In this document: one piece after another, positions 1 through 43,152 of the stretch | How the letters are laid out: each line of letters opens with the position of its first letter | Numbering within the stretch: position 1 is the first letter of the stretch | DNA from: a virus | Lineage: Duplodnaviria; Heunggongvirae; Uroviricota; Caudoviricetes | Length of the DNA stretch: 43,152 bases | IMG/VR virus record: IMGVR_UViG_2778261177_000005 | Strand: one strand, 5' to 3' | Notes under the pieces: generated by a model | Told to the model about the DNA's origin: nothing | Database searches by the model: none | The model's input: only the letters and a program-made list of their open reading frames with translations | Made by a program: the position numbers and the translations under genes

Positions 1-84
1 ATGGCGGGTTATTTGTCCGGGTTATTCCCCCGTTGTAAAATCTCTCCTAAACTTAACGGTACGGCACCACACTTCGGGGATGAA

Positions 85-276
85 ATGTTCGCGCTGGTAC
101 TTTTTGTTTGCTACCTGGATGGCGGTTGTGAAGATATTGTTGTGGATATCTACAACACGGAACAGCAGTGTCTTTATTCTATGAGCGATCAACGGATCCG
201 CCATGGCGGTTGTTTTCCGATTGAGGATTTTATAGATGGTTTCTGGCGACCTGCACAGGAGTACGGTGATTTTTAA
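85..276 (+). CDS. yebW: small host protein, YebW-like (63 aa)
   Basis: ATG at 85 inside ORF 1..276; product MFALVLFVCYLDGGCED...EYGDF; convergent with and abutting pphA. Identity is from recollection of the K-12 yebW-pphA neighbourhood, not searched. Confidence 0.5.
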   Translation: MFALVLFVCYLDGGCEDIVVDIYNTEQQCLYSMSDQRIRHGGCFPIEDFIDGFWRPAQEYGDF

Positions 277-933
277 TTATTGCAATTGCACAAGAGTCAG
301 TTCTCCCCCAAAGACAGCACCGGTATCAATATAATGCAGGTTGCCAATATCCACGCGATGGCGCAAAGGTGTATGACCAAACCAGAAATGATCAGCACCT
401 GCAATTCCCTGCCCTTTTTGGCGTTCACCTAATCGCGAGCGGCTCCACAAGACCTGATGCAAATCGACGTCCTTTTGCCATTCATAGACATCATCTGGAT
501 AATCGGCATGAGCAATAACATGTTTGCCGGTGCGACTGTGTAATTCAAGAATAAAGGGCAGATGCTGACATTTTTCCAGCGCCGTTTTCGCTTGTTTCTG
601 TTGATTATCTGCCAGCGCAATAAACCAGTCGCCGCCATTTATCAACCATAAAGACATCTGCCGGGATGCCAGCGCATCCATCGCCATCTGTTCATGATTG
701 CCTCTTACCGAACGAACCCAATGTTGTTCCAGTAACTGCAGGCAACGTAAACTTTGCGGCCCACGATCGATAACGTCTCCCACTGAGATAAGTAAATCTC
801 GCCACGGATCAAAACGACAATGCCATAATTTGCGGCGCAACTGCTCAAGACAACCGTGTATATCGCCTGAAAGCCAGATATGTCGCCATTGATGACCCGC
901 AATTCTCTGATAAACGGGCGCAGGCTGTTTCAT
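277..933 (-). CDS. pphA: serine/threonine protein phosphatase 1 (PrpA/PphA), metallophosphoesterase
   Basis: ORF 277..936 (first codon TTG, ATG at 933); GDIHG, GDVIDRG and GNHE metallophosphatase motifs visible in the translation; host gene flanking the prophage. Confidence 0.85.
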   Translation of the reverse strand: MKQPAPVYQRIAGHQWRHIWLSGDIHGCLEQLRRKLWHCRFDPWRDLLISVGDVIDRGPQSLRCLQLLEQHWVRSVRGNHEQMAMDALASRQMSLWLINGGDWFIALADNQQKQAKTALEKCQHLPFILELHSRTGKHVIAHADYPDDVYEWQKDVDLHQVLWSRSRLGERQKGQGIAGADHFWFGHTPLRHRVDIGNLHYIDTGAVFGGELTLVQLQ

Positions 934-1066
934 CAATATTTTCCTCCCGCGCTAAAGATCACATAATTTTAACAAGAATGTTAAAAAACGCTGGACTCAG
1001 ACAGTAGAGTGTGTGTTATGGTTGACTATAAAGTCAGCGAAGGGAATGCTTCTGGCTTTTAACAGA

Positions 1067-1098
1067 TAAAAAGAGACCGAACACGATTCCTGTTTTCG
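1067..1098. repeat. attL: left copy of imperfect 32-bp direct repeat (taaaaagagaccgaacacgattcctgttttcg), host-derived remnant of the sdsR terminator
   Basis: Matches 42550..42581 with 3 mismatches (1073, 1082, 1094); identical 11-bp core acgattcctgt at 1083..1093. Confidence 0.7.
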
Positions 1099-1456
1099 TC
1101 AACAAACTACAAAATCTTTTAGAATTAATGTGTTAAATAAATTTCTGCTCATCTTTTAATCCCTAACACGTACCATTACATATTAATACATTCAATTAGT
1201 TACCATTTTTTTCGAGTTTTTTAGAGAAATTTTCGGGAATATTTCAGGTCAATCCATGCATACACAAGCAATTCCTGTATTGAATAATTCCGTAGCAATT
1301 ATGTAAAATCATCGCCGGCTGATTTTCATTCAAACTCGCGCTATCGAACGTCCATCAGCCAGCCGTGGCACGTTCTTGCATACGACGTGCTACGGTTTCA
1401 TTTATCTCCGACTGGAAACTTCTTATACAAAGTCGATACGCCAACATCATAGATGA

Positions 1457-1591
1457 TCGCTACCTTCAGGCGAGGAACTCCTGATGCAATATAATTTGTG
1501 GCTGGATTATCTGGACGCACTGGAACTGGTCGATACTTCCGGTGCGCCAGATATTGAATGGCCTACGCCTCCGGCAGTTCAGGCCAGATAA
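1457..1591 (+). pseudogene. 3' remnant of a second, inverted tail fibre assembly gene (tfa')
   Basis: Plus-strand frame without a proper 5' part encodes ...MQYNLWLDYLDALELVDTSGAPDIEWPTPPAVQAR*, clearly similar to the C-terminus of the intact Tfa on the other strand (LDYIDAVTATDTSTAPDVIWPELPEA); the two C-termini overlap convergently at 1563..1591. Confidence 0.55.
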
Positions 1592-1973
1592 CATCCGGTG
1601 CGGTGCTGGTATCTGTTGCCGTCACAGCGTCGATATAATCCAGCACAACGTTAAGTCGGGTAGTTTCTTCTTGCGTCAGTTTGCGCCCGGCCTGCAGCTT
1701 TAACTGAATCACGCTGATATTGGCCATTGCTGCGTCTATCAGCGACTGTTTTTTCTGTTCAGCGTCAGCTACCAGTTCATCATGAGAACGTTCCGGAGGG
1801 AGCGGCGCAGTAAATACCCCGTCTGAATACGCCCAGCCGACTCCGGGCTGCTCACTGATATCAGAAATATTAATGAGCTGCAGATTATCCGGCACAGTGA
1901 ATTCATCCTCGCCATCCCAGACAATGACATTCACAACCATCCCATTTTCAATAACTGCATATGACGCATTCAT
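1563..1973 (-). CDS. tfa: tail fibre assembly protein (Tfa / P2 gpG-like)
   Basis: ORF 1563..1997 starts with TTG; ATG at 1973 overlaps the tail fibre stop (TAATG); C-terminal DTSTAPD-x-WPE motif typical of Tfa proteins; directly downstream of the tail fibre gene. Confidence 0.8.
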   Translation of the reverse strand: MNASYAVIENGMVVNVIVWDGEDEFTVPDNLQLINISDISEQPGVGWAYSDGVFTAPLPPERSHDELVADAEQKKQSLIDAAMANISVIQLKLQAGRKLTQEETTRLNVVLDYIDAVTATDTSTAPDVIWPELPEA

Positions 1974-3040
1974 TATGCAAACTCCTCGATAATACAAATC
2001 CCTGCAGCGCCTTTCCCGCCCGTCATACTGGTTCCGCTATAACCGGCATCGTATGCACCACCGCCACCTGAACCATATGCCTTGCCGCTAACACCACCGC
2101 CAGCGCCTGCGCGTCCACCGCCACCCCAGTACGATGTTCCGCCTTCACCGCTGACGCCGATATTTCCGGACTGACCGTCGCCTCCACATCCACCAATGAT
2201 GTTTATATCGCCAGTACTCGGCACACCTCCGTTACCACCGTTTGTGTTTGTGACTCCTGACTTTCCGCCGCCTGCGCCACCAGGAGCAATTAACGATGCG
2301 AATAAGCTATTACCGCCATTGATGCCGTACGTCGCACTAACACCACCGGCCCCACCTGCGCCGATAGTGACTGGATAACTATTCTGTGTCGGGGTCATTA
2401 TTGAAATTATTGTTCCACCGGCCCCACCGCCAGCACCGAAAAACGTTTCATTATTGGATATAGCCTTGCAGCCGCCCCCTCCGCCACCGCCGCCCGTTAT
2501 TGTGACCCTGATCCGTTTTATTCCTGGCGTCGGGGTGTACGTACCTGATGACGTGAAAACCCGGGTATTCACCAAGCGTCCCACGTATCCGTTTGTAGCT
2601 CCCAAACCAAGATAATGAATAACCTCCTGTTTGCTTGTTTTAGCCAGAATATCCCGTCCAACATTAGTCAGGGTTGTCAGGCTGGCTGTATCATTCCCCG
2701 TAAAATACGGTAGTTTGTCTGCCGCAGTGGCAAGGCCTGCCAGTGCGGTCAGTGTGGCGTCAAGCGCCTGGAAATCCTTCCCCAAAGCCGCTTCCATTTT
2801 GGAGATAAACCCGTTCAGGTCACCATCATCAAGCACATCCAGCCCACTTTTATTAGCTGTGTACTGTGCAAGCGCTGCCGTAATAAAGCTGGCCTGTCGA
2901 ATGGCTTTGTTCACCTGCGCACTGGATGCTTTCCCTGCTGTAAATCCGGATAAAAGCGCAGGCAACGCTTCCCATTCCTCCTGCGACATAACATTGGCAT
3001 TTTTACCCGTTGCGAATGCTTTAAAGTCATTTTTTGCCAT
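1973..3040 (-). CDS. stf: side tail fibre protein (P2 gpH-like) with glycine-rich C-terminal half
   Basis: N-terminal region with LPYFTGNDTASLTTLTNVGRDILAK, typical of side tail fibres; Gly-rich C-terminus (GGGGGGGG, GAGGGAGG); start is ambiguous between the coupled ATG at 3040 and the ATG at 3058. Confidence 0.8.
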   Translation of the reverse strand: MAKNDFKAFATGKNANVMSQEEWEALPALLSGFTAGKASSAQVNKAIRQASFITAALAQYTANKSGLDVLDDGDLNGFISKMEAALGKDFQALDATLTALAGLATAADKLPYFTGNDTASLTTLTNVGRDILAKTSKQEVIHYLGLGATNGYVGRLVNTRVFTSSGTYTPTPGIKRIRVTITGGGGGGGGCKAISNNETFFGAGGGAGGTIISIMTPTQNSYPVTIGAGGAGGVSATYGINGGNSLFASLIAPGGAGGGKSGVTNTNGGNGGVPSTGDINIIGGCGGDGQSGNIGVSGEGGTSYWGGGGRAGAGGGVSGKAYGSGGGGAYDAGYSGTSMTGGKGAAGICIIEEFA

Positions 3041-3720
3041 CAGAGTAATACTCCCCATGCCCCTACATCAAAACCACTGATGAATTCGTTATCCATATCA
3101 AAACCAAAAAATTTTGAACCTTCCGATGGGGTTTCCACCGAAGGTGTTTCAATGCCACCCGCCCACACACCGGCGGCTTTTACTGTGAGATATCCCTGTT
3201 TAATTGCAGCAATTAACTCACGCGATACATCTGAAATATCAGTATCAGGAAAGACCCAGACCGATATCGTCATGTCCTGGTTATCGACTATCTGCATTCG
3301 CAGTCCGGATCCTGCTGTTGCAGCGTCAAGAATTGCCGGAAGCGAATCATTCCGTCCGTCCCAGTTATTAATCGCAATCTTCGCTTTAAGAATGACACGA
3401 TAAGTTTCATCGCTGAGATACATGTATCCTGAATCAGGATCATATGGCCCCTGCCATACCCCCTGATCATACCCAAGCCCGTCGGTATCCCAGCTGAAAT
3501 AGACACCTGAGATAAGCTGGCTGACAACACGGCTACGTCCGATCCACAATCCCAGAATGTCAAGTTGCACACCAACCGCAGAGTCAATATCAAATGCAGT
3601 AATCAGCCCTCTGGTGGCAGCCGCAACATCAATAAGCGGCCGGGTCATCAGATCAACATGTGCAAGAAATTTAGGTTTGGTGGCGTGGTAGTTTGTGATT
3701 AGTTCGGTGTATTTGCTCAT
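3040..3720 (-). CDS. baseplate/tail protein, P2 gpI-like (YmfQ/DUF2313-like)
   Basis: 226 aa; ATGA overlap with upstream gene; sits between the gpJ-like and tail fibre genes as in P2-type baseplate modules. Confidence 0.55.
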   Translation of the reverse strand: MSKYTELITNYHATKPKFLAHVDLMTRPLIDVAAATRGLITAFDIDSAVGVQLDILGLWIGRSRVVSQLISGVYFSWDTDGLGYDQGVWQGPYDPDSGYMYLSDETYRVILKAKIAINNWDGRNDSLPAILDAATAGSGLRMQIVDNQDMTISVWVFPDTDISDVSRELIAAIKQGYLTVKAAGVWAGGIETPSVETPSEGSKFFGFDMDNEFISGFDVGAWGVLL

Positions 3721-4916
3721 GACTCCACCGTTATAACGATATTTTCCGGGGTACAGGACGCAGATTCGTTGTATCTGATATCAATGTTTGATGACGACAA
3801 AGCCCCCGGGGATTTACCAATCGTCAGTTCCTGAATATCGTAATAGCGTGCATTCCCGCCACTCACCACGCCAAGATTCGCCGGTGAGTAAATGCGACTT
3901 AAAAGGACCGAATCACCAATCATCAGACTATTGATATAGTCGGAAATAGCCTGCTGGATCTGCTGCCCTATCTGTGAGGTATAACCCGTAAAAACTTTTA
4001 ATTTAATCCGGGCATAAACAGGCACATCACTGGAACGCGAGAATTTGATTACATGGGGATTGCCGTATTTATCCGGAACCGTAACGGATGTTGTACCGTG
4101 AGTGGCTGTCCCCTGGCCTTTATTCCCTCTGATAGCCTGAGCAATATCCGTCACATCACCACCATCCACAATTACAGCAACAGAGTGTGGCGGTAACCCG
4201 TTACCGTCCTCCGAACCAGTATCGTTTTCATAGAGTTTGTGGCGGGTTACACCGGCAACATTAGAAACAGCACCATCCAGTGCTTCAAATGGGGTTATTG
4301 ATGGCAACGCAACACTTTGCGACTGGCGGATACGTAACTCAGCATCAGTTTCTGCTGGAGTACCCACAGTAGCCGCAGCAGGATTGGTTACCGAAACCCA
4401 GCCACGGGTTGGCGTATTAATTTCAGTGATAGTTCCAGCCAGCGCCGCCACTGCACCACTGACGGAACATGTTGCGGTCACCATCACTGTACCATCCACG
4501 CCGACCACCACTGAAGCAGGCAAACGCCATATCACATTATTACTGTCTTTCACGCTGCCATTAATGATGGTTGTTCCGGCAGTTCCTGTAAGAAGCAAAT
4601 CAACCGTAGAGTTCGTCGCGCCTTTACGTGAAATACCATTTATTTTCACGTTACTGGTCAGTGCAGCCCCATAGCCGGTTGCCGGTGAAAAACAGTTGTA
4701 GACAGTTATCGCCGTATTATTGGCATCATGAATCGCCAGCGCCATCAGAGCCACCATCTGGCCGTCTTTACTGTCTGGTTCGAGGTAAGCATCACTGCCA
4801 TAAATCTGCTGAAAATAGCTAATCAGGGTGCTGAGTATCGTCTGATAATCAGGCGCACTGATCCCCTCCGCGGTTACCTTTGCAGATAAACCGAGAGAAT
4901 CAAGGTTCAGAGCCAT
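3717..4916 (-). CDS. baseplate J-like protein (P2 gpJ / Mu gp47-like)
   Basis: 399 aa; translationally coupled to flanking genes; family assigned from position and size. Confidence 0.6.
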   Translation of the reverse strand: MALNLDSLGLSAKVTAEGISAPDYQTILSTLISYFQQIYGSDAYLEPDSKDGQMVALMALAIHDANNTAITVYNCFSPATGYGAALTSNVKINGISRKGATNSTVDLLLTGTAGTTIINGSVKDSNNVIWRLPASVVVGVDGTVMVTATCSVSGAVAALAGTITEINTPTRGWVSVTNPAAATVGTPAETDAELRIRQSQSVALPSITPFEALDGAVSNVAGVTRHKLYENDTGSEDGNGLPPHSVAVIVDGGDVTDIAQAIRGNKGQGTATHGTTSVTVPDKYGNPHVIKFSRSSDVPVYARIKLKVFTGYTSQIGQQIQQAISDYINSLMIGDSVLLSRIYSPANLGVVSGGNARYYDIQELTIGKSPGALSSSNIDIRYNESASCTPENIVITVES

Positions 4917-5269
4917 TACGCCTCCGATGTAACAGTCGTTATTCCATAGAGAGTGTCGATTTCAGCGGAAAACATGACACGTCGGGTCGTGGTATCCACC
5001 GTCGTATTGAAAGAGAGGATTGATTTAACGCCCCGCGTTTCGAGGATGCGCTTACGGATCGCCAGGTTGTAGGTTTCCGGCTTCTGCTTACCGAGTACGG
5101 ACTGGATCCACGGAGTCCCCTCGGTGGTGTCGAGAAACCATTGTCCATACCACAATTCGAATCGCGTTTTTACCGCCTGCGCCACGGCCTCCGGTGAGTT
5201 AATCAGCCAGGTGTCATCACCGCTGCCAAAGGTGTAATCGCCATCGGCGTCTTCACGTCTGTATCGCAT
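4916..5269 (-). CDS. baseplate wedge protein, gpW/gp25-like
   Basis: 117 aa; overlapping start/stop with neighbours; between the gpV-like and gpJ-like genes. Confidence 0.55.
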   Translation of the reverse strand: MRYRREDADGDYTFGSGDDTWLINSPEAVAQAVKTRFELWYGQWFLDTTEGTPWIQSVLGKQKPETYNLAIRKRILETRGVKSILSFNTTVDTTTRRVMFSAEIDTLYGITTVTSEA

Positions 5270-6021
5270 CAGTTTACTCCGTCGGTATTGCCTCCACCGC
5301 GCTGAACACCACCATGAGTGTGCGTATCATCGATTGGCTTGCCGTTAGCCTTCACGCTACCCAAAAACTCAACAGCACCAGTGATTTTTGAAGCCACACC
5401 AGAAGCAACAGACCCCACCATGCCACCCATCCAGGTTAACAGGCCATGAATGGTTACTTTCTCAGAAAAATCAGCCAGAGGGGCAACCACATCAAGACCA
5501 CCCGGAGCGACAATTTTAATTTTCCGGGTATCAGGATTAAGCTCAAAATAGGTGCTGCCGTCGTCACTACGCAACTGTGTGGCACTGGTATTAATACCGC
5601 TAATCTTCCTAGCCTGCGACTGGGGACCGACAATACAAAACGCATCCGATAAATCATGCATTCTGTCATCGACCGGCTCCTGTATCCCGCCACTCTGCCA
5701 CCAGAAATCAATACAACGATCGGCAAAAATCACCAAACATTCATCACCGGCTTTAACTGGAAACGTTAGCGTACAGCCTCCGCCACGCGGGAATACCACT
5801 GGCACATCCACCAGCAATGGGTAATTTTTGGTAATGCGGTTGCCGTCGTTATCAATTTCAACGTAACGGATAGCAGGCTGTACAACCGCCGTCACCGCAT
5901 CAGGAGCGAATGACTGAACAATGCCAGGCAAGGCGACACGGATCTGGTTCTTTGTTGTTTCCCGTTCAGATTTAAATGTTTCGGCAAGGTCACCGCTGCG
6001 GGTCTGGTCAGATACTGCCAT
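5269..6021 (-). CDS. baseplate assembly/spike protein, gpV-like
   Basis: 250 aa; RBS GGAG 9 nt upstream of the ATG at 6021; first gene after the inserted island. Confidence 0.6.
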   Translation of the reverse strand: MAVSDQTRSGDLAETFKSERETTKNQIRVALPGIVQSFAPDAVTAVVQPAIRYVEIDNDGNRITKNYPLLVDVPVVFPRGGGCTLTFPVKAGDECLVIFADRCIDFWWQSGGIQEPVDDRMHDLSDAFCIVGPQSQARKISGINTSATQLRSDDGSTYFELNPDTRKIKIVAPGGLDVVAPLADFSEKVTIHGLLTWMGGMVGSVASGVASKITGAVEFLGSVKANGKPIDDTHTHGGVQRGGGNTDGVN

Positions 6022-6038
6022 TTAGTAGGCTCCAGAAA

Positions 6039-6062
6039 GCAAAAAACCCGCCAAGTGGCGGG
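6039..6062 (-). terminator. intrinsic terminator immediately 3' of the accessory gene pair
   Basis: Minus strand reads CCCGCC-ACTT-GGCGGG followed by UUUUUU; lies between the stop of 6086..6514 and the gpV-like RBS. Confidence 0.7.
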
Positions 6063-6085
6063 TTTGAATTTTGAGAAATTTCAGC

Positions 6086-6514
6086 TTATGCAGTTAACGA
6101 GTCATCACCAATCTTCAGTAATTGATTAACGATTGCATCGACCTCTTCCGCATCCAGAATTACACTTCTCGCGGTAATCCGGTTGATTTTCCGCTCAAGC
6201 TTGTAATCAGAATTAACACGTTGGGCATGCGTCATTTTCAGTTTAACGCCGATTTTCTTTACTGCGTTAACATCAACATCGTTAAGTGCAGCTGCCTCAC
6301 CACTACAAAAGGCCGTATAGACTCGCATGTGAACTCCACCTTTTAGTTTTTCACCATCTTGTGTAGCGGTCGGTACCAGATTGTTGGTGATCCGTAAGGC
6401 GGAATGGTACATACCATAGTATGCTCGGCTAATAGCATTTCTCGTCCACATCTCACCGTTTAGAGCCAGGGAATGCTTAGCCAATTCAAGAAAACAGGTA
6501 TGCTCAACCGACAT
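6086..6514 (-). CDS. HEPN-like helical domain protein (candidate RNase toxin / abortive-infection effector)
   Basis: 142 aa; N-terminal ...EMWTRNAISRAYYGMYHSALRI and C-terminal ...HAQRVNSDYKLER resemble the two conserved helices of classical HEPN domains as I recall them; TAATG coupling to the upstream gene; AT-richer than flanking tail genes by eye. Confidence 0.45.
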   Translation of the reverse strand: MSVEHTCFLELAKHSLALNGEMWTRNAISRAYYGMYHSALRITNNLVPTATQDGEKLKGGVHMRVYTAFCSGEAAALNDVDVNAVKKIGVKLKMTHAQRVNSDYKLERKINRITARSVILDAEEVDAIVNQLLKIGDDSLTA

Positions 6515-7245
6515 TAGAGTTCCCCGGCTTCAAAGCATCCGACGCATTCTGAATCCGCAAGCCCCGCAATAATAATCTCATCAGCCAAGGCATTATTCAT
6601 CTGCGAAAGAAGCACTGGATCGTCTGTTTTGACTTCAACGAACAGCGTATCAAGTTCTGACATTACATAAAAAGCATGAGCGCCAGCAAGACGAGCGCGG
6701 TACTTTTCTGCAACGTTCATCATGAGCCGCCCAATAGTTTTTAGCTCCTGAGCATGATCTTTTTGGGTATGCAGATAATTGAGCGTGTCATACCATTTGC
6801 CCATATCTTCAGGGCGCGGTACTTCCATTGCAGTTAGCATCGGCATCACCTTTTCAAGCAAATCGATATCAACCCAGTATGCAGAAATTGTAGCAACCTC
6901 AGCCAATATCGTTGGATTAAGTGAATCAGATGCTTTCTGAATCATCACATACTGGCGAGCATGCAAACCTAAGTTACGCAGCGCAATCGTATAGTTACAA
7001 AAAGAAACTGGATCGTTAGGCGCTATTCTCAACCCCCGCTCACAGAGTGAACATCCTTCATCTATTTCACCAAGAACAAGCTTAGCTAAGCCTTCAATTG
7101 ATAGCCCCTGATAACGTTCAGGTAGTTTCTTCGCTTCACGAATGATTCGATGGATTTCAAACTCACTCAGAAGGTTTTCACCCTTAGTTAATGAAGGAGT
7201 CAGAAGATCTAACAGTTCTCCTGATTTTGGCTGCGCTAAACTCAT
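6514..7245 (-). CDS. hypothetical protein, predicted all-helical (TPR-like?), partner of the HEPN-like protein
   Basis: 243 aa; RBS AGGA about 10 nt upstream of ATG; preceded by a 149-bp gap; no motif I recognise (no nucleotidyltransferase GS...DxD motif). Confidence 0.6.
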   Translation of the reverse strand: MSLAQPKSGELLDLLTPSLTKGENLLSEFEIHRIIREAKKLPERYQGLSIEGLAKLVLGEIDEGCSLCERGLRIAPNDPVSFCNYTIALRNLGLHARQYVMIQKASDSLNPTILAEVATISAYWVDIDLLEKVMPMLTAMEVPRPEDMGKWYDTLNYLHTQKDHAQELKTIGRLMMNVAEKYRARLAGAHAFYVMSELDTLFVEVKTDDPVLLSQMNNALADEIIIAGLADSECVGCFEAGEL

Positions 7246-7394
7246 GTTTTAGTTATTCCTGGCTTTAATGAAGTAGCATATCGATGGCAATCCACCATCA
7301 AAAAGTCAGTGCAGTGTAATCGCTCGTCTCAAAAAACAACAGTTTTTAGAGCACATTTTGTTGTTTTTCAGGCGTTACGAATTTCAGGTTACCT

Positions 7395-7736
7395 TCACCC
7401 AGCCACTTTTTTACAAGGGAAAGATCCGATGATTTTCGGCGCATCCATGCTGTTCTGCAGAAGCTGGACATTCAGGAATCGCGTTTCGGTACCAGGGCGA
7501 CGAATGTATTCAAAGCCGTAGTTGTTACCGTCTTTGGCAGGCATAAGCCCCATGTCTACTTTCAAACCATTGGTACCCAGTTCGGTGATTTTTTGAGAGG
7601 TAACTCTTTCACCGTTGATAGTCGATAACTCGCCCTGGTTTGCAACCATAGTGTAGCCACCGCATTTAACCGTGAAGCCATCCGCCCACGCGCTGCACGC
7701 AGAAAAGACAGCTAACAGAAAAATAATACCCCTCAT
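7395..7736 (-). CDS. small secreted/periplasmic protein (signal peptide, 2 Cys in mature part)
   Basis: 113 aa; N-terminus MRGIIFLLAVFSACSAWA-DG is a typical Sec signal peptide with AxA site; RBS AAGGGGA; start 3 nt after the gpD-like stop. Confidence 0.6.
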   Translation of the reverse strand: MRGIIFLLAVFSACSAWADGFTVKCGGYTMVANQGELSTINGERVTSQKITELGTNGLKVDMGLMPAKDGNNYGFEYIRRPGTETRFLNVQLLQNSMDAPKIIGSFPCKKVAG

Positions 7737-7739
7737 TGC

Positions 7740-18696: not shown

Positions 18697-18710
18697 GTGT
18701 TACCTGCGAT

Positions 18711-19484
18711 TCAGGCGGGATAAGAATGGGAGGTGGGAAAAACGATTTCTTTATAACAGCGACAATTCGGGAGCTCGCCAGCGTGACCGGTCATGCCATC
18801 AAGCGTTGGAGGTTTGCCCCATTCGACAAATTTACCTTCCATTTCCCGATGAGAATGCCTGACGTCACCATCTTCGGCTGTACGCCAGATATAACCATTC
18901 GAACCAATTGCCAGCGCACGCGCCTGATCCAGCGCGCCGGTTGCACGTCCAAGTTCAGTACGGGCAATCAGGTCAGCTCTGGACTTTGCTATATCACCCG
19001 ATGCGGCTATTTCTTTAGCAAAATGTTCCGCTCTCCCACCGGTCACAACAGCTTCAATCGCCCGATTCTGGATGTCGTACACCCTGTCAGCCGCCTCGAG
19101 GGGTAGCGATTTAATGTACTTAACCTGTTCAGCAACGATGGATTTCATCACCTGCCCTGGCGGGGCACTGTTTACCAGATTGCGTAGCTCACGGCTGATG
19201 GTTTTGCTGTGTTTACGCCACTGCTCATCATTCTTGCGCACAATATCGGCGGTAAAGTTTTCCGCGACCTTTGTCGCCCAGGGGGTGATGATTTCACTGT
19301 AGCGTTCCAGCGCCTCAATAATTTCCGTGATACTGTCATTTGAACCATCGTAGCGACCATTTACGATGTCTCCGACCGCCCGCGCTATCCTGCGTAGGCT
19401 GGTTCGATAGCGGATTTCCGCCTGACGGTTCCTGCGGTTCGTCATCAGGTTCGCCGATGCCGGGCGGCGCTTCATCTTCGGCAT
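18711..19484 (-). CDS. head morphogenesis protein (Mu gpF / SPP1 gp7 family)
   Basis: C-terminal GYIWRTAEDGDVRHSHREMEGK...NCRCY signature typical of this minor head protein family; RBS GAGGA 8 nt upstream of the ATG at 19484; overlaps the portal 3' end by about 149 nt. Confidence 0.75.
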   Translation of the reverse strand: MPKMKRRPASANLMTNRRNRQAEIRYRTSLRRIARAVGDIVNGRYDGSNDSITEIIEALERYSEIITPWATKVAENFTADIVRKNDEQWRKHSKTISRELRNLVNSAPPGQVMKSIVAEQVKYIKSLPLEAADRVYDIQNRAIEAVVTGGRAEHFAKEIAASGDIAKSRADLIARTELGRATGALDQARALAIGSNGYIWRTAEDGDVRHSHREMEGKFVEWGKPPTLDGMTGHAGELPNCRCYKEIVFPTSHSYPA

Positions 19485-20802
19485 TCTCGATGTCCTCGTC
19501 GGTAATGGATGCCCCGATGCCGGTTACGTCAGAATTTTCGCGCAAATCAGTCATAGCGGCTTTCAGTGTCATCAGACCATCACCCAGCGCTGTACTGATT
19601 GCGTTGGTGGTATTTAACGCCACCGTTGAACGATCGACATCAGACATTTGCCAGAGCGGGTTAAACTCAAACGTGAAATCATCCGGGAGCGGCTTGCCAA
19701 GTTCCGAACGATGCATGATGTCAAGTATCCGCCGCACCGGAAGACGTAAACGTCTCTCCTGCAACGAACTGATGCGGTCGTAATAGTTGGCAAGGTCTGC
19801 ATCACCGGTAGAAAATCCTTTCGGGGACTGTCCAAACAGCCGCACCAGTGGGATACCAACAGCGCCACTAATCTGTTCTGCAAACTGTGAAAGGATGTCA
19901 TCCAGACCACTGAAGCTGTACTGATGAGTTTCAAACTTATCCCGCGAGTCCATGAGCGTCATGCCTTCATTGCTCTGGAACTGTCGAATCAGGTCAATAT
20001 TCTTCAGCAACGCTTCATACGCAGGACCACCAAGTGCGATAAGCTCGCGTAGCTTCTCCACGCTGTAGGTGCGCAAATGCGCTTTGTAGACCAGCTGCGC
20101 CGCGCCGACAGTAGCGCTGTCGAACGCGGTAAGACGATCCCAGATACGCTCTACAACCGACATTCCCCATTCGTTCTCGGTCATCTTCTGCTGAAATGGC
20201 AGCGTGACGCCATCAAAGCGAATCAGTCGACTGTGATGAATGCGCCAGGCAGGAATTCCCGTTGCTGTGGTCACCACATCGTAAAACTCAGGTTTACCCA
20301 GGTCCGGCCCCATATCTTTAATGCGGCGGGTCAGTACCGGGTCAATCATCCAGCGGTCGAGCGGGAGAATCCCCTTAAACTTGCCCTTACCGATAGTTTC
20401 GGGTCGCAGCGGGGTCATTGGTGCCTGCCCCTCAATCATGATGAAACCCACCGCGCCGCCGTAGAGGCGCGACCATTTCAGCACGTCATTCAGCGCATCC
20501 CAGATTTGCAACTCATCCAGTTGTGATTCGAGAATGCCACGATCTTTTGCATCAATTTCCGAAGTGATGCGAATGCCTTTGCGGGTCATATCATCCGGGA
20601 TAGCATCGACTGCTTCGCCGATGATCCAGGATGAACGATAGGACCATTCCACCAGCATGCGGTTACGACTGGTGAAATTAGCCCGGTAGGTAGATGCTGA
20701 GTGCTGGTTAGGTGTCTGCATCCCTACGCGGGCAATAAAATTCTCATAACCATCAGCTGTGGCCTGCGCAGTTCTTCGCAGGGCTTGCTTGTTTCGTGCC
20801 AT
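19336..20802 (-). CDS. portal protein
   Basis: 488 aa; start overlaps the terminase large-subunit stop; sits between the terminase and head morphogenesis genes. Confidence 0.7.
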   Translation of the reverse strand: MARNKQALRRTAQATADGYENFIARVGMQTPNQHSASTYRANFTSRNRMLVEWSYRSSWIIGEAVDAIPDDMTRKGIRITSEIDAKDRGILESQLDELQIWDALNDVLKWSRLYGGAVGFIMIEGQAPMTPLRPETIGKGKFKGILPLDRWMIDPVLTRRIKDMGPDLGKPEFYDVVTTATGIPAWRIHHSRLIRFDGVTLPFQQKMTENEWGMSVVERIWDRLTAFDSATVGAAQLVYKAHLRTYSVEKLRELIALGGPAYEALLKNIDLIRQFQSNEGMTLMDSRDKFETHQYSFSGLDDILSQFAEQISGAVGIPLVRLFGQSPKGFSTGDADLANYYDRISSLQERRLRLPVRRILDIMHRSELGKPLPDDFTFEFNPLWQMSDVDRSTVALNTTNAISTALGDGLMTLKAAMTDLRENSDVTGIGASITDEDIENAEDEAPPGIGEPDDEPQEPSGGNPLSNQPTQDSAGGRRHRKWSLRWFK

Positions 20803-22205
20803 CAGGCCTGTCTCCCCAGCTGTTCCCAGATATCCAGCGATGTATCAATTGGCGCGAAGGCCATAATGAATGCGTCAGCAACGTTTGGTGACGGTATCTC
20901 GCGTTTTGCGAGGTCTTTTTTACTTTCGACCATCACACGTCCGTTACGGTCGAAATCACGATGAGGTGTTGTCAGTTCCAGTTTCAGCTTTTCAAGCAAC
21001 GGACAACGAGAATCTATGCTGATCAGCTCATCCACAGGATACTGTTCTCCGTTGTTAATGGCGTTAAACGTATTTCTGAAACGGTCAGCCACCAGCCACC
21101 ATGCCTGAGCCTTAAGATTTGCGAAAAAGTCTTTGTTGGGGATGCCGTTGTATTCGTCATCTGGTTCATGCACACCAGCGCCGGCGTTAAACCTCTGGTA
21201 ATTCACACGTCGCGCGTATGCATTCTCGCTCTTCCGGTCAGCGTTAATTTCAGAGAATTTAGCACCGGCAGACGCACCAACACCGATAGAGTCGTAAACA
21301 ATATCTGCTTCACGCTCCAGCGCCGACTGATAAGTACGCTGGCAGCTCTTCAGTAATTCATCTTCTTTGGCCTTCCATTCGTCGGCCCAGAAAACAACGG
21401 AACCGTGACGGTAAACGTTAGCGCACTTATCTGTACCACTGTCAGCCACGTCAAAGCCAATACGCTTTCTTCCACTGGGTTCGAAATTTAACGTTTTGTG
21501 CGCATCCACTGCGGCTTCTATCCAGGACAGTTTGATGATTGCCGCATCATCATCAGACTCCGGAACGCCCTCATACACATGTTTAAAACCATCAGGATCA
21601 CGGCGTCGCGCCGCGTCGATAACCTTAAGCATGGTGTCAGACAGAAACGGATTTTCGTCATAGTTAATTTTGCGGATGAGAGTGCCTTCAGGCGGATCAA
21701 CAACGAAGTTACGCCAGACGAAATCAGTAACAAGTCCGGGGTTGAATATGAACCAGCATTCCGAACCCTCTTTACGGATCGTTGGCTCCAGAATTTTCCA
21801 CTGGTATTCAGTCAGTGCGTGGGCTTCTTCCAGCCACAACACGTCGATCCCCTCCAGTGACTTAATTTCTTCGATGTTGCGCCATAATCCATAAAAAACA
21901 AATTCCGAGCCAGTAACCCGGTTAATGATTTTGTTGTTCAGAATCCGGAAACGGTGCCGCAGGCCAAACCTGTCTATCTGAATTTTGAGCAGGGTATACA
22001 CCGACTCTTCGATTTTATTCTGGATCTGACGGGCACAACAAAAACGCAGGGTGTATTTATTCGACAGAAATATGGCAATGCCAGCGGCATCCCATGATTT
22101 TGACGATGACCGGCCACCATAAAGCACTTTGTTACGTGCCCGCGTAGTCCAGAAACTACGTAAAGCCGGATTAAGCGTCGGTTTGGATGTCAGAATAGAA
22201 GTCAT
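20802..22205 (-). CDS. terminase large subunit
   Basis: ORF 20802..22313; Walker A-like YGGRSSSKSWD near the N-terminus; likely start among ATGs at 22205-22232 (RBS GGAGAG before 22205), overlapping the small-subunit gene. Confidence 0.75.
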   Translation of the reverse strand: MTSILTSKPTLNPALRSFWTTRARNKVLYGGRSSSKSWDAAGIAIFLSNKYTLRFCCARQIQNKIEESVYTLLKIQIDRFGLRHRFRILNNKIINRVTGSEFVFYGLWRNIEEIKSLEGIDVLWLEEAHALTEYQWKILEPTIRKEGSECWFIFNPGLVTDFVWRNFVVDPPEGTLIRKINYDENPFLSDTMLKVIDAARRRDPDGFKHVYEGVPESDDDAAIIKLSWIEAAVDAHKTLNFEPSGRKRIGFDVADSGTDKCANVYRHGSVVFWADEWKAKEDELLKSCQRTYQSALEREADIVYDSIGVGASAGAKFSEINADRKSENAYARRVNYQRFNAGAGVHEPDDEYNGIPNKDFFANLKAQAWWLVADRFRNTFNAINNGEQYPVDELISIDSRCPLLEKLKLELTTPHRDFDRNGRVMVESKKDLAKREIPSPNVADAFIMAFAPIDTSLDIWEQLGRQA

Positions 22206-22920
22206 TGAGGTCACGCTCTCCATTGCCATCATCAATACCTGCATCACGGCGAAGACGATCAGCCTCCAGAGACACCTTATCAGTGGCGGCCTTGCGGTAG
22301 GCTGTATCAGCAAATATTTTTCCTACCGTCGCAAGCGTGCCAACGATGGACTCAATACGAACTGTATTGCGCATCATTGCTTTCTCGGCGGCGCTGATAT
22401 TTTCCATCAGCATCTTCCTTTCCTGGTCCCCATTAGCATCTTCCAGCGACACCAGCCACCGACCGATATTCTCTGCAGCGACAAGGTTGTTAGCACGAAG
22501 GCGAAATAATTCGTCCTCGAGCGTCAACGCTTTAGCGTCCTCTATCACCTCATCTTTGAGCAGAAGGCGACGGGCATAACCACCGTGTTTTAATGCCTGT
22601 TGGTTACCGGGTTGGAATGGGTTAGTCGGGGGATCGGTACGCATTCCGCGTATCGGTTTCGTATCCAGTGTAGGTTCTGTTTTTAGTTGCGTACCTTTTT
22701 GTGTAAGGCCAGTAATGGCAGGCTTTCTGCTGGTACGCACTTTTCTTTTTTGCGTACCATTTTTGCAAACCTGCGTACCGCCACTGCGTACCCAACCAAG
22801 CTTTTTGGCCCTCTTCCTGATAGCCCCTTCTGTAACGCCGTATTTCTCGCCTATATCACGGAGGCTAAGGACTCCGGCCCGGTATGCCGATTCGATGGCC
22901 TCCCAGTCCGGTTTTGCCAT
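22171..22920 (-). CDS. terminase small subunit (HTH DNA-binding)
   Basis: 249 aa; N-terminal HTH GVLSLRDIGEKYGVTEGAIRKRAKK; RBS AAGAGG; immediately upstream of the large subunit. Confidence 0.6.
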   Translation of the reverse strand: MAKPDWEAIESAYRAGVLSLRDIGEKYGVTEGAIRKRAKKLGWVRSGGTQVCKNGTQKRKVRTSRKPAITGLTQKGTQLKTEPTLDTKPIRGMRTDPPTNPFQPGNQQALKHGGYARRLLLKDEVIEDAKALTLEDELFRLRANNLVAAENIGRWLVSLEDANGDQERKMLMENISAAEKAMMRNTVRIESIVGTLATVGKIFADTAYRKAATDKVSLEADRLRRDAGIDDGNGERDLNDFYSDIQTDA

Positions 22921-22977
22921 GAATTTTTCCTCTTAGTGACATTATCGAAGCCCCTTATCAAAGGAGCTTCTGTAATG

Positions 22978-23163
22978 TCAGTCCCGAACAAACGTAACCT
23001 TCGTGTTTGTCGCTCGCCTTACAAGGCGCGCCGCTTCGCGTTGCATTTCATCGATAACTTTTTGCGTCATCGGCTGATGCGCATATTTACGTTCAATCTC
23101 TGCAAAAATCCCGTTCATCGTTTCGCTGTCTGGTGGGATAACTTCAACGTTTAATCGTGCCAT
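22978..23163 (-). CDS. small hypothetical protein
   Basis: ORF 22978..23190 (TTG start); ATG at 23163 gives 61 aa; weak RBS; between the spanins and terS. Confidence 0.3.
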   Translation of the reverse strand: MARLNVEVIPPDSETMNGIFAEIERKYAHQPMTQKVIDEMQREAARLVRRATNTKVTFVRD

Positions 23164-23422
23164 TGGTTTGTGCTGCCCTGTTTTTCTCAAAAGTCCTGAT
23201 ATCGGCCTTATCCCTGTTGCACTGTGCTAACGCTGACAACAACGCAACATTCAGGTTAAGGCTGGCTCCCCACGTAAACGGGTCGGGTAAATCTGGCTGG
23301 GGTGTTTCATCCGTCAGACTGGCTGGTAACGGAACGACCGGCACCGACACGTATACCGTTCGCGTATTCGTGCAACCGCTTAACTGCGCCAGAAGGAACG
23401 ATACGAACAGCACAATCATCAT
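23144..23422 (-). CDS. o-spanin (Rz1-like outer-membrane lipoprotein)
   Basis: Lipoprotein signal MMIVLFVSFLLAQLSG-C then Pro-rich VPVVPLPASLTDETPQPDLPDP; overlaps the 3' part of the Rz-like gene in another frame. Confidence 0.6.
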   Translation of the reverse strand: MMIVLFVSFLLAQLSGCTNTRTVYVSVPVVPLPASLTDETPQPDLPDPFTWGASLNLNVALLSALAQCNRDKADIRTFEKNRAAQTNGTIKR

Positions 23423-23699
23423 CCGCAACAGCCACTTTGATATCTTCCTGGGTTCTCTGTGACTCCAGTGCGATCTGCTGTTTTGCATGCTGGTTAGCCT
23501 CTATAACTGTATTGATGATTTGCAGTGATTGCAGGACGTTACTGGTAATGGCTGTTGCAGATTCAGCATTTCGTACAGCCTCATCAGCACGCTCCTTTTC
23601 GTGTTGATATTTGCTGTAGTAATGCCCGGCAGACCAGATAAAAGAACCGATGACGGTAACAAAGAAGGCAACAATAACCAGCTTATATCTCAGCTTCAT
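23307..23699 (-). CDS. i-spanin (Rz-like)
   Basis: 130 aa; N-terminal TM helix (LVIVAFFVTVIGSFIW) then coiled-coil-like region; downstream of the endolysin with embedded Rz1-like frame. Confidence 0.65.
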   Translation of the reverse strand: MKLRYKLVIVAFFVTVIGSFIWSAGHYYSKYQHEKERADEAVRNAESATAITSNVLQSLQIINTVIEANQHAKQQIALESQRTQEDIKVAVADDDCAVRIVPSGAVKRLHEYANGIRVGAGRSVTSQSDG

Positions 23700-24159
23700 T
23701 TACCACCCCACCAGCTTCTTTAAATCGGGAAATCAGGTCACCGATTCTATGTTCATACTGACCGTAACCTGCACCAGGTAACGACGCCCAGATATTGCTG
23801 CAACGGTCGATTGCCTGACGAATATCGCCGCGGTCAATCATCGGTAAAGCGCCACGCTCTTTAATCTGCTGCAGCGCTACAGCATCCTGGCTTTCTGGAG
23901 AAAAATCTTTCAGACCAAGTTGCTTGCGGTAGGCATCCCACCAGCGTGAAAGAAGCTGGTAACGTCCGGCGGCTGTTGATTTGAGTTTCGGATTTAGCGT
24001 GACAAGTTTGCGGGGGTGATCGGAGTAATCAGTGAACAGTTCGCCACCGACAATAACATCATAACCGTGATTTCTGGTTTTCTGCCGCCCGTTATCTGTT
24101 CCTTCTGACCATGCCACCATATCAAGGAAAGCTTTACGCTGAGAATTAAGTGTCTGCAT
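23683..24159 (-). CDS. R: endolysin, lambda R-type lytic transglycosylase
   Basis: 158 aa, MQTLNSQRKAFLDMVAWSEGTDNGRQKTRNHGYDVIVGG...; near-identical in my recollection to phage lambda R. Confidence 0.85.
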   Translation of the reverse strand: MQTLNSQRKAFLDMVAWSEGTDNGRQKTRNHGYDVIVGGELFTDYSDHPRKLVTLNPKLKSTAAGRYQLLSRWWDAYRKQLGLKDFSPESQDAVALQQIKERGALPMIDRGDIRQAIDRCSNIWASLPGAGYGQYEHRIGDLISRFKEAGGVVNEAEI

Positions 24160-24162
24160 TAA

Positions 24163-24498
24163 TTACTCCTTATGGGCACCGAACTTGTTACCGATGACCC
24201 TCATTGCCGCACCACGAATAGCATCAACACCAATCAGCCCCACCCCACCACCAATGGCAACAGAAAGTGATTTAGGCCATCCGACATACTCAAGCGCGGA
24301 TGCAAAGGTCAGCGTCAGGGCACCACAGAGCAAAATCTCAAGCGTTTTTCGTTTCCAGCCCCCACCACCGCCAAAATAGGCGATGCGCAAACCAGCCATA
24401 ACGATCGACATAATCACTGCACCCAGCGGTGTGTCTCCACGCCACCAGCTCTGAAACAACTCCAGCCAGTCCGGCCAGGTATTTGGGTTATGAGGCAT
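24163..24498 (-). CDS. holin
   Basis: ORF 24163..24522; ATG at 24498 (MPHNPNTW...); two or three hydrophobic segments and a charged C-terminus; immediately upstream of the endolysin. Confidence 0.55.
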   Translation of the reverse strand: MPHNPNTWPDWLELFQSWWRGDTPLGAVIMSIVMAGLRIAYFGGGGGWKRKTLEILLCGALTLTFASALEYVGWPKSLSVAIGGGVGLIGVDAIRGAAMRVIGNKFGAHKE

Positions 24499-24620
24499 TT
24501 CATCATCTCTCACCTCGCACATATCGCGGGTGCAAATTGAGGGAATAAAAAATCCCCGAATATTCCAGGAGCGGAAACGGGGAAAGGCGTTGCACTAAAT
24601 GGGCCTGTCTGCGGCCTTAA

Positions 24621-24650
24621 ATAAAAAACCCCGGCAAATGCCGAGGTCAG
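24621..24650 (-). terminator. intrinsic terminator upstream of the lysis cassette
   Basis: Minus strand CCUCGG-CAUUUG-CCGGGG followed by UUUUUUAUUU. Confidence 0.55.
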
Positions 24651-24873
24651 TTAATCGTTGCCGCTGTTAGTGCCGCGGTGCACTATCTCTTTATCAGGCT
24701 ACTTACGCGTTAAACCGGGTGCCAACCGTAACTCAGTGATGCTTTACGCTTCCTCTCCCTCACTACGTCGCCATGGGAGCCCGACCAGATTAACGCTGTC
24801 GTCACGTTGCCAATATATGGCATCCAATGCATTCTTTTTATTTAGCTATTTCATTTTTCTATCCGTCAGAAAC

Positions 24874-24896
24874 AACAAAACCCGCTCAATGGCGGG
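24874..24896 (-). terminator. intrinsic terminator about 100 nt downstream of the ORF6N-like gene
   Basis: Minus strand AACCCGC-CAUUGA-GCGGGUU followed by UUGUUGUUUCU. Confidence 0.5.
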
Positions 24897-24993
24897 TTCT
24901 GGTAAAGTTCATGCGCTTGGTTCGCCTCGCGATACAGCTTTGCGAAGCGTACCGGAATTGAAGCAGTTTATGGCTAAAATTGCAAGAACTTTT

Positions 24994-25575
24994 TTAAAGC
25001 TGCATCAGCCTTTCCACCAGTTTATCTCTGCGAACAACAAACCAACCATTGGCTCTCGCCAGTTCCAGCCATGACTCAAGGGAAATAACAATATCATCAT
25101 CCCGCAACTGAATTGTGGAAACAGTGACACCGCCTCGCTGATAACAGAGAACTCGCGTGTCGTAACTTTTCTGGCATGAAGCTGGCGCTGACGGATCCTT
25201 TTGTCTGAAATAGCAGTCTTCCAGCTTTTCGAACACATCCCACGCCTGATCGGTTTCGAGCATTTTGGCATGACGGGCTGCTCCGCGTTCTGTCCAGAGG
25301 ATGAGGGAGCGGGCTTTCGGGGAAATTTGTAACCCTCTTAAAGATGGTTGCAAATTTTGTGAGTAGTTTAAAGCTACCCGCAATTCTTTAAGGTCATTAC
25401 CAACAACTTTGAAAAAGTGTTTCCCTTCAACGAAGCGTACTTTGTTCTCATGATGATTCTGGCGAATGCGCACCGGCTCAGTGCCGTAAAGCTGCGCCAA
25501 AAGTTCGGTGGTAATAACAGGAATCTGGTTATGGGTGATCGGGGAGAGAGTTTCAACAGAAATTTGAGTTGTCAT
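24994..25575 (-). CDS. ORF6N-domain (antirepressor-like) protein, first gene downstream of PR'/tR'
   Basis: 193 aa; N-terminal ...IPVITTELLAQLYGTE...KHFFKVVGNDLKEL...LWTERGAARHAKMLETDQAWDVFEKLEDCYF resembles the ORF6N domain as I recall it; RBS GAGGG. Confidence 0.5.
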   Translation of the reverse strand: MTTQISVETLSPITHNQIPVITTELLAQLYGTEPVRIRQNHHENKVRFVEGKHFFKVVGNDLKELRVALNYSQNLQPSLRGLQISPKARSLILWTERGAARHAKMLETDQAWDVFEKLEDCYFRQKDPSAPASCQKSYDTRVLCYQRGGVTVSTIQLRDDDIVISLESWLELARANGWFVVRRDKLVERLMQL

Positions 25576-25732
25576 AATGACGCCCTCTGGTGGTTTCTTA
25601 ATAACTCACCACCGACGACGCCAATCATCTGGTGGTGAACTGTGCAGGGTTGGCGTAACCGGGAAACCGACCGGCGCGGATCTCTCCGCCCCCACACAGC
25701 CCACCATAATTCAGATGTGCGCGTGCATGCGA

Positions 25733-25758
25733 CAATAAAAAACACGCTCGCGGCGTGT
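25733..25758 (-). terminator. tR'-like terminator of the short late leader transcript
   Basis: Minus strand ACACGC-CGCGA-GCGUGU followed by UUUUUUAUU, about 55-80 nt downstream of the PR'-like promoter. Confidence 0.6.
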
Positions 25759-25819
25759 ATCTGTCGCGGTCTCTATCCAGGACGCCAATCCCGACGCCAG
25801 ATTTTGCTGGCGCGTGAGG

Positions 25820-25849
25820 AATATAGCCCCGGATAACAGATTGAGTCAA
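25820..25849 (-). promoter_or_regulatory. PR'-like late promoter (sigma70 -35 TTGACT / 18 bp / -10 TATATT)
   Basis: Minus strand ttgactcaatctgttatccggggctatatt; the -35 overlaps the Q-like stop codon, the classic lambdoid position. Confidence 0.65.
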
Positions 25850-26400
25850 CAGACGGTTTTTAGATCCCCGGAAGAGAATGCATCACGCATCGGCAGATAG
25901 AGCATAAACTCTGCCATTTTCAACCACGCATCTATGCGATTACGGCACGTGGCGTAACACCACTCAGGGTGTGAATCATTCAGCAATTCAGCCATTTTGC
26001 GCTTAGTCATCCCCCTCCCTTCATATCGTTGCCGGAGGATACAAATCAATCCTGGGTGTTCTGCCAGCACTTCACTAATCACCCGATCAATGCATAACGC
26101 CTCTGCATCAGTACAATGTACCAGCCAGCTTTTTTGCTTGCCGTTGATCATATCCCGCAAAAAAGCCTCAAGTTCAGGTTTGTCCAGACCTGCTTTTTTC
26201 ATCCTCCGGAGCGCCTCATTAATTGCCGTTTTTGTCAGCTTTTTAGAGGTCAGCAACTGGTTAAACATATTTCCCGTCTTACCGCCGCCAATATACGACC
26301 AGCGCCCCCACATGCGCAGTTTTCCCTGAATCCAGACACTTTCCAGCGTGGTGAGACGAAGGTGTTCCCCGCTTTTGCCTGTATTTGTTGGGTAAATCAT
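25846..26400 (-). CDS. putative late antiterminator Q
   Basis: ORF 25846..26520; ATG at 26400 overlaps the upstream stop (ATGA); called from position (last nin-region gene, directly upstream of PR'/tR' and lysis genes). Confidence 0.5.
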   Translation of the reverse strand: MIYPTNTGKSGEHLRLTTLESVWIQGKLRMWGRWSYIGGGKTGNMFNQLLTSKKLTKTAINEALRRMKKAGLDKPELEAFLRDMINGKQKSWLVHCTDAEALCIDRVISEVLAEHPGLICILRQRYEGRGMTKRKMAELLNDSHPEWCYATCRNRIDAWLKMAEFMLYLPMRDAFSSGDLKTVC

Positions 26401-26687
26401 AAATAACCTTCCTTTCTCCAGATTTCTTGTGTGCGAAAAACACCTTCTGCATGCATCAGGCGTAATTCTTCTTTGGTGTAATCGCTGTTTTTTACCCGCC
26501 CGTCGATTAAATCGTGGCATGAGCTACAGGCAATCGCTGCCTGCATATCGTGTGGTTTTGTCGCTGTTCCGCACGTCCCCGCCAGCCTGTAATGCGCCAG
26601 CACAGAAGTTTCGGGATTGTGATTGCAGTAGCCAGGAATTCTGACGGTGCACATCTGCCCCCGCGCCGCTTTACGTAAATCCACCAT
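26397..26687 (-). CDS. YbcO-like (DUF1364) putative nuclease, Cys/His-rich
   Basis: 96 aa, MVDLRKAARGQMCTVRIPGYCNHNPETSVLAH...IACSSCHD; resembles DLP12 YbcO as I recall it; nin-region position. Confidence 0.55.
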   Translation of the reverse strand: MVDLRKAARGQMCTVRIPGYCNHNPETSVLAHYRLAGTCGTATKPHDMQAAIACSSCHDLIDGRVKNSDYTKEELRLMHAEGVFRTQEIWRKEGYL

Positions 26688-27286
26688 TACGCAAACTCCA
26701 GTAACTGTGCGGCCACATTTTCGACTTCCTCCGGAGAGGAAAATTTACGGAACAGGATCCAGTTCCACAGCACATTCAGTACAGATTTATAAACCTGCTG
26801 AAACTCGGTTTCGTCCATGTTCGCAAATGCGATAGATTTTGCCCTGCGCCCACGACTACCATCAGGATAAATATGCTCGGTGTAAAATCCGGCCTGAATG
26901 GTTACCCACTCGCGGAAAGCCTCAAACGACTTTAGCAATGCCGTATCCCGGGTTCTGCGTGTCGCAACTGTATTCAGATATTGCTCTGCGGCTTCGCTCA
27001 GAGCTGGCGTATGTTCCCGACCTACTGATTCGCACAGGTACTCAACGAAGCCTGATACCAGTTCTCGTTCTCGAGGCGTGATCACCCCACCGCTTGGAGT
27101 CCAGTAATCGAATCCCAGTTGCAGGAGTTTGAAAAAACGCTTGTGAAATGCGTAGTTACGCACACGCTTAAAGTCTGCGTGTATCCACTCACCTATTTTG
27201 ATTTGATGCAAAAAATCGCAACTCTCCGGCGTCGCCGGGAGAAGTAATCCGGAAGAGGTTTGTTTGACCAGTTGTATATGCGCCAT
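26687..27286 (-). CDS. hypothetical nin-region protein
   Basis: 199 aa; RBS GGAG 7 nt upstream of ATG; family not recognised with confidence. Confidence 0.5.
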   Translation of the reverse strand: MAHIQLVKQTSSGLLLPATPESCDFLHQIKIGEWIHADFKRVRNYAFHKRFFKLLQLGFDYWTPSGGVITPRERELVSGFVEYLCESVGREHTPALSEAAEQYLNTVATRRTRDTALLKSFEAFREWVTIQAGFYTEHIYPDGSRGRRAKSIAFANMDETEFQQVYKSVLNVLWNWILFRKFSSPEEVENVAAQLLEFA

Positions 27287-27357
27287 CGTAGTTCTCCGCT
27301 GGCGCAGTAGAATGGGTGTTCAGCCCGTTATGTAGTATAACAGAATTAATGCCAATA

Positions 27358-27609
27358 CTAACAGGATGCTCTGACTCGCAATTCATCCAGCAGTTTATCA
27401 TTTCCCATAATGTCACTTACCCTCATCGGTAAAAAAATTGCCTTTCGACCATTACGATACATCATTGATTTTGGGATTTCAGGGAAGTAATCCATTTCGA
27501 CTATAACTGACAGGTCATCACGACGTATGACTGCGTATTTGCAACTAAATAGTTTCTTTATTTTTTCCACGATGCCTCCGAGTTTATAAGTACAAACGGT
27601 TATATCCAC
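27358..27609 (-). CDS. small hypothetical ORF in AT-rich island
   Basis: 83-codon ORF beginning with GTG; internal GTG with GGAGG RBS would give 70 aa; very AT-rich; may not be expressed. Confidence 0.25.
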   Translation of the reverse strand: MDITVCTYKLGGIVEKIKKLFSCKYAVIRRDDLSVIVEMDYFPEIPKSMMYRNGRKAIFLPMRVSDIMGNDKLLDELRVRASC

Positions 27610-27753
27610 ATAGAGACAAAAATATTAATCTGAAAAATATTTATTTCACGCCGTATATTTGATTATTTAATGTGCAGGTACAATGACTTTTATTTTTTGT
27701 TGTGTATATAATCAAATATATGGTTATTTTTCACCCTGCGCATTCAGCGCGCA

Positions 27754-27776
27754 ACAAAAAACCCGCCGAAGCGGGT
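27754..27776 (-). terminator. intrinsic terminator about 70 nt downstream of hok
   Basis: Minus strand ACCCGC-UUCG-GCGGGU followed by UUUUUUGUU. Confidence 0.6.
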
Positions 27777-27845
27777 TAAGTGCGGGTGCGTTGAGGATGC
27801 CTGACACATCAGAGGTGGCGAGGGATTTCTCCCCCGCCGGGTCTC

Positions 27846-28001
27846 TTACTCCTCAGGTTCGTAAGCTGTGAAGACAGCGACCTCCGTCTGGCCGGTTCGG
27901 ATTCGTACCTCGCAGAGGTCTTTCCTCGTTACCAGTGCCGTCACTATGACGGTAATACAGATGACGATCAGGGCGACTAACATCGCCTTTTGCTGCTTCA
28001 T
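27846..28001 (-). CDS. hok: Hok/Gef-family type I toxin (HokD/RelF-like)
   Basis: 51 aa MKQQKAMLVALIVICITVIVTALVTRKDLCEVRIRTGQTEVAVFTAYEPEE; single TM helix then conserved Cys; RBS AAGGAG; in-frame upstream extension in ORF 27846..28058 in the mok position. Confidence 0.85.
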   Translation of the reverse strand: MKQQKAMLVALIVICITVIVTALVTRKDLCEVRIRTGQTEVAVFTAYEPEE

Positions 28002-28292
28002 AGCCTGCTTCTCCTTGCCTTTCGGCACGTAAGAGGCTAACCTAGATTTGCCGTTCATAGATTGAGCCTCAGATTAATGTTAAGCGTCTTGCAGGACGCG
28101 TAATGTTAACTGGGGCTCTTCTCTATCTGCCTTTTGGTGTTCATGCCCGAGGCAGATAGCCTCAAGCACCCGCAGCAATTTTACTTAACTCCCCTTTTCA
28201 CGCAAACCGTTTTTATCCCCAGCGGCAAATCGAATACACCACCAGCGCCACCGCCATCGCAATTCCTACCGTTGTGAATGCTTCAGGCCAGG

Positions 28293-28976
28293 TCATTGAT
28301 TCACCTCCTGCGGTGGTTCAGGCAACGCTTCCAGTGATGCTTTCACAAACCACGCTGCCTGAACTATAACGCCATGAATCCAGCGCAAATCAGCATCGCG
28401 ATCTTTCTTTTTCATCTTTTCGCCACTTAAAGCCTGGCTTATGTGGCTGCGCACCAAGTCTTCATGTAACTCCTTCGCATCCTCAACGGTGAAACCACCA
28501 GGCAAAAGAGTCGGAGTTACCGGAGAGTTGGTTGACGTTTCCGAGATTTCCCGAAAGTTTCCGGCATGAAGCATGGCGGCGCGGCAGGCGTTCCATGAAA
28601 TTTCCTGAAGGGAACGACGAATCTGTGTGCTGCATATACTCCTCCCTGACTCCTGGCTGTTAAACCATGTTTCAAATTCCGGCACTACTGGTGCTGGTTG
28701 GGTGGTGACATTGGCAAAGGCTGCACGCAACCCTGTCTTAATTTCCTCTACCTCATCAGCGCCTGGCGATGAATCTGACAGTGCGCGATGGAATGCGTAA
28801 GCCATGTCGTCGTTGATTTCTACAGGCACACTATCAGCCTTGCGGCGCTCCTGTAGCTCGCGCAGAGCCGCTGCAACATAATGACTATTGTGCTGGTCAG
28901 CCCACAGAATGAGCCGAATCAACGTTGCATTTGAAACGTATTCGTCTGTTAGTTTGCTATTGGTAAAAGTGGTCAT
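28293..28976 (-). CDS. hypothetical protein
   Basis: 227 aa; ATGA overlap with the HNH gene; no motif recognised. Confidence 0.5.
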   Translation of the reverse strand: MTTFTNSKLTDEYVSNATLIRLILWADQHNSHYVAAALRELQERRKADSVPVEINDDMAYAFHRALSDSSPGADEVEEIKTGLRAAFANVTTQPAPVVPEFETWFNSQESGRSICSTQIRRSLQEISWNACRAAMLHAGNFREISETSTNSPVTPTLLPGGFTVEDAKELHEDLVRSHISQALSGEKMKKKDRDADLRWIHGVIVQAAWFVKASLEALPEPPQEVNQ

Positions 28977-29338
28977 GCTGTAGCCCCTTCTTGATATTTT
29001 TCAAACCAGAACACAACCGGGTCAGGTTTCATTTCAACCAATCCCATACGAACCAGCGCTTTGCCTTTCCCGGACGCAAGGAATTCACGACGACCATCAC
29101 TGATAATTCGCCGATAATCTTCCAGGCTACTGCAATGCTTGTGCAGATTGCATGGGTGGCATGCCGGAACCATGTTGGATATATCGTCACGTTCCTGGTG
29201 AAGCATATTTCCAGCAAAACGAATGACCGGTTTTACATGGTCTGCATGCCACTTTTCGCCAAGTTCGCAGCCGCAATAAGCACAGCGACCGCCGAACTTC
29301 ATGCGCAGCTCTGCACGTTGTTTTTTCGTCAGTGCCAT
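28973..29338 (-). CDS. HNH endonuclease
   Basis: ORF 28973..29428; ATG at 29338 gives 121 aa with CAYCGC...HADHVKP...NMVPACHPCNLHKH, an HNH/zinc-finger nuclease signature. Confidence 0.75.
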   Translation of the reverse strand: MALTKKQRAELRMKFGGRCAYCGCELGEKWHADHVKPVIRFAGNMLHQERDDISNMVPACHPCNLHKHCSSLEDYRRIISDGRREFLASGKGKALVRMGLVEMKPDPVVFWFEKYQEGATA

Positions 29339-29339
29339 A

Positions 29340-29558
29340 TCAGCTTTCCTTATACGGATTAATTTTATTGTGCAGTGTGTTGAACGACGCCCACACCACG
29401 TCGTTATACAATTCAATAACTGGCTCAATTATTTTCCCGATTGCCCAGACAAAAATTAGCGGGGATATCGGTATCAGCAACACGATAAACAGAATGAGAA
29501 ACAAAAATTCTGTCACTCTACTTTTTCGCGGATATTCTTTTCTGAATAATGCAGTCAT
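29340..29558 (-). CDS. small hydrophobic (single-TM) protein
   Basis: 72 aa with a strongly hydrophobic core FLFLILFIVLLIPISPLIFVWAI; no clear RBS at proper spacing. Confidence 0.3.
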   Translation of the reverse strand: MTALFRKEYPRKSRVTEFLFLILFIVLLIPISPLIFVWAIGKIIEPVIELYNDVVWASFNTLHNKINPYKES

Positions 29559-29652
29559 TTATTACCGCCCTTTCGGGCGACCTCCTGATGTTCTGAGGGT
29601 GCAGAAATCCCTCCGGTTAAGGATTAAATTTTATTTACAACACTAAATTTAA

Positions 29653-30177
29653 TTATTCAGGCGCGCGAATCTGTTCCGCACAATGCAACAATGCTTCTGT
29701 CACTTCCTTAAGCGTTACGGTATCGGCATCATCCAGTCCTGCAACTTTTGCGTGCCTGACAAACGCCGCGCGAAGCTCGTTAAACGCCACCGCCCGTACA
29801 TCAGCCAGGAAAGCATCTGTAGCCGGGGTTTGCGGCATACCTCCGTCTGTTGCGCAGATATACGCATCAGATATTTCATCCTGCTCGCCATTAAACACAT
29901 AGCAACTCTGTAAGATAAATTTATTCAGCCGCGCATTCTCCGCCGCCAGCGTCATGCGTTCTTTCTCAAGTCGGAAAATTTCAGTCACGTATTTGGCGTT
30001 TTCACCCCCCTTGATTAACTCGTTAATTCGTTTGCTTTTAATTTCCAGTTCATCCAGCAGTTCCAGCACAACCTGAGGTGTGGCTTTCATACGAAATGCC
30101 AGCAATTTTTGTGGTGTGGCTGCTATTTTTATTGCTTCTGCCGCCCCACGCAGTGCCTGATAGTCAATCTTGCTCAC
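29653..30177 (-). CDS. Ead/Ea22-like protein
   Basis: 174 aa, GTG start with RBS AAGGAG; N-terminus MSKIDYQALRGAAEAIK resembles Ead/Ea22-like prophage proteins as I recall them. Confidence 0.45.
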   Translation of the reverse strand: MSKIDYQALRGAAEAIKIAATPQKLLAFRMKATPQVVLELLDELEIKSKRINELIKGGENAKYVTEIFRLEKERMTLAAENARLNKFILQSCYVFNGEQDEISDAYICATDGGMPQTPATDAFLADVRAVAFNELRAAFVRHAKVAGLDDADTVTLKEVTEALLHCAEQIRAPE

Positions 30178-30430
30178 TGGTTGTCTCCTTTTTCCATGTT
30201 TTCAGACTTTCACCACAGAACGGGCAAAATGAGACTCGAATAGGTGATTTAGAAAATTCACCGGAACGCAACATCACCAAATCAGGGGCGCGAGTTAAAT
30301 TCTCATTCCAGATTTTGTATATCAGCAGACCTTTTCGCATCGTGTATTCAGCATCATGCTCAAGGGCTTTTGCCAGTGCCGCACATGGTTCTATCTGATT
30401 GCCATTAACCTGACATTTTGATTCGCTCAC
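30164..30430 (-). CDS. small hypothetical protein with C-terminal CxxC
   Basis: 88 aa; GTG start overlapping the upstream stop (GTGA); CPFCGESL motif. Confidence 0.4.
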   Translation of the reverse strand: MSESKCQVNGNQIEPCAALAKALEHDAEYTMRKGLLIYKIWNENLTRAPDLVMLRSGEFSKSPIRVSFCPFCGESLKTWKKETTSEQD

Positions 30431-30849
30431 AGCATCACCTCCTGAAATTTCCCCTGATAAAACGCCAGCACTCGCTGCATAACCTCACTCTTCCGGCACT
30501 CGCGACAGATTATGTTCAGGTGTCTGTCGTAGCGGCGTATTTCTCCGTCAGGTAATGACCTGATAAGGTCCGGATCAACCACAGCCGTTTTCTTCACCTT
30601 TGCCCTTGAGAGTTTTTTGCGGGCGTTTTGCCAGTCCTTACGGGCCTGTTCAGAGGGAAATAACCCGTAGCCAGAGTTGTATACATCACCACTAGCAACC
30701 AGCTCTCTGGCGAGAACACTCATCAGATATCTTGTCGCACCTGTTTTCGCTTCCAGTTGCCGTAACGTCTCGCGCCCACTCCGGCGTACTAGCTCAACAA
30801 CCTGCCCTTTAATTTTTTCTCGCTCTTCCTGTGTAAATACTTTTGCCAT
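30427..30849 (-). CDS. hypothetical protein
   Basis: ORF 30427..30915; ATG at 30849 has strong RBS GGGGAGGG; 140 aa, basic, with CRECRK motif. Confidence 0.5.
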   Translation of the reverse strand: MAKVFTQEEREKIKGQVVELVRRSGRETLRQLEAKTGATRYLMSVLARELVASGDVYNSGYGLFPSEQARKDWQNARKKLSRAKVKKTAVVDPDLIRSLPDGEIRRYDRHLNIICRECRKSEVMQRVLAFYQGKFQEVML

Positions 30850-30865
30850 AAGCCCTCCCCAGGAA

Positions 30866-31627
30866 TCACTTTTCCGACACAATACGACTGGAGGAATCAA
30901 CAATCTGTCGAACAATATCCCGGTGCTTATTCAGCTCCCGCAGCGCGGCGCAGACACGCTCCCACTTCTGGACATGACTTTTCGCCCGACGCAGTTCGCG
31001 GTTTGCCATATGCAGCGATGGTAAAACCAGGTCATCCGCTTGCGTTTCGGCGAACGGTGGCAACGACTGCACAATATCCGCCACAGTTTCTGTTTTAATA
31101 TCTTCCTGTGTTGCAGCTTCCTGTACTGGTAACGCAACACCGGCTGGCTGAGGAAAGGCTTTACCATCAGTTTCCGCTACCGATGCCGCTTTCGGCTCTG
31201 CTGGTAAATTACCGCCCGGCATGCAGTAACGAAATTTACCGTTCTGATTAACACGAATCAGACGACCTTTGCTGATTGCCATTGCCAGCATTGAAGCCAC
31301 TTTGCGGGATGTTGTACCGAACAGCGTAGCCAGTTCATCCGCCGTTTGTGGTCCGCGTTGTTCAATCGTCGCGGTTAAATCGCACTCTGAGATTTTCGCT
31401 ACTGTCGCCGTGCTGGTTTCTTCCGGCTGTTCTTCTGGCGCTGGCTGTTCCTGCTGAACGTTGTTATCAGCCACACGCCAGGTGTATGCGCTTTTATCAA
31501 CGAAGCCAGCCTTTTTAAGTTCCCACAGCTCATTCAGCACTTCTTCACGACTGATATCAAGTCGCGCAGCCAGCTCTACCGACGTGGCTTTTCCCATCGC
31601 TTTCAGTGCGTCAAAAACAGTCTCCAT
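30866..31627 (-). CDS. double winged-helix DNA-binding protein (DUF1627-like)
   Basis: 253 aa; two wHTH-like segments ([29 protein letters not shown] and [32 protein letters not shown]) separated by a Glu/Pro/Gln-rich linker. Confidence 0.5.
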
Positions 31628-31647
31628 AAATTTCCTCCCGGTAAAAA

Positions 31648-32394
31648 TTACTTTTCAATACCTGGCTGACCAACATTCGGGCGCCAGCTCTCCCAGTTAA
31701 AATTCACCCAGCGCCCGCCGTTCATGGTCATGCGATCCATAATCCGCTCGCCGAGCAATGTTTTCATGGCCTCATAGTTCAGGTTTGTCAGCATTCCCAC
31801 GCTACGCATCGACGCTGTCCGTCGATCAATAATCTGGTGCAGTACCACCTGCTCGTTTTTCGTCTCGCGCTGAATGCCAATTTCATCAAGAACCAGCAGA
31901 TCCACTTCGCACAGTTCCCGCAAAAATTTTTCGCCTGACTGCCCGTCGTCATAGCTGGCGTGCAGGGCGCTCATAACATCAGCCACGGTAACCACAATCA
32001 CTGTCTGACCGTCTTTCAGCAGGCGATTCCCGATAGCTGCCGCTAAGTGATTCTTCCCGGTACCAGGTTTTCCGCTGAACGCAAAATTTGTACACCCGGT
32101 CATCAGTTCATCGGCGATGGATTTCGCCTGGCTTAACGCGTATCGCTGGCCGTCGTTCTGCACCTGGTAATTCGCAAACGAGCATTTACGGTGCAACGGC
32201 TGGATGCCTGAGCGATTCAGAATTTTTTCCACCCGCAACTGGCGATTCAGGCGGTTGATCTCCTCGCTACGTTTCTGGCCTTCAGCAAGTTGCCACTCGC
32301 GCCACTCCGCAACCGTTCTGAATGGGGCGGTTACATGTGGTGGGGTCAGTCTGCGGATACGCTCCAGAACGCCTCCTGTCGCAATATTTTTCAT
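31648..32394 (-). CDS. DnaC-like helicase loader (IstB-like AAA+ ATPase)
   Basis: 248 aa; Walker [11 protein letters not shown] and Walker B LLVLDEIG visible; downstream of the O-like gene. Confidence 0.8.
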
Positions 32395-32400
32395 GGTCTG

Positions 32401-33189
32401 TTACCCCCTGAAGCCTGGCGGGATCGCACTGTCCGGCAACGAGACGGTGTTAACCTGTCGGAGCAACGTCTCAGGCCGAACACCTTTCGGCGCGAACAGG
32501 CCCTGGTATTCATTGGCGATGCTGTGTCGAATCACCTGCTCAGGTGTAAAACCCTGCTGACGGAATTTTTCCAGTTCCCGTATCGCCCCGTTAGCGCCCT
32601 GCTCCGTTCGAATCGGTTTTCGCAATGCCTGTCTGAACCGGACCCACTCATGCCAGAGTGTTTCCGGCAACCAATCGGGCAGCTCAATAGCCTCCGGCTC
32701 GAATTTTTTAGACGCTCGTTTTTGGCGAGGGGGATTTAGGGGGAGATCAGTATTTAGATCTTCCTCTTCCTCTTCCTCTGGTAGCGCTTTTTGATCCGTT
32801 TGTGTAACGCCGGCAGCGTTACCTTTTCGTTTCAGTTCACGTATTTTTGTAACTCGCTCGTTTGTAACCGCCCGTTTTTTAGAGCTTTTTCCGTTATGGC
32901 GTTCAAAGTTAGGTAGAGAAAGCCCAACGTCATTTTCGACCAGCCATCCAACCTGAATTAACGCATCAGCAAAACCAGCCATAAAAGTGATGCGATCTAT
33001 TGCACTTTTTGTAACGCCGCGAGCGTTACAATCTGCATTACCGTCTATCATTTGTTGATCCGCCCATGCCCAGAAGCGAATAACCTTCCCTAATGCGGCA
33101 TCTGGATCAATATTCAGAATCTCAGCAAGCCTGAATATTTCCGGCTTATCCGGCGTAATAACCTCGAGCTTTATCCAGTTTGAAGCCAT
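32401..33189 (-). CDS. replication initiation/replisome organiser protein (O-like, YdaU/DUF1376-like)
   Basis: 262 aa; RBS AAGGTGA; poly-Glu linker (EEEEEED); position upstream of the DnaC-like gene. Confidence 0.55.
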   Translation of the reverse strand: MASNWIKLEVITPDKPEIFRLAEILNIDPDAALGKVIRFWAWADQQMIDGNADCNARGVTKSAIDRITFMAGFADALIQVGWLVENDVGLSLPNFERHNGKSSKKRAVTNERVTKIRELKRKGNAAGVTQTDQKALPEEEEEEDLNTDLPLNPPRQKRASKKFEPEAIELPDWLPETLWHEWVRFRQALRKPIRTEQGANGAIRELEKFRQQGFTPEQVIRHSIANEYQGLFAPKGVRPETLLRQVNTVSLPDSAIPPGFRG

Positions 33190-33221
33190 TTGTTTTCACC
33201 TTGTAACGCTCGCAGCGTTAC
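32803..33221. repeat. three copies of a 19-bp palindrome GTAACGC-N5-GCGTTAC (32803..32821, 33011..33029, 33203..33221)
   Basis: Read directly: gtaacgccggcagcgttac, gtaacgccgcgagcgttac, gtaacgctcgcagcgttac; two inside the O-like gene, one just upstream of its start; about 200-bp spacing. Confidence 0.7.
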
Positions 33222-33266
33222 ATTTAACTGATACCGAACAAAACAATCCGGCACGATTAATTTCAA

Positions 33267-33689
33267 TCAATGCACTACGACAGAATCACCGGGCGACCCA
33301 CCACCGCTGAAATGTGCTTTCCGGTAAACGGCCTGGACTGCATCATCATGCGCATCAATTGCCGTACTCAACGCTTCCTGCGCCGCCAGTAATGCACGGC
33401 GTTCCAGGGTATCGAAGATGCAGAGTCGGTGACGCAGCTCGCGCGGAAGAATTGCCAGAACCGCAGGGATCAGTGTCTGAATTTTTTCCCTTTGCGCTTT
33501 CGTTTCACCTTTTAACCAACGGTGATAGATGTTCTGCTGATTATTCCAGTCCTTGCCTGGTACCAGGGGCAATTCGCCGCCCCCCTGGCGCAGATATTCT
33601 TCAGTAATTGCATTGGCTACCCACGCCTGCCCTTTTTCGGCTGCCAGGGCTAACAACACTGATTCGATGTGCTCATGCCTGATTTTCAT
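33267..33689 (-). CDS. YdaT-like protein (Rac-type early regulator/toxin family)
   Basis: 140 aa; ATGA overlap with the cro-like gene; length and sequence resemble Rac YdaT as I recall it. Confidence 0.5.
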   Translation of the reverse strand: MKIRHEHIESVLLALAAEKGQAWVANAITEEYLRQGGGELPLVPGKDWNNQQNIYHRWLKGETKAQREKIQTLIPAVLAILPRELRHRLCIFDTLERRALLAAQEALSTAIDAHDDAVQAVYRKAHFSGGGSPGDSVVVH

Positions 33690-33928
33690 GAATCAACCGC
33701 TCCTATGCTGTTTTCGCTATGCTTACCGTCTGGGGGGAATACATCGTCAAGTCCACAATGAGCGCCAAGCCGATTAAGGGTAGAAACAATTTTTCTGCAC
33801 TCCTCTAGTCCAGGGGTACGAAAATTTGCTTCGTAATTTGCCAGTCGGCTTTGTATCCACCCTAACTGAACAGCAAGTTGTCTTTGAGACAGCCCAAGCT
33901 GTTTTCGATATGTTGAAATTTTGTTCAT
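33686..33928 (-). CDS. Cro/YdaS-like HTH regulator
   Basis: 80 aa; HTH YRKQLGLSQRQLAVQLGWIQSRLANYE; strong RBS GGAGG; divergent from the repressor gene. Confidence 0.7.
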   Translation of the reverse strand: MNKISTYRKQLGLSQRQLAVQLGWIQSRLANYEANFRTPGLEECRKIVSTLNRLGAHCGLDDVFPPDGKHSENSIGAVDS

Positions 33929-33952
33929 TGAAAACCTCCGATGACAATTTTA

Positions 33953-34013
33953 AACACACCTTGTGTTATATGGTCAAGCTGTTTTGTGTTTTATGTAAAT
34001 CACGATTCGTGAT
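33953..34013. promoter_or_regulatory. divergent promoter/operator region between the cro-like and repressor genes
   Basis: Palindromes aacac-acctt-gtgtt (33953..33967) and atcac-gattc-gtgat (33999..34013); candidate -35/-10 elements on both strands. Confidence 0.6.
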
Positions 34014-34024
34014 ACAAGGATGCA

Positions 34025-34444
34025 ATGGAAAAAGAAAACGAAAAAATTGCCGCTAGTAGGCTCAATGACAAAATTGCAATGCGTCTTAAAGAGCGCAGGC
34101 AGAAGCTTGGTTTATCTCAAGGAAAACTTGCTGAAATCTGCGGATGGACGCAATCGCGTATAGGTAACTATGAGGCGGGCAGCAGAAATGTTGGAGTGCA
34201 TGACGCTGTCGTATTGGGAAAGGCACTTGGCATATCTCCTCCTGAGCTCCTCTTTGGAGAACAGGAATCTTCTGAATTGTGGTTAAATGAATCCCAACGA
34301 AAACTTCTTGAGTTGTTTAACCAGCTACCGGGCTCAGAACAACAACGAATGATTGAGCTATTTGAAGTCCGGCTAAAAGAAATCGATGAGTATGTAGAAA
34401 AATATTTGAGAGGCAGGCTTAAAGATAATCCCCCACCGGAGTAA
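34025..34444 (+). CDS. prophage repressor, HTH XRE-family (RacR/CI-like, no peptidase domain)
   Basis: 139 aa; HTH RQKLGLSQGKLAEICGWTQSRIGNYEAG; RBS AAGGA; divergent from the cro-like gene; followed by a terminator. Confidence 0.75.
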   Translation: MEKENEKIAASRLNDKIAMRLKERRQKLGLSQGKLAEICGWTQSRIGNYEAGSRNVGVHDAVVLGKALGISPPELLFGEQESSELWLNESQRKLLELFNQLPGSEQQRMIELFEVRLKEIDEYVEKYLRGRLKDNPPPE

Positions 34445-34474
34445 TGATCTTGCTATCACAGTAATATGCCAATC

Positions 34475-34498
34475 AGCCCGCTATCAGCGGGCTTTTTT
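34475..34498 (+). terminator. intrinsic terminator after the repressor gene
   Basis: AGCCCGC-UAUCA-GCGGGCU followed by UUUUUU. Confidence 0.75.
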
Positions 34499-34527
34499 GT
34501 ACCATCATAATATGATACCCACCGCAA

Positions 34528-34569
34528 AACACATTTCGTGTTGACACAAGAAAACACATTGTGTTTAAT
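34528..34569 (+). promoter_or_regulatory. PL-like early promoter with two operator palindromes
   Basis: -35 TTGACA (34541..34546), 17 bp, -10 TTTAAT (34564..34569); palindromes aacac-atttc-gtgtt (34528..34542, overlapping -35) and aaacaca-t-tgtgttt (34552..34566). Confidence 0.65.
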
Positions 34570-34743
34570 AAGCATATCCAAACAACGCCCCACCAGAGAA
34601 CGGCAGGACAATACCTCGAGTTATCCAGCCACTGAACAGGGCTAAGTAGCCAGCCTGAGGCATACGAACATGACGGCAGTTGTTGATTGATACAAAGCGC
34701 AGTAGATAAAACGTTCCGCCACCCGGCGTTAAGGGGAAAAAAG

Positions 34744-34962
34744 ATGGTTGGTGAAGATCTGGTTGTTATTAACGGTCAATTGTGCAGCAAAGATGTGGCA
34801 GCCATGCTTATTAGCAAGGTTCTTCCAACTGTGCTGGAGGTCATTGCAGAAAAAGTAAAGGCTGGTCATCCAGACAAGGAAGTTGAAGAGGCGGCAAAAA
34901 CAGTTGTTCATGCCGCTACAGAAGCAATTATTTTGAAGAGCCTAGTTTCGCCCAAGCCTTAA
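34744..34962 (+). CDS. small hypothetical protein, first gene of the PL-like operon
   Basis: ORF 34687..34962; ATG at 34744 has RBS GGGGA 8 nt upstream; 72 aa; not N-like (no arginine-rich motif). Confidence 0.35.
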   Translation: MVGEDLVVINGQLCSKDVAAMLISKVLPTVLEVIAEKVKAGHPDKEVEEAAKTVVHAATEAIILKSLVSPKP

Positions 34963-35122
34963 GTGAATCGGCGCTTTTTTTAGCATCACGTTCATTGAGT
35001 AGTGACAAAAACTCATTCTCAGCATTCTCGATTTCCGAGAAAAATTCTTGATGAGTTGTTTCTCGCTGCGATCTGATGCTGAAAGCTAAAGCAAGTAGCC
35101 AGGCTTTGTCTTTATTATCCAT
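34928..35122 (-). CDS. small hypothetical protein, convergent with 34744..34962
   Basis: 64 aa; weak RBS AAGG; overlaps the 3' end of the plus-strand ORF by 35 nt; one of the pair may be spurious. Confidence 0.3.
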   Translation of the reverse strand: MDNKDKAWLLALAFSIRSQRETTHQEFFSEIENAENEFLSLLNERDAKKSADSLKAWAKLGSSK

Positions 35123-35517
35123 CGGAATACCTTATTACTGGTTGTGTGAGAACTCCAGTATACCACCGAGCCTGAAGTGGTAAAAAGACAGGCGCACAAC
35201 ACGAAGGCGCATTTCCGGTATTCATAAAGAGTCGGTCTTGTCTGTTAAATTTAAATGGTGGGAGTGCGCCTCCGGTTGTAAATAACGACATTGCTATGTG
35301 TAGTCTTTGGCGGCATAAGTTCTACTCCGTGGCTGCCCTGCCACCCCTTTTTAAAGTGAATTTTGTGATGCGGTGAATGCGGCTAAGCGCACGCGGCACA
35401 GTTAAAAGCATCAGTGTTATGGGTGGATTATCCGGCGTTAATTGTTAACTGGTTAACGTCACCTGGAGGCACCAGGCACCGCATCGACAAAATTCATTTG
35501 TAAAAATGGAGATAATT

Positions 35518-35739
35518 ATGATTGCTCATCACTTCGGAACTGATGAAATACCACGTCAGTGTGTGACCCCTGGCGATTATGTTCTTCATGAAGGTCGGAC
35601 ATATATCGCCTCGGCAAACAATATTAAAAAGCGAAAACTTTATATTCGTAGCCTGACTACAAAAACATGCATTTCTGACTGCATGATTAGAGTCTTCCTC
35701 GGTCGTGATGGTTTACCTGTAAAGGCGGAGTCATGGTAA
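35518..35739 (+). CDS. KilR-like small protein (putative cell-division inhibitor)
   Basis: ORF 35506..35739; ATG at 35518 with RBS GGAG; 73 aa, the length of Rac KilR; Rac-like gene order (kilR-ydaE-racC-recE-recT). Confidence 0.45.
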
Positions 35740-35912
35740 TGACTAAGAAAATAAAATGTGCTTATCACCTTTGCAATAAAGAAATTGAAGAAAGCAAAAT
35801 CATTACAAGACCACTTCATTTCATGCGTGGAGTTATACCAACGACGGAAATGAAAAAATATTGTAGTGAAATCTGTGCCGAAAAAGACCAGATGGCACAC
35901 GAACTTTAATTA
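35739..35912 (+). CDS. YdaE-like small zinc-binding protein
   Basis: 57-aa ORF not in the supplied track (below 60 aa), translated by hand; TAATG coupling to the KilR-like gene; CAYHLC...CSEIC Cys pairs. Confidence 0.4.
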
Positions 35913-35983
35913 ACTGACTATCCGAAACTGAATTTATGCCAGCAATGGCAGGGATTCGCTCAACCTTAATTAAGGAGAAAAAC

Positions 35984-36229
35984 ATGATTACCAGTTATGA
36001 AGCCACTGTTGTTACTACTGATGACATTGTTCACGAAGTTACCCTGGAAGGAAAGCGTATTGGCTACGTGATTAAGACAGAAAATAAAGAAACCCCATTC
36101 ACTGTGGTTGATATCGACGGTCCATCAGGCAACGTTAAAACACTTAACGATGGTGTTAAAAAAATGTGTCTGGTGCACATAGGAAAGAATCTGCCCGCAG
36201 AAAAAAAGCCGAATTTCTGGCAACTCTGA
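35984..36229 (+). CDS. small hypothetical protein (RacC position)
   Basis: ORF 35936..36229; ATG at 35984 has strong RBS AAGGAG; 81 aa. Confidence 0.4.
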   Translation: MITSYEATVVTTDDIVHEVTLEGKRIGYVIKTENKETPFTVVDIDGPSGNVKTLNDGVKKMCLVHIGKNLPAEKKPNFWQL

Positions 36230-36357
36230 TTGCAATGAAATTAAAAGGTGAAATCTGAAAAAAAGAAAGCCTGCACACTGTGCAGGCCTGAGTGAAGAAC
36301 CTGGGACATTTATTCATCACTCGCATTAATTTTAATCTGAGTTGAGGTTAAAAAACA

Positions 36358-39300
36358 ATGAGCACCGATAAACAAGTTTACCCACTGTATTACGAAGCAA
36401 AAAATGACAAAGTAAGAAAACGTCTCGGTATTAAAGGCGGTTTCTACTGGGCTGAAGCGAAAAAATTATCCATTGCCATCTCCCGTGGTGCTGTTGCGAT
36501 TGACGATGCTGGCTACGATGAAGATGACTTTAAAAAACCTGTTCGCGTCAATTTGCCCGTTGTTGATGACCTTCCACCAGAAGGCGTATTTGATACGGAA
36601 TTCTGCAACCGTTACGAAAAAGGCGGGGAAGATGGCATCACAATGGTATTTATCGCGCCCTCATCCTCTGCGCAGGACAAACCAGCCAGCACTGACAATA
36701 CCAATGTTAATGGCGAAGACATGACGGAGATTGAGGAGAATATGCTACTCCCGATTTCCGGTCAGGAGCTGCCCATTCGCTGGCTTGCTCAACACGGCAG
36801 CGAAAAACCGGTAACGCACGTTTCACGCGACGAACTACAGGCATTACACATTGCACGAGCTGAAGAACTACCAGCTGTTACTGCCCTGGCTGTTTCCCAC
36901 AAAACCAGCCTGCTCGACCCGCTGGAAATTCGCGATCTCCACAAACTGGTGCGTGATACTGACAGAGTTTTCCCTAATCCAGGCAATTCAAGCCTGGGGC
37001 TGATGACTGCTTTTTTCGAAGCATACCTGGACGCAGACTACACCGATCGCGGTCTGCTGACAAAAGAGTGGATGAAAGGAAATCGTGTTTCATGCATCAC
37101 GCGCACGGCTTCCGGCGCTAATGCTGGCGGCGGGAACCTCACCGATCGCGGCGAAGGTTTCGTTCACGATCTGACGTCACTGGCGCGCGACGTAGCGACT
37201 GGCGTACTGGCTCGTTCAATGGACGTGGACATTTATAACCTTCATCCGGCACACGCTAAACGTGTCGAGGAAATTATCGCTGAAAATAAACCGCCCTTTT
37301 CTGTTTTCCGCGACAAATTCATCACCATGCCTGGCGGGCTGGATTATTCCCGCGCCATCGTGGTTGCGTCCGTAAAAGAAGCACCAATTGGGATCGAGGT
37401 TATCCCCGCACACGTCACTGAATATCTTAACAAAGTTCTGACTGAAACTGATCATGCCAACCCTGATCCAGAAATCGTGGATATTGCCTGCGGTCGTTCC
37501 TCTGCCCCGATGCCGCAGCGTGTAACAGAAGAAGAAAAACAGGATGATGAAGAAAAACTGCAACCATCTTGCGCAATGGCAGATGAACAGGCAACGGCTG
37601 AAACAGTGGAACCGGATGCAACTGAACATCATCAGGACACGCAGCCGCTGGATGCTCAGTCACAGGTAAATTCTGTTGATGCGAAATATCAGAAACTGCG
37701 GGCAGAACTCTATGAAGCCCGGAAAAACATTCCGCCCAAAAATCCTGTCGATGCAGACAAATTACTGGCTGCCTCTCGCGGAGAATTTGTTGAAGGGATT
37801 AGCGACCCGAATGATCCGAAATGGGTTAAGGGGATCCAGACCCGCGATTCTGTGTACCAGAATCAGCCAGAAACGGAACAGAACGACCCAAATACGCAAC
37901 AAAACGAGCCAGAAACGAAACAGCCTGAGCCAGTAGTGCAACAACAGGAAACGGAGAAAGTTTGCACCGCCTGCGGTAAGGCTGGCGGCGGCAACTGTCC
38001 TGACTGTGGCGCGGTGATGGGCGACGCAACGTATCAGAAAACCTTTAATGAAGAAAATCAGAATGAATATCAGGAAAAAGGTCTGGAGGAAATGGAAGGT
38101 GCTGAACATCCGCACAAGGAGAACGCTGGCAGCAATCCGCATTGCGATTGCAGTGATGAAGCTGGTGAAACGACAGCACCTGTAGTAACTGAAATCATGT
38201 GGCCGTCATATTTCGAGCCTGGCCGCTATGAAAACCTCCCGAACGAGGTTTATCACTCCGCCAACGGAATAAGCAGCACAATGCTGAAGGATGCCCGCAT
38301 CAGCCTGATGTATTACCACGGACGGCACATTGCCGGAACTATTCCGGGCGAGGAAAGTGATGCATTGCTGCGTGGGCGGATTATTCACAGTTATGTTCTG
38401 GAAACGGATAAATTCGCTGATGAGTATGCCATTCCGGTACCGGTTCCTGAATATGTGGTTACTACTTCTAACGAACTGATCGCCATCATTAAAAAACACA
38501 ATGCCAGTCTGCCAGCACTGATGACACCAGAGCAGATGAAAGAGTGGATCGAAAGCTACAACAGCACTCTTATACAGCCACTGTCGGTAAGTGCCGGGGC
38601 CGAAGAAACAGGCATCCTTTACGGTTCGCTTCCGGAGGAATTCCGGCGTATTCCTGAGGGGGAAAAACACACAGCATCAGCAATGAAAGCCTGTATTAAA
38701 GAATACAACGCAAGCCTCCCTCCTCTGCTGAAAGCCAGTGGAACACGAGAGCAGCTCCTGGAGCAAATTGAAACTGTAGATCCAGAACTGGCAAAAAAAG
38801 AACGTGCTAAATCTTTGCCTTACAACATCAGTGGCACAAAAGAGCAATTAACCGAAATCGCCCGGAAAATTCGCCCGGAACTGGTAACACTGGAGGACTG
38901 GCAAAAACGCCAGCAAGAAGAACACGCCGGGAAAACGTTTATCAGTCCGGATATGTATGAACAGGCAAAAAATATTCACGCAGCACTGCAAAACAATACT
39001 GATGCAGCAAGGCTACTCAACCACCCGGATCGCAAATCTGAAATCAGCTATTTCGGGTTTGATGAAGAAACCGGGCTGGAAATCAGGGTCCGTCCTGATA
39101 TCGAAATCCGGCTGCCATACGAAAGCATTTGCGCCGACGTGAAGTCAGTCAGCCTCGGTTATGTGCGACAGGAACGACTGAAAGATCGCCTGCACCGTGA
39201 AATTATTGAACGTGATTATCACCTCAGCGCAGCAATGTATTGCGATGTGGCAAACCTGGACAAATTTTTCTGGATCTTCGTCAACAAAGATGCTGGCTAT

Positions 39301-39486
39301 CACTGGGTGGCCGTCGTGGAAGCCTCGCAGGAACTCCTGGAACTTGGTCGACAGGAATATCGCCGGACACTACGACAGATAAACGAAGCTCTGGAGACAA
39401 ACAACTGGCCAGCACCGATTACCGAAAGTTATACCGACGAATTAAACGACTTTGATCTTCGTCGTCTTGAAGCACTGAGCATCTGA
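36358..39486 (+). CDS. exodeoxyribonuclease VIII-like recombination exonuclease (RecE-like), enlarged
   Basis: 1042 aa; central region (...[40 protein letters not shown]...) resembles Rac RecE as I recall it; zinc-ribbon [16 protein letters not shown]; divergent N- and C-terminal parts. Confidence 0.7.
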
Positions 39487-39497
39487 GGAAGGACACA

Positions 39498-40550
39498 ATG
39501 AACGAATTAACTCAACAAGAAAATATTAACTCTAATGTTGCGGTTTTCAGCCCTCAGTCCCTGGCTGCAATTCAGACATTTTCCCAGGTAATGGCTTCCG
39601 GCATGGCTACTGTACCGGAACACCTCCGGGGAAATCCATCAGACTGCATGGCCATCACCATGCAGGCGATGCAGTGGCAAATGAACCCTTACGCAGTAGC
39701 TCAGAAAACTTTCGTTGTGAATGGTGTGCTCGGATATGAAGCGCAACTGGTTAATGCCGTAATCAGTACTCGTGGGCCGCTAACCGGGCGTATTGAATAT
39801 GACTGGTTCGGGCCGTGGGAAAAAATTATCGGGAAATTTGAAATCAGGAAGAACGACAAGGGGAAAGAATATCGTGTACCTGGCTGGAAGCTGGCCGATG
39901 AAAACGGGATCGGAGTTCGCGTCCAGGCAACACTACGCGGAGAGAGCAAGCCACGCGTACTGGAGTTACTTCTGGCGCAGGCCAGAACACGTAACTCAAC
40001 GTTATGGGCCGATGATCCTCGCCAGCAGCTTGCCTATCTGGCACTGAAACGCTGGGCGCGCCTTTATTGCCCTGAAGTGATTCTTGGAGTGTACACCCGG
40101 GACGAACTGGACGAACCACAGGAAAAAATCATTAATCCGGTTCAGGAATATAAAAATACATCCGCCTGCCGTGCGGAACGTGAAACAACAATTATTGAGC
40201 AGGATGCCGGGGAAAACTGGATCAGTGCTTTCCGTGAACGTATTGAGCAGGCACAAAGCACCGGAGAAACAACAGCACTTCGCCAGGAAGTGGAAGATCA
40301 TAAAAATACACTTGGCGCTCTCTACACAGAACTTAAAGGAAAAGTGGTTCAGCGTCATCACCGTCTCAATGCTATTGCCCGTATTGAGAAGATGATAAAT
40401 GACCTGCCTTCATCAGGTGATCCAGAAGCAGAACTAAAATTTATTGCTCTGGAAAATACGCTGAATGCTGCACGACCACATCTGGGAGAATTATATGAGG
40501 CGTATAAAACGACACTGACAGATATGAAACCAGAATATATCGGCTCCTGA
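39498..40550 (+). CDS. single-strand annealing recombinase (RecT-like partner of the RecE-like exonuclease)
   Basis: 350 aa; RBS GAGGAAGGA; immediately downstream of the exonuclease gene; family assigned by position. Confidence 0.5.
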   Translation: MNELTQQENINSNVAVFSPQSLAAIQTFSQVMASGMATVPEHLRGNPSDCMAITMQAMQWQMNPYAVAQKTFVVNGVLGYEAQLVNAVISTRGPLTGRIEYDWFGPWEKIIGKFEIRKNDKGKEYRVPGWKLADENGIGVRVQATLRGESKPRVLELLLAQARTRNSTLWADDPRQQLAYLALKRWARLYCPEVILGVYTRDELDEPQEKIINPVQEYKNTSACRAERETTIIEQDAGENWISAFRERIEQAQSTGETTALRQEVEDHKNTLGALYTELKGKVVQRHHRLNAIARIEKMINDLPSSGDPEAELKFIALENTLNAARPHLGELYEAYKTTLTDMKPEYIGS

Positions 40551-40613
40551 TATTTACTATGGCGGTGTAGCCTCACCGCCATAACAAAACTTTATTTTAT
40601 GAGAGAAAAGACA

Positions 40614-40808
40614 ATGCGGTATGAAAAAGTCAAACCATGTCCGTTTTGTGGTTGTCCATCAGTAACGGTGAAAGCCATTTCAGGATATTATCGCGCAAAG
40701 TGTAACGGATGCGAATCCCGAACCGGCTATAGTGGAAGTGAAAAAGAAGCACTCGAAAGATGGAATAAACGAACTACTGGAAATAATAATGGAGGTGTTC
40801 ATGTATAA
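40614..40808 (+). CDS. Lar-family restriction alleviation protein (RalR-like)
   Basis: ORF 40599..40808; ATG at 40614 gives 64 aa with CPFCG...CNGC zinc-ribbon; position after recT as in Rac. Confidence 0.55.
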   Translation: MRYEKVKPCPFCGCPSVTVKAISGYYRAKCNGCESRTGYSGSEKEALERWNKRTTGNNNGGVHV

Positions 40809-40989
40809 AATTACTGCCACTATTGAAAAGGAAGGTGGCACTCCTACTAACTGGACAAGATATTCAAAATCTAAATTAACGAAATCAGAATGCGAAAAAA
40901 TGCTCTCAGGGAAAAAAGAAGCAGGCGTGTCCAGAGAGCAGAAAGTAAAGCTGATAAATTTTAATTGCGAGAAACTTCTGTCCTCGTGA
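40801..40989 (+). CDS. small hypothetical protein
   Basis: ORF 40732..40989; ATG at 40801 has RBS GGAGG; 62 aa. Confidence 0.4.
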   Translation: MYKITATIEKEGGTPTNWTRYSKSKLTKSECEKMLSGKKEAGVSREQKVKLINFNCEKLLSS

Positions 40990-41095
40990 GCTGCATTATA
41001 TACAAATTAGAACTTCATAGCTGATTATTAAAAATCAACCACACCCGCCAGTATTCTGTATATTTACTGGCGGTCATATCGTAAGAGGTATGGCA

Positions 41096-41377
41096 ATGAA
41101 TCTTGTGACACTCAAAACGTGGGGAAAACTCAGATATCCGGATAACCCACCATCAATATCAACGCTGAGACGATGGGCAAGGAATGGAAACATTTATCCT
41201 GCACCTGAACTACACGGGAGGAGTTACAGGGTGGTTCCGGAGGCTTTCTATATCAACCCAAATAAGGTTGATACCGATATAACACACCATCAGCCTAATG
41301 GGCGACAAGGGAGAGACAGTCCGTTACTGGAGAAATTAAAACATGCAGCGGAAAAAATACGATCCCAATTTGCCTAA
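41096..41377 (+). CDS. xis: excisionase (Xis)
   Basis: ORF 41090..41377; second ATG (41096) has better spacing to RBS AAGAGGT; 93 aa; immediately upstream of and overlapping int. Confidence 0.7.
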   Translation: MNLVTLKTWGKLRYPDNPPSISTLRRWARNGNIYPAPELHGRSYRVVPEAFYINPNKVDTDITHHQPNGRQGRDSPLLEKLKHAAEKIRSQFA

Positions 41378-42419
41378 AAACTTAACATATCGAAGGAGGG
41401 ACAAAGCATATTACTGGCGCAACCCTCTGACGAAAGAAGAATTTACACTAGGTAAAATTTCAAGAAGAGATGCAGTAGCGCAGGCAATTGAAGCAAATCA
41501 TTATATATACAAAAACTACTCTCCTGCTGCCTTAATTGAAAAGCTTAAAGGGTTCGACTCATTTACTATGGCAGACTGGATTGAACGTTACAAAACGATT
41601 CTTATAAGGAGAAAAGTGTCCAGAAATACTTATAAAATCCGGGTAAATCAACTGGAGACAATAAAAGAAAAATTGGGAGAGATTTTACTGACAGAAATAA
41701 CCACTCGCCATATTGCCGAATTTCTTGATTTGTGGATTGAAGGAGGGAAAAACACAATGGCAGGATCAATGCGTTCTGTGTTGTCTGATATGTTTCGCGA
41801 GGCCATTGTTGAAGGACGTATATCTCAAAATCCAGTAACGCCAACAAGAGCACCGAAAATAGTAGTTACAAGAGAACGACTGAAACTAAAGACATACAAC
41901 TGCATCAGGGAGGCAGCAGATCAACTTCCGGCATGGTTCCCATTAGCTATGGATTTAGCCCTTGTAACAGGACAACGTCGCGAAGACATAACGAATATGC
42001 GGTTCAGTGATATTTATGATGATCGTCTCCACATCAGGCAAATTAAGACAGGAATGATGATTGCTATCCCCCTGTCACTCAGCCTTCCTGTCGCTGGTCT
42101 ACGGCTTGGTACAGTAGTTGAACGGTGCCGCCTGGTAAGCCGGGGAGATTATCTAATCAGTGCCGGGATTAGAAAAAACAGCCCTGACGGCAGCATTCAC
42201 CCGGATGGCCTGACAAAAAAATTTGTCGCAGCCAGAAAATTAACAGGTATCCAGTTCAGTGAAAACCCACCAACTTTTCACGAGATCAGAAGCCTGGCTG
42301 GACGATTGTACAAAGAAACATGTGGAGAAGAATTTGCTCAGCGTCTACTTGGCCACACATCGGAGAAGACAACAAAAATGTATCTTGATGAGAGAGAAAA
42401 AACGTACTTACTGCTCTGA
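41343..42419 (+). CDS. int: tyrosine integrase (lambda Int family)
   Basis: 358 aa; C-terminal catalytic region with ...[11 protein letters not shown]... and ...[13 protein letters not shown]...; xis-int overlap; adjacent to attR. Confidence 0.9.
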
Positions 42420-42549
42420 TTTTAACGTAAATGGATTGTTAAATGTATTTTGGTTGTGATATAACCAAAAAAGACCGGAATACAGAAATTCGAGTAAATT
42501 TCGGGGAATTTCGGGGAGACGCTTGCAACTGATTGATTTTAAATACAAT

Positions 42550-42581
42550 TAAAAAAAGACCGAATACGATTCCTGTATTCG
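42550..42581. repeat. attR: right copy of the 32-bp direct repeat (taaaaaaagaccgaatacgattcctgtattcgg)
   Basis: Matches 1067..1098 with 3 mismatches; forms the 3' terminator hairpin of sdsR. Confidence 0.7.
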
Positions 42582-42653
42582 GTCCAGGGAAATGGCTCTT
42601 GGGAGAGAGCCGTGCGCTAAAAGTTGGCATTAATGCAGGCTTAGTTGCCTTGC
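42551..42653 (-). ncRNA. sdsR: SdsR (RyeB) small RNA
   Basis: Minus strand reads GCAAGGCAACUAAGCCUGCAUUAAUGCCAACUUUUAGCGCACGGCUCUCUCCCAAGAGCCAUUUCCCUGGACCGAAUACAGGAAUCGUAUUCGGUC + U-tract, which matches my recollection of E. coli SdsR; terminator stem CCGAAUAC/GUAUUCGG. Confidence 0.8.
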
Positions 42654-42744
42654 TCTTTAAGAATAGATGACGACGCCAGGTTTTCCAGTTTGCGTGCAAA
42701 ATGGTCAATAAAAAGCGTGGTGGTCATCAGCTTAAATGTTAAAA

Positions 42745-42781
42745 ACCGCCCGTTCTGGTGAAAGAACTGAGGCGGTTTTTT
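42745..42781. terminator. bidirectional intrinsic terminator between yebY and the ryeA/sdsR locus
   Basis: CCGCC...(internal GUUC/GAAC)...GGCGG with UUUUUU on the plus strand and a U-run on the minus strand; 30 nt downstream of the yebY stop. Confidence 0.6.
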
Positions 42782-42810
42782 ATTGGAAATCAAAAGGCTA
42801 TTTTAGGTAA

Positions 42811-43152
42811 TTAACAGAGTTTTTCAGCTCGCTCTATAAACAGTGCCAGACTCATTTTTTCGCCGGGATTGTTAGGATCATCAATCTGAATCACCGAAAT
42901 GGGTTGGGCTTTAGTCTTCCCACTGGCAACTTCCTTTTGTGCGATATCGTTTAAAGGATACTGCACGAGAGTACTTGGGTTAATGACATACAAAGCATTA
43001 CCTGGTCGGCAAGTCAGCATCACCTCTTCGCGATTAAACGCCCATTTGTCTTTACCCACTTCAAAACGGCTGACGGTAATCACCTGCGGTGCCGCCAGCG
43101 CAGCTGCAGAACTGGTGAGTAACAGAAACGCCAGAATGCTTTTTTTCATCAT
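42811..43152 (-). CDS. yebY: YebY-like periplasmic protein (DUF2511)
   Basis: 113 aa; signal peptide [22 protein letters not shown]; start codon is at the window edge; host gene right of the prophage. Confidence 0.75.

Follow-up and report, generated by a model that had tools for sequence, protein, structure and literature searches.

An Apparently Complete hok/mok/sok Toxin–Antitoxin Cassette in the nin-Equivalent Region of a Probable Rac-like Lambdoid Prophage

Results

Hok Toxin and the Overlapping mok Frame

The window analyzed here is a 43,152-nucleotide stretch of viral DNA (IMG/VR record IMGVR_UViG_2778261177_000005), of which we examined positions 27287..28292. This stretch very probably carries a complete hok/mok/sok type I toxin–antitoxin cassette of the hokD/hokW subfamily at 27752..28205, with the toxin side (hok and mok) on the minus strand and the Sok antisense RNA on the plus strand.

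The toxin gene (27846..28001, minus strand) encodes a 51-residue protein, MKQQKAMLVALIVICITVIVTALVTRKDLCEVRIRTGQTEVAVFTAYEPEE. It matches the HOK_GEF family of Pfam (PF01848; E = 1.5e-23, 82.6 bits against a cut-off of 22) and PHROG 251 (E = 7e-33), and a Shine–Dalgarno sequence, AAGGAG (28011..28016), lies 8 nt upstream of its ATG, bearing out the initial annotation of a Hok/Gef-type open reading frame (ORF) with a good ribosome binding site. The frame is intact. Its product is 96% identical to HokD (RelF) of Escherichia coli K-12 (49 of 51 residues), 88% identical to HokW, and 43% identical to R1-type Hok. C15, T25-R26-K27, L29-C30-E31, and R33 are invariant in an alignment of these four proteins, so that both cysteines and the TRK motif are retained.

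An in-frame upstream extension in the mok position, also proposed earlier, is present. The resulting frame of 70 codons (27846..28058, minus strand) has the layout of the annotated mokW of phage 933W. It opens at an ATG at 28058, and 19 codons, MNGKSRLASYVPKGKEKQA, precede the hok ATG, the same count as in R1 mok and mokW. Its own Shine–Dalgarno sequence, GAGG (28067..28070), is placed 8 nt upstream, and all 135 phage copies keep the mok ATG unchanged.

Predicted hok/mok mRNA

A predicted weak promoter for hok and mok can be read from the sequence at 28178..28205 on the minus strand. It would consist of a −35 element TTGCGT (28200..28205), a 16-nt spacer, and a −10 element TAAAAT (28178..28183), with 6 nt between it and the predicted 5′ end. 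This is the position at which R1-type loci have TATGAT, just before GGCGCTTGAGG. The stretch from −10 to +1 is well conserved among ~100 phage copies, and the DNA farther upstream is not. A consensus promoter scan flagged neither this promoter nor that of sok, which match the consensus at 3 + 5 and 4 + 3 of 12 positions, respectively.

The full-length mok-hok mRNA is predicted to be ~420 nt long (27752..28171, minus strand), running from the 5′ end GGGUGCUUGAGG to a U-tract past the terminator. These limits rest on the Rfam match described below, the predicted fold, and the drop in sequence conservation among phage copies outside 27752..28171. The leader matches RF01794 with 106.7 bits against a gathering score of 59 (E = 1.4e-24, full length, model positions 1–157). 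The match spans 176 nt of the hok-sense strand, and we set the mRNA 5′ end at its first position. Automatic annotation with this "sok" model would assign the antitoxin to the incorrect strand and misplace its limits. No shuffled sequence equals the minimum-energy fold of the mRNA at full length (−177.7 kcal/mol, z = −8.0); together with the RF01794 score, this places the locus far beyond chance.

Within this fold, a tac element at the 5′ end (GGGUGCUUGAGGCU, 28158..28171) pairs with an fbi element (UCCUCAACGCACCCG, 27783..27797) that lies 49 nt past the hok stop codon. We compared this pairing across 42 hok loci with a duplex test based on the 14-nt tac, as duplex folds of long windows were too noisy. 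The cognate tac–fbi duplex has an energy of −21.5 kcal/mol versus a mean of −16.6 kcal/mol with the tac of other subfamilies. In 38 of the 42 loci fbi sits 41–57 nt past the stop codon, and in 29 the locus's own tac is the best or tied partner. The two elements covary across Enterobacterales hok subfamilies, as illustrated by Serratia (GGGTGCTCTGGATC with GATCCATGAGCACCC) and by loci L007 (GGGCGCCTGAGGC with GCCTTCAGGCGCCC) and L036 (GAGAC with TCTC).

Downstream of tac, the part of the leader complementary to Sok (28050..28120) contains ucb, a long hairpin, the mok Shine–Dalgarno sequence, and the mok ATG, as delimited by the RF01794 match and the mRNA fold. The ucb element (~28114..28120) pairs with the mok Shine–Dalgarno sequence in the full-length fold, and we assign both the roles they have in R1 (PMC9841398). 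When the 3′ end of the mRNA is removed, tac and the adjacent downstream segment are predicted to form a metastable 5′ hairpin (mRNA nt 1–29, 28143..28171). This hairpin was the only such structure in the minimum-energy fold of the 3′-truncated mRNA, from which the tac/ucb and SDmok/dcb pairings of R1 were absent.

The transcript would end at an intrinsic terminator found by a terminator scan (27752..27777, minus strand), with the sequence AACCCGCUUCGGCGGGUU followed by UUUUUUGUUG. Its hairpin (27760..27777, then a T-run) is the one noted earlier downstream of hok, and K-12 hokD retains it. An isrK match in Rfam over the hok 3′ UTR and terminator scored 30.5 bits, below the cut-off of 50. We rejected this candidate: IsrK lies downstream of antQ in Gifsy-1, the IsrK paper makes no mention of hok, and no isrK match lies beside the Salmonella homologue of the 70-residue gene described below.

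Sok Promoter and Predicted Sok RNA

The Sok promoter (28015..28043, plus strand) comprises a −35 element TTGCCT (28015..28020), a 17-nt spacer, and a −10 element TAACCT (28038..28043). It lies within the mok frame, and its −35 element overlaps the hok Shine–Dalgarno sequence. These hexamers had been offered in the initial annotation as a guess; they and their spacer proved to be base-for-base those of the 933W sokW promoter. Mutation of the sokW TAACCT (primer YO-421) in a "promoter-less" construct abolished antitoxin activity (PMC8621323). Among phage copies the promoter is nearly invariant (diversity 0.047).

The Sok RNA itself is predicted to be ~71 nt long (28050..28120, plus strand), with ends transferred from the annotated sokW of 933W. 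Since this transfer puts Sok at 28050..28120, the region opposite the hok leader where it had been expected (about 28010..28110) covers the promoter and most of the predicted RNA. Its 14-nt single-stranded 5′ tail, GCCGUUCAUAGAUU, would cover the mok ATG; a long hairpin (28064..28118) would cover the mok Shine–Dalgarno sequence and is followed by a U/C-rich 3′ end. The predicted fold has an energy of −33.7 kcal/mol (z = −5.4). At the level of sequence, a cis-encoded Sok gene with its own promoter and complementarity to the mok initiation region is present.

Sequence analysis shows each element of the cassette to be present, intact, and conserved, and the cassette contains no frameshifts, stop codons, or IS insertions. 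The genome annotation lists the toxin only, under the NCBI pipeline name hokD, and lacks the Sok RNA, mok, and a 27-residue upstream ORF.

Hypervariable Sok Tail

Among ~135 phage copies that are nearly identical elsewhere, both the Sok 5′ tail and the sequence it targets are hypervariable. Column diversity identifies two blocks flanking the invariant mok ATG (28045..28066), one of 7 nt between the mok Shine–Dalgarno sequence and the ATG and one of 11 nt over mok codons 2–5. Taken together, the two blocks represent the first 17 nt of Sok and its target. Diversity reaches 0.33 and 0.38 in these blocks, compared to 0.03–0.08 in the rest of the transcript, which is nearly invariant, and 0.037 at hok third codon positions. 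Two samples drawn with different anchors, one of ~117 and one of ~135 phage copies, both show this pattern. The Sok-tail 17-mers fall into 13 distinct alleles, and the window allele differs from every other at 5 or more of the 17 positions. We found no description of this feature in the searchable literature, although it may already have been described.

Genomic Setting and the AT-Rich Gene

We are confident that the cassette belongs to a Rac-like lambdoid E. coli prophage, where it occupies the nin-equivalent region, and that an unrelated small AT-rich gene comes after it. On the same strand, the stretch is preceded by replication and DnaC-like genes, DUF1627, DUF977, Ead/Ea22, an HNH endonuclease gene, and a 227-residue ORF without a Pfam match, and is followed by DUF1367, YbcO, a DUF1133 Q-like gene, and then the holin. 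This order agrees with the nin-region placement made earlier. Pfam and PHROG profile searches found no RelB- or RelE-type neighbors, as had also been reported. The relBE-hokD operon arrangement does not occur here: the 227-residue ORF and the HNH endonuclease gene lie upstream, and the full leader is present.

Between the 227-residue gene and the hok promoter we found an unannotated hydrophobic ORF of 27 residues, MTWPEAFTTVGIAMAVALVVYSICRWG (28213..28296, minus strand). Its ATG overlaps the stop codon of the 227-residue gene (ATGA), and it ends just before the promoter. Of 105 phage copies, 27 (933W among them) retain it intact ahead of hok, with conservative changes. This ORF lies outside the toxin–antitoxin mechanism.

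The 1-kb stretch had been described as an AT-rich island of low coding density that carries the toxin. The AT richness holds for ~27300..27750 (GC 0.32–0.39) and fails for the hok cassette (GC 0.49–0.55), so the toxin lies outside the island. The low coding density was overstated, as ORFs take up roughly half of the 1006 bp (the 70-residue gene, mok/hok, and the 27-residue ORF); the remainder is mostly hok mRNA leader and 3′ UTR.

The island itself contains an 83-codon open frame (27358..27609, minus strand), which had been left as an ORF of unknown status. The ORF is there and is a real gene (PHROG 1813; E = 6.4e-35, residues 5–83 against profile positions 3–81 of 91), but its length is probably 70 residues (27358..27570), with a GTG start 4 nt past GGAGG (27575..27579). 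In most homologues the start aligns with residue 14, and PGAP calls the 70-residue form. Homologues with 29–56% identity occur in Salmonella, Citrobacter, Klebsiella, and Aeromonas phages.

Structure and profile searches gave this product no annotation. Its AF2 model (pLDDT 86) has no match in the PDB, searches of Pfam and PADLOC returned none, and NCBIfam gave only a 13.8-bit chance match. A word-indexed homologue search retrieved only close E. coli and Shigella relatives, and an exhaustive profile search of 1.8 billion proteins matched 23 small representatives, none with an annotation. Rem, which follows hokD in K-12 and has the same length (83 residues) and position, was considered and rejected after BLASTP gave no alignment at E ≤ 100. 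The promoter scan found only two sites, both on the plus strand in the AT-rich spacer, versus 2.0 expected from shuffles, which we took as chance.

As a query, the 1006-bp stretch matched 11,769 places in E. coli genomes, the majority over its hok half. We also surveyed the slot past the hok terminator in phage copies with six query proteins (the 70-residue protein, Rem, DUF1367, YbcO, HNH, and the 227-residue ORF). The 70-residue gene occupies it in 11 copies and Rem in 31; 64 had no query protein. The AT-rich gene forms a cassette of its own, separate from that of hok.

Discussion

Proposed Mechanism and Role

Expression and toxicity of the window copy, the ends of its Sok, and its biological role are assigned here by homology. 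By analogy to R1 hok/sok and hokW-sokW, the weak promoter would yield a stable mok-hok mRNA of ~420 nt. The new mRNA would be locked, its 5′ tac paired with the 3′ fbi and the mok Shine–Dalgarno sequence covered by ucb. Slow 3′ trimming would take off fbi and open the mRNA, exposing the mok start and the Sok target, and translation of hok would require translation of mok. Sok, a short-lived opposite-strand RNA, would use its 5′ tail to pair across the region of the mok start and block translation of mok and hence of hok, after which RNase III would cut the duplex. If Sok synthesis stopped upon prophage induction, loss of the element, or shut-off of host transcription, Sok would decay first. 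The leftover mRNA would then be translated, and Hok would enter the inner membrane and depolarize or kill the cell.

The most likely role of the cassette in the prophage would be to speed growth arrest and lysis, and hence phage release, after induction. This assignment is based on hokW-sokW, whose deletion halves phage yield (PMC8621323). Roles in lysis, addiction, and defense are not mutually exclusive.

The cassette could instead work mainly in addiction, by killing cells that lose the prophage, or in abortive-infection defense against phages that shut off host transcription. R1 hok/sok stabilizes plasmids by post-segregational killing (PMC9841398) and, according to papers citing Pecota and Wood 1996, lowers T4 plating; the 933W record annotates hokW as "prophage maintenance". 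In the sole experiment with a prophage-borne member of this subfamily, however, phage release was promoted and lysogen growth was unaffected (PMC8621323), and PADLOC, which has no matching model, says little about defense. We regard addiction or defense as the main role as rather unlikely.

Many chromosomal hok loci of E. coli K-12 are inactive. The window copy might likewise be a decayed, nonfunctional relic carried passively by the prophage, as most chromosomal K-12 copies are. The loss of the whole leader, mok, and sok from K-12 hokD is a precedent for such decay, and neither promoter of the window copy reaches the consensus-scan threshold. Against this, all elements are intact and free of disrupting changes, and the promoter and Shine–Dalgarno regions are identical or nearly so to those of the experimentally active hokW-sokW. 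The transcript is moreover strongly constrained in 117–135 phage copies, down to the invariant mok ATG. A relic is therefore very improbable.

Least credible of all is a reading of the 1-kb stretch as one unit in which the AT-rich gene is a functional partner of hok, such as a second regulator or immunity factor: the two genes are adjacent and co-oriented, the 70-residue protein keeps 93–100% amino acid identity in 11 sampled loci, and the pair also occurs across 143 E. coli genomes, but homologues are found at this nin position in Salmonella and Citrobacter phages whose examined records annotate no hok, Rem or other DNA fills the slot in most hok copies of the subfamily, the two genes are set apart by a terminator and ~180 nt of AT-rich spacer, and their base composition differs sharply.

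The hypervariable tail invites a tentative proposal, which we consider possible and would not put at even odds. The first 17 nt of Sok together with their target may be an exchangeable specificity module on which diversifying selection acts. If so, co-resident hok/sok copies in polylysogenic E. coli would keep separate antidotes, and loss or induction of one prophage would not be masked by the Sok of another. Located in the nin region and reading in the same direction as the early-right operon, the cassette could in addition allow transcription on induction to meet the sok promoter head-on and trigger Hok release. The tail offers a simple, testable handle on cross-talk between co-resident hok/sok copies.

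Comparison with Known Systems

The locus is of a type already described, and on its own it is of small importance, being one more intact copy of the kind annotated in phage 933W. The closest relative is hokW-mokW-sokW of Stx2 phage 933W and Sakai prophage Sp5 (AF125520, PMC8621323), with 91.5% DNA identity over 27774..28292. Both loci have a 51-residue toxin, an in-frame mok of 70 codons, identical sok promoter, hok Shine–Dalgarno sequence, tac, and fbi, an extended Sok hairpin in a 71-nt Sok, and the 27-residue ORF upstream. They differ at 6 of 51 Hok residues, mostly C-terminal, in the 3′ terminator region, and at 6 of 17 positions of the Sok 5′ tail and target, where mok begins MNGKS in the window and MLNTC in 933W.

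Experiments by Takada et al. in 2021 established hokW-sokW as a type I system (PMC8621323). HokW is toxic and is neutralized by sokW expressed from its own promoter, and the Sok transcript was detected on northern blots. After mitomycin C induction sokW disappears and HokW then appears in a RecA-dependent manner. The 933W locus lies near the right genome end, opposite to the tail genes, whereas the window locus is nin-equivalent and co-oriented with the early-right operon. We take the role from a homologue whose location in its phage is different and whose orientation is opposite to that of the neighboring operon.

The closest toxin is encoded by hokD (relF) of the Qin prophage in E. coli K-12, which shares the 3′ UTR, fbi, and terminator with the window. 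It too lies upstream of a Q-type antiterminator gene in a lambdoid prophage, with a small gene in the AT-rich slot downstream; that gene is rem, which has no similarity to the 70-residue gene of the window. The K-12 locus is truncated, as similarity ends ~15 nt upstream of the hok ATG, inside the hok Shine–Dalgarno sequence. There relBE replaces the leader, the mok start, and sok, whereas the window has the full leader and sok without relBE.

The reference system, plasmid-borne hok/mok/sok of R1 (parB), has the same order of elements as the phage-borne window locus: tac, ucb, the mok Shine–Dalgarno sequence, mok, the sok promoter over the hok Shine–Dalgarno region, hok, and fbi. The two share the spacer AGCCTCTTAC-N12-AAGGAGAAG, a pattern that retrieved 58 DNA stretches, mostly from Enterobacterales, in a genome collection. 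R1-type Hok is nevertheless the most distant of the three toxins compared here. The mok frame is in frame with hok in the window (57 nt between the ATGs) and out of frame in R1 by the coordinates T117/G118 and G176. Compared with the family consensus, the hairpin of the window Sok has 16 extra nucleotides inserted at its apex.

Identification of an intact hok/sok locus

The toxin gene in the stretch at 27287-28292 is a 51-aa hok open reading frame at 27846..28001 (−), with AAGGAG 8 nt upstream, that matches Pfam HOK_GEF (E = 1.5e-23) and also PHROG 251, 'MokW-like host killing'. Its product is 96% identical to K-12 HokD/RelF, 88% to HokW and 43% to R1-type Hok, and alignment with these proteins reveals no loss of the conserved cysteines or of the TRK..LCE motif. 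An in-frame extension of 19 codons in the mok position begins at ATG 28058 (−), preceded by a GAGG of its own, and a GC-rich hairpin followed by a T-run, at 27760..27777, forms a terminator downstream of hok. The initial annotation had proposed the Hok/Gef frame with its good ribosome-binding site, the upstream extension, and the terminator, and all of these are borne out. Assignment of the locus as an intact member of the already described, experimentally studied hok/sok family is supported.

Genes on the same strand run in the order YdaT-like gene, replication gene, DnaC-like loader, DUF1627, DUF977, Ead/Ea22, HNH endonuclease, and 227-aa ORF, then the hok stretch, and past it DUF1367, YbcO/DUF1364, a DUF1133 Q-like gene, ORF6N, and holin. 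This order, together with a divergent HTH repressor gene (34025..34444), places the stretch in the nin-equivalent region of a Rac-like lambdoid prophage, in agreement with the first assignment to a nin region, and hok points in the same direction as the early-right operon. The neighbors include no RelB/RelE-type protein, as had been noted. The toxin had been described as lying within an AT-rich island; the base-composition profile confines GC of 0.32-0.39 to ~27300..27750, whereas the toxin part lies outside it at 0.49-0.55. Elsewhere, the early-left region contains a 1042-aa ORF at 36358..39486 (+), with ORFs of 350 and 358 aa after it, close to the window's right end.

The hok mRNA leader and the antisense RNA

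Rfam RF01794 ('sok antitoxin') matches the leader across the whole model (106.7 bits vs a gathering score of 59) over 176 nt, 27996..28171 (−), beginning at the mRNA 5′ end and stopping at the hok start codon. This family in effect models the hok-sense leader and not the ~71-nt antisense RNA. Because the match is on the hok-sense strand, the true antisense RNA must lie within it on the opposite strand, and annotating directly from RF01794 would give the antitoxin the wrong strand and the wrong limits. Alignment transfer of the annotated 933W sokW gives a candidate Sok RNA at 28050..28120 (+), predicted to fold into an unpaired 5′ tail of 14 nt followed by a long hairpin (z = −5.4); the tail covers the mok ATG and the hairpin the mok Shine-Dalgarno (SD) sequence. 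The earlier placement of Sok opposite the hok leader on the plus strand thus stands, but its limits move from ~28010..28110 to ~28050..28120. The promoter suggested at that time, TTGCCT (28015..28020) and TAACCT (28038..28043) spaced 17 nt apart on the plus strand, is the sokW promoter; primer YO-421 replaces the sokW −10 TAACCT, and that construct lost antitoxin activity (Takada et al., PMC8621323).

The predicted 420-nt mRNA (28171 down to 27752) has a folding energy of −177.7 kcal/mol (z = −8.0), in a structure that joins tac, the 5′-terminal GGGUGCUUGAGG, to fbi, CCUCAACGCACCC at 27784..27796, 49 nt past the hok stop codon; the mok SD is base-paired with a segment around GAGCCCC. When the 3′ end is removed, mRNA nt 1-29 are predicted to form a local 5′ hairpin instead, in agreement with the metastable structure described for plasmid R1; the tac/ucb pairing published for the truncated form is absent from the minimum-energy prediction of the 3′-trimmed mRNA. 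A match to the Salmonella sRNA isrK at 27756..27837 (−), covering the hok 3′ UTR stem-loop, fbi, and terminator, is sub-threshold (30.5 bits vs a cut-off of 50, E = 4.8e-4), and we judge it to reflect two hairpins resembling each other, not homology.

Distribution and covariation

By megablast, 111 phage records contain the right half of the 1006-bp stretch, as do 4737 of 5426 complete E. coli genomes, in which the ORF carries the NCBI name hokD; 143 E. coli genomes have the arrangement over its whole length. Phage 933W carries a 91.5%-identical locus, annotated hokW, mokW, and sokW, which matches the window exactly in the sok promoter region, hok SD, tac, and fbi. K-12 hokD, in contrast, begins to align only ~15 nt before the hok ATG, with relBE in place of the leader. 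The record PP818812.1 ('Actinobacillus phage vB_Apl-pPE4') is 97.2% identical over the full 1006 bp and has the gene order of E. coli prophages (DUF1367-type, hok, Ead/Ea22, replication genes); its host label, Actinobacillus pleuropneumoniae, looks doubtful.

A pattern across the sok promoter spacer and hok SD, run on a species-representative genome collection, retrieved 58 DNA stretches, mostly from Enterobacterales and mostly with a recognizable Hok ORF, R1-type toxins included. Across these loci tac and fbi change together: GGGTGCTCTGGATC with GATCCATGAGCACCC in Serratia, GGGCGCCTGAGGC with GCCTTCAGGCGCCC in an uncultured Enterobacteriaceae MAG, and GAGAC with TCTC in Kluyvera. The fbi lies 41-57 nt past the stop codon in 38 of 42 loci, and in 29 of the 42 the cognate tac forms a duplex that no other tac surpasses, with several of the failures stemming from crude tac extraction.

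Hypervariability of the Sok tail and its target

We compared two samples of phage contigs (117 and 135 copies), each conditioned on different exact conserved anchor strings. The transcript is nearly frozen in both (mean column diversity 0.03-0.08; hok third codon positions 0.037), except for two blocks within 28045..28066 that flank an invariant mok ATG: 7 nt separating the mok SD from the ATG (diversity 0.33) and 11 nt in mok codons 2-5 (0.38). Taken together, the blocks correspond to Sok nt 1-17 and to the target of this segment. Roughly 135 phage copies contain 13 distinct 17-mers; the window allele (mok MNGKS) is the commonest and differs from each other allele at 5-9 of 17 positions. One possible reading is relaxed constraint, which would fit the unimportance of the Mok peptide sequence in R1. 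The other is diversifying selection, which would stop co-resident copies from neutralizing one another; matching places number 2 per E. coli genome at the median and 10 at most. Diversity in the blocks several-fold above that of third codon positions tips the balance toward possible diversifying selection.

Small genes flanking the hok cassette

The 83-codon ORF at 27358..27609, whose status had been left open, matches PHROG 1813 (E = 6e-35) and is a real gene of ~70 aa, separate from the hok cassette. Temperate phages of Salmonella, Citrobacter, Klebsiella, and Aeromonas carry homologues with 29-56% identity; those of Salmonella and Citrobacter lie at the same place, just upstream of a DUF1367 or Holliday-junction resolvase gene, in phages for which no hok gene is annotated. 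Most homologues start at the position of residue 14, where the window has GTG 4 nt after GGAGG, and it is the 70-aa form that NCBI annotates in an E. coli prophage with 97.7% identity. The gene belongs to a small family, with 23 representatives among 1.8 billion proteins. A confident AF2 model (pLDDT 86) comprises a helix, four strands, and a helix, with no meaningful match among solved structures. In Citrobacter phage Chris1, ~3.3 kb downstream of the homologue, there is a clear Rfam isrI sRNA match (L006:5561-5657 (+), 69.9 bits vs a cut-off of 45).

The slot after the hok terminator is alternately filled in hokD/W-type copies (window 27358..27750; L004:2625-2876). Using the 70-aa protein, Rem, DUF1367, YbcO, HNH, and the 227-aa ORF as queries on 134 hok copies, we found the 70-aa gene in 11, Rem in 31, and no query protein in 64. 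Rem is similarly small (83 aa vs 70 or 83 aa), yet unrelated in sequence. The AT-rich spacer between terminator and 70-aa gene also holds a 19-nt imperfect inverted repeat (27651..27669 and 27705..27723, 89% complementary, 35 nt apart), kept in ten related copies that are too alike to inform on function; it could be an operator or RNA hairpin for the 70-aa gene.

Upstream of hok, an unannotated 27-aa hydrophobic ORF (MTWPEAFTTVGIAMAVALVVYSICRWG, 28213..28296 (−)) overlaps the stop codon of the 227-aa gene with its ATG (ATGA) and ends just short of the hok promoter. It is intact in 27 of 105 phage copies and in 933W, with mostly conservative changes, and is probably a real small membrane protein; searches of Pfam, PHROG, PADLOC, and NCBIfam gave no family match.

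Comparison with hokW-sokW and R1

In the Sakai prophage Sp5, HokW arrests growth, and sokW expressed from its own promoter prevents this arrest, with partial contributions from RNase III and Hfq (PMC8621323). The lysogen holds both RNAs; after mitomycin C sokW is gone, and HokW then appears in the inner membrane in a RecA-dependent manner, ~1 h ahead of endolysin (PMC8621323). Deletion of hokW-sokW delays growth arrest and halves phage yield (PMC8621323). Because hok shares the orientation of the early-right operon, transcription set off by induction would cross it in the sense direction and meet the sok promoter head-on; that this contributes to Sok loss on induction is speculation. The window copy, whose expression and toxicity we infer by homology, would act as Sp5 hokW-sokW does, by an R1-type mechanism, and we consider the hokW-sokW findings combined with the R1 mechanism the best explanation for it.

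Follow-up and report, generated by a model that had tools for sequence, protein, structure and literature searches.

Origins within initiator genes

In phage lambda the origin lies inside the linker-coding segment of gene O, where the N-terminal domain of the O protein binds dyad-symmetric units of some 19 bp. Origin-specificity modules of lambdoid phages move as units, and their iterons differ between close phages. Iteron plasmids (F with RepE, pPS10 with RepA, R6K with pi) carry half-sites both in direct orientation, repeated at one helical turn, and as inverted repeats, the dimer-type form found in the operators of RepA and RepE. In P4 (alpha protein, ori plus crr) and R6K, separated clusters of sites cooperate via the bound initiator. 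The Rac prophage of Escherichia coli K-12 reportedly has an active origin, oriJ (PMC3945230; Potrykus et al. 2000, as cited in PMC11014345).

Here we describe the replication module of a prophage, in a 43,152-nt stretch of tailed-phage DNA called the window throughout. On our best reading it follows a lambda-like logic, but with an uncharacterised N-terminal domain (N-domain) and a different layout, in which two or three clusters of sites stand about 200 bp apart. As in lambda and phages 82, 21, phi80 and P22 (gene 18), candidate binding repeats lie in the linker-coding segment of the initiator gene. N-domain and sites form a specificity module that is exchanged as one, as in lambdoid O/iteron systems, a helicase-loader gene follows directly downstream, and the module comes after cro and cII-like genes. 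Whereas lambda has four tandem iterons, the three palindromes of the window are spaced by 192 and 207 nt. A polypurine tract would take the role of lambda's AT-rich region, the C-terminal domain (C-domain) appears to be DnaT-like and the loader is DnaC-like instead of P, and the N-domain, unlike that of lambda O, matches neither Phage_rep_O nor any other Pfam family. In contrast to lambdoid iterons, the sites hardly change in sequence from one bacterial phylum to another.

Three palindromes around one gene

The 19-bp palindrome GTAACGC-N5-GCGTTAC occurs in three exact copies, at 32804-32822 (site 1), 33011-33029 (site 2) and 33203-33221 (site 3), with centre-to-centre spacings of 207 and 192 nt. 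An earlier sequence-only reading had noticed this trio some 200 bp apart, with two members in an O-like coding sequence and one just upstream; its placement was correct apart from a start for the first copy that was one base off (32803). It had also suggested a genome-wide count. None of 100 dinucleotide-preserving shuffles contains a match (mean 0.00), so the sites are not a product of chance. No copies beyond the three appear across the 43,152-nt window with up to three mismatches allowed. The 7-mer half-site occurs 13 times in the window versus 4.2 expected, six of the 13 being arms of the palindromes.

The surrounding genes lie on the minus strand, and all three palindromes are transcribed in the sense direction. 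Sites 1 and 2 share one reading frame within the O-like ORF (32401-33189, minus strand). Site 1 covers gene positions +367 to +385 (codons 123-129, G-N-A-A-G-V-T) and marks the junction of a basic helix and a disordered linker in the AF2 model; site 2 covers +160 to +178 (codons 54-60, C-N-A-R-G-V-T) and encodes, in the same model, a low-confidence N-domain loop that joins helices 2 and 3. Site 3, which reads GTAACGCTGCGAGCGTTAC in gene sense, is non-coding, has perfect 8-bp arms and lies 14 nt upstream of the initiator ATG, at -32 to -14, immediately 5' of the Shine-Dalgarno sequence AAGGTG. A promoter scan found no sigma-70-like promoter near site 3.

The palindromes are less isolated than they appear, since flanking half-sites with one mismatch in the window are exact in many relatives. 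A degenerate direct half-site, GTAATGC (33035-33041, minus strand; gene +148), lies 12 nt 5' of site 2 and is an exact GTAACGC in many relatives; it falls inside a four-codon insertion, N-A-D-C, apparently the product of duplicating a half-site unit. The sequence GAGTTAC (32849-32855, minus strand; +334) has the orientation of the right arm of site 1 and is an exact GCGTTAC in a number of relatives. A third half-site, GCGCTAC (32781-32787, minus strand; +402), stands in the codons A-L-P, 23 nt past the right arm of site 1. In relatives these codons are GCG TTA CCx, which contains GCGTTAC, with third-position information of 1.4, 2.0 and 1.3 bits, and reverse half-sites peak at +396 to +414. Together with its flanking half-sites, site 1 spans codons ~112-136, an interval that holds the transition from the basic helix to the AF2-disordered linker (126-154).

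A lambda-type array of at least four tandem 18-19-bp iterons at intervals of ~20-24 bp is not found here, the nearby sequence holding only one-mismatch half-sites. The contrast with lambda that the sequence-only reading had drawn thus holds for the layout, the two or three clusters ~200 bp apart being conserved and foreign to lambda. It holds less well for the linker cluster, which resembles a small iteron array because of its extra half-sites at steps of 11-12 or 23 nt.

The initiator and its neighbours

The ORF encodes a 262-aa protein that we predict to be a replication initiator; the phrog_2509 profile matches it at E=8.5e-89 over residues 1-262. Its parts are the N-domain (codons 1-125, window 32815-33189), the linker (126-154) and the DnaT-like C-domain (170-262). 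For the N-domain a winged-helix-like fold is predicted, with a basic helix after it. A Pfam scan of the whole protein at E<=0.01 returned no family (neither Phage_rep_O nor DUF1376 nor Rep_3), profile and single-sequence searches found no PDB relative of the N-domain, and there was no clear structural match of the initiator to Rep_3 WH1-WH2. The C-domain matches PDB entries 2ru8 (E=9.2e-5) and 9zbt (3e-4); the NCBIfam DnaT model gives 0.0065, far below its cut-off, and Pfam PF17948 is absent from this protein and present in some relatives. Directly downstream lies the gene for a YdaV-like, DnaC-like helicase loader (31648-32394, minus strand; Pfam IstB_IS21/Bac_DnaA, NCBIfam PRK12377 at 1.9e-153 and DnaC at 7e-91, phrog_50), the presumed partner of the C-domain. 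Several helix-turn-helix (HTH) proteins are also encoded near the palindromes.

The initiator family is very large, with 6637 cluster representatives at E<=1e-3 among 1.84 billion proteins. Relatives of the epsilon15/SPN1S/CP2 type, and phrog_2509, share the MAGDWIK..NFxRHNG N-domain and the in-gene clusters of half-sites; the label 'replication initiation protein' carried by epsilon15/SPN1S/CP2-type genes is a homology label only, and in the records examined no origin or binding site is annotated within them. The layout of the MAGDWIK-type family, in which half-sites cluster near +148..172 and +337..414 and a polypurine tract comes after them, is present in the window (sites at +160 and +367, tract at +411..431) and in relatives alike.

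The Rac prophage of K-12, with its pair YdaU-YdaV, offers a second comparison. Its operon has the same order (cro-like, ydaT, initiator, ydaV) and shares the ydaV gene. At the DNA level, identity is 86-87% over the last third of the initiator gene and the start of ydaV, the C-terminal protein sequences are nearly the same, and ydaU likewise carries a repeat at ~+147 and in the linker-coding region. In contrast, the N-domain of YdaU (DUF1376) is unrelated, and the repeat of the window is GTAACGC, not TGTTCAAAC. K-12-type genomes align only to window positions 32380-32762, the C-terminal part of the initiator, and the mosaic breakpoint falls just beyond the polypurine tract, ~40-60 nt from site 1. 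PGAP labels the initiator of the window 'hypothetical protein', not 'YdaU family'. One lysogen, strain RM11911, shows 99.9% identity.

Conservation of the sites

How far are these sites retained? Among 114 distinct relatives selected by motif, 113 have a counterpart of site 2 at the equivalent position and 42 have the upstream copy; all three sites, upstream copy included, occur in 24 of 66 relatives selected by protein. The upstream site is missing in most distant relatives and is therefore not essential to the core mechanism. Half-site density is 11.7/kb from -60 to +440 versus 0.16/kb in the flanks, and half-sites of the same orientation stand 11-12 or 22-23 nt apart, near helical repeats. 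The same sites are found in Planctomycetota, in a Pseudomonadota MAG and in phages of Xanthomonas and Ralstonia.

The conservation of the sites can also be set against that of the surrounding codons, a check proposed with the original observation. Third positions within the sites carry 1.3-2.0 bits of information (1.8-2.0 in site 2) versus ~0.0-0.3 bits at other conserved G, A, V, T and P codons, computed on 28 protein-selected genes (<92% identical). These positions are near-invariant among genes of 35-70% identity, and the motif is kept at loci of 42-64.5% GC, with gene GC3 from 29 to 76%. Among the distinct motif-selected relatives, the site 1 palindrome is read in frame 1 (xNAxxVT) in 67 genes and in frame 0 (VTxxAL) in 38. 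The consensus of the non-coding upstream copy equals that of the coding copies. In close relatives, compared over coding positions (there is a 1-nt indel upstream of the ATG), 1 of 28 arm positions is variable versus 4 of 10 centre positions and 42 of 372 elsewhere.

The fixed third positions, the two frames of site 1 and the matching non-coding copy indicate that the palindromes are selected as DNA, not as peptide, and as such signals they are conserved from E. coli phages to Planctomycetes. The proposal that they might be structured elements maintained under coding constraint was in this respect half right: there is a constraint, but two reading frames and fixed synonymous positions indicate the reverse direction, in which the DNA site dictates the peptide.

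Association with the N-domain

At least 120 viral contigs contain two palindromes 172-202 nt apart, and all 120 of those listed encode a homologue of the N-domain (34-99% identity). Loci collected via peptide patterns unrelated to the motif give the converse picture, with at least two exact sites in 55 of 66 and at least one in 62 of 66. When the genes next to the sites were tallied over 53 loci, the N-domain was present at 53, the C-domain at 25 and a DnaC-like gene at 19; the N-domain is the sole gene product invariably adjacent.

Where the N-domain diverges, the half-site changes with it. Vibrio phage 1.211.A has GTCAC..GTGAC at the two equivalent places, in the phiPSA1/SPN1S/epsilon15 subfamily the clusters at +54..100 and +333..389 consist of GTCCGC/GCGGAC (76 distinct loci), and K-12 Rac ydaU, with its different N-domain, has its own repeat TGTTCAAAC at +147 and +391..449. 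Half-site specificity, as judged from these sequences, co-varies with the initiator subfamily.

A candidate origin in the linker-coding region

Beside the site 1 cluster lies a 21-nt polypurine tract (32759-32779, minus strand; AGAGGAAGAGGAAGAGGAAGA in gene sense) that encodes P-E-E-E-E-E-E-D; no other purine run in the gene is as long. It is 24 nt from site 1, in DNA of 45-50% GC. The longest purine run in 150 relatives has a median of 23 nt, at +375..+422, versus 11 nt after codon shuffling. In a test of arginine codons anchored on the peptide motif EE[KR]RRE, the DNA is identically GAAGAGAAGAGAAGAGAA in 75 of 75 genes and Arg is AGA in 150 of 150 cases. The tract is thus fixed at the nucleotide level in relatives, and we regard it as a candidate unwinding or loading element. 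A classical AT-rich unwinding element is absent from the region, as are DnaA boxes with up to one mismatch in 32300-33400. The cumulative GC skew has its minimum at ~33-35 kb; it is uninformative on the origin, since it coincides with a switch in gene orientation.

We conclude, with a probability of about 70%, that the palindromes are the cognate binding sites of the initiator and that the origin lies in the linker-coding region. The suggestion of origin or O-like-binding sites made in the sequence-only reading gains support from the N-domain found in every locus examined, the half-sites that change when it diverges and the conserved tract that adjoins the linker site. A dimer of the N-domain would recognise the duplex TGTAACGC(T)-N3/5-(A)GCGTTACA. 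The likely origin would comprise site 1, its weaker flanking half-sites and the polypurine tract, with site 2, upstream of it within the gene by ~200 bp, and site 3 as auxiliary anchors. Bound dimers would probably bridge or wrap ~400 bp of DNA into a single nucleoprotein complex; such looping is conjecture, as the spacings of the palindromes (192-219 nt) keep no fixed helical phase. The DnaT-like C-domain may then recruit the downstream-encoded DnaC-like loader and host DnaB onto DNA opened at the tract. At site 3, which abuts the ribosome-binding site, the initiator would probably damp its own expression. By binding its own gene, the initiator most likely starts replication and perhaps limits it.

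Such a scheme resembles that of iteron plasmids in the use of both inverted and direct half-sites and in the presence of one site at the initiator's own expression signals. It differs from iteron plasmids and P4 in lacking Rep_3 or any other Pfam match and in having its sites embedded in coding sequence. Distances of ~200 bp also set it apart from P4, where they are kilobases, and from tandem arrays; its clusters may cooperate in a like manner. A bolder version, which we hold only tentatively, would make this a distinct origin architecture of a very large unnamed initiator family: dimers at two or three anchors ~200 bp apart would loop the DNA and, via the DnaT-like domain, open it or load helicase at an invariant (GAAGA)n-type tract, the site being so constrained as to stay identical from Enterobacteria to Planctomycetota and to be written into the protein in two frames. 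We found no paper describing this GTAACGC palindrome motif, a literature search for ydaU, or for iterons plus Rac, returned nothing relevant, and this replication module is not covered in the Eru paper on non-lambdoid Stx phages.

The module is present in ~680-1400 of 5426 complete E. coli genomes, in which the initiator is still labelled 'hypothetical protein', and now has a testable candidate origin and binding site. The same should apply to thousands of related protein clusters in phages of many phyla. The GTAACGC, GTCAC and GTCCGC motifs could be used to annotate prophage origins and their incompatibility or specificity groups, to build mini-replicons and to predict cross-activation of replication between prophages.

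Other explanations of the sites

Could the sites be autoregulatory operators only, at which the initiator or another phage repressor blocks transcription or translation of the replication operon, the true origin lying elsewhere? Site 3 abuts the Shine-Dalgarno sequence, AT-rich element and DnaA box are both absent, and the inverted repeats match the operator form of iteron plasmids. Yet the best-conserved sites are the two within the gene, whereas the upstream one is retained in just 42 of 114 relatives; the linker cluster is coupled to a nucleotide-invariant polypurine tract that an operator would not need; and N-domain, sites and tract move as one mosaic module, as lambdoid origin modules do. 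We consider a purely regulatory role unlikely, though it deserves to be kept in mind.

A palindrome can also act through its folded form, either as mRNA stem-loops that control translation, processing or stability or, in unwound DNA, as a hairpin or cruciform to which the DnaT-like domain binds; this domain resembles a ssDNA-binding domain. Each of the three sites forms a stem of 8-10 bp (z = -2.9 and -3.1 at the coding pair), all are transcribed in sense and site 3 lies beside the ribosome-binding site. Any palindrome will fold in this way as RNA or ssDNA, and change at a symmetric site mimics compensatory change. What speaks against hairpins is that the arm sequence is invariant over genes 34-99% identical, without free co-variation, and that the extra half-sites repeat directly, at steps of 11-12 or 23 nt and in asymmetric numbers (one locus, L075, has three forward and then one reverse), which fits proteins arrayed on duplex DNA and not a single hairpin. 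In addition, many loci that retain the sites lack the C-domain or have another in its place (it is present at 25 of 53), the stability of the site 3 region is not above that of shuffles (z = -0.97), and Rfam gives no match at E<=1. We regard a functional hairpin as improbable. At the palindromes the promoter scan called a single feature, a hairpin of terminator type at 32804-32822 on the antisense (+) strand, which is probably incidental.

Another regulator (YdaT/CII-like, the DUF1627 winged-helix protein, Cro/CI or a host transcription factor) is a very unlikely owner of the sites, even with several HTH proteins encoded nearby. The sequence-only reading had named DUF1627-like and YdaT-like proteins; their genes accompany the sites at just 18 and 25 of 53 loci, and Cro-like and CI-like genes at 10 and 13. 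The YdaT box is TTGATT-N6-AATCAA (PMC9986795, PMC11879457), a different sequence, and its look-alikes in the window (33679-33696 and 33253-33270) lie away from the palindromes. A single host factor would have to serve hosts from Enterobacteria to Planctomycetota while the half-site switches with the initiator subfamily.

We also give little credence to the idea that the sites are conserved boundary sequences, whose main use would be as short stretches of homology through which recombination shuffles replication modules. Sites 3 and 1 do lie near module borders (the 5' end of the gene and the junction of N- and C-domain), the Rac breakpoint is close to site 1, and relaxed homologous recombination has been described among prophages (PMC3945230). 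This would leave the palindromic symmetry, the helical-repeat spacing, the subfamily-specific half-sites and the mid-domain position of site 2 unexplained, and the breakpoint lies past the tract and away from the palindromes.

A by-product of protein constraint, with a conserved N-A-x-x-V-T, codon bias and a coincidental upstream copy, would account for the shared x-N-A-x-G-V-T and frame of the two coding sites in the window, but is already contradicted by synonymous positions fixed against background codon usage, by the second frame of site 1, by the identical non-coding consensus and by the place of site 1 within a predicted disordered linker. The palindromes, read as binding sites of the initiator, would rather exemplify a recognition site embedded in the coding sequence of the very protein that binds it and shaping its amino acids, where four-codon insertions correspond to duplicated half-sites and one site is read in two frames.

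Three palindromes in and before an initiator gene

The sequence-only reading had described three GTAACGC-N5-GCGTTAC palindromes around the replication gene. A pattern search bore this out with exact copies at 32804-32822 (site 1), 33011-33029 (site 2) and 33203-33221 (site 3), while 100 shuffles of the window yielded none. Elsewhere the motif does not recur: no further copy was found across the whole window at three mismatches or fewer. The gene encodes a 262-residue O-like initiator (32401-33189, minus strand). Relative to its ATG, site 3 occupies -32 to -14, directly 5' of the Shine-Dalgarno sequence, site 2 +160 to +178 (codons C-N-A-R-G-V-T) and site 1 +367 to +385 (G-N-A-A-G-V-T). Flanking half-sites, single 7-bp arms with one mismatch each, lie at +148, +334 and +402. 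A consensus scan called palindrome 1 with the following CTTTTCGTTT a terminator-like site (32804-32822, plus strand, antisense to the gene), which is probably incidental.

The surrounding genes are likewise on the minus strand, namely those for a DUF1627 protein (30866-31627), a DnaC-like loader (31648-32394), a YdaT/CII-like protein (33267-33689) and a Cro-like HTH protein (33686-33928); the CI-like repressor (34025-34444) is on the plus strand. Downstream of this immunity region lies a 1042-residue ORF (36358-39486, plus strand) whose middle part is a long acidic stretch of low complexity.

The N-domain accompanies the sites

Along its entire length the initiator matches phrog_2509 'replication initiation protein' (E=8.5e-89); a Pfam scan returned no family. 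Judged by sequence comparison it is modular: residues 1 to ~145 recur with various C-termini in Xanthomonas, Ralstonia, Vibrio, Pseudomonas and Salmonella phages, and residues 170-262 (the C-domain) are similar to DnaT's C-terminal ssDNA-binding domain (PDB 2ru8, E=9e-5). When IMG/VR was scanned for palindrome pairs 172-202 nt apart, at least 120 contigs were obtained. All 120 listed encode an N-domain homologue (34-99% identity), and among the matches listed the pair is invariably found near +148/160 and +337 to +391. Conversely, 66 distinct loci were retrieved by the peptide patterns MAGDWIK and NFxRHNGxTA, which are unrelated to the palindrome. Of these, 24 have three exact sites, 31 have two, 7 have a single one and 4 lack any; the remainder have variants with one or two mismatches. 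Half-site density is 11.7 per kb at -60 to +440 against 0.16 per kb in the flanks, a 73-fold difference. Copies without mismatch are present as well in homologues from Planctomycetota, a Pseudomonadota MAG, Mixta, Erwinia, Rahnella and Pectobacterium, and in those of Xanthomonas and Ralstonia phages.

Could another regulator be the binder, as in the earlier suggestion of the YdaT-like or DUF1627 proteins? Among 53 loci in which the sites are flanked by 3 kb or more on either side, the N-domain is adjacent in all 53, YdaT-like proteins and the C-domain in 25 each, DnaC-like proteins in 19 and DUF1627 in only 18. The published YdaT box, TTGATT-N6-AATCAA, is unlike the palindrome (PMC9986795, PMC11879457), and its look-alikes in the window fall at the beginning of ydaT and close to its stop, with none at the palindromes. 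The first, TTGATTCATGAAAATCAG (33679-33696, gene strand), contains the ydaT ATG in its spacer, as does the K-12 Rac box (PMC11879457); the second, TTGATTGAAATTAATCGT (33253-33270), overlaps the ydaT end, roughly 30 nt to the 5' side of palindrome 3. These two proteins are thus not supported as binders.

Selection on the sites as DNA

Third codon positions indicate that the sites are selected as DNA and speak against the rival view of a peptide by-product. In 28 genes picked on protein similarity and no other criterion, then filtered to <92% identity, the site 2 codons G-N-A-x-S-V-T carry 1.78, 2.0, 0.94, (x), 1.78, 1.78 and 1.11 bits of third-position information, with similar values at site 1, against ~0.0-0.3 bits at other conserved Gly, Ala, Val, Thr and Pro codons. 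Synonymous positions are thus fixed at the sites relative to surrounding codons, a comparison that the sequence-only reading had proposed. Site 1 is even read in two frames: 67 distinct genes have it as x-N-A-x-x-V-T and 38 as V-T-x-x-A-L. The conserved A-L-P that follows it is encoded by GCG TTA CCx, another GCGTTAC half-site (third positions 1.4, 2.0 and 1.3 bits), and the non-coding upstream copy shares the consensus of the coding ones, GTAACGCt-g-nn-aGCGTTACA. The motif is kept over a range of 42-64.5% in locus GC and of 29-76% in gene GC3. Among close relatives, variable positions number 1/28 in coding arms, 4/10 in centres and 42/372 elsewhere.

In the AlphaFold2 prediction the N-domain is helical, with a helix-turn-helix followed by a β-hairpin and a basic helix at residues 103-122, and the C-domain is helical as well. 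A poorly defined loop (residues 47-60) coincides exactly with the site 2 codons, and a disordered linker (126-154) spans most of site 1, the A-L-P half-site and a poly-Glu run. Compared with most family members, the window's initiator has four extra codons, N-A-D-C, before site 2 (codons 51-54, 33030-33041). Their length is that of one 12-nt half-site unit (degenerate GTAATGC), suggesting that the protein accommodates half-site duplications as loop insertions.

A polypurine tract and diverged half-sites

Same-orientation half-sites are spaced 11-12 or 22-23 nt apart, near helical repeats, and forward and reverse copies are unequal in number. The gene's longest purine run directly follows the linker cluster, that is, site 1 with its flanking half-sites. 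Across 150 genes this run has a median of 23 nt at +375 to +422, against 11 nt after codon shuffling. Arg at the encoded EE[KR]RRE is AGA in 150/150 cases (13% elsewhere in the same genes), and the DNA of genes encoding this peptide is identical, GAAGAGAAGAGAAGAGAA, in 75/75. In two subfamilies the tract is conserved at the nucleotide level as (GAAGA)n and its Arg codons are invariably AGA; in the lineage of the window it is replaced by (GAGGAA)n (AGAGGAAGAGGAAGAGGAAGA, 32759-32779).

In diverged relatives, specificity appears to change with the protein subfamily. Vibrio phage 1.211.A has GTCACGC-N5-TTGTGAC at +149, GTCACGC at +335 and TGTCACA-N7-TGTGACA at +357; the switch from GTAAC to GTCAC, matched by GTTAC to GTGAC, turns the encoded Asn into His (G-H-A versus G-N-A). 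The phiPSA1/SPN1S/epsilon15 subfamily, ~30% identical to the window's initiator, carries GTCCGC/GCGGAC clusters at +54 to +100 and +333 to +389, seen in 76 distinct loci, with steps of 11, 13 and 11 nt (12 in SPN1S). The cluster further into the gene reads GTCCGC, GTCCGC, GCGGAC, GCGGAC and then directly AGAGAAGAGAAGAGAAGAGAAGA, the one at +54 to +100 being a second cluster (+333 to +392 in SPN1S and epsilon15; +64 and +353 to +394 in phiPSA1; also the compared loci L220-L299). Such clusters with AGAGAAGAGAAGAGAAGAGAAGA are predicted to mark the origin of Uetakevirus-type phages. In K-12 Rac YdaU the N-domain is of the DUF1376 type, and the gene shares no more than its C-terminal third with the window. 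The K-12-type ydaU carries a repeat of its own, TGTTCAAAC, at +147 and, in the linker-coding region, at +391, +425 and +449 (two direct copies, one inverted); these are possibly the oriJ binding sites. The mosaic breakpoint with K-12 Rac lies just beyond the polypurine tract; its position implies that N-domain, sites and tract move together.

A lambda-like reading

A lambda-like logic offers the most economical reading. The N-domain would bind symmetric sites within its own gene, the linker cluster and adjacent polypurine tract would form the origin, and the C-domain would recruit the downstream loader. Separated sites might cooperate through DNA bridging or wrapping, and site 3, next to the ribosome-binding site, may confer autoregulation. 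An operator-only role, for which the position of site 3 speaks, is less likely in view of the invariant tract beside the linker cluster. Another regulator, a peptide by-product and a recombination boundary are the least likely rivals; against the last, the K-12 Rac breakpoint is not at a palindrome. Hairpins in RNA or ssDNA are disfavoured: any palindrome folds, but the arm sequence is invariant and the direct-repeat half-sites are asymmetric.

As in lambda, the proposed origin lies inside the initiator gene and would be bound by its product. The N-domain is unrelated, however, a conserved second cluster (and a third in enterobacterial lineages) lies ~200-300 bp away, a polypurine tract replaces the AT-rich element, and site sequence conservation is extreme.

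An origin within the initiator gene is a classical kind of system. The searchable literature yielded no account of this motif or origin, and the phage records examined show no annotated origin in these genes. New here is a variant tied to a very large initiator family: 6637 N-domain relatives were returned when 1.84 billion cluster representatives were searched with a single sequence, despite which no Pfam model matches this domain. Of 5426 complete E. coli genomes, 1418 contain the segment and 679 of these have at least 80% of it; in the listed genomes with nearly the whole segment PGAP labels the initiator gene 'hypothetical protein'.

Follow-up and report, generated by a model that had tools for sequence, protein, structure and literature searches.

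Which protein controls the early promoters of this prophage, and through which sequences, is the question raised by the palindromes around the repressor gene of the 43,152-nucleotide stretch of DNA analysed here (the window). In the window, a Rac-like lambdoid prophage of Escherichia coli very likely has its immunity cassette at positions 33698-34577, where a 139-aa repressor would bind five 15-bp operators. The type of control cassette is ordinary and well known (lambda-like), and what is new is the operator specificity. The operator word itself is without earlier experimental study; a literature search of limited coverage returned no paper describing it, only primer-type coincidences. An earlier note had proposed an immunity region in which one repressor acts on operators at PR/PRM-like and PL-like promoters. 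That core gained strong comparative support as a prediction, while three details were corrected.

The cassette consists of a cro-like gene, the operators OR1, OR2, and OR3, the repressor gene, a terminator, and OL2 and OL1 on PL, a content that was conserved when related loci were compared (Table 1). The repressor and cro-like genes are divergent, with an intergenic region of 96 bp, and both proteins match Pfam HTH_3. Five copies of the predicted binding site flank the repressor gene, at three promoters. YdaT/CII-like, replication protein, and DnaC-like genes follow on the cro side, and kilR, recE, recT, xis, and int lie beyond PL. In full, PL would drive hyp72-kilR-ydaE-recE-recT-ralR-xis-int, as judged from a 99.4% identical copy annotated in RefSeq.

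Table 1. Features of the predicted immunity cassette and its prophage surroundings (positions in the window; operators and promoters are putative)
Feature	Position	Strand	Remarks
Anti-repressor gene	24994..25575	-	193 aa; PHROG 2379 anti-repressor, 7e-94
YdaT-family gene (CII-like activator)	33267..33689	-	Downstream of cro; Pfam YdaT_toxin, 9e-11; PHROG 163 'CII-like transcriptional activator', 3e-36
cro-like gene	33686..33928	-	80 aa; HTH_3; HTH LGWIQSRLANYEA, resembling the repressor's
PR-like promoter (cro/ydaT/replication genes)	33949..33977	-	-35 TTGACC 33977-33972; 17-bp spacer; -10 TTTAAA 33954-33949
OR1	33953..33967	.	AACACaccttGTGTT; 10/10 match; in PR spacer, overlapping -10
OR2	33976..33990	.	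AAGCTgttttGTGTT; 7/10, right half perfect
PRM-like promoter, weak	33991..34018	+	-35 TTATGT 33991-96; 16-bp spacer; -10 TACAAG 34013-18
OR3	33999..34013	.	ATCACgattcGTGAT; variant word; 23 bp from OR2
Immunity repressor gene	34025..34444	+	139 aa; HTH_3
Intrinsic terminator	34475..34500	+	Hairpin 34475-34493; 8-bp stem, 6 G-C; T run
OL2	34528..34542	.	AACACatttcGTGTT; 10/10; 2-bp overlap with PL -35 (offset -13)
PL-like promoter	34541..34569	+	-35 TTGACA 34541-46; 17-bp spacer; -10 TTTAAT 34564-69
OL1	34551..34565	.	AAAACacattGTGTT; 9/10; in PL spacer and -10, 23 bp from OL2

The four palindromic strings described previously were all found in place by direct sequence check. The exact word AACAC-N5-GTGTT matched twice in the 43 kb of the window, versus 0.04 matches expected, and none of 100 shuffles reached two. 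For AWCAC-N5-GTGWT, three matches were obtained over the whole window versus 0.19 expected, again with no shuffle of 100 reaching this number. Every copy of either word lies within 600 bp around the repressor gene, and the two exact matches flank the gene. An additional half-degenerate site at 33976-33990 (OR2) had been overlooked, so that the count of predicted operators rises from four to five. OR2 is located 23 bp from OR1, overlaps the -35 hexamer of PR by 2 bp, and adjoins the putative -35 of PRM. The second palindrome is the predicted OR3 equivalent, overlapping the putative PRM -10, of which its last base is the first. The centers of the three OR sites fall at 33960, 33983, and 34006, a 23-bp spacing that was conserved in 10 loci.

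Related loci for comparison, about 30 in number (33 loci fetched), came from 12 or more genera. Ten loci, from Escherichia, Salmonella, Serratia, Klebsiella, Enterobacter, Brenneria, Citrobacter, and Dryocola, make up class A, with repressors that are 57-84% identical. The half-sites were invariant in relatives, and the five central bases were free to vary. At OR1, the half-site columns of the 10 class-A loci were 100% identical and the center columns 40-70%. The OR2 register of relatives reads AACAC-N5-G(G/T)nTT. OR3 was conserved as ATCAC-N5-GTGAT around a variable center in Salmonella (ATCACgcatcGTGAT, center gcatc), and other relatives carry AACAC-N5-GTG(G/A)T at this position. The site at offset -13 of PL matched at 10/10 in all nine class-A loci having a PL. 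The 7-1-7 palindromes that can be drawn over sites 2 and 4 were rejected as functional units, their arms beyond the 5-bp half-sites being unconserved in Salmonella or other relatives.

The putative promoters showed similar conservation. All 10 class-A loci keep TTGAC(N)-17-TTTAA(N) on the strand of cro, and the GTCAA columns of the alignment are invariant. For PRM, TTTATG at 33990-95 is an alternative -35 hexamer with a 17-bp spacer. Transcription from PRM would probably begin with the first base of the start codon (ATG at 34025), giving a leaderless mRNA. Of 18 loci, 14 have a TAnnnn hexamer at -12 to -7 relative to the ATG, and 3 others have it shifted upstream by one base; the PRM-like sequence of relatives is TTGAGT-17-TAAAAA. 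PL had been called a strong promoter. Its hexamers and 17-bp spacer are as described, but its strength was not established, and a consensus promoter scan omitted it because the -10 hexamer TTTAAT lacks an A in second position. Since neither TTTAAT nor TTTAAA carries the canonical -11A, the strength of these promoters is uncertain. The intrinsic terminator that had been placed after the repressor gene and ahead of PL corresponds to a terminator-like hairpin with a T run, 30 bp past the repressor stop codon. Most related loci have a comparable hairpin and T run behind their repressor gene, the exceptions being L004, L008, and L025.

Of 5,426 complete E. coli genomes, about 140-150 carry this immunity type, O157:H7 and O145 STEC among them, and the cassette type also occurs in relatives across many Enterobacterales. 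Many Rac-like and Qin-like elements of E. coli are cryptic, OL1 and OR2 are imperfect, and the third PL site of relatives is missing in the window. The module might thus be a decayed relic in a cryptic prophage, with operators that are real by origin and now control nothing. We consider this very unlikely. All cassette genes are intact, and the four E. coli variants translated have one and the same repressor protein, which shares RefSeq accession WP_000410105.1 with that of strain 300709; copies with the identical repressor span different serotypes. Eight OR positions vary within E. coli, every one of them outside the half-sites. Moreover, the prophage retains replication, lysis, terminase, Q, int, and xis genes, and even the cryptic Qin and CP-933P prophages still have working switches (PMC10448788, PMC8630535).

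The repressor has a 434/P22-c2-like HTH domain (about residues 14-77), a linker, and a DicA-type C-terminal helical hairpin (residues 89-133). In the structure model (pLDDT 85), the C-terminus forms two helices, and the N-domain superposes on C.AhdI, P22 c2, and 434 at about 1 Å. Only HTH families were matched in the Pfam search, with no S24 peptidase domain, and a sequence search of solved structures likewise matched the HTH domain and no homologue of the C-terminal domain. The protein is 29% identical to the verified DicA of K-12 over residues 14-135 (E = 2e-15), and the DicA-type C-terminal domain is kept across homologues carrying different HTH domains. Judged by its size (about 125-140 aa for this type), its N-terminal HTH_3 domain, and its LLELFxxLPxSEQ...RLKE C-terminal helical domain, it is a short prophage repressor of the DicA type. 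It does not belong to the Lambda CI/LexA (S24) autocleaving family, whose members have a C-terminal Peptidase_S24 domain with an Ala-Gly cleavage site, although its N-domain is shared with the CI of mEp213.

The relation between operator word and repressor was assessed across all 33 loci. The exact word occurred only in loci whose repressor helix reads GW(T/A)QSR(I/V)GNYE, and there only at the OR1 and PL positions. Other helix classes go with GACAC/GTGTC, TTCAC/GTGAA, CTCAC/GTGAG, TAAAC/GTTTA, and other half-sites, and within a locus PR and PL always carry one common word. The predicted half-site word changes with the HTH class of the repressor and follows the repressor rather than Cro. For example, Salmonella loci L017 and L032 have an identical Cro and the same PL leader and differ in the HTH domain of the repressor and in the words. 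In E. coli EC18, the match to the window breaks off after 33697 and resumes at 34578; the cro gene, repressor, and words in between differ. Yersinia L023 nevertheless contradicted a simple code in which each helix 3 specifies one operator word. In the Yersinia loci, an unchanged helix 3 (QSRIGNYE) goes with AATTC/GAATT half-sites; therefore, the helix does not map to the word one-to-one, and other residues must contribute.

The Cro-like protein is 45% identical to the repressor over a 42-residue HTH stretch (E = 2e-10), and its recognition helix is nearly identical, so that sequence alone cannot tell which of the two binds. The palindromes could then be mainly or solely Cro sites, with the 139-aa protein recognizing something else or nothing here. 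OR3, which is common to cassettes with the same Cro (ATCAC...GTGAT in the window and L017, TTCAC...GTGAT in L032), would agree with this. However, the distinguishing outer bases track the HTH domain of the repressor and not Cro: an identical Cro is paired with different words among loci, as in L017 and L032, which carry AACAC versus TTCAC/CTCAC at OR1 and PL. The word is tied to the helix class of the repressor throughout the comparison, and in mEp213 the same words go with a different Cro and a related CI HTH domain. A reading of the palindromes as mainly or solely Cro sites is thus highly improbable, and we retain the repressor as the principal predicted ligand. It is conceivable, if on the whole unlikely, that specificity is split, with the repressor reading the two outer half-site bases (AA, GA, TT, or CT before CAC) and Cro reading the CAC-N5-GTG core or the (A/T)TCAC...GTGAT of OR3. 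One Cro could therefore serve heteroimmune cassettes, such as those of Salmonella L017 and L032, as well as the window, where Cro is nearly identical. If so, Cro from one induced prophage could switch off the PRM of co-resident prophages immune to its repressor, opening a route of cross-induction between heteroimmune prophages, and the two outer bases would constitute a simple, engineerable immunity code.

The fourth site had been described as AAACACAtTGTGTTT at 34552-34566, with an unusual 3-bp spacing of its half-sites. Taken at face value, it would be a different operator, for another binding mode or another protein, and the control of PL would be distinct from that of PR. In the window, it is indeed a perfect 7-1-7 palindrome with a perfect AACAC at 34553-57, 3 bp from GTGTT, and Salmonella has ATCAT at the corresponding N3 position. 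However, this frame is non-conserved and merely overlaps the conserved 5-N5-5 register, and its palindrome was found in no relative. The promoter-spacer site instead lies at offset +10 from the -35 hexamer in every relative (+11 in Salmonella L017, with its 18-bp spacer), and the geometry of OL1 in PL is identical to that of OR1 in PR. In 3 of 5 other E. coli copies examined, including O157:H7 and O145 strains, 34556 A>G destroys both the palindrome and the N3 half-site and leaves the N5 register intact. Nor is the N3-spaced core rare, ACAC-N3-GTGT matching three times versus 0.62 expected, a number reached by 3 of 100 shuffles. A 2-bp change in spacing rotates the half-sites by about 70 degrees, which one dimer would hardly accommodate. 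Because its arms are unconserved and common E. coli variants break the palindrome, the 7-1-7 frame was rejected; the 3-bp spacing is an artefact of framing, and a separate operator at this site has very little probability. OL1 in the N5 register is therefore retained.

A third frame of the same site (34553-67, AACACattgtGTTTA, 8/10) was also considered and is disfavored, as the +10 register fits all loci. In this frame, the site could be a cross between the window word and TAAAC/GTTTA, the word of Serratia L007, the PL core of which is nearly identical.

The right half of OL2 overlaps the -35 hexamer, and those of OL1 and OR1 overlap -10 hexamers, so that part of the conservation could reflect promoter constraint. 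It is nevertheless exceedingly improbable that the palindromes arose by chance or through promoter conservation alone and have no operator role: the distal half-sites, 10 bp off and outside the hexamers, are equally invariant; the words vary among repressor classes and the hexamers are constant; the exact word is 50-fold over chance expectation; and OR3 lies on neither the -35 nor the -10 of PR or PL.

The following scheme would account for this arrangement. The repressor presumably dimerizes via its C-terminal helical hairpin, and the dimer would bind A(A/T)CAC-N5-GTG(T/A)T through its 434/P22-c2-type HTH, the five central bases having no direct readout. Occupation of OR1, in the spacer and -10 of PR, and of OR2, at its -35, would shut off cro, ydaT, and the replication genes. 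Bound at OR2, next to the weak -35 of PRM, the repressor could activate its own, probably leaderless, transcript, and OR3 over the -10 of PRM would silence this promoter at high repressor levels or upon Cro binding. At PL, repressor bound to OL2, at the -35, and to OL1, within the spacer and -10, would keep the kil/recET/xis/int operon off. The presence at each promoter of one perfect and one imperfect site 23 bp apart suggests cooperative pairwise binding. The Cro-like protein is expected to recognize these operators too but to rank them differently, probably occupying OR3 before the others.

In OL1 and in OR2, only one of the two half-sites is good, and occupancy of these operators rests on the assumed cooperativity.

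Because the repressor has no autocleavage domain, induction is expected via a prophage antirepressor and not by RecA-mediated cleavage; no exact LexA box (CTGT-N8-ACAG) occurs within the window. The anti-repressor gene of the prophage may encode the inducer of this non-cleavable protein. It follows the C4 and isrK antisense RNAs (Rfam matches) and a Q-like gene, and in Gifsy-1 the antirepressor gene is likewise located beside isrK/C4-type RNAs. The PL leader was also compared with the put-type antiterminator of HK022. It gave no blastn match with HK022 and no obvious likeness by eye, and it is present as a single copy in the window. A covariance model of the type-2 leader matched neither the window leader nor HK022 nor Qin, and Rfam at gathering and permissive thresholds returned nothing relevant in 34440-35000.

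Among known systems, the Qin prophage of E. coli K-12 offers one close parallel. DicA is an HTH repressor of 135 aa that lacks a cleavage site and carries the same LLELFxxLPxSEQ helical C-terminal domain. Qin has a divergent cro-like gene (dicC) whose promoter has its -10 covered by an operator, and the PL-like promoter dicBp, just past the repressor gene, carries the operator word in a 17-bp spacer (PMC3441716, PMC10448788). The specificities differ, however: the DicA operator Oc (TTGTTAGTCATAACTAACAA; PMC3441716) is an unrelated 20-bp inverted repeat, the Oc word is absent from the cassette, and the recognition helix of DicA is not that of the window repressor. DicA reportedly binds only Oc among three sequence-predicted sites. 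Induction there is by the antirepressor Rem rather than by cleavage, as would be expected for the window repressor. The Gifsy repressors GfoR and GfhR are likewise short, non-cleavable, and inactivated by trans-acting antirepressors (PMC10448788).

The PaaR2/YdaS/YdaT module of CP-933P in O157:H7 is similar in architecture, with an intergenic region of 96-97 bp and, after the cro-like gene, a YdaT-family protein that is its CII analogue (PMC8630535). Footprinting revealed there a multi-site OR together with OL1-3, the -35 and -10 of PL being identical to those of PR, and the region is a bistable switch (PMC8630535); the same architecture is predicted in the window. A leaderless cI-type mRNA was experimentally demonstrated for PaaR2 (PMC8630535), and the window repressor may have one as well. 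In contrast, the PaaR2 operators are 18-bp repeats of the GTTTAGTAA type (PMC8630535). PaaR2 is also co-transcribed with the ParE2/PaaA2 toxin-antitoxin pair, whereas the window repressor gene is directly followed by its terminator.

A match in operator sequence was provided by mEp213, an isolated phage, and by the Stx1 phage VT1-Sakai, whose CI HTH domains are 58% and 49% identical, respectively, to residues 12-80 of the window repressor. mEp213 carries A(A/T)CAC-N5-GTG(T/A)T in the same 15-bp register, with three sites at OR and three at OL, and mixes AACAC and ATCAC halves. As in the window, one OL site is on the -35 TTGACA and one is in the spacer. The GenBank record of VT1-Sakai annotates putative operators in the same register, three of them at OR; for mEp213, no operator study of its immunity was found in the literature. 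Unlike the window repressor with its DicA-type C-terminal domain, both CIs are about 213 aa long and have a LexA/S24-type autocleavage domain. In addition, mEp213 has N and a classical nutL, whereas the window prophage has no N gene. Thus, one HTH domain and operator word appear to be used with two kinds of C-terminal domain, one cleavable (SOS-inducible) and the other of the DicA type (antirepressor-inducible).

With lambda, the cassette shares a tripartite OR spaced at about 23-24 bp over divergent PR/PRM promoters, the same word at PL, and sites that would be common to repressor and Cro. With 434 (ACAA-N6-TTGT), it shares palindromic half-sites around an uncontacted center. The operators are 15 bp long, versus 17 bp in lambda, 14 bp in 434, and 18 bp in P22. 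In contrast to these three phages, the window repressor has no RecA-sensitive C-terminal domain, the cII analogue belongs to the YdaT family, and OL is only about 575 bp from OR. Our understanding of how lambdoid switches work is unchanged by these results. Beside those established systems, they provide a precise, testable operator and promoter map for this immunity type, and the table of repressor classes and half-site words offers a ready set of natural orthogonal repressor/operator pairs.

Direct reading of 33000-35400 bore out every palindrome string and coordinate of the earlier note. Where that note had placed an intrinsic terminator, after the repressor gene, there is a terminator-like hairpin followed by a T run. 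The 43-kb window has two copies of the exact word (half-site pair) AACAC-N5-GTGTT where 0.04 are expected (0/100 shuffles reached two) and three copies of AWCAC-N5-GTGWT where 0.19 are expected. Every copy of both words flanked the repressor gene. The PL-like promoter was absent from the output of the consensus promoter scan because its -10 lacks A at position 2.

Features of the immunity region and of the surrounding prophage, in window positions
Feature	Position	Strand	Details
OR1	33953-33967		AACACaccttGTGTT
OR2	33976-33990		AAGCTgttttGTGTT
OR3	33999-34013		ATCACgattcGTGAT
OL2	34528-34542		AACACatttcGTGTT
OL1	34551-34565		AAAACacattGTGTT
7-1-7 palindrome	34552-34566		AAACACAtTGTGTTT
PL-like promoter	34541-34546, 34564-34569	+	TTGACA, 17-bp spacer, TTTAAT
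PRM-like hexamer	34013-34018		TACAAG
cro-like gene	33928-33686	-	80 aa, Pfam HTH_3
Repressor gene	34025-34444	+	139 aa, Pfam HTH_3
Terminator-like hairpin	34475-34493		8 pairs, 6 G-C, then T run
Exchangeable cassette	33698-34577
PL leader	34578-34743
Leader motifs	34645-34668		AGTAGC, GCRTAYGAA
Leader hairpin	34707-34743		CGCC-loop-GGCG
Q-like antiterminator gene	26520-25846	-
isrK and C4/c4-a1b1 antisense RNAs	25826-25628	-	Rfam
Antirepressor gene	25575-24994	-	PHROG 2379, 7e-94
RalA antitoxin RNA	40807-40985		Rfam, with ralR
sok	27996-28171		Rfam, with hokD
SraC/RyeA-SdsR/RyeB pair	42547-42691		Rfam, at prophage edge

Repressor homologues were 84% identical in Salmonella and ~55-68% identical in Serratia, Klebsiella, Citrobacter, Kluyvera, Yersinia, Pectobacterium, and others. 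In all, 43 loci were fetched for comparison, and the 10 loci with the window's recognition helix GW(T/A)QSR(I/V)GNYE in the repressor served as a footprint set. When their cro-repressor intergenic regions were aligned, the AAACAC and GTGTT columns of OR1, the TCAA columns of the PR -35 on the cro strand, and A.CAC....CGTG.TA at OR3 were invariant. Column identity was 1.0 at all ten OR1 half-site positions and 0.4-0.7 at the centre, and the five central bases of each site varied in almost every genus. Every locus had a third OR site at a distance of 23 bp from OR1; OR therefore has three parts at 23-bp (23/24-bp) spacing, as lambda OR does. This site, OR2, was AACAC-N5-G(G/T)nTT in most relatives and had the window's string in Salmonella. 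It had been missed when four operators were counted; there are five, and OR2 is present at the equal place in all 10 loci. OR3 was conserved only as 5-N5-5, since its Salmonella counterpart is ATCACgcatcGTGAT, and is a variant word.

In 10/10 loci, PR on the cro strand was TTGAC(N)-17-TTTAA(N) and OR1 stood at offset +10, counted from the -35's first base; the same layout was found at PL in 9/9 loci having PL. In these nine loci, the PL site at offset -13 matched the word at 10/10 positions and overlapped the -35 by 2 bp. The second PL site, at offset +10 (+11 in Salmonella L017, where the spacer is 18 bp), scored 7-9/10 and was AACAC-N5-GAGTT or AGGTT in several genera and ATATC-N5-GTGTT in Salmonella and Brenneria; its window counterpart is OL1. 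The different spacing (3 versus 5 bp) that had been ascribed to this fourth palindrome is a framing artefact, because the 7-1-7 palindrome, a one-base frame shift, is found in no relative, is broken together with the N3-spaced AACAC by 34556 A>G in 3/5 other E. coli copies examined (O157:H7 and O145 strains included), and has an N3 core motif that is statistically not unusual in the window. The palindrome was rejected as a functional unit. Position 34556 falls in the presumably uncontacted centre of the N5 register.

The window's PL core (34541-34570), TTGACACAAGAAAACACATTGTGTTTAATA, differed at 4/31 positions from TTGACACCAGAATAAACATTGTGTTTAATA in Serratia montpellierensis (L007, ~3006-3036), whose cassette pairs another repressor with the word TAAAC-N5-GTTTA. 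This likeness may reflect shared ancestry or recombination within PL and may explain the accidental palindrome. In two Enterobacter loci (L025/L026), a 385-aa HSDR_N-domain gene (1925-3082) lies between the repressor gene and PL, the same position as lambda rexAB; PL and its leader element are shifted ~1.2 kb there, and the PL operator words are degenerate (ATCACgaaatGGGTT).

Among five other E. coli copies, OR had 8 variable positions, all outside the 30 half-site positions (~0.05 by chance), and OL2 varied solely in its centre. The repressor protein was identical in four translated variants, and the fifth copy has the same RefSeq protein accession.

A TAnnnn hexamer stood exactly 6 nt 5' of the repressor ATG in 14/18 loci and 7 nt in three more; therefore, a leaderless repressor transcript is predicted. 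In relatives, the putative PRM is TTGAGT-17-TAAAAA. With this placement, OR3 would overlap the PRM -10 and OR2 would abut the weak PRM -35. A leaderless transcript has been demonstrated experimentally for lambda cI and PaaR2 (PMC8630535). At 34016-34025, upstream of the predicted leaderless start, an apparent Shine-Dalgarno AAGGA and an out-of-frame ATG (34020) were seen, which could serve a longer establishment-type transcript, e.g., from a PRE-like promoter.

Co-variation of operator and repressor was also followed. In 33 loci, the exact word AACAC-N5-GTGTT was confined to loci of the window's helix class, where it stood at the OR1 and PL positions and nowhere else. The words of the other classes come from sites extracted by a geometric rule, and the PR word always equaled the PL word within each locus. 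Repressors with helix GWATASRVGNYE had GACAC/GTGTC, those with GWSGA(S/P)R(V/L)ANYE had TTCAC/GTGAA, and those with GWSGSSRIANYE had CTCAC/GTGAG. An unrelated HTH on the same C-terminal domain went with TAAAC/GTTTA, GTAAAC-type, or other words, and Qin DicA with TGTTAGTCA-type words. Two Salmonella loci, L017 (1150-1404) and L032 (1148-1402), have an identical 84-aa Cro-like protein and the same PL leader and differ in the repressor HTH and the OR/OL words (AACAC versus TTCAC/CTCAC). The window's Cro is nearly identical to theirs over the first ~55 residues, and the three have only the OR3-type site (A/T)TCAC-N5-GTGAT in common. The E. coli locus EC18 shares 95% identity with the window as far as 33697 (the ydaT/cro junction), and similarity resumes at 34578, 8 bp past the PL -10; in between, its cro and repressor are different ones and its words are GTAC-type. 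These breakpoints therefore delimit an exchangeable immunity cassette with the palindromes within it. In Yersinia (L023/L024; 1407-1500, ~2060-2130), helix 3 of both repressor and Cro is the window's (GWSQSRIGNYE), helix 2 differs, and the operators are built on AATTC/GAATT half-sites, some halves being AACAC or GTGTT. Therefore, specificity does not lie in helix 3 alone, and these loci are the one exception to a simple helix-to-word code. The earlier view of one word at two early promoters was upheld, being conserved and co-varying with the repressor, unlike the site count and the site-4 spacing.

The same words were found in isolated phages. Residues 12-80 of the repressor were 58% identical to the N-domain of mEp213 CI, an S24-type protein of 213 aa, and 49% identical to those of VT1-Sakai and mEpX1 CI (tblastn). 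In mEp213, OR comprises AACACatattGTGAT, AACACaaatcGTGTA, and ACCACggaatGTGAT, and OL comprises AACACgtgttGTGAT, ATCACatttcGTGTT, which lies on the -35 TTGACA, and AACACaatttGTGAT, which lies within the spacer; register and geometry equal the window's, and AACAC and ATCAC half-sites are both present. The GenBank record of VT1-Sakai annotates three "putative operator" 17-mers in the window's register, and Citrobacter phage Chris1 has a short-repressor version with AACAC words. Over the ydaT end and the PL leader, the record PP818812.1 ("Actinobacillus phage vB_Apl-pPE4") matches the window at 100% identity; its DicA-type repressor is 62% identical, and it looks enterobacterial. A "Sphingomonas sp." contig (L014) likewise holds a portion of this enterobacterial module. 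The host assignment of both is questionable, or contamination may be involved.

Directly 3' of PL lies a conserved non-coding leader common to cassettes of different immunity (also in L001-L013, L017, L021, L023, L027-L032, and L036). The form seen in most genera has three helices in ~66 nt, shows compensatory changes, and has AGTAGC and GCRTAYGAA as invariant loops; both motifs are retained in the window's diverged "type 1" version. A small G+C-rich hairpin stands just before the first PL-operon ORF, between CGCAG(C/T)AG on its 5' side and TTAAGGGG on its 3' side. It covaries, with CGTC/GACG and CGCT/AGCG as the pairs of other loci, and also occurs in the Qin dicB leader (L035 1770-1800). No N-like gene follows PL in the window, whereas mEp213 has N and a classical nutL. 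The leader, which matched no Rfam family, may act in cis on antitermination or stability. By sequence comparison and covariance model, it is not recognisably an HK022 put.

The window is a Rac-like lambdoid prophage of E. coli, which adjoins ryeA/ryeB (Rfam). A YdaT-family gene (PHROG "CII-like activator" match, 3e-36), a replication gene, and a DnaC-like gene lie 3' of cro, and a 72-aa ORF, kilR, ydaE, recE, recT, ralR, xis, and int lie 3' of the PL-like promoter (RefSeq annotation of a 99.4% identical copy). The full module was found in 153 and the OR region in 137 of 5,426 complete E. coli genomes, O157:H7 and O145 strains being among the latter. The prophage has two type I toxin-antitoxin systems.

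Over residues 14-135, the repressor shared 29% identity with verified K-12 DicA (E 2e-15); the match takes in a C-terminal LLELFxxLPxSEQ...RLKE segment that is kept even in homologues with unrelated HTH domains. An AlphaFold model (pLDDT 85) gave a five-helix N-domain, which superposed on C.AhdI, P22 c2, and 434 repressor/Cro at ~1.0-1.2 A, then a linker and helices 89-99 and 103-133. The HTH segments of the Cro-like protein and the repressor were 45% identical over 42 residues (GWIQSRLANYEA versus GWTQSRIGNYEA). A Pfam search found no S24 domain in the repressor, and no exact LexA box was found anywhere in the window. On the minus strand, a Q-like gene is followed by isrK and C4 RNAs and then an antirepressor gene, a P1 c4-ant or Gifsy-1 isrK-anrP-like arrangement. 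The antirepressor is probably the induction route for this non-cleavable repressor.

A limited literature search found no paper on the A(A/T)CAC-N5-GTG(T/A)T word, the VT1-Sakai database annotation excepted. We infer the binding, promoter, and induction steps alike. The architecture matches those of Qin DicA/DicC/dicBp and CP-933P PaaR2/YdaS/YdaT, and the words differ. In Qin, the DicA site Oc lies over the dicC -10; DicA also activates its own gene and represses dicBp, and the antirepressor Rem lifts its action (PMC3441716, PMC10448788). CP-933P has a 97-bp intergenic region, a footprinted multi-site OR, OL1-3 at PL, and bistability (PMC8630535). The cassette is a new specificity within the well-known lambdoid, DicA-type immunity switch.
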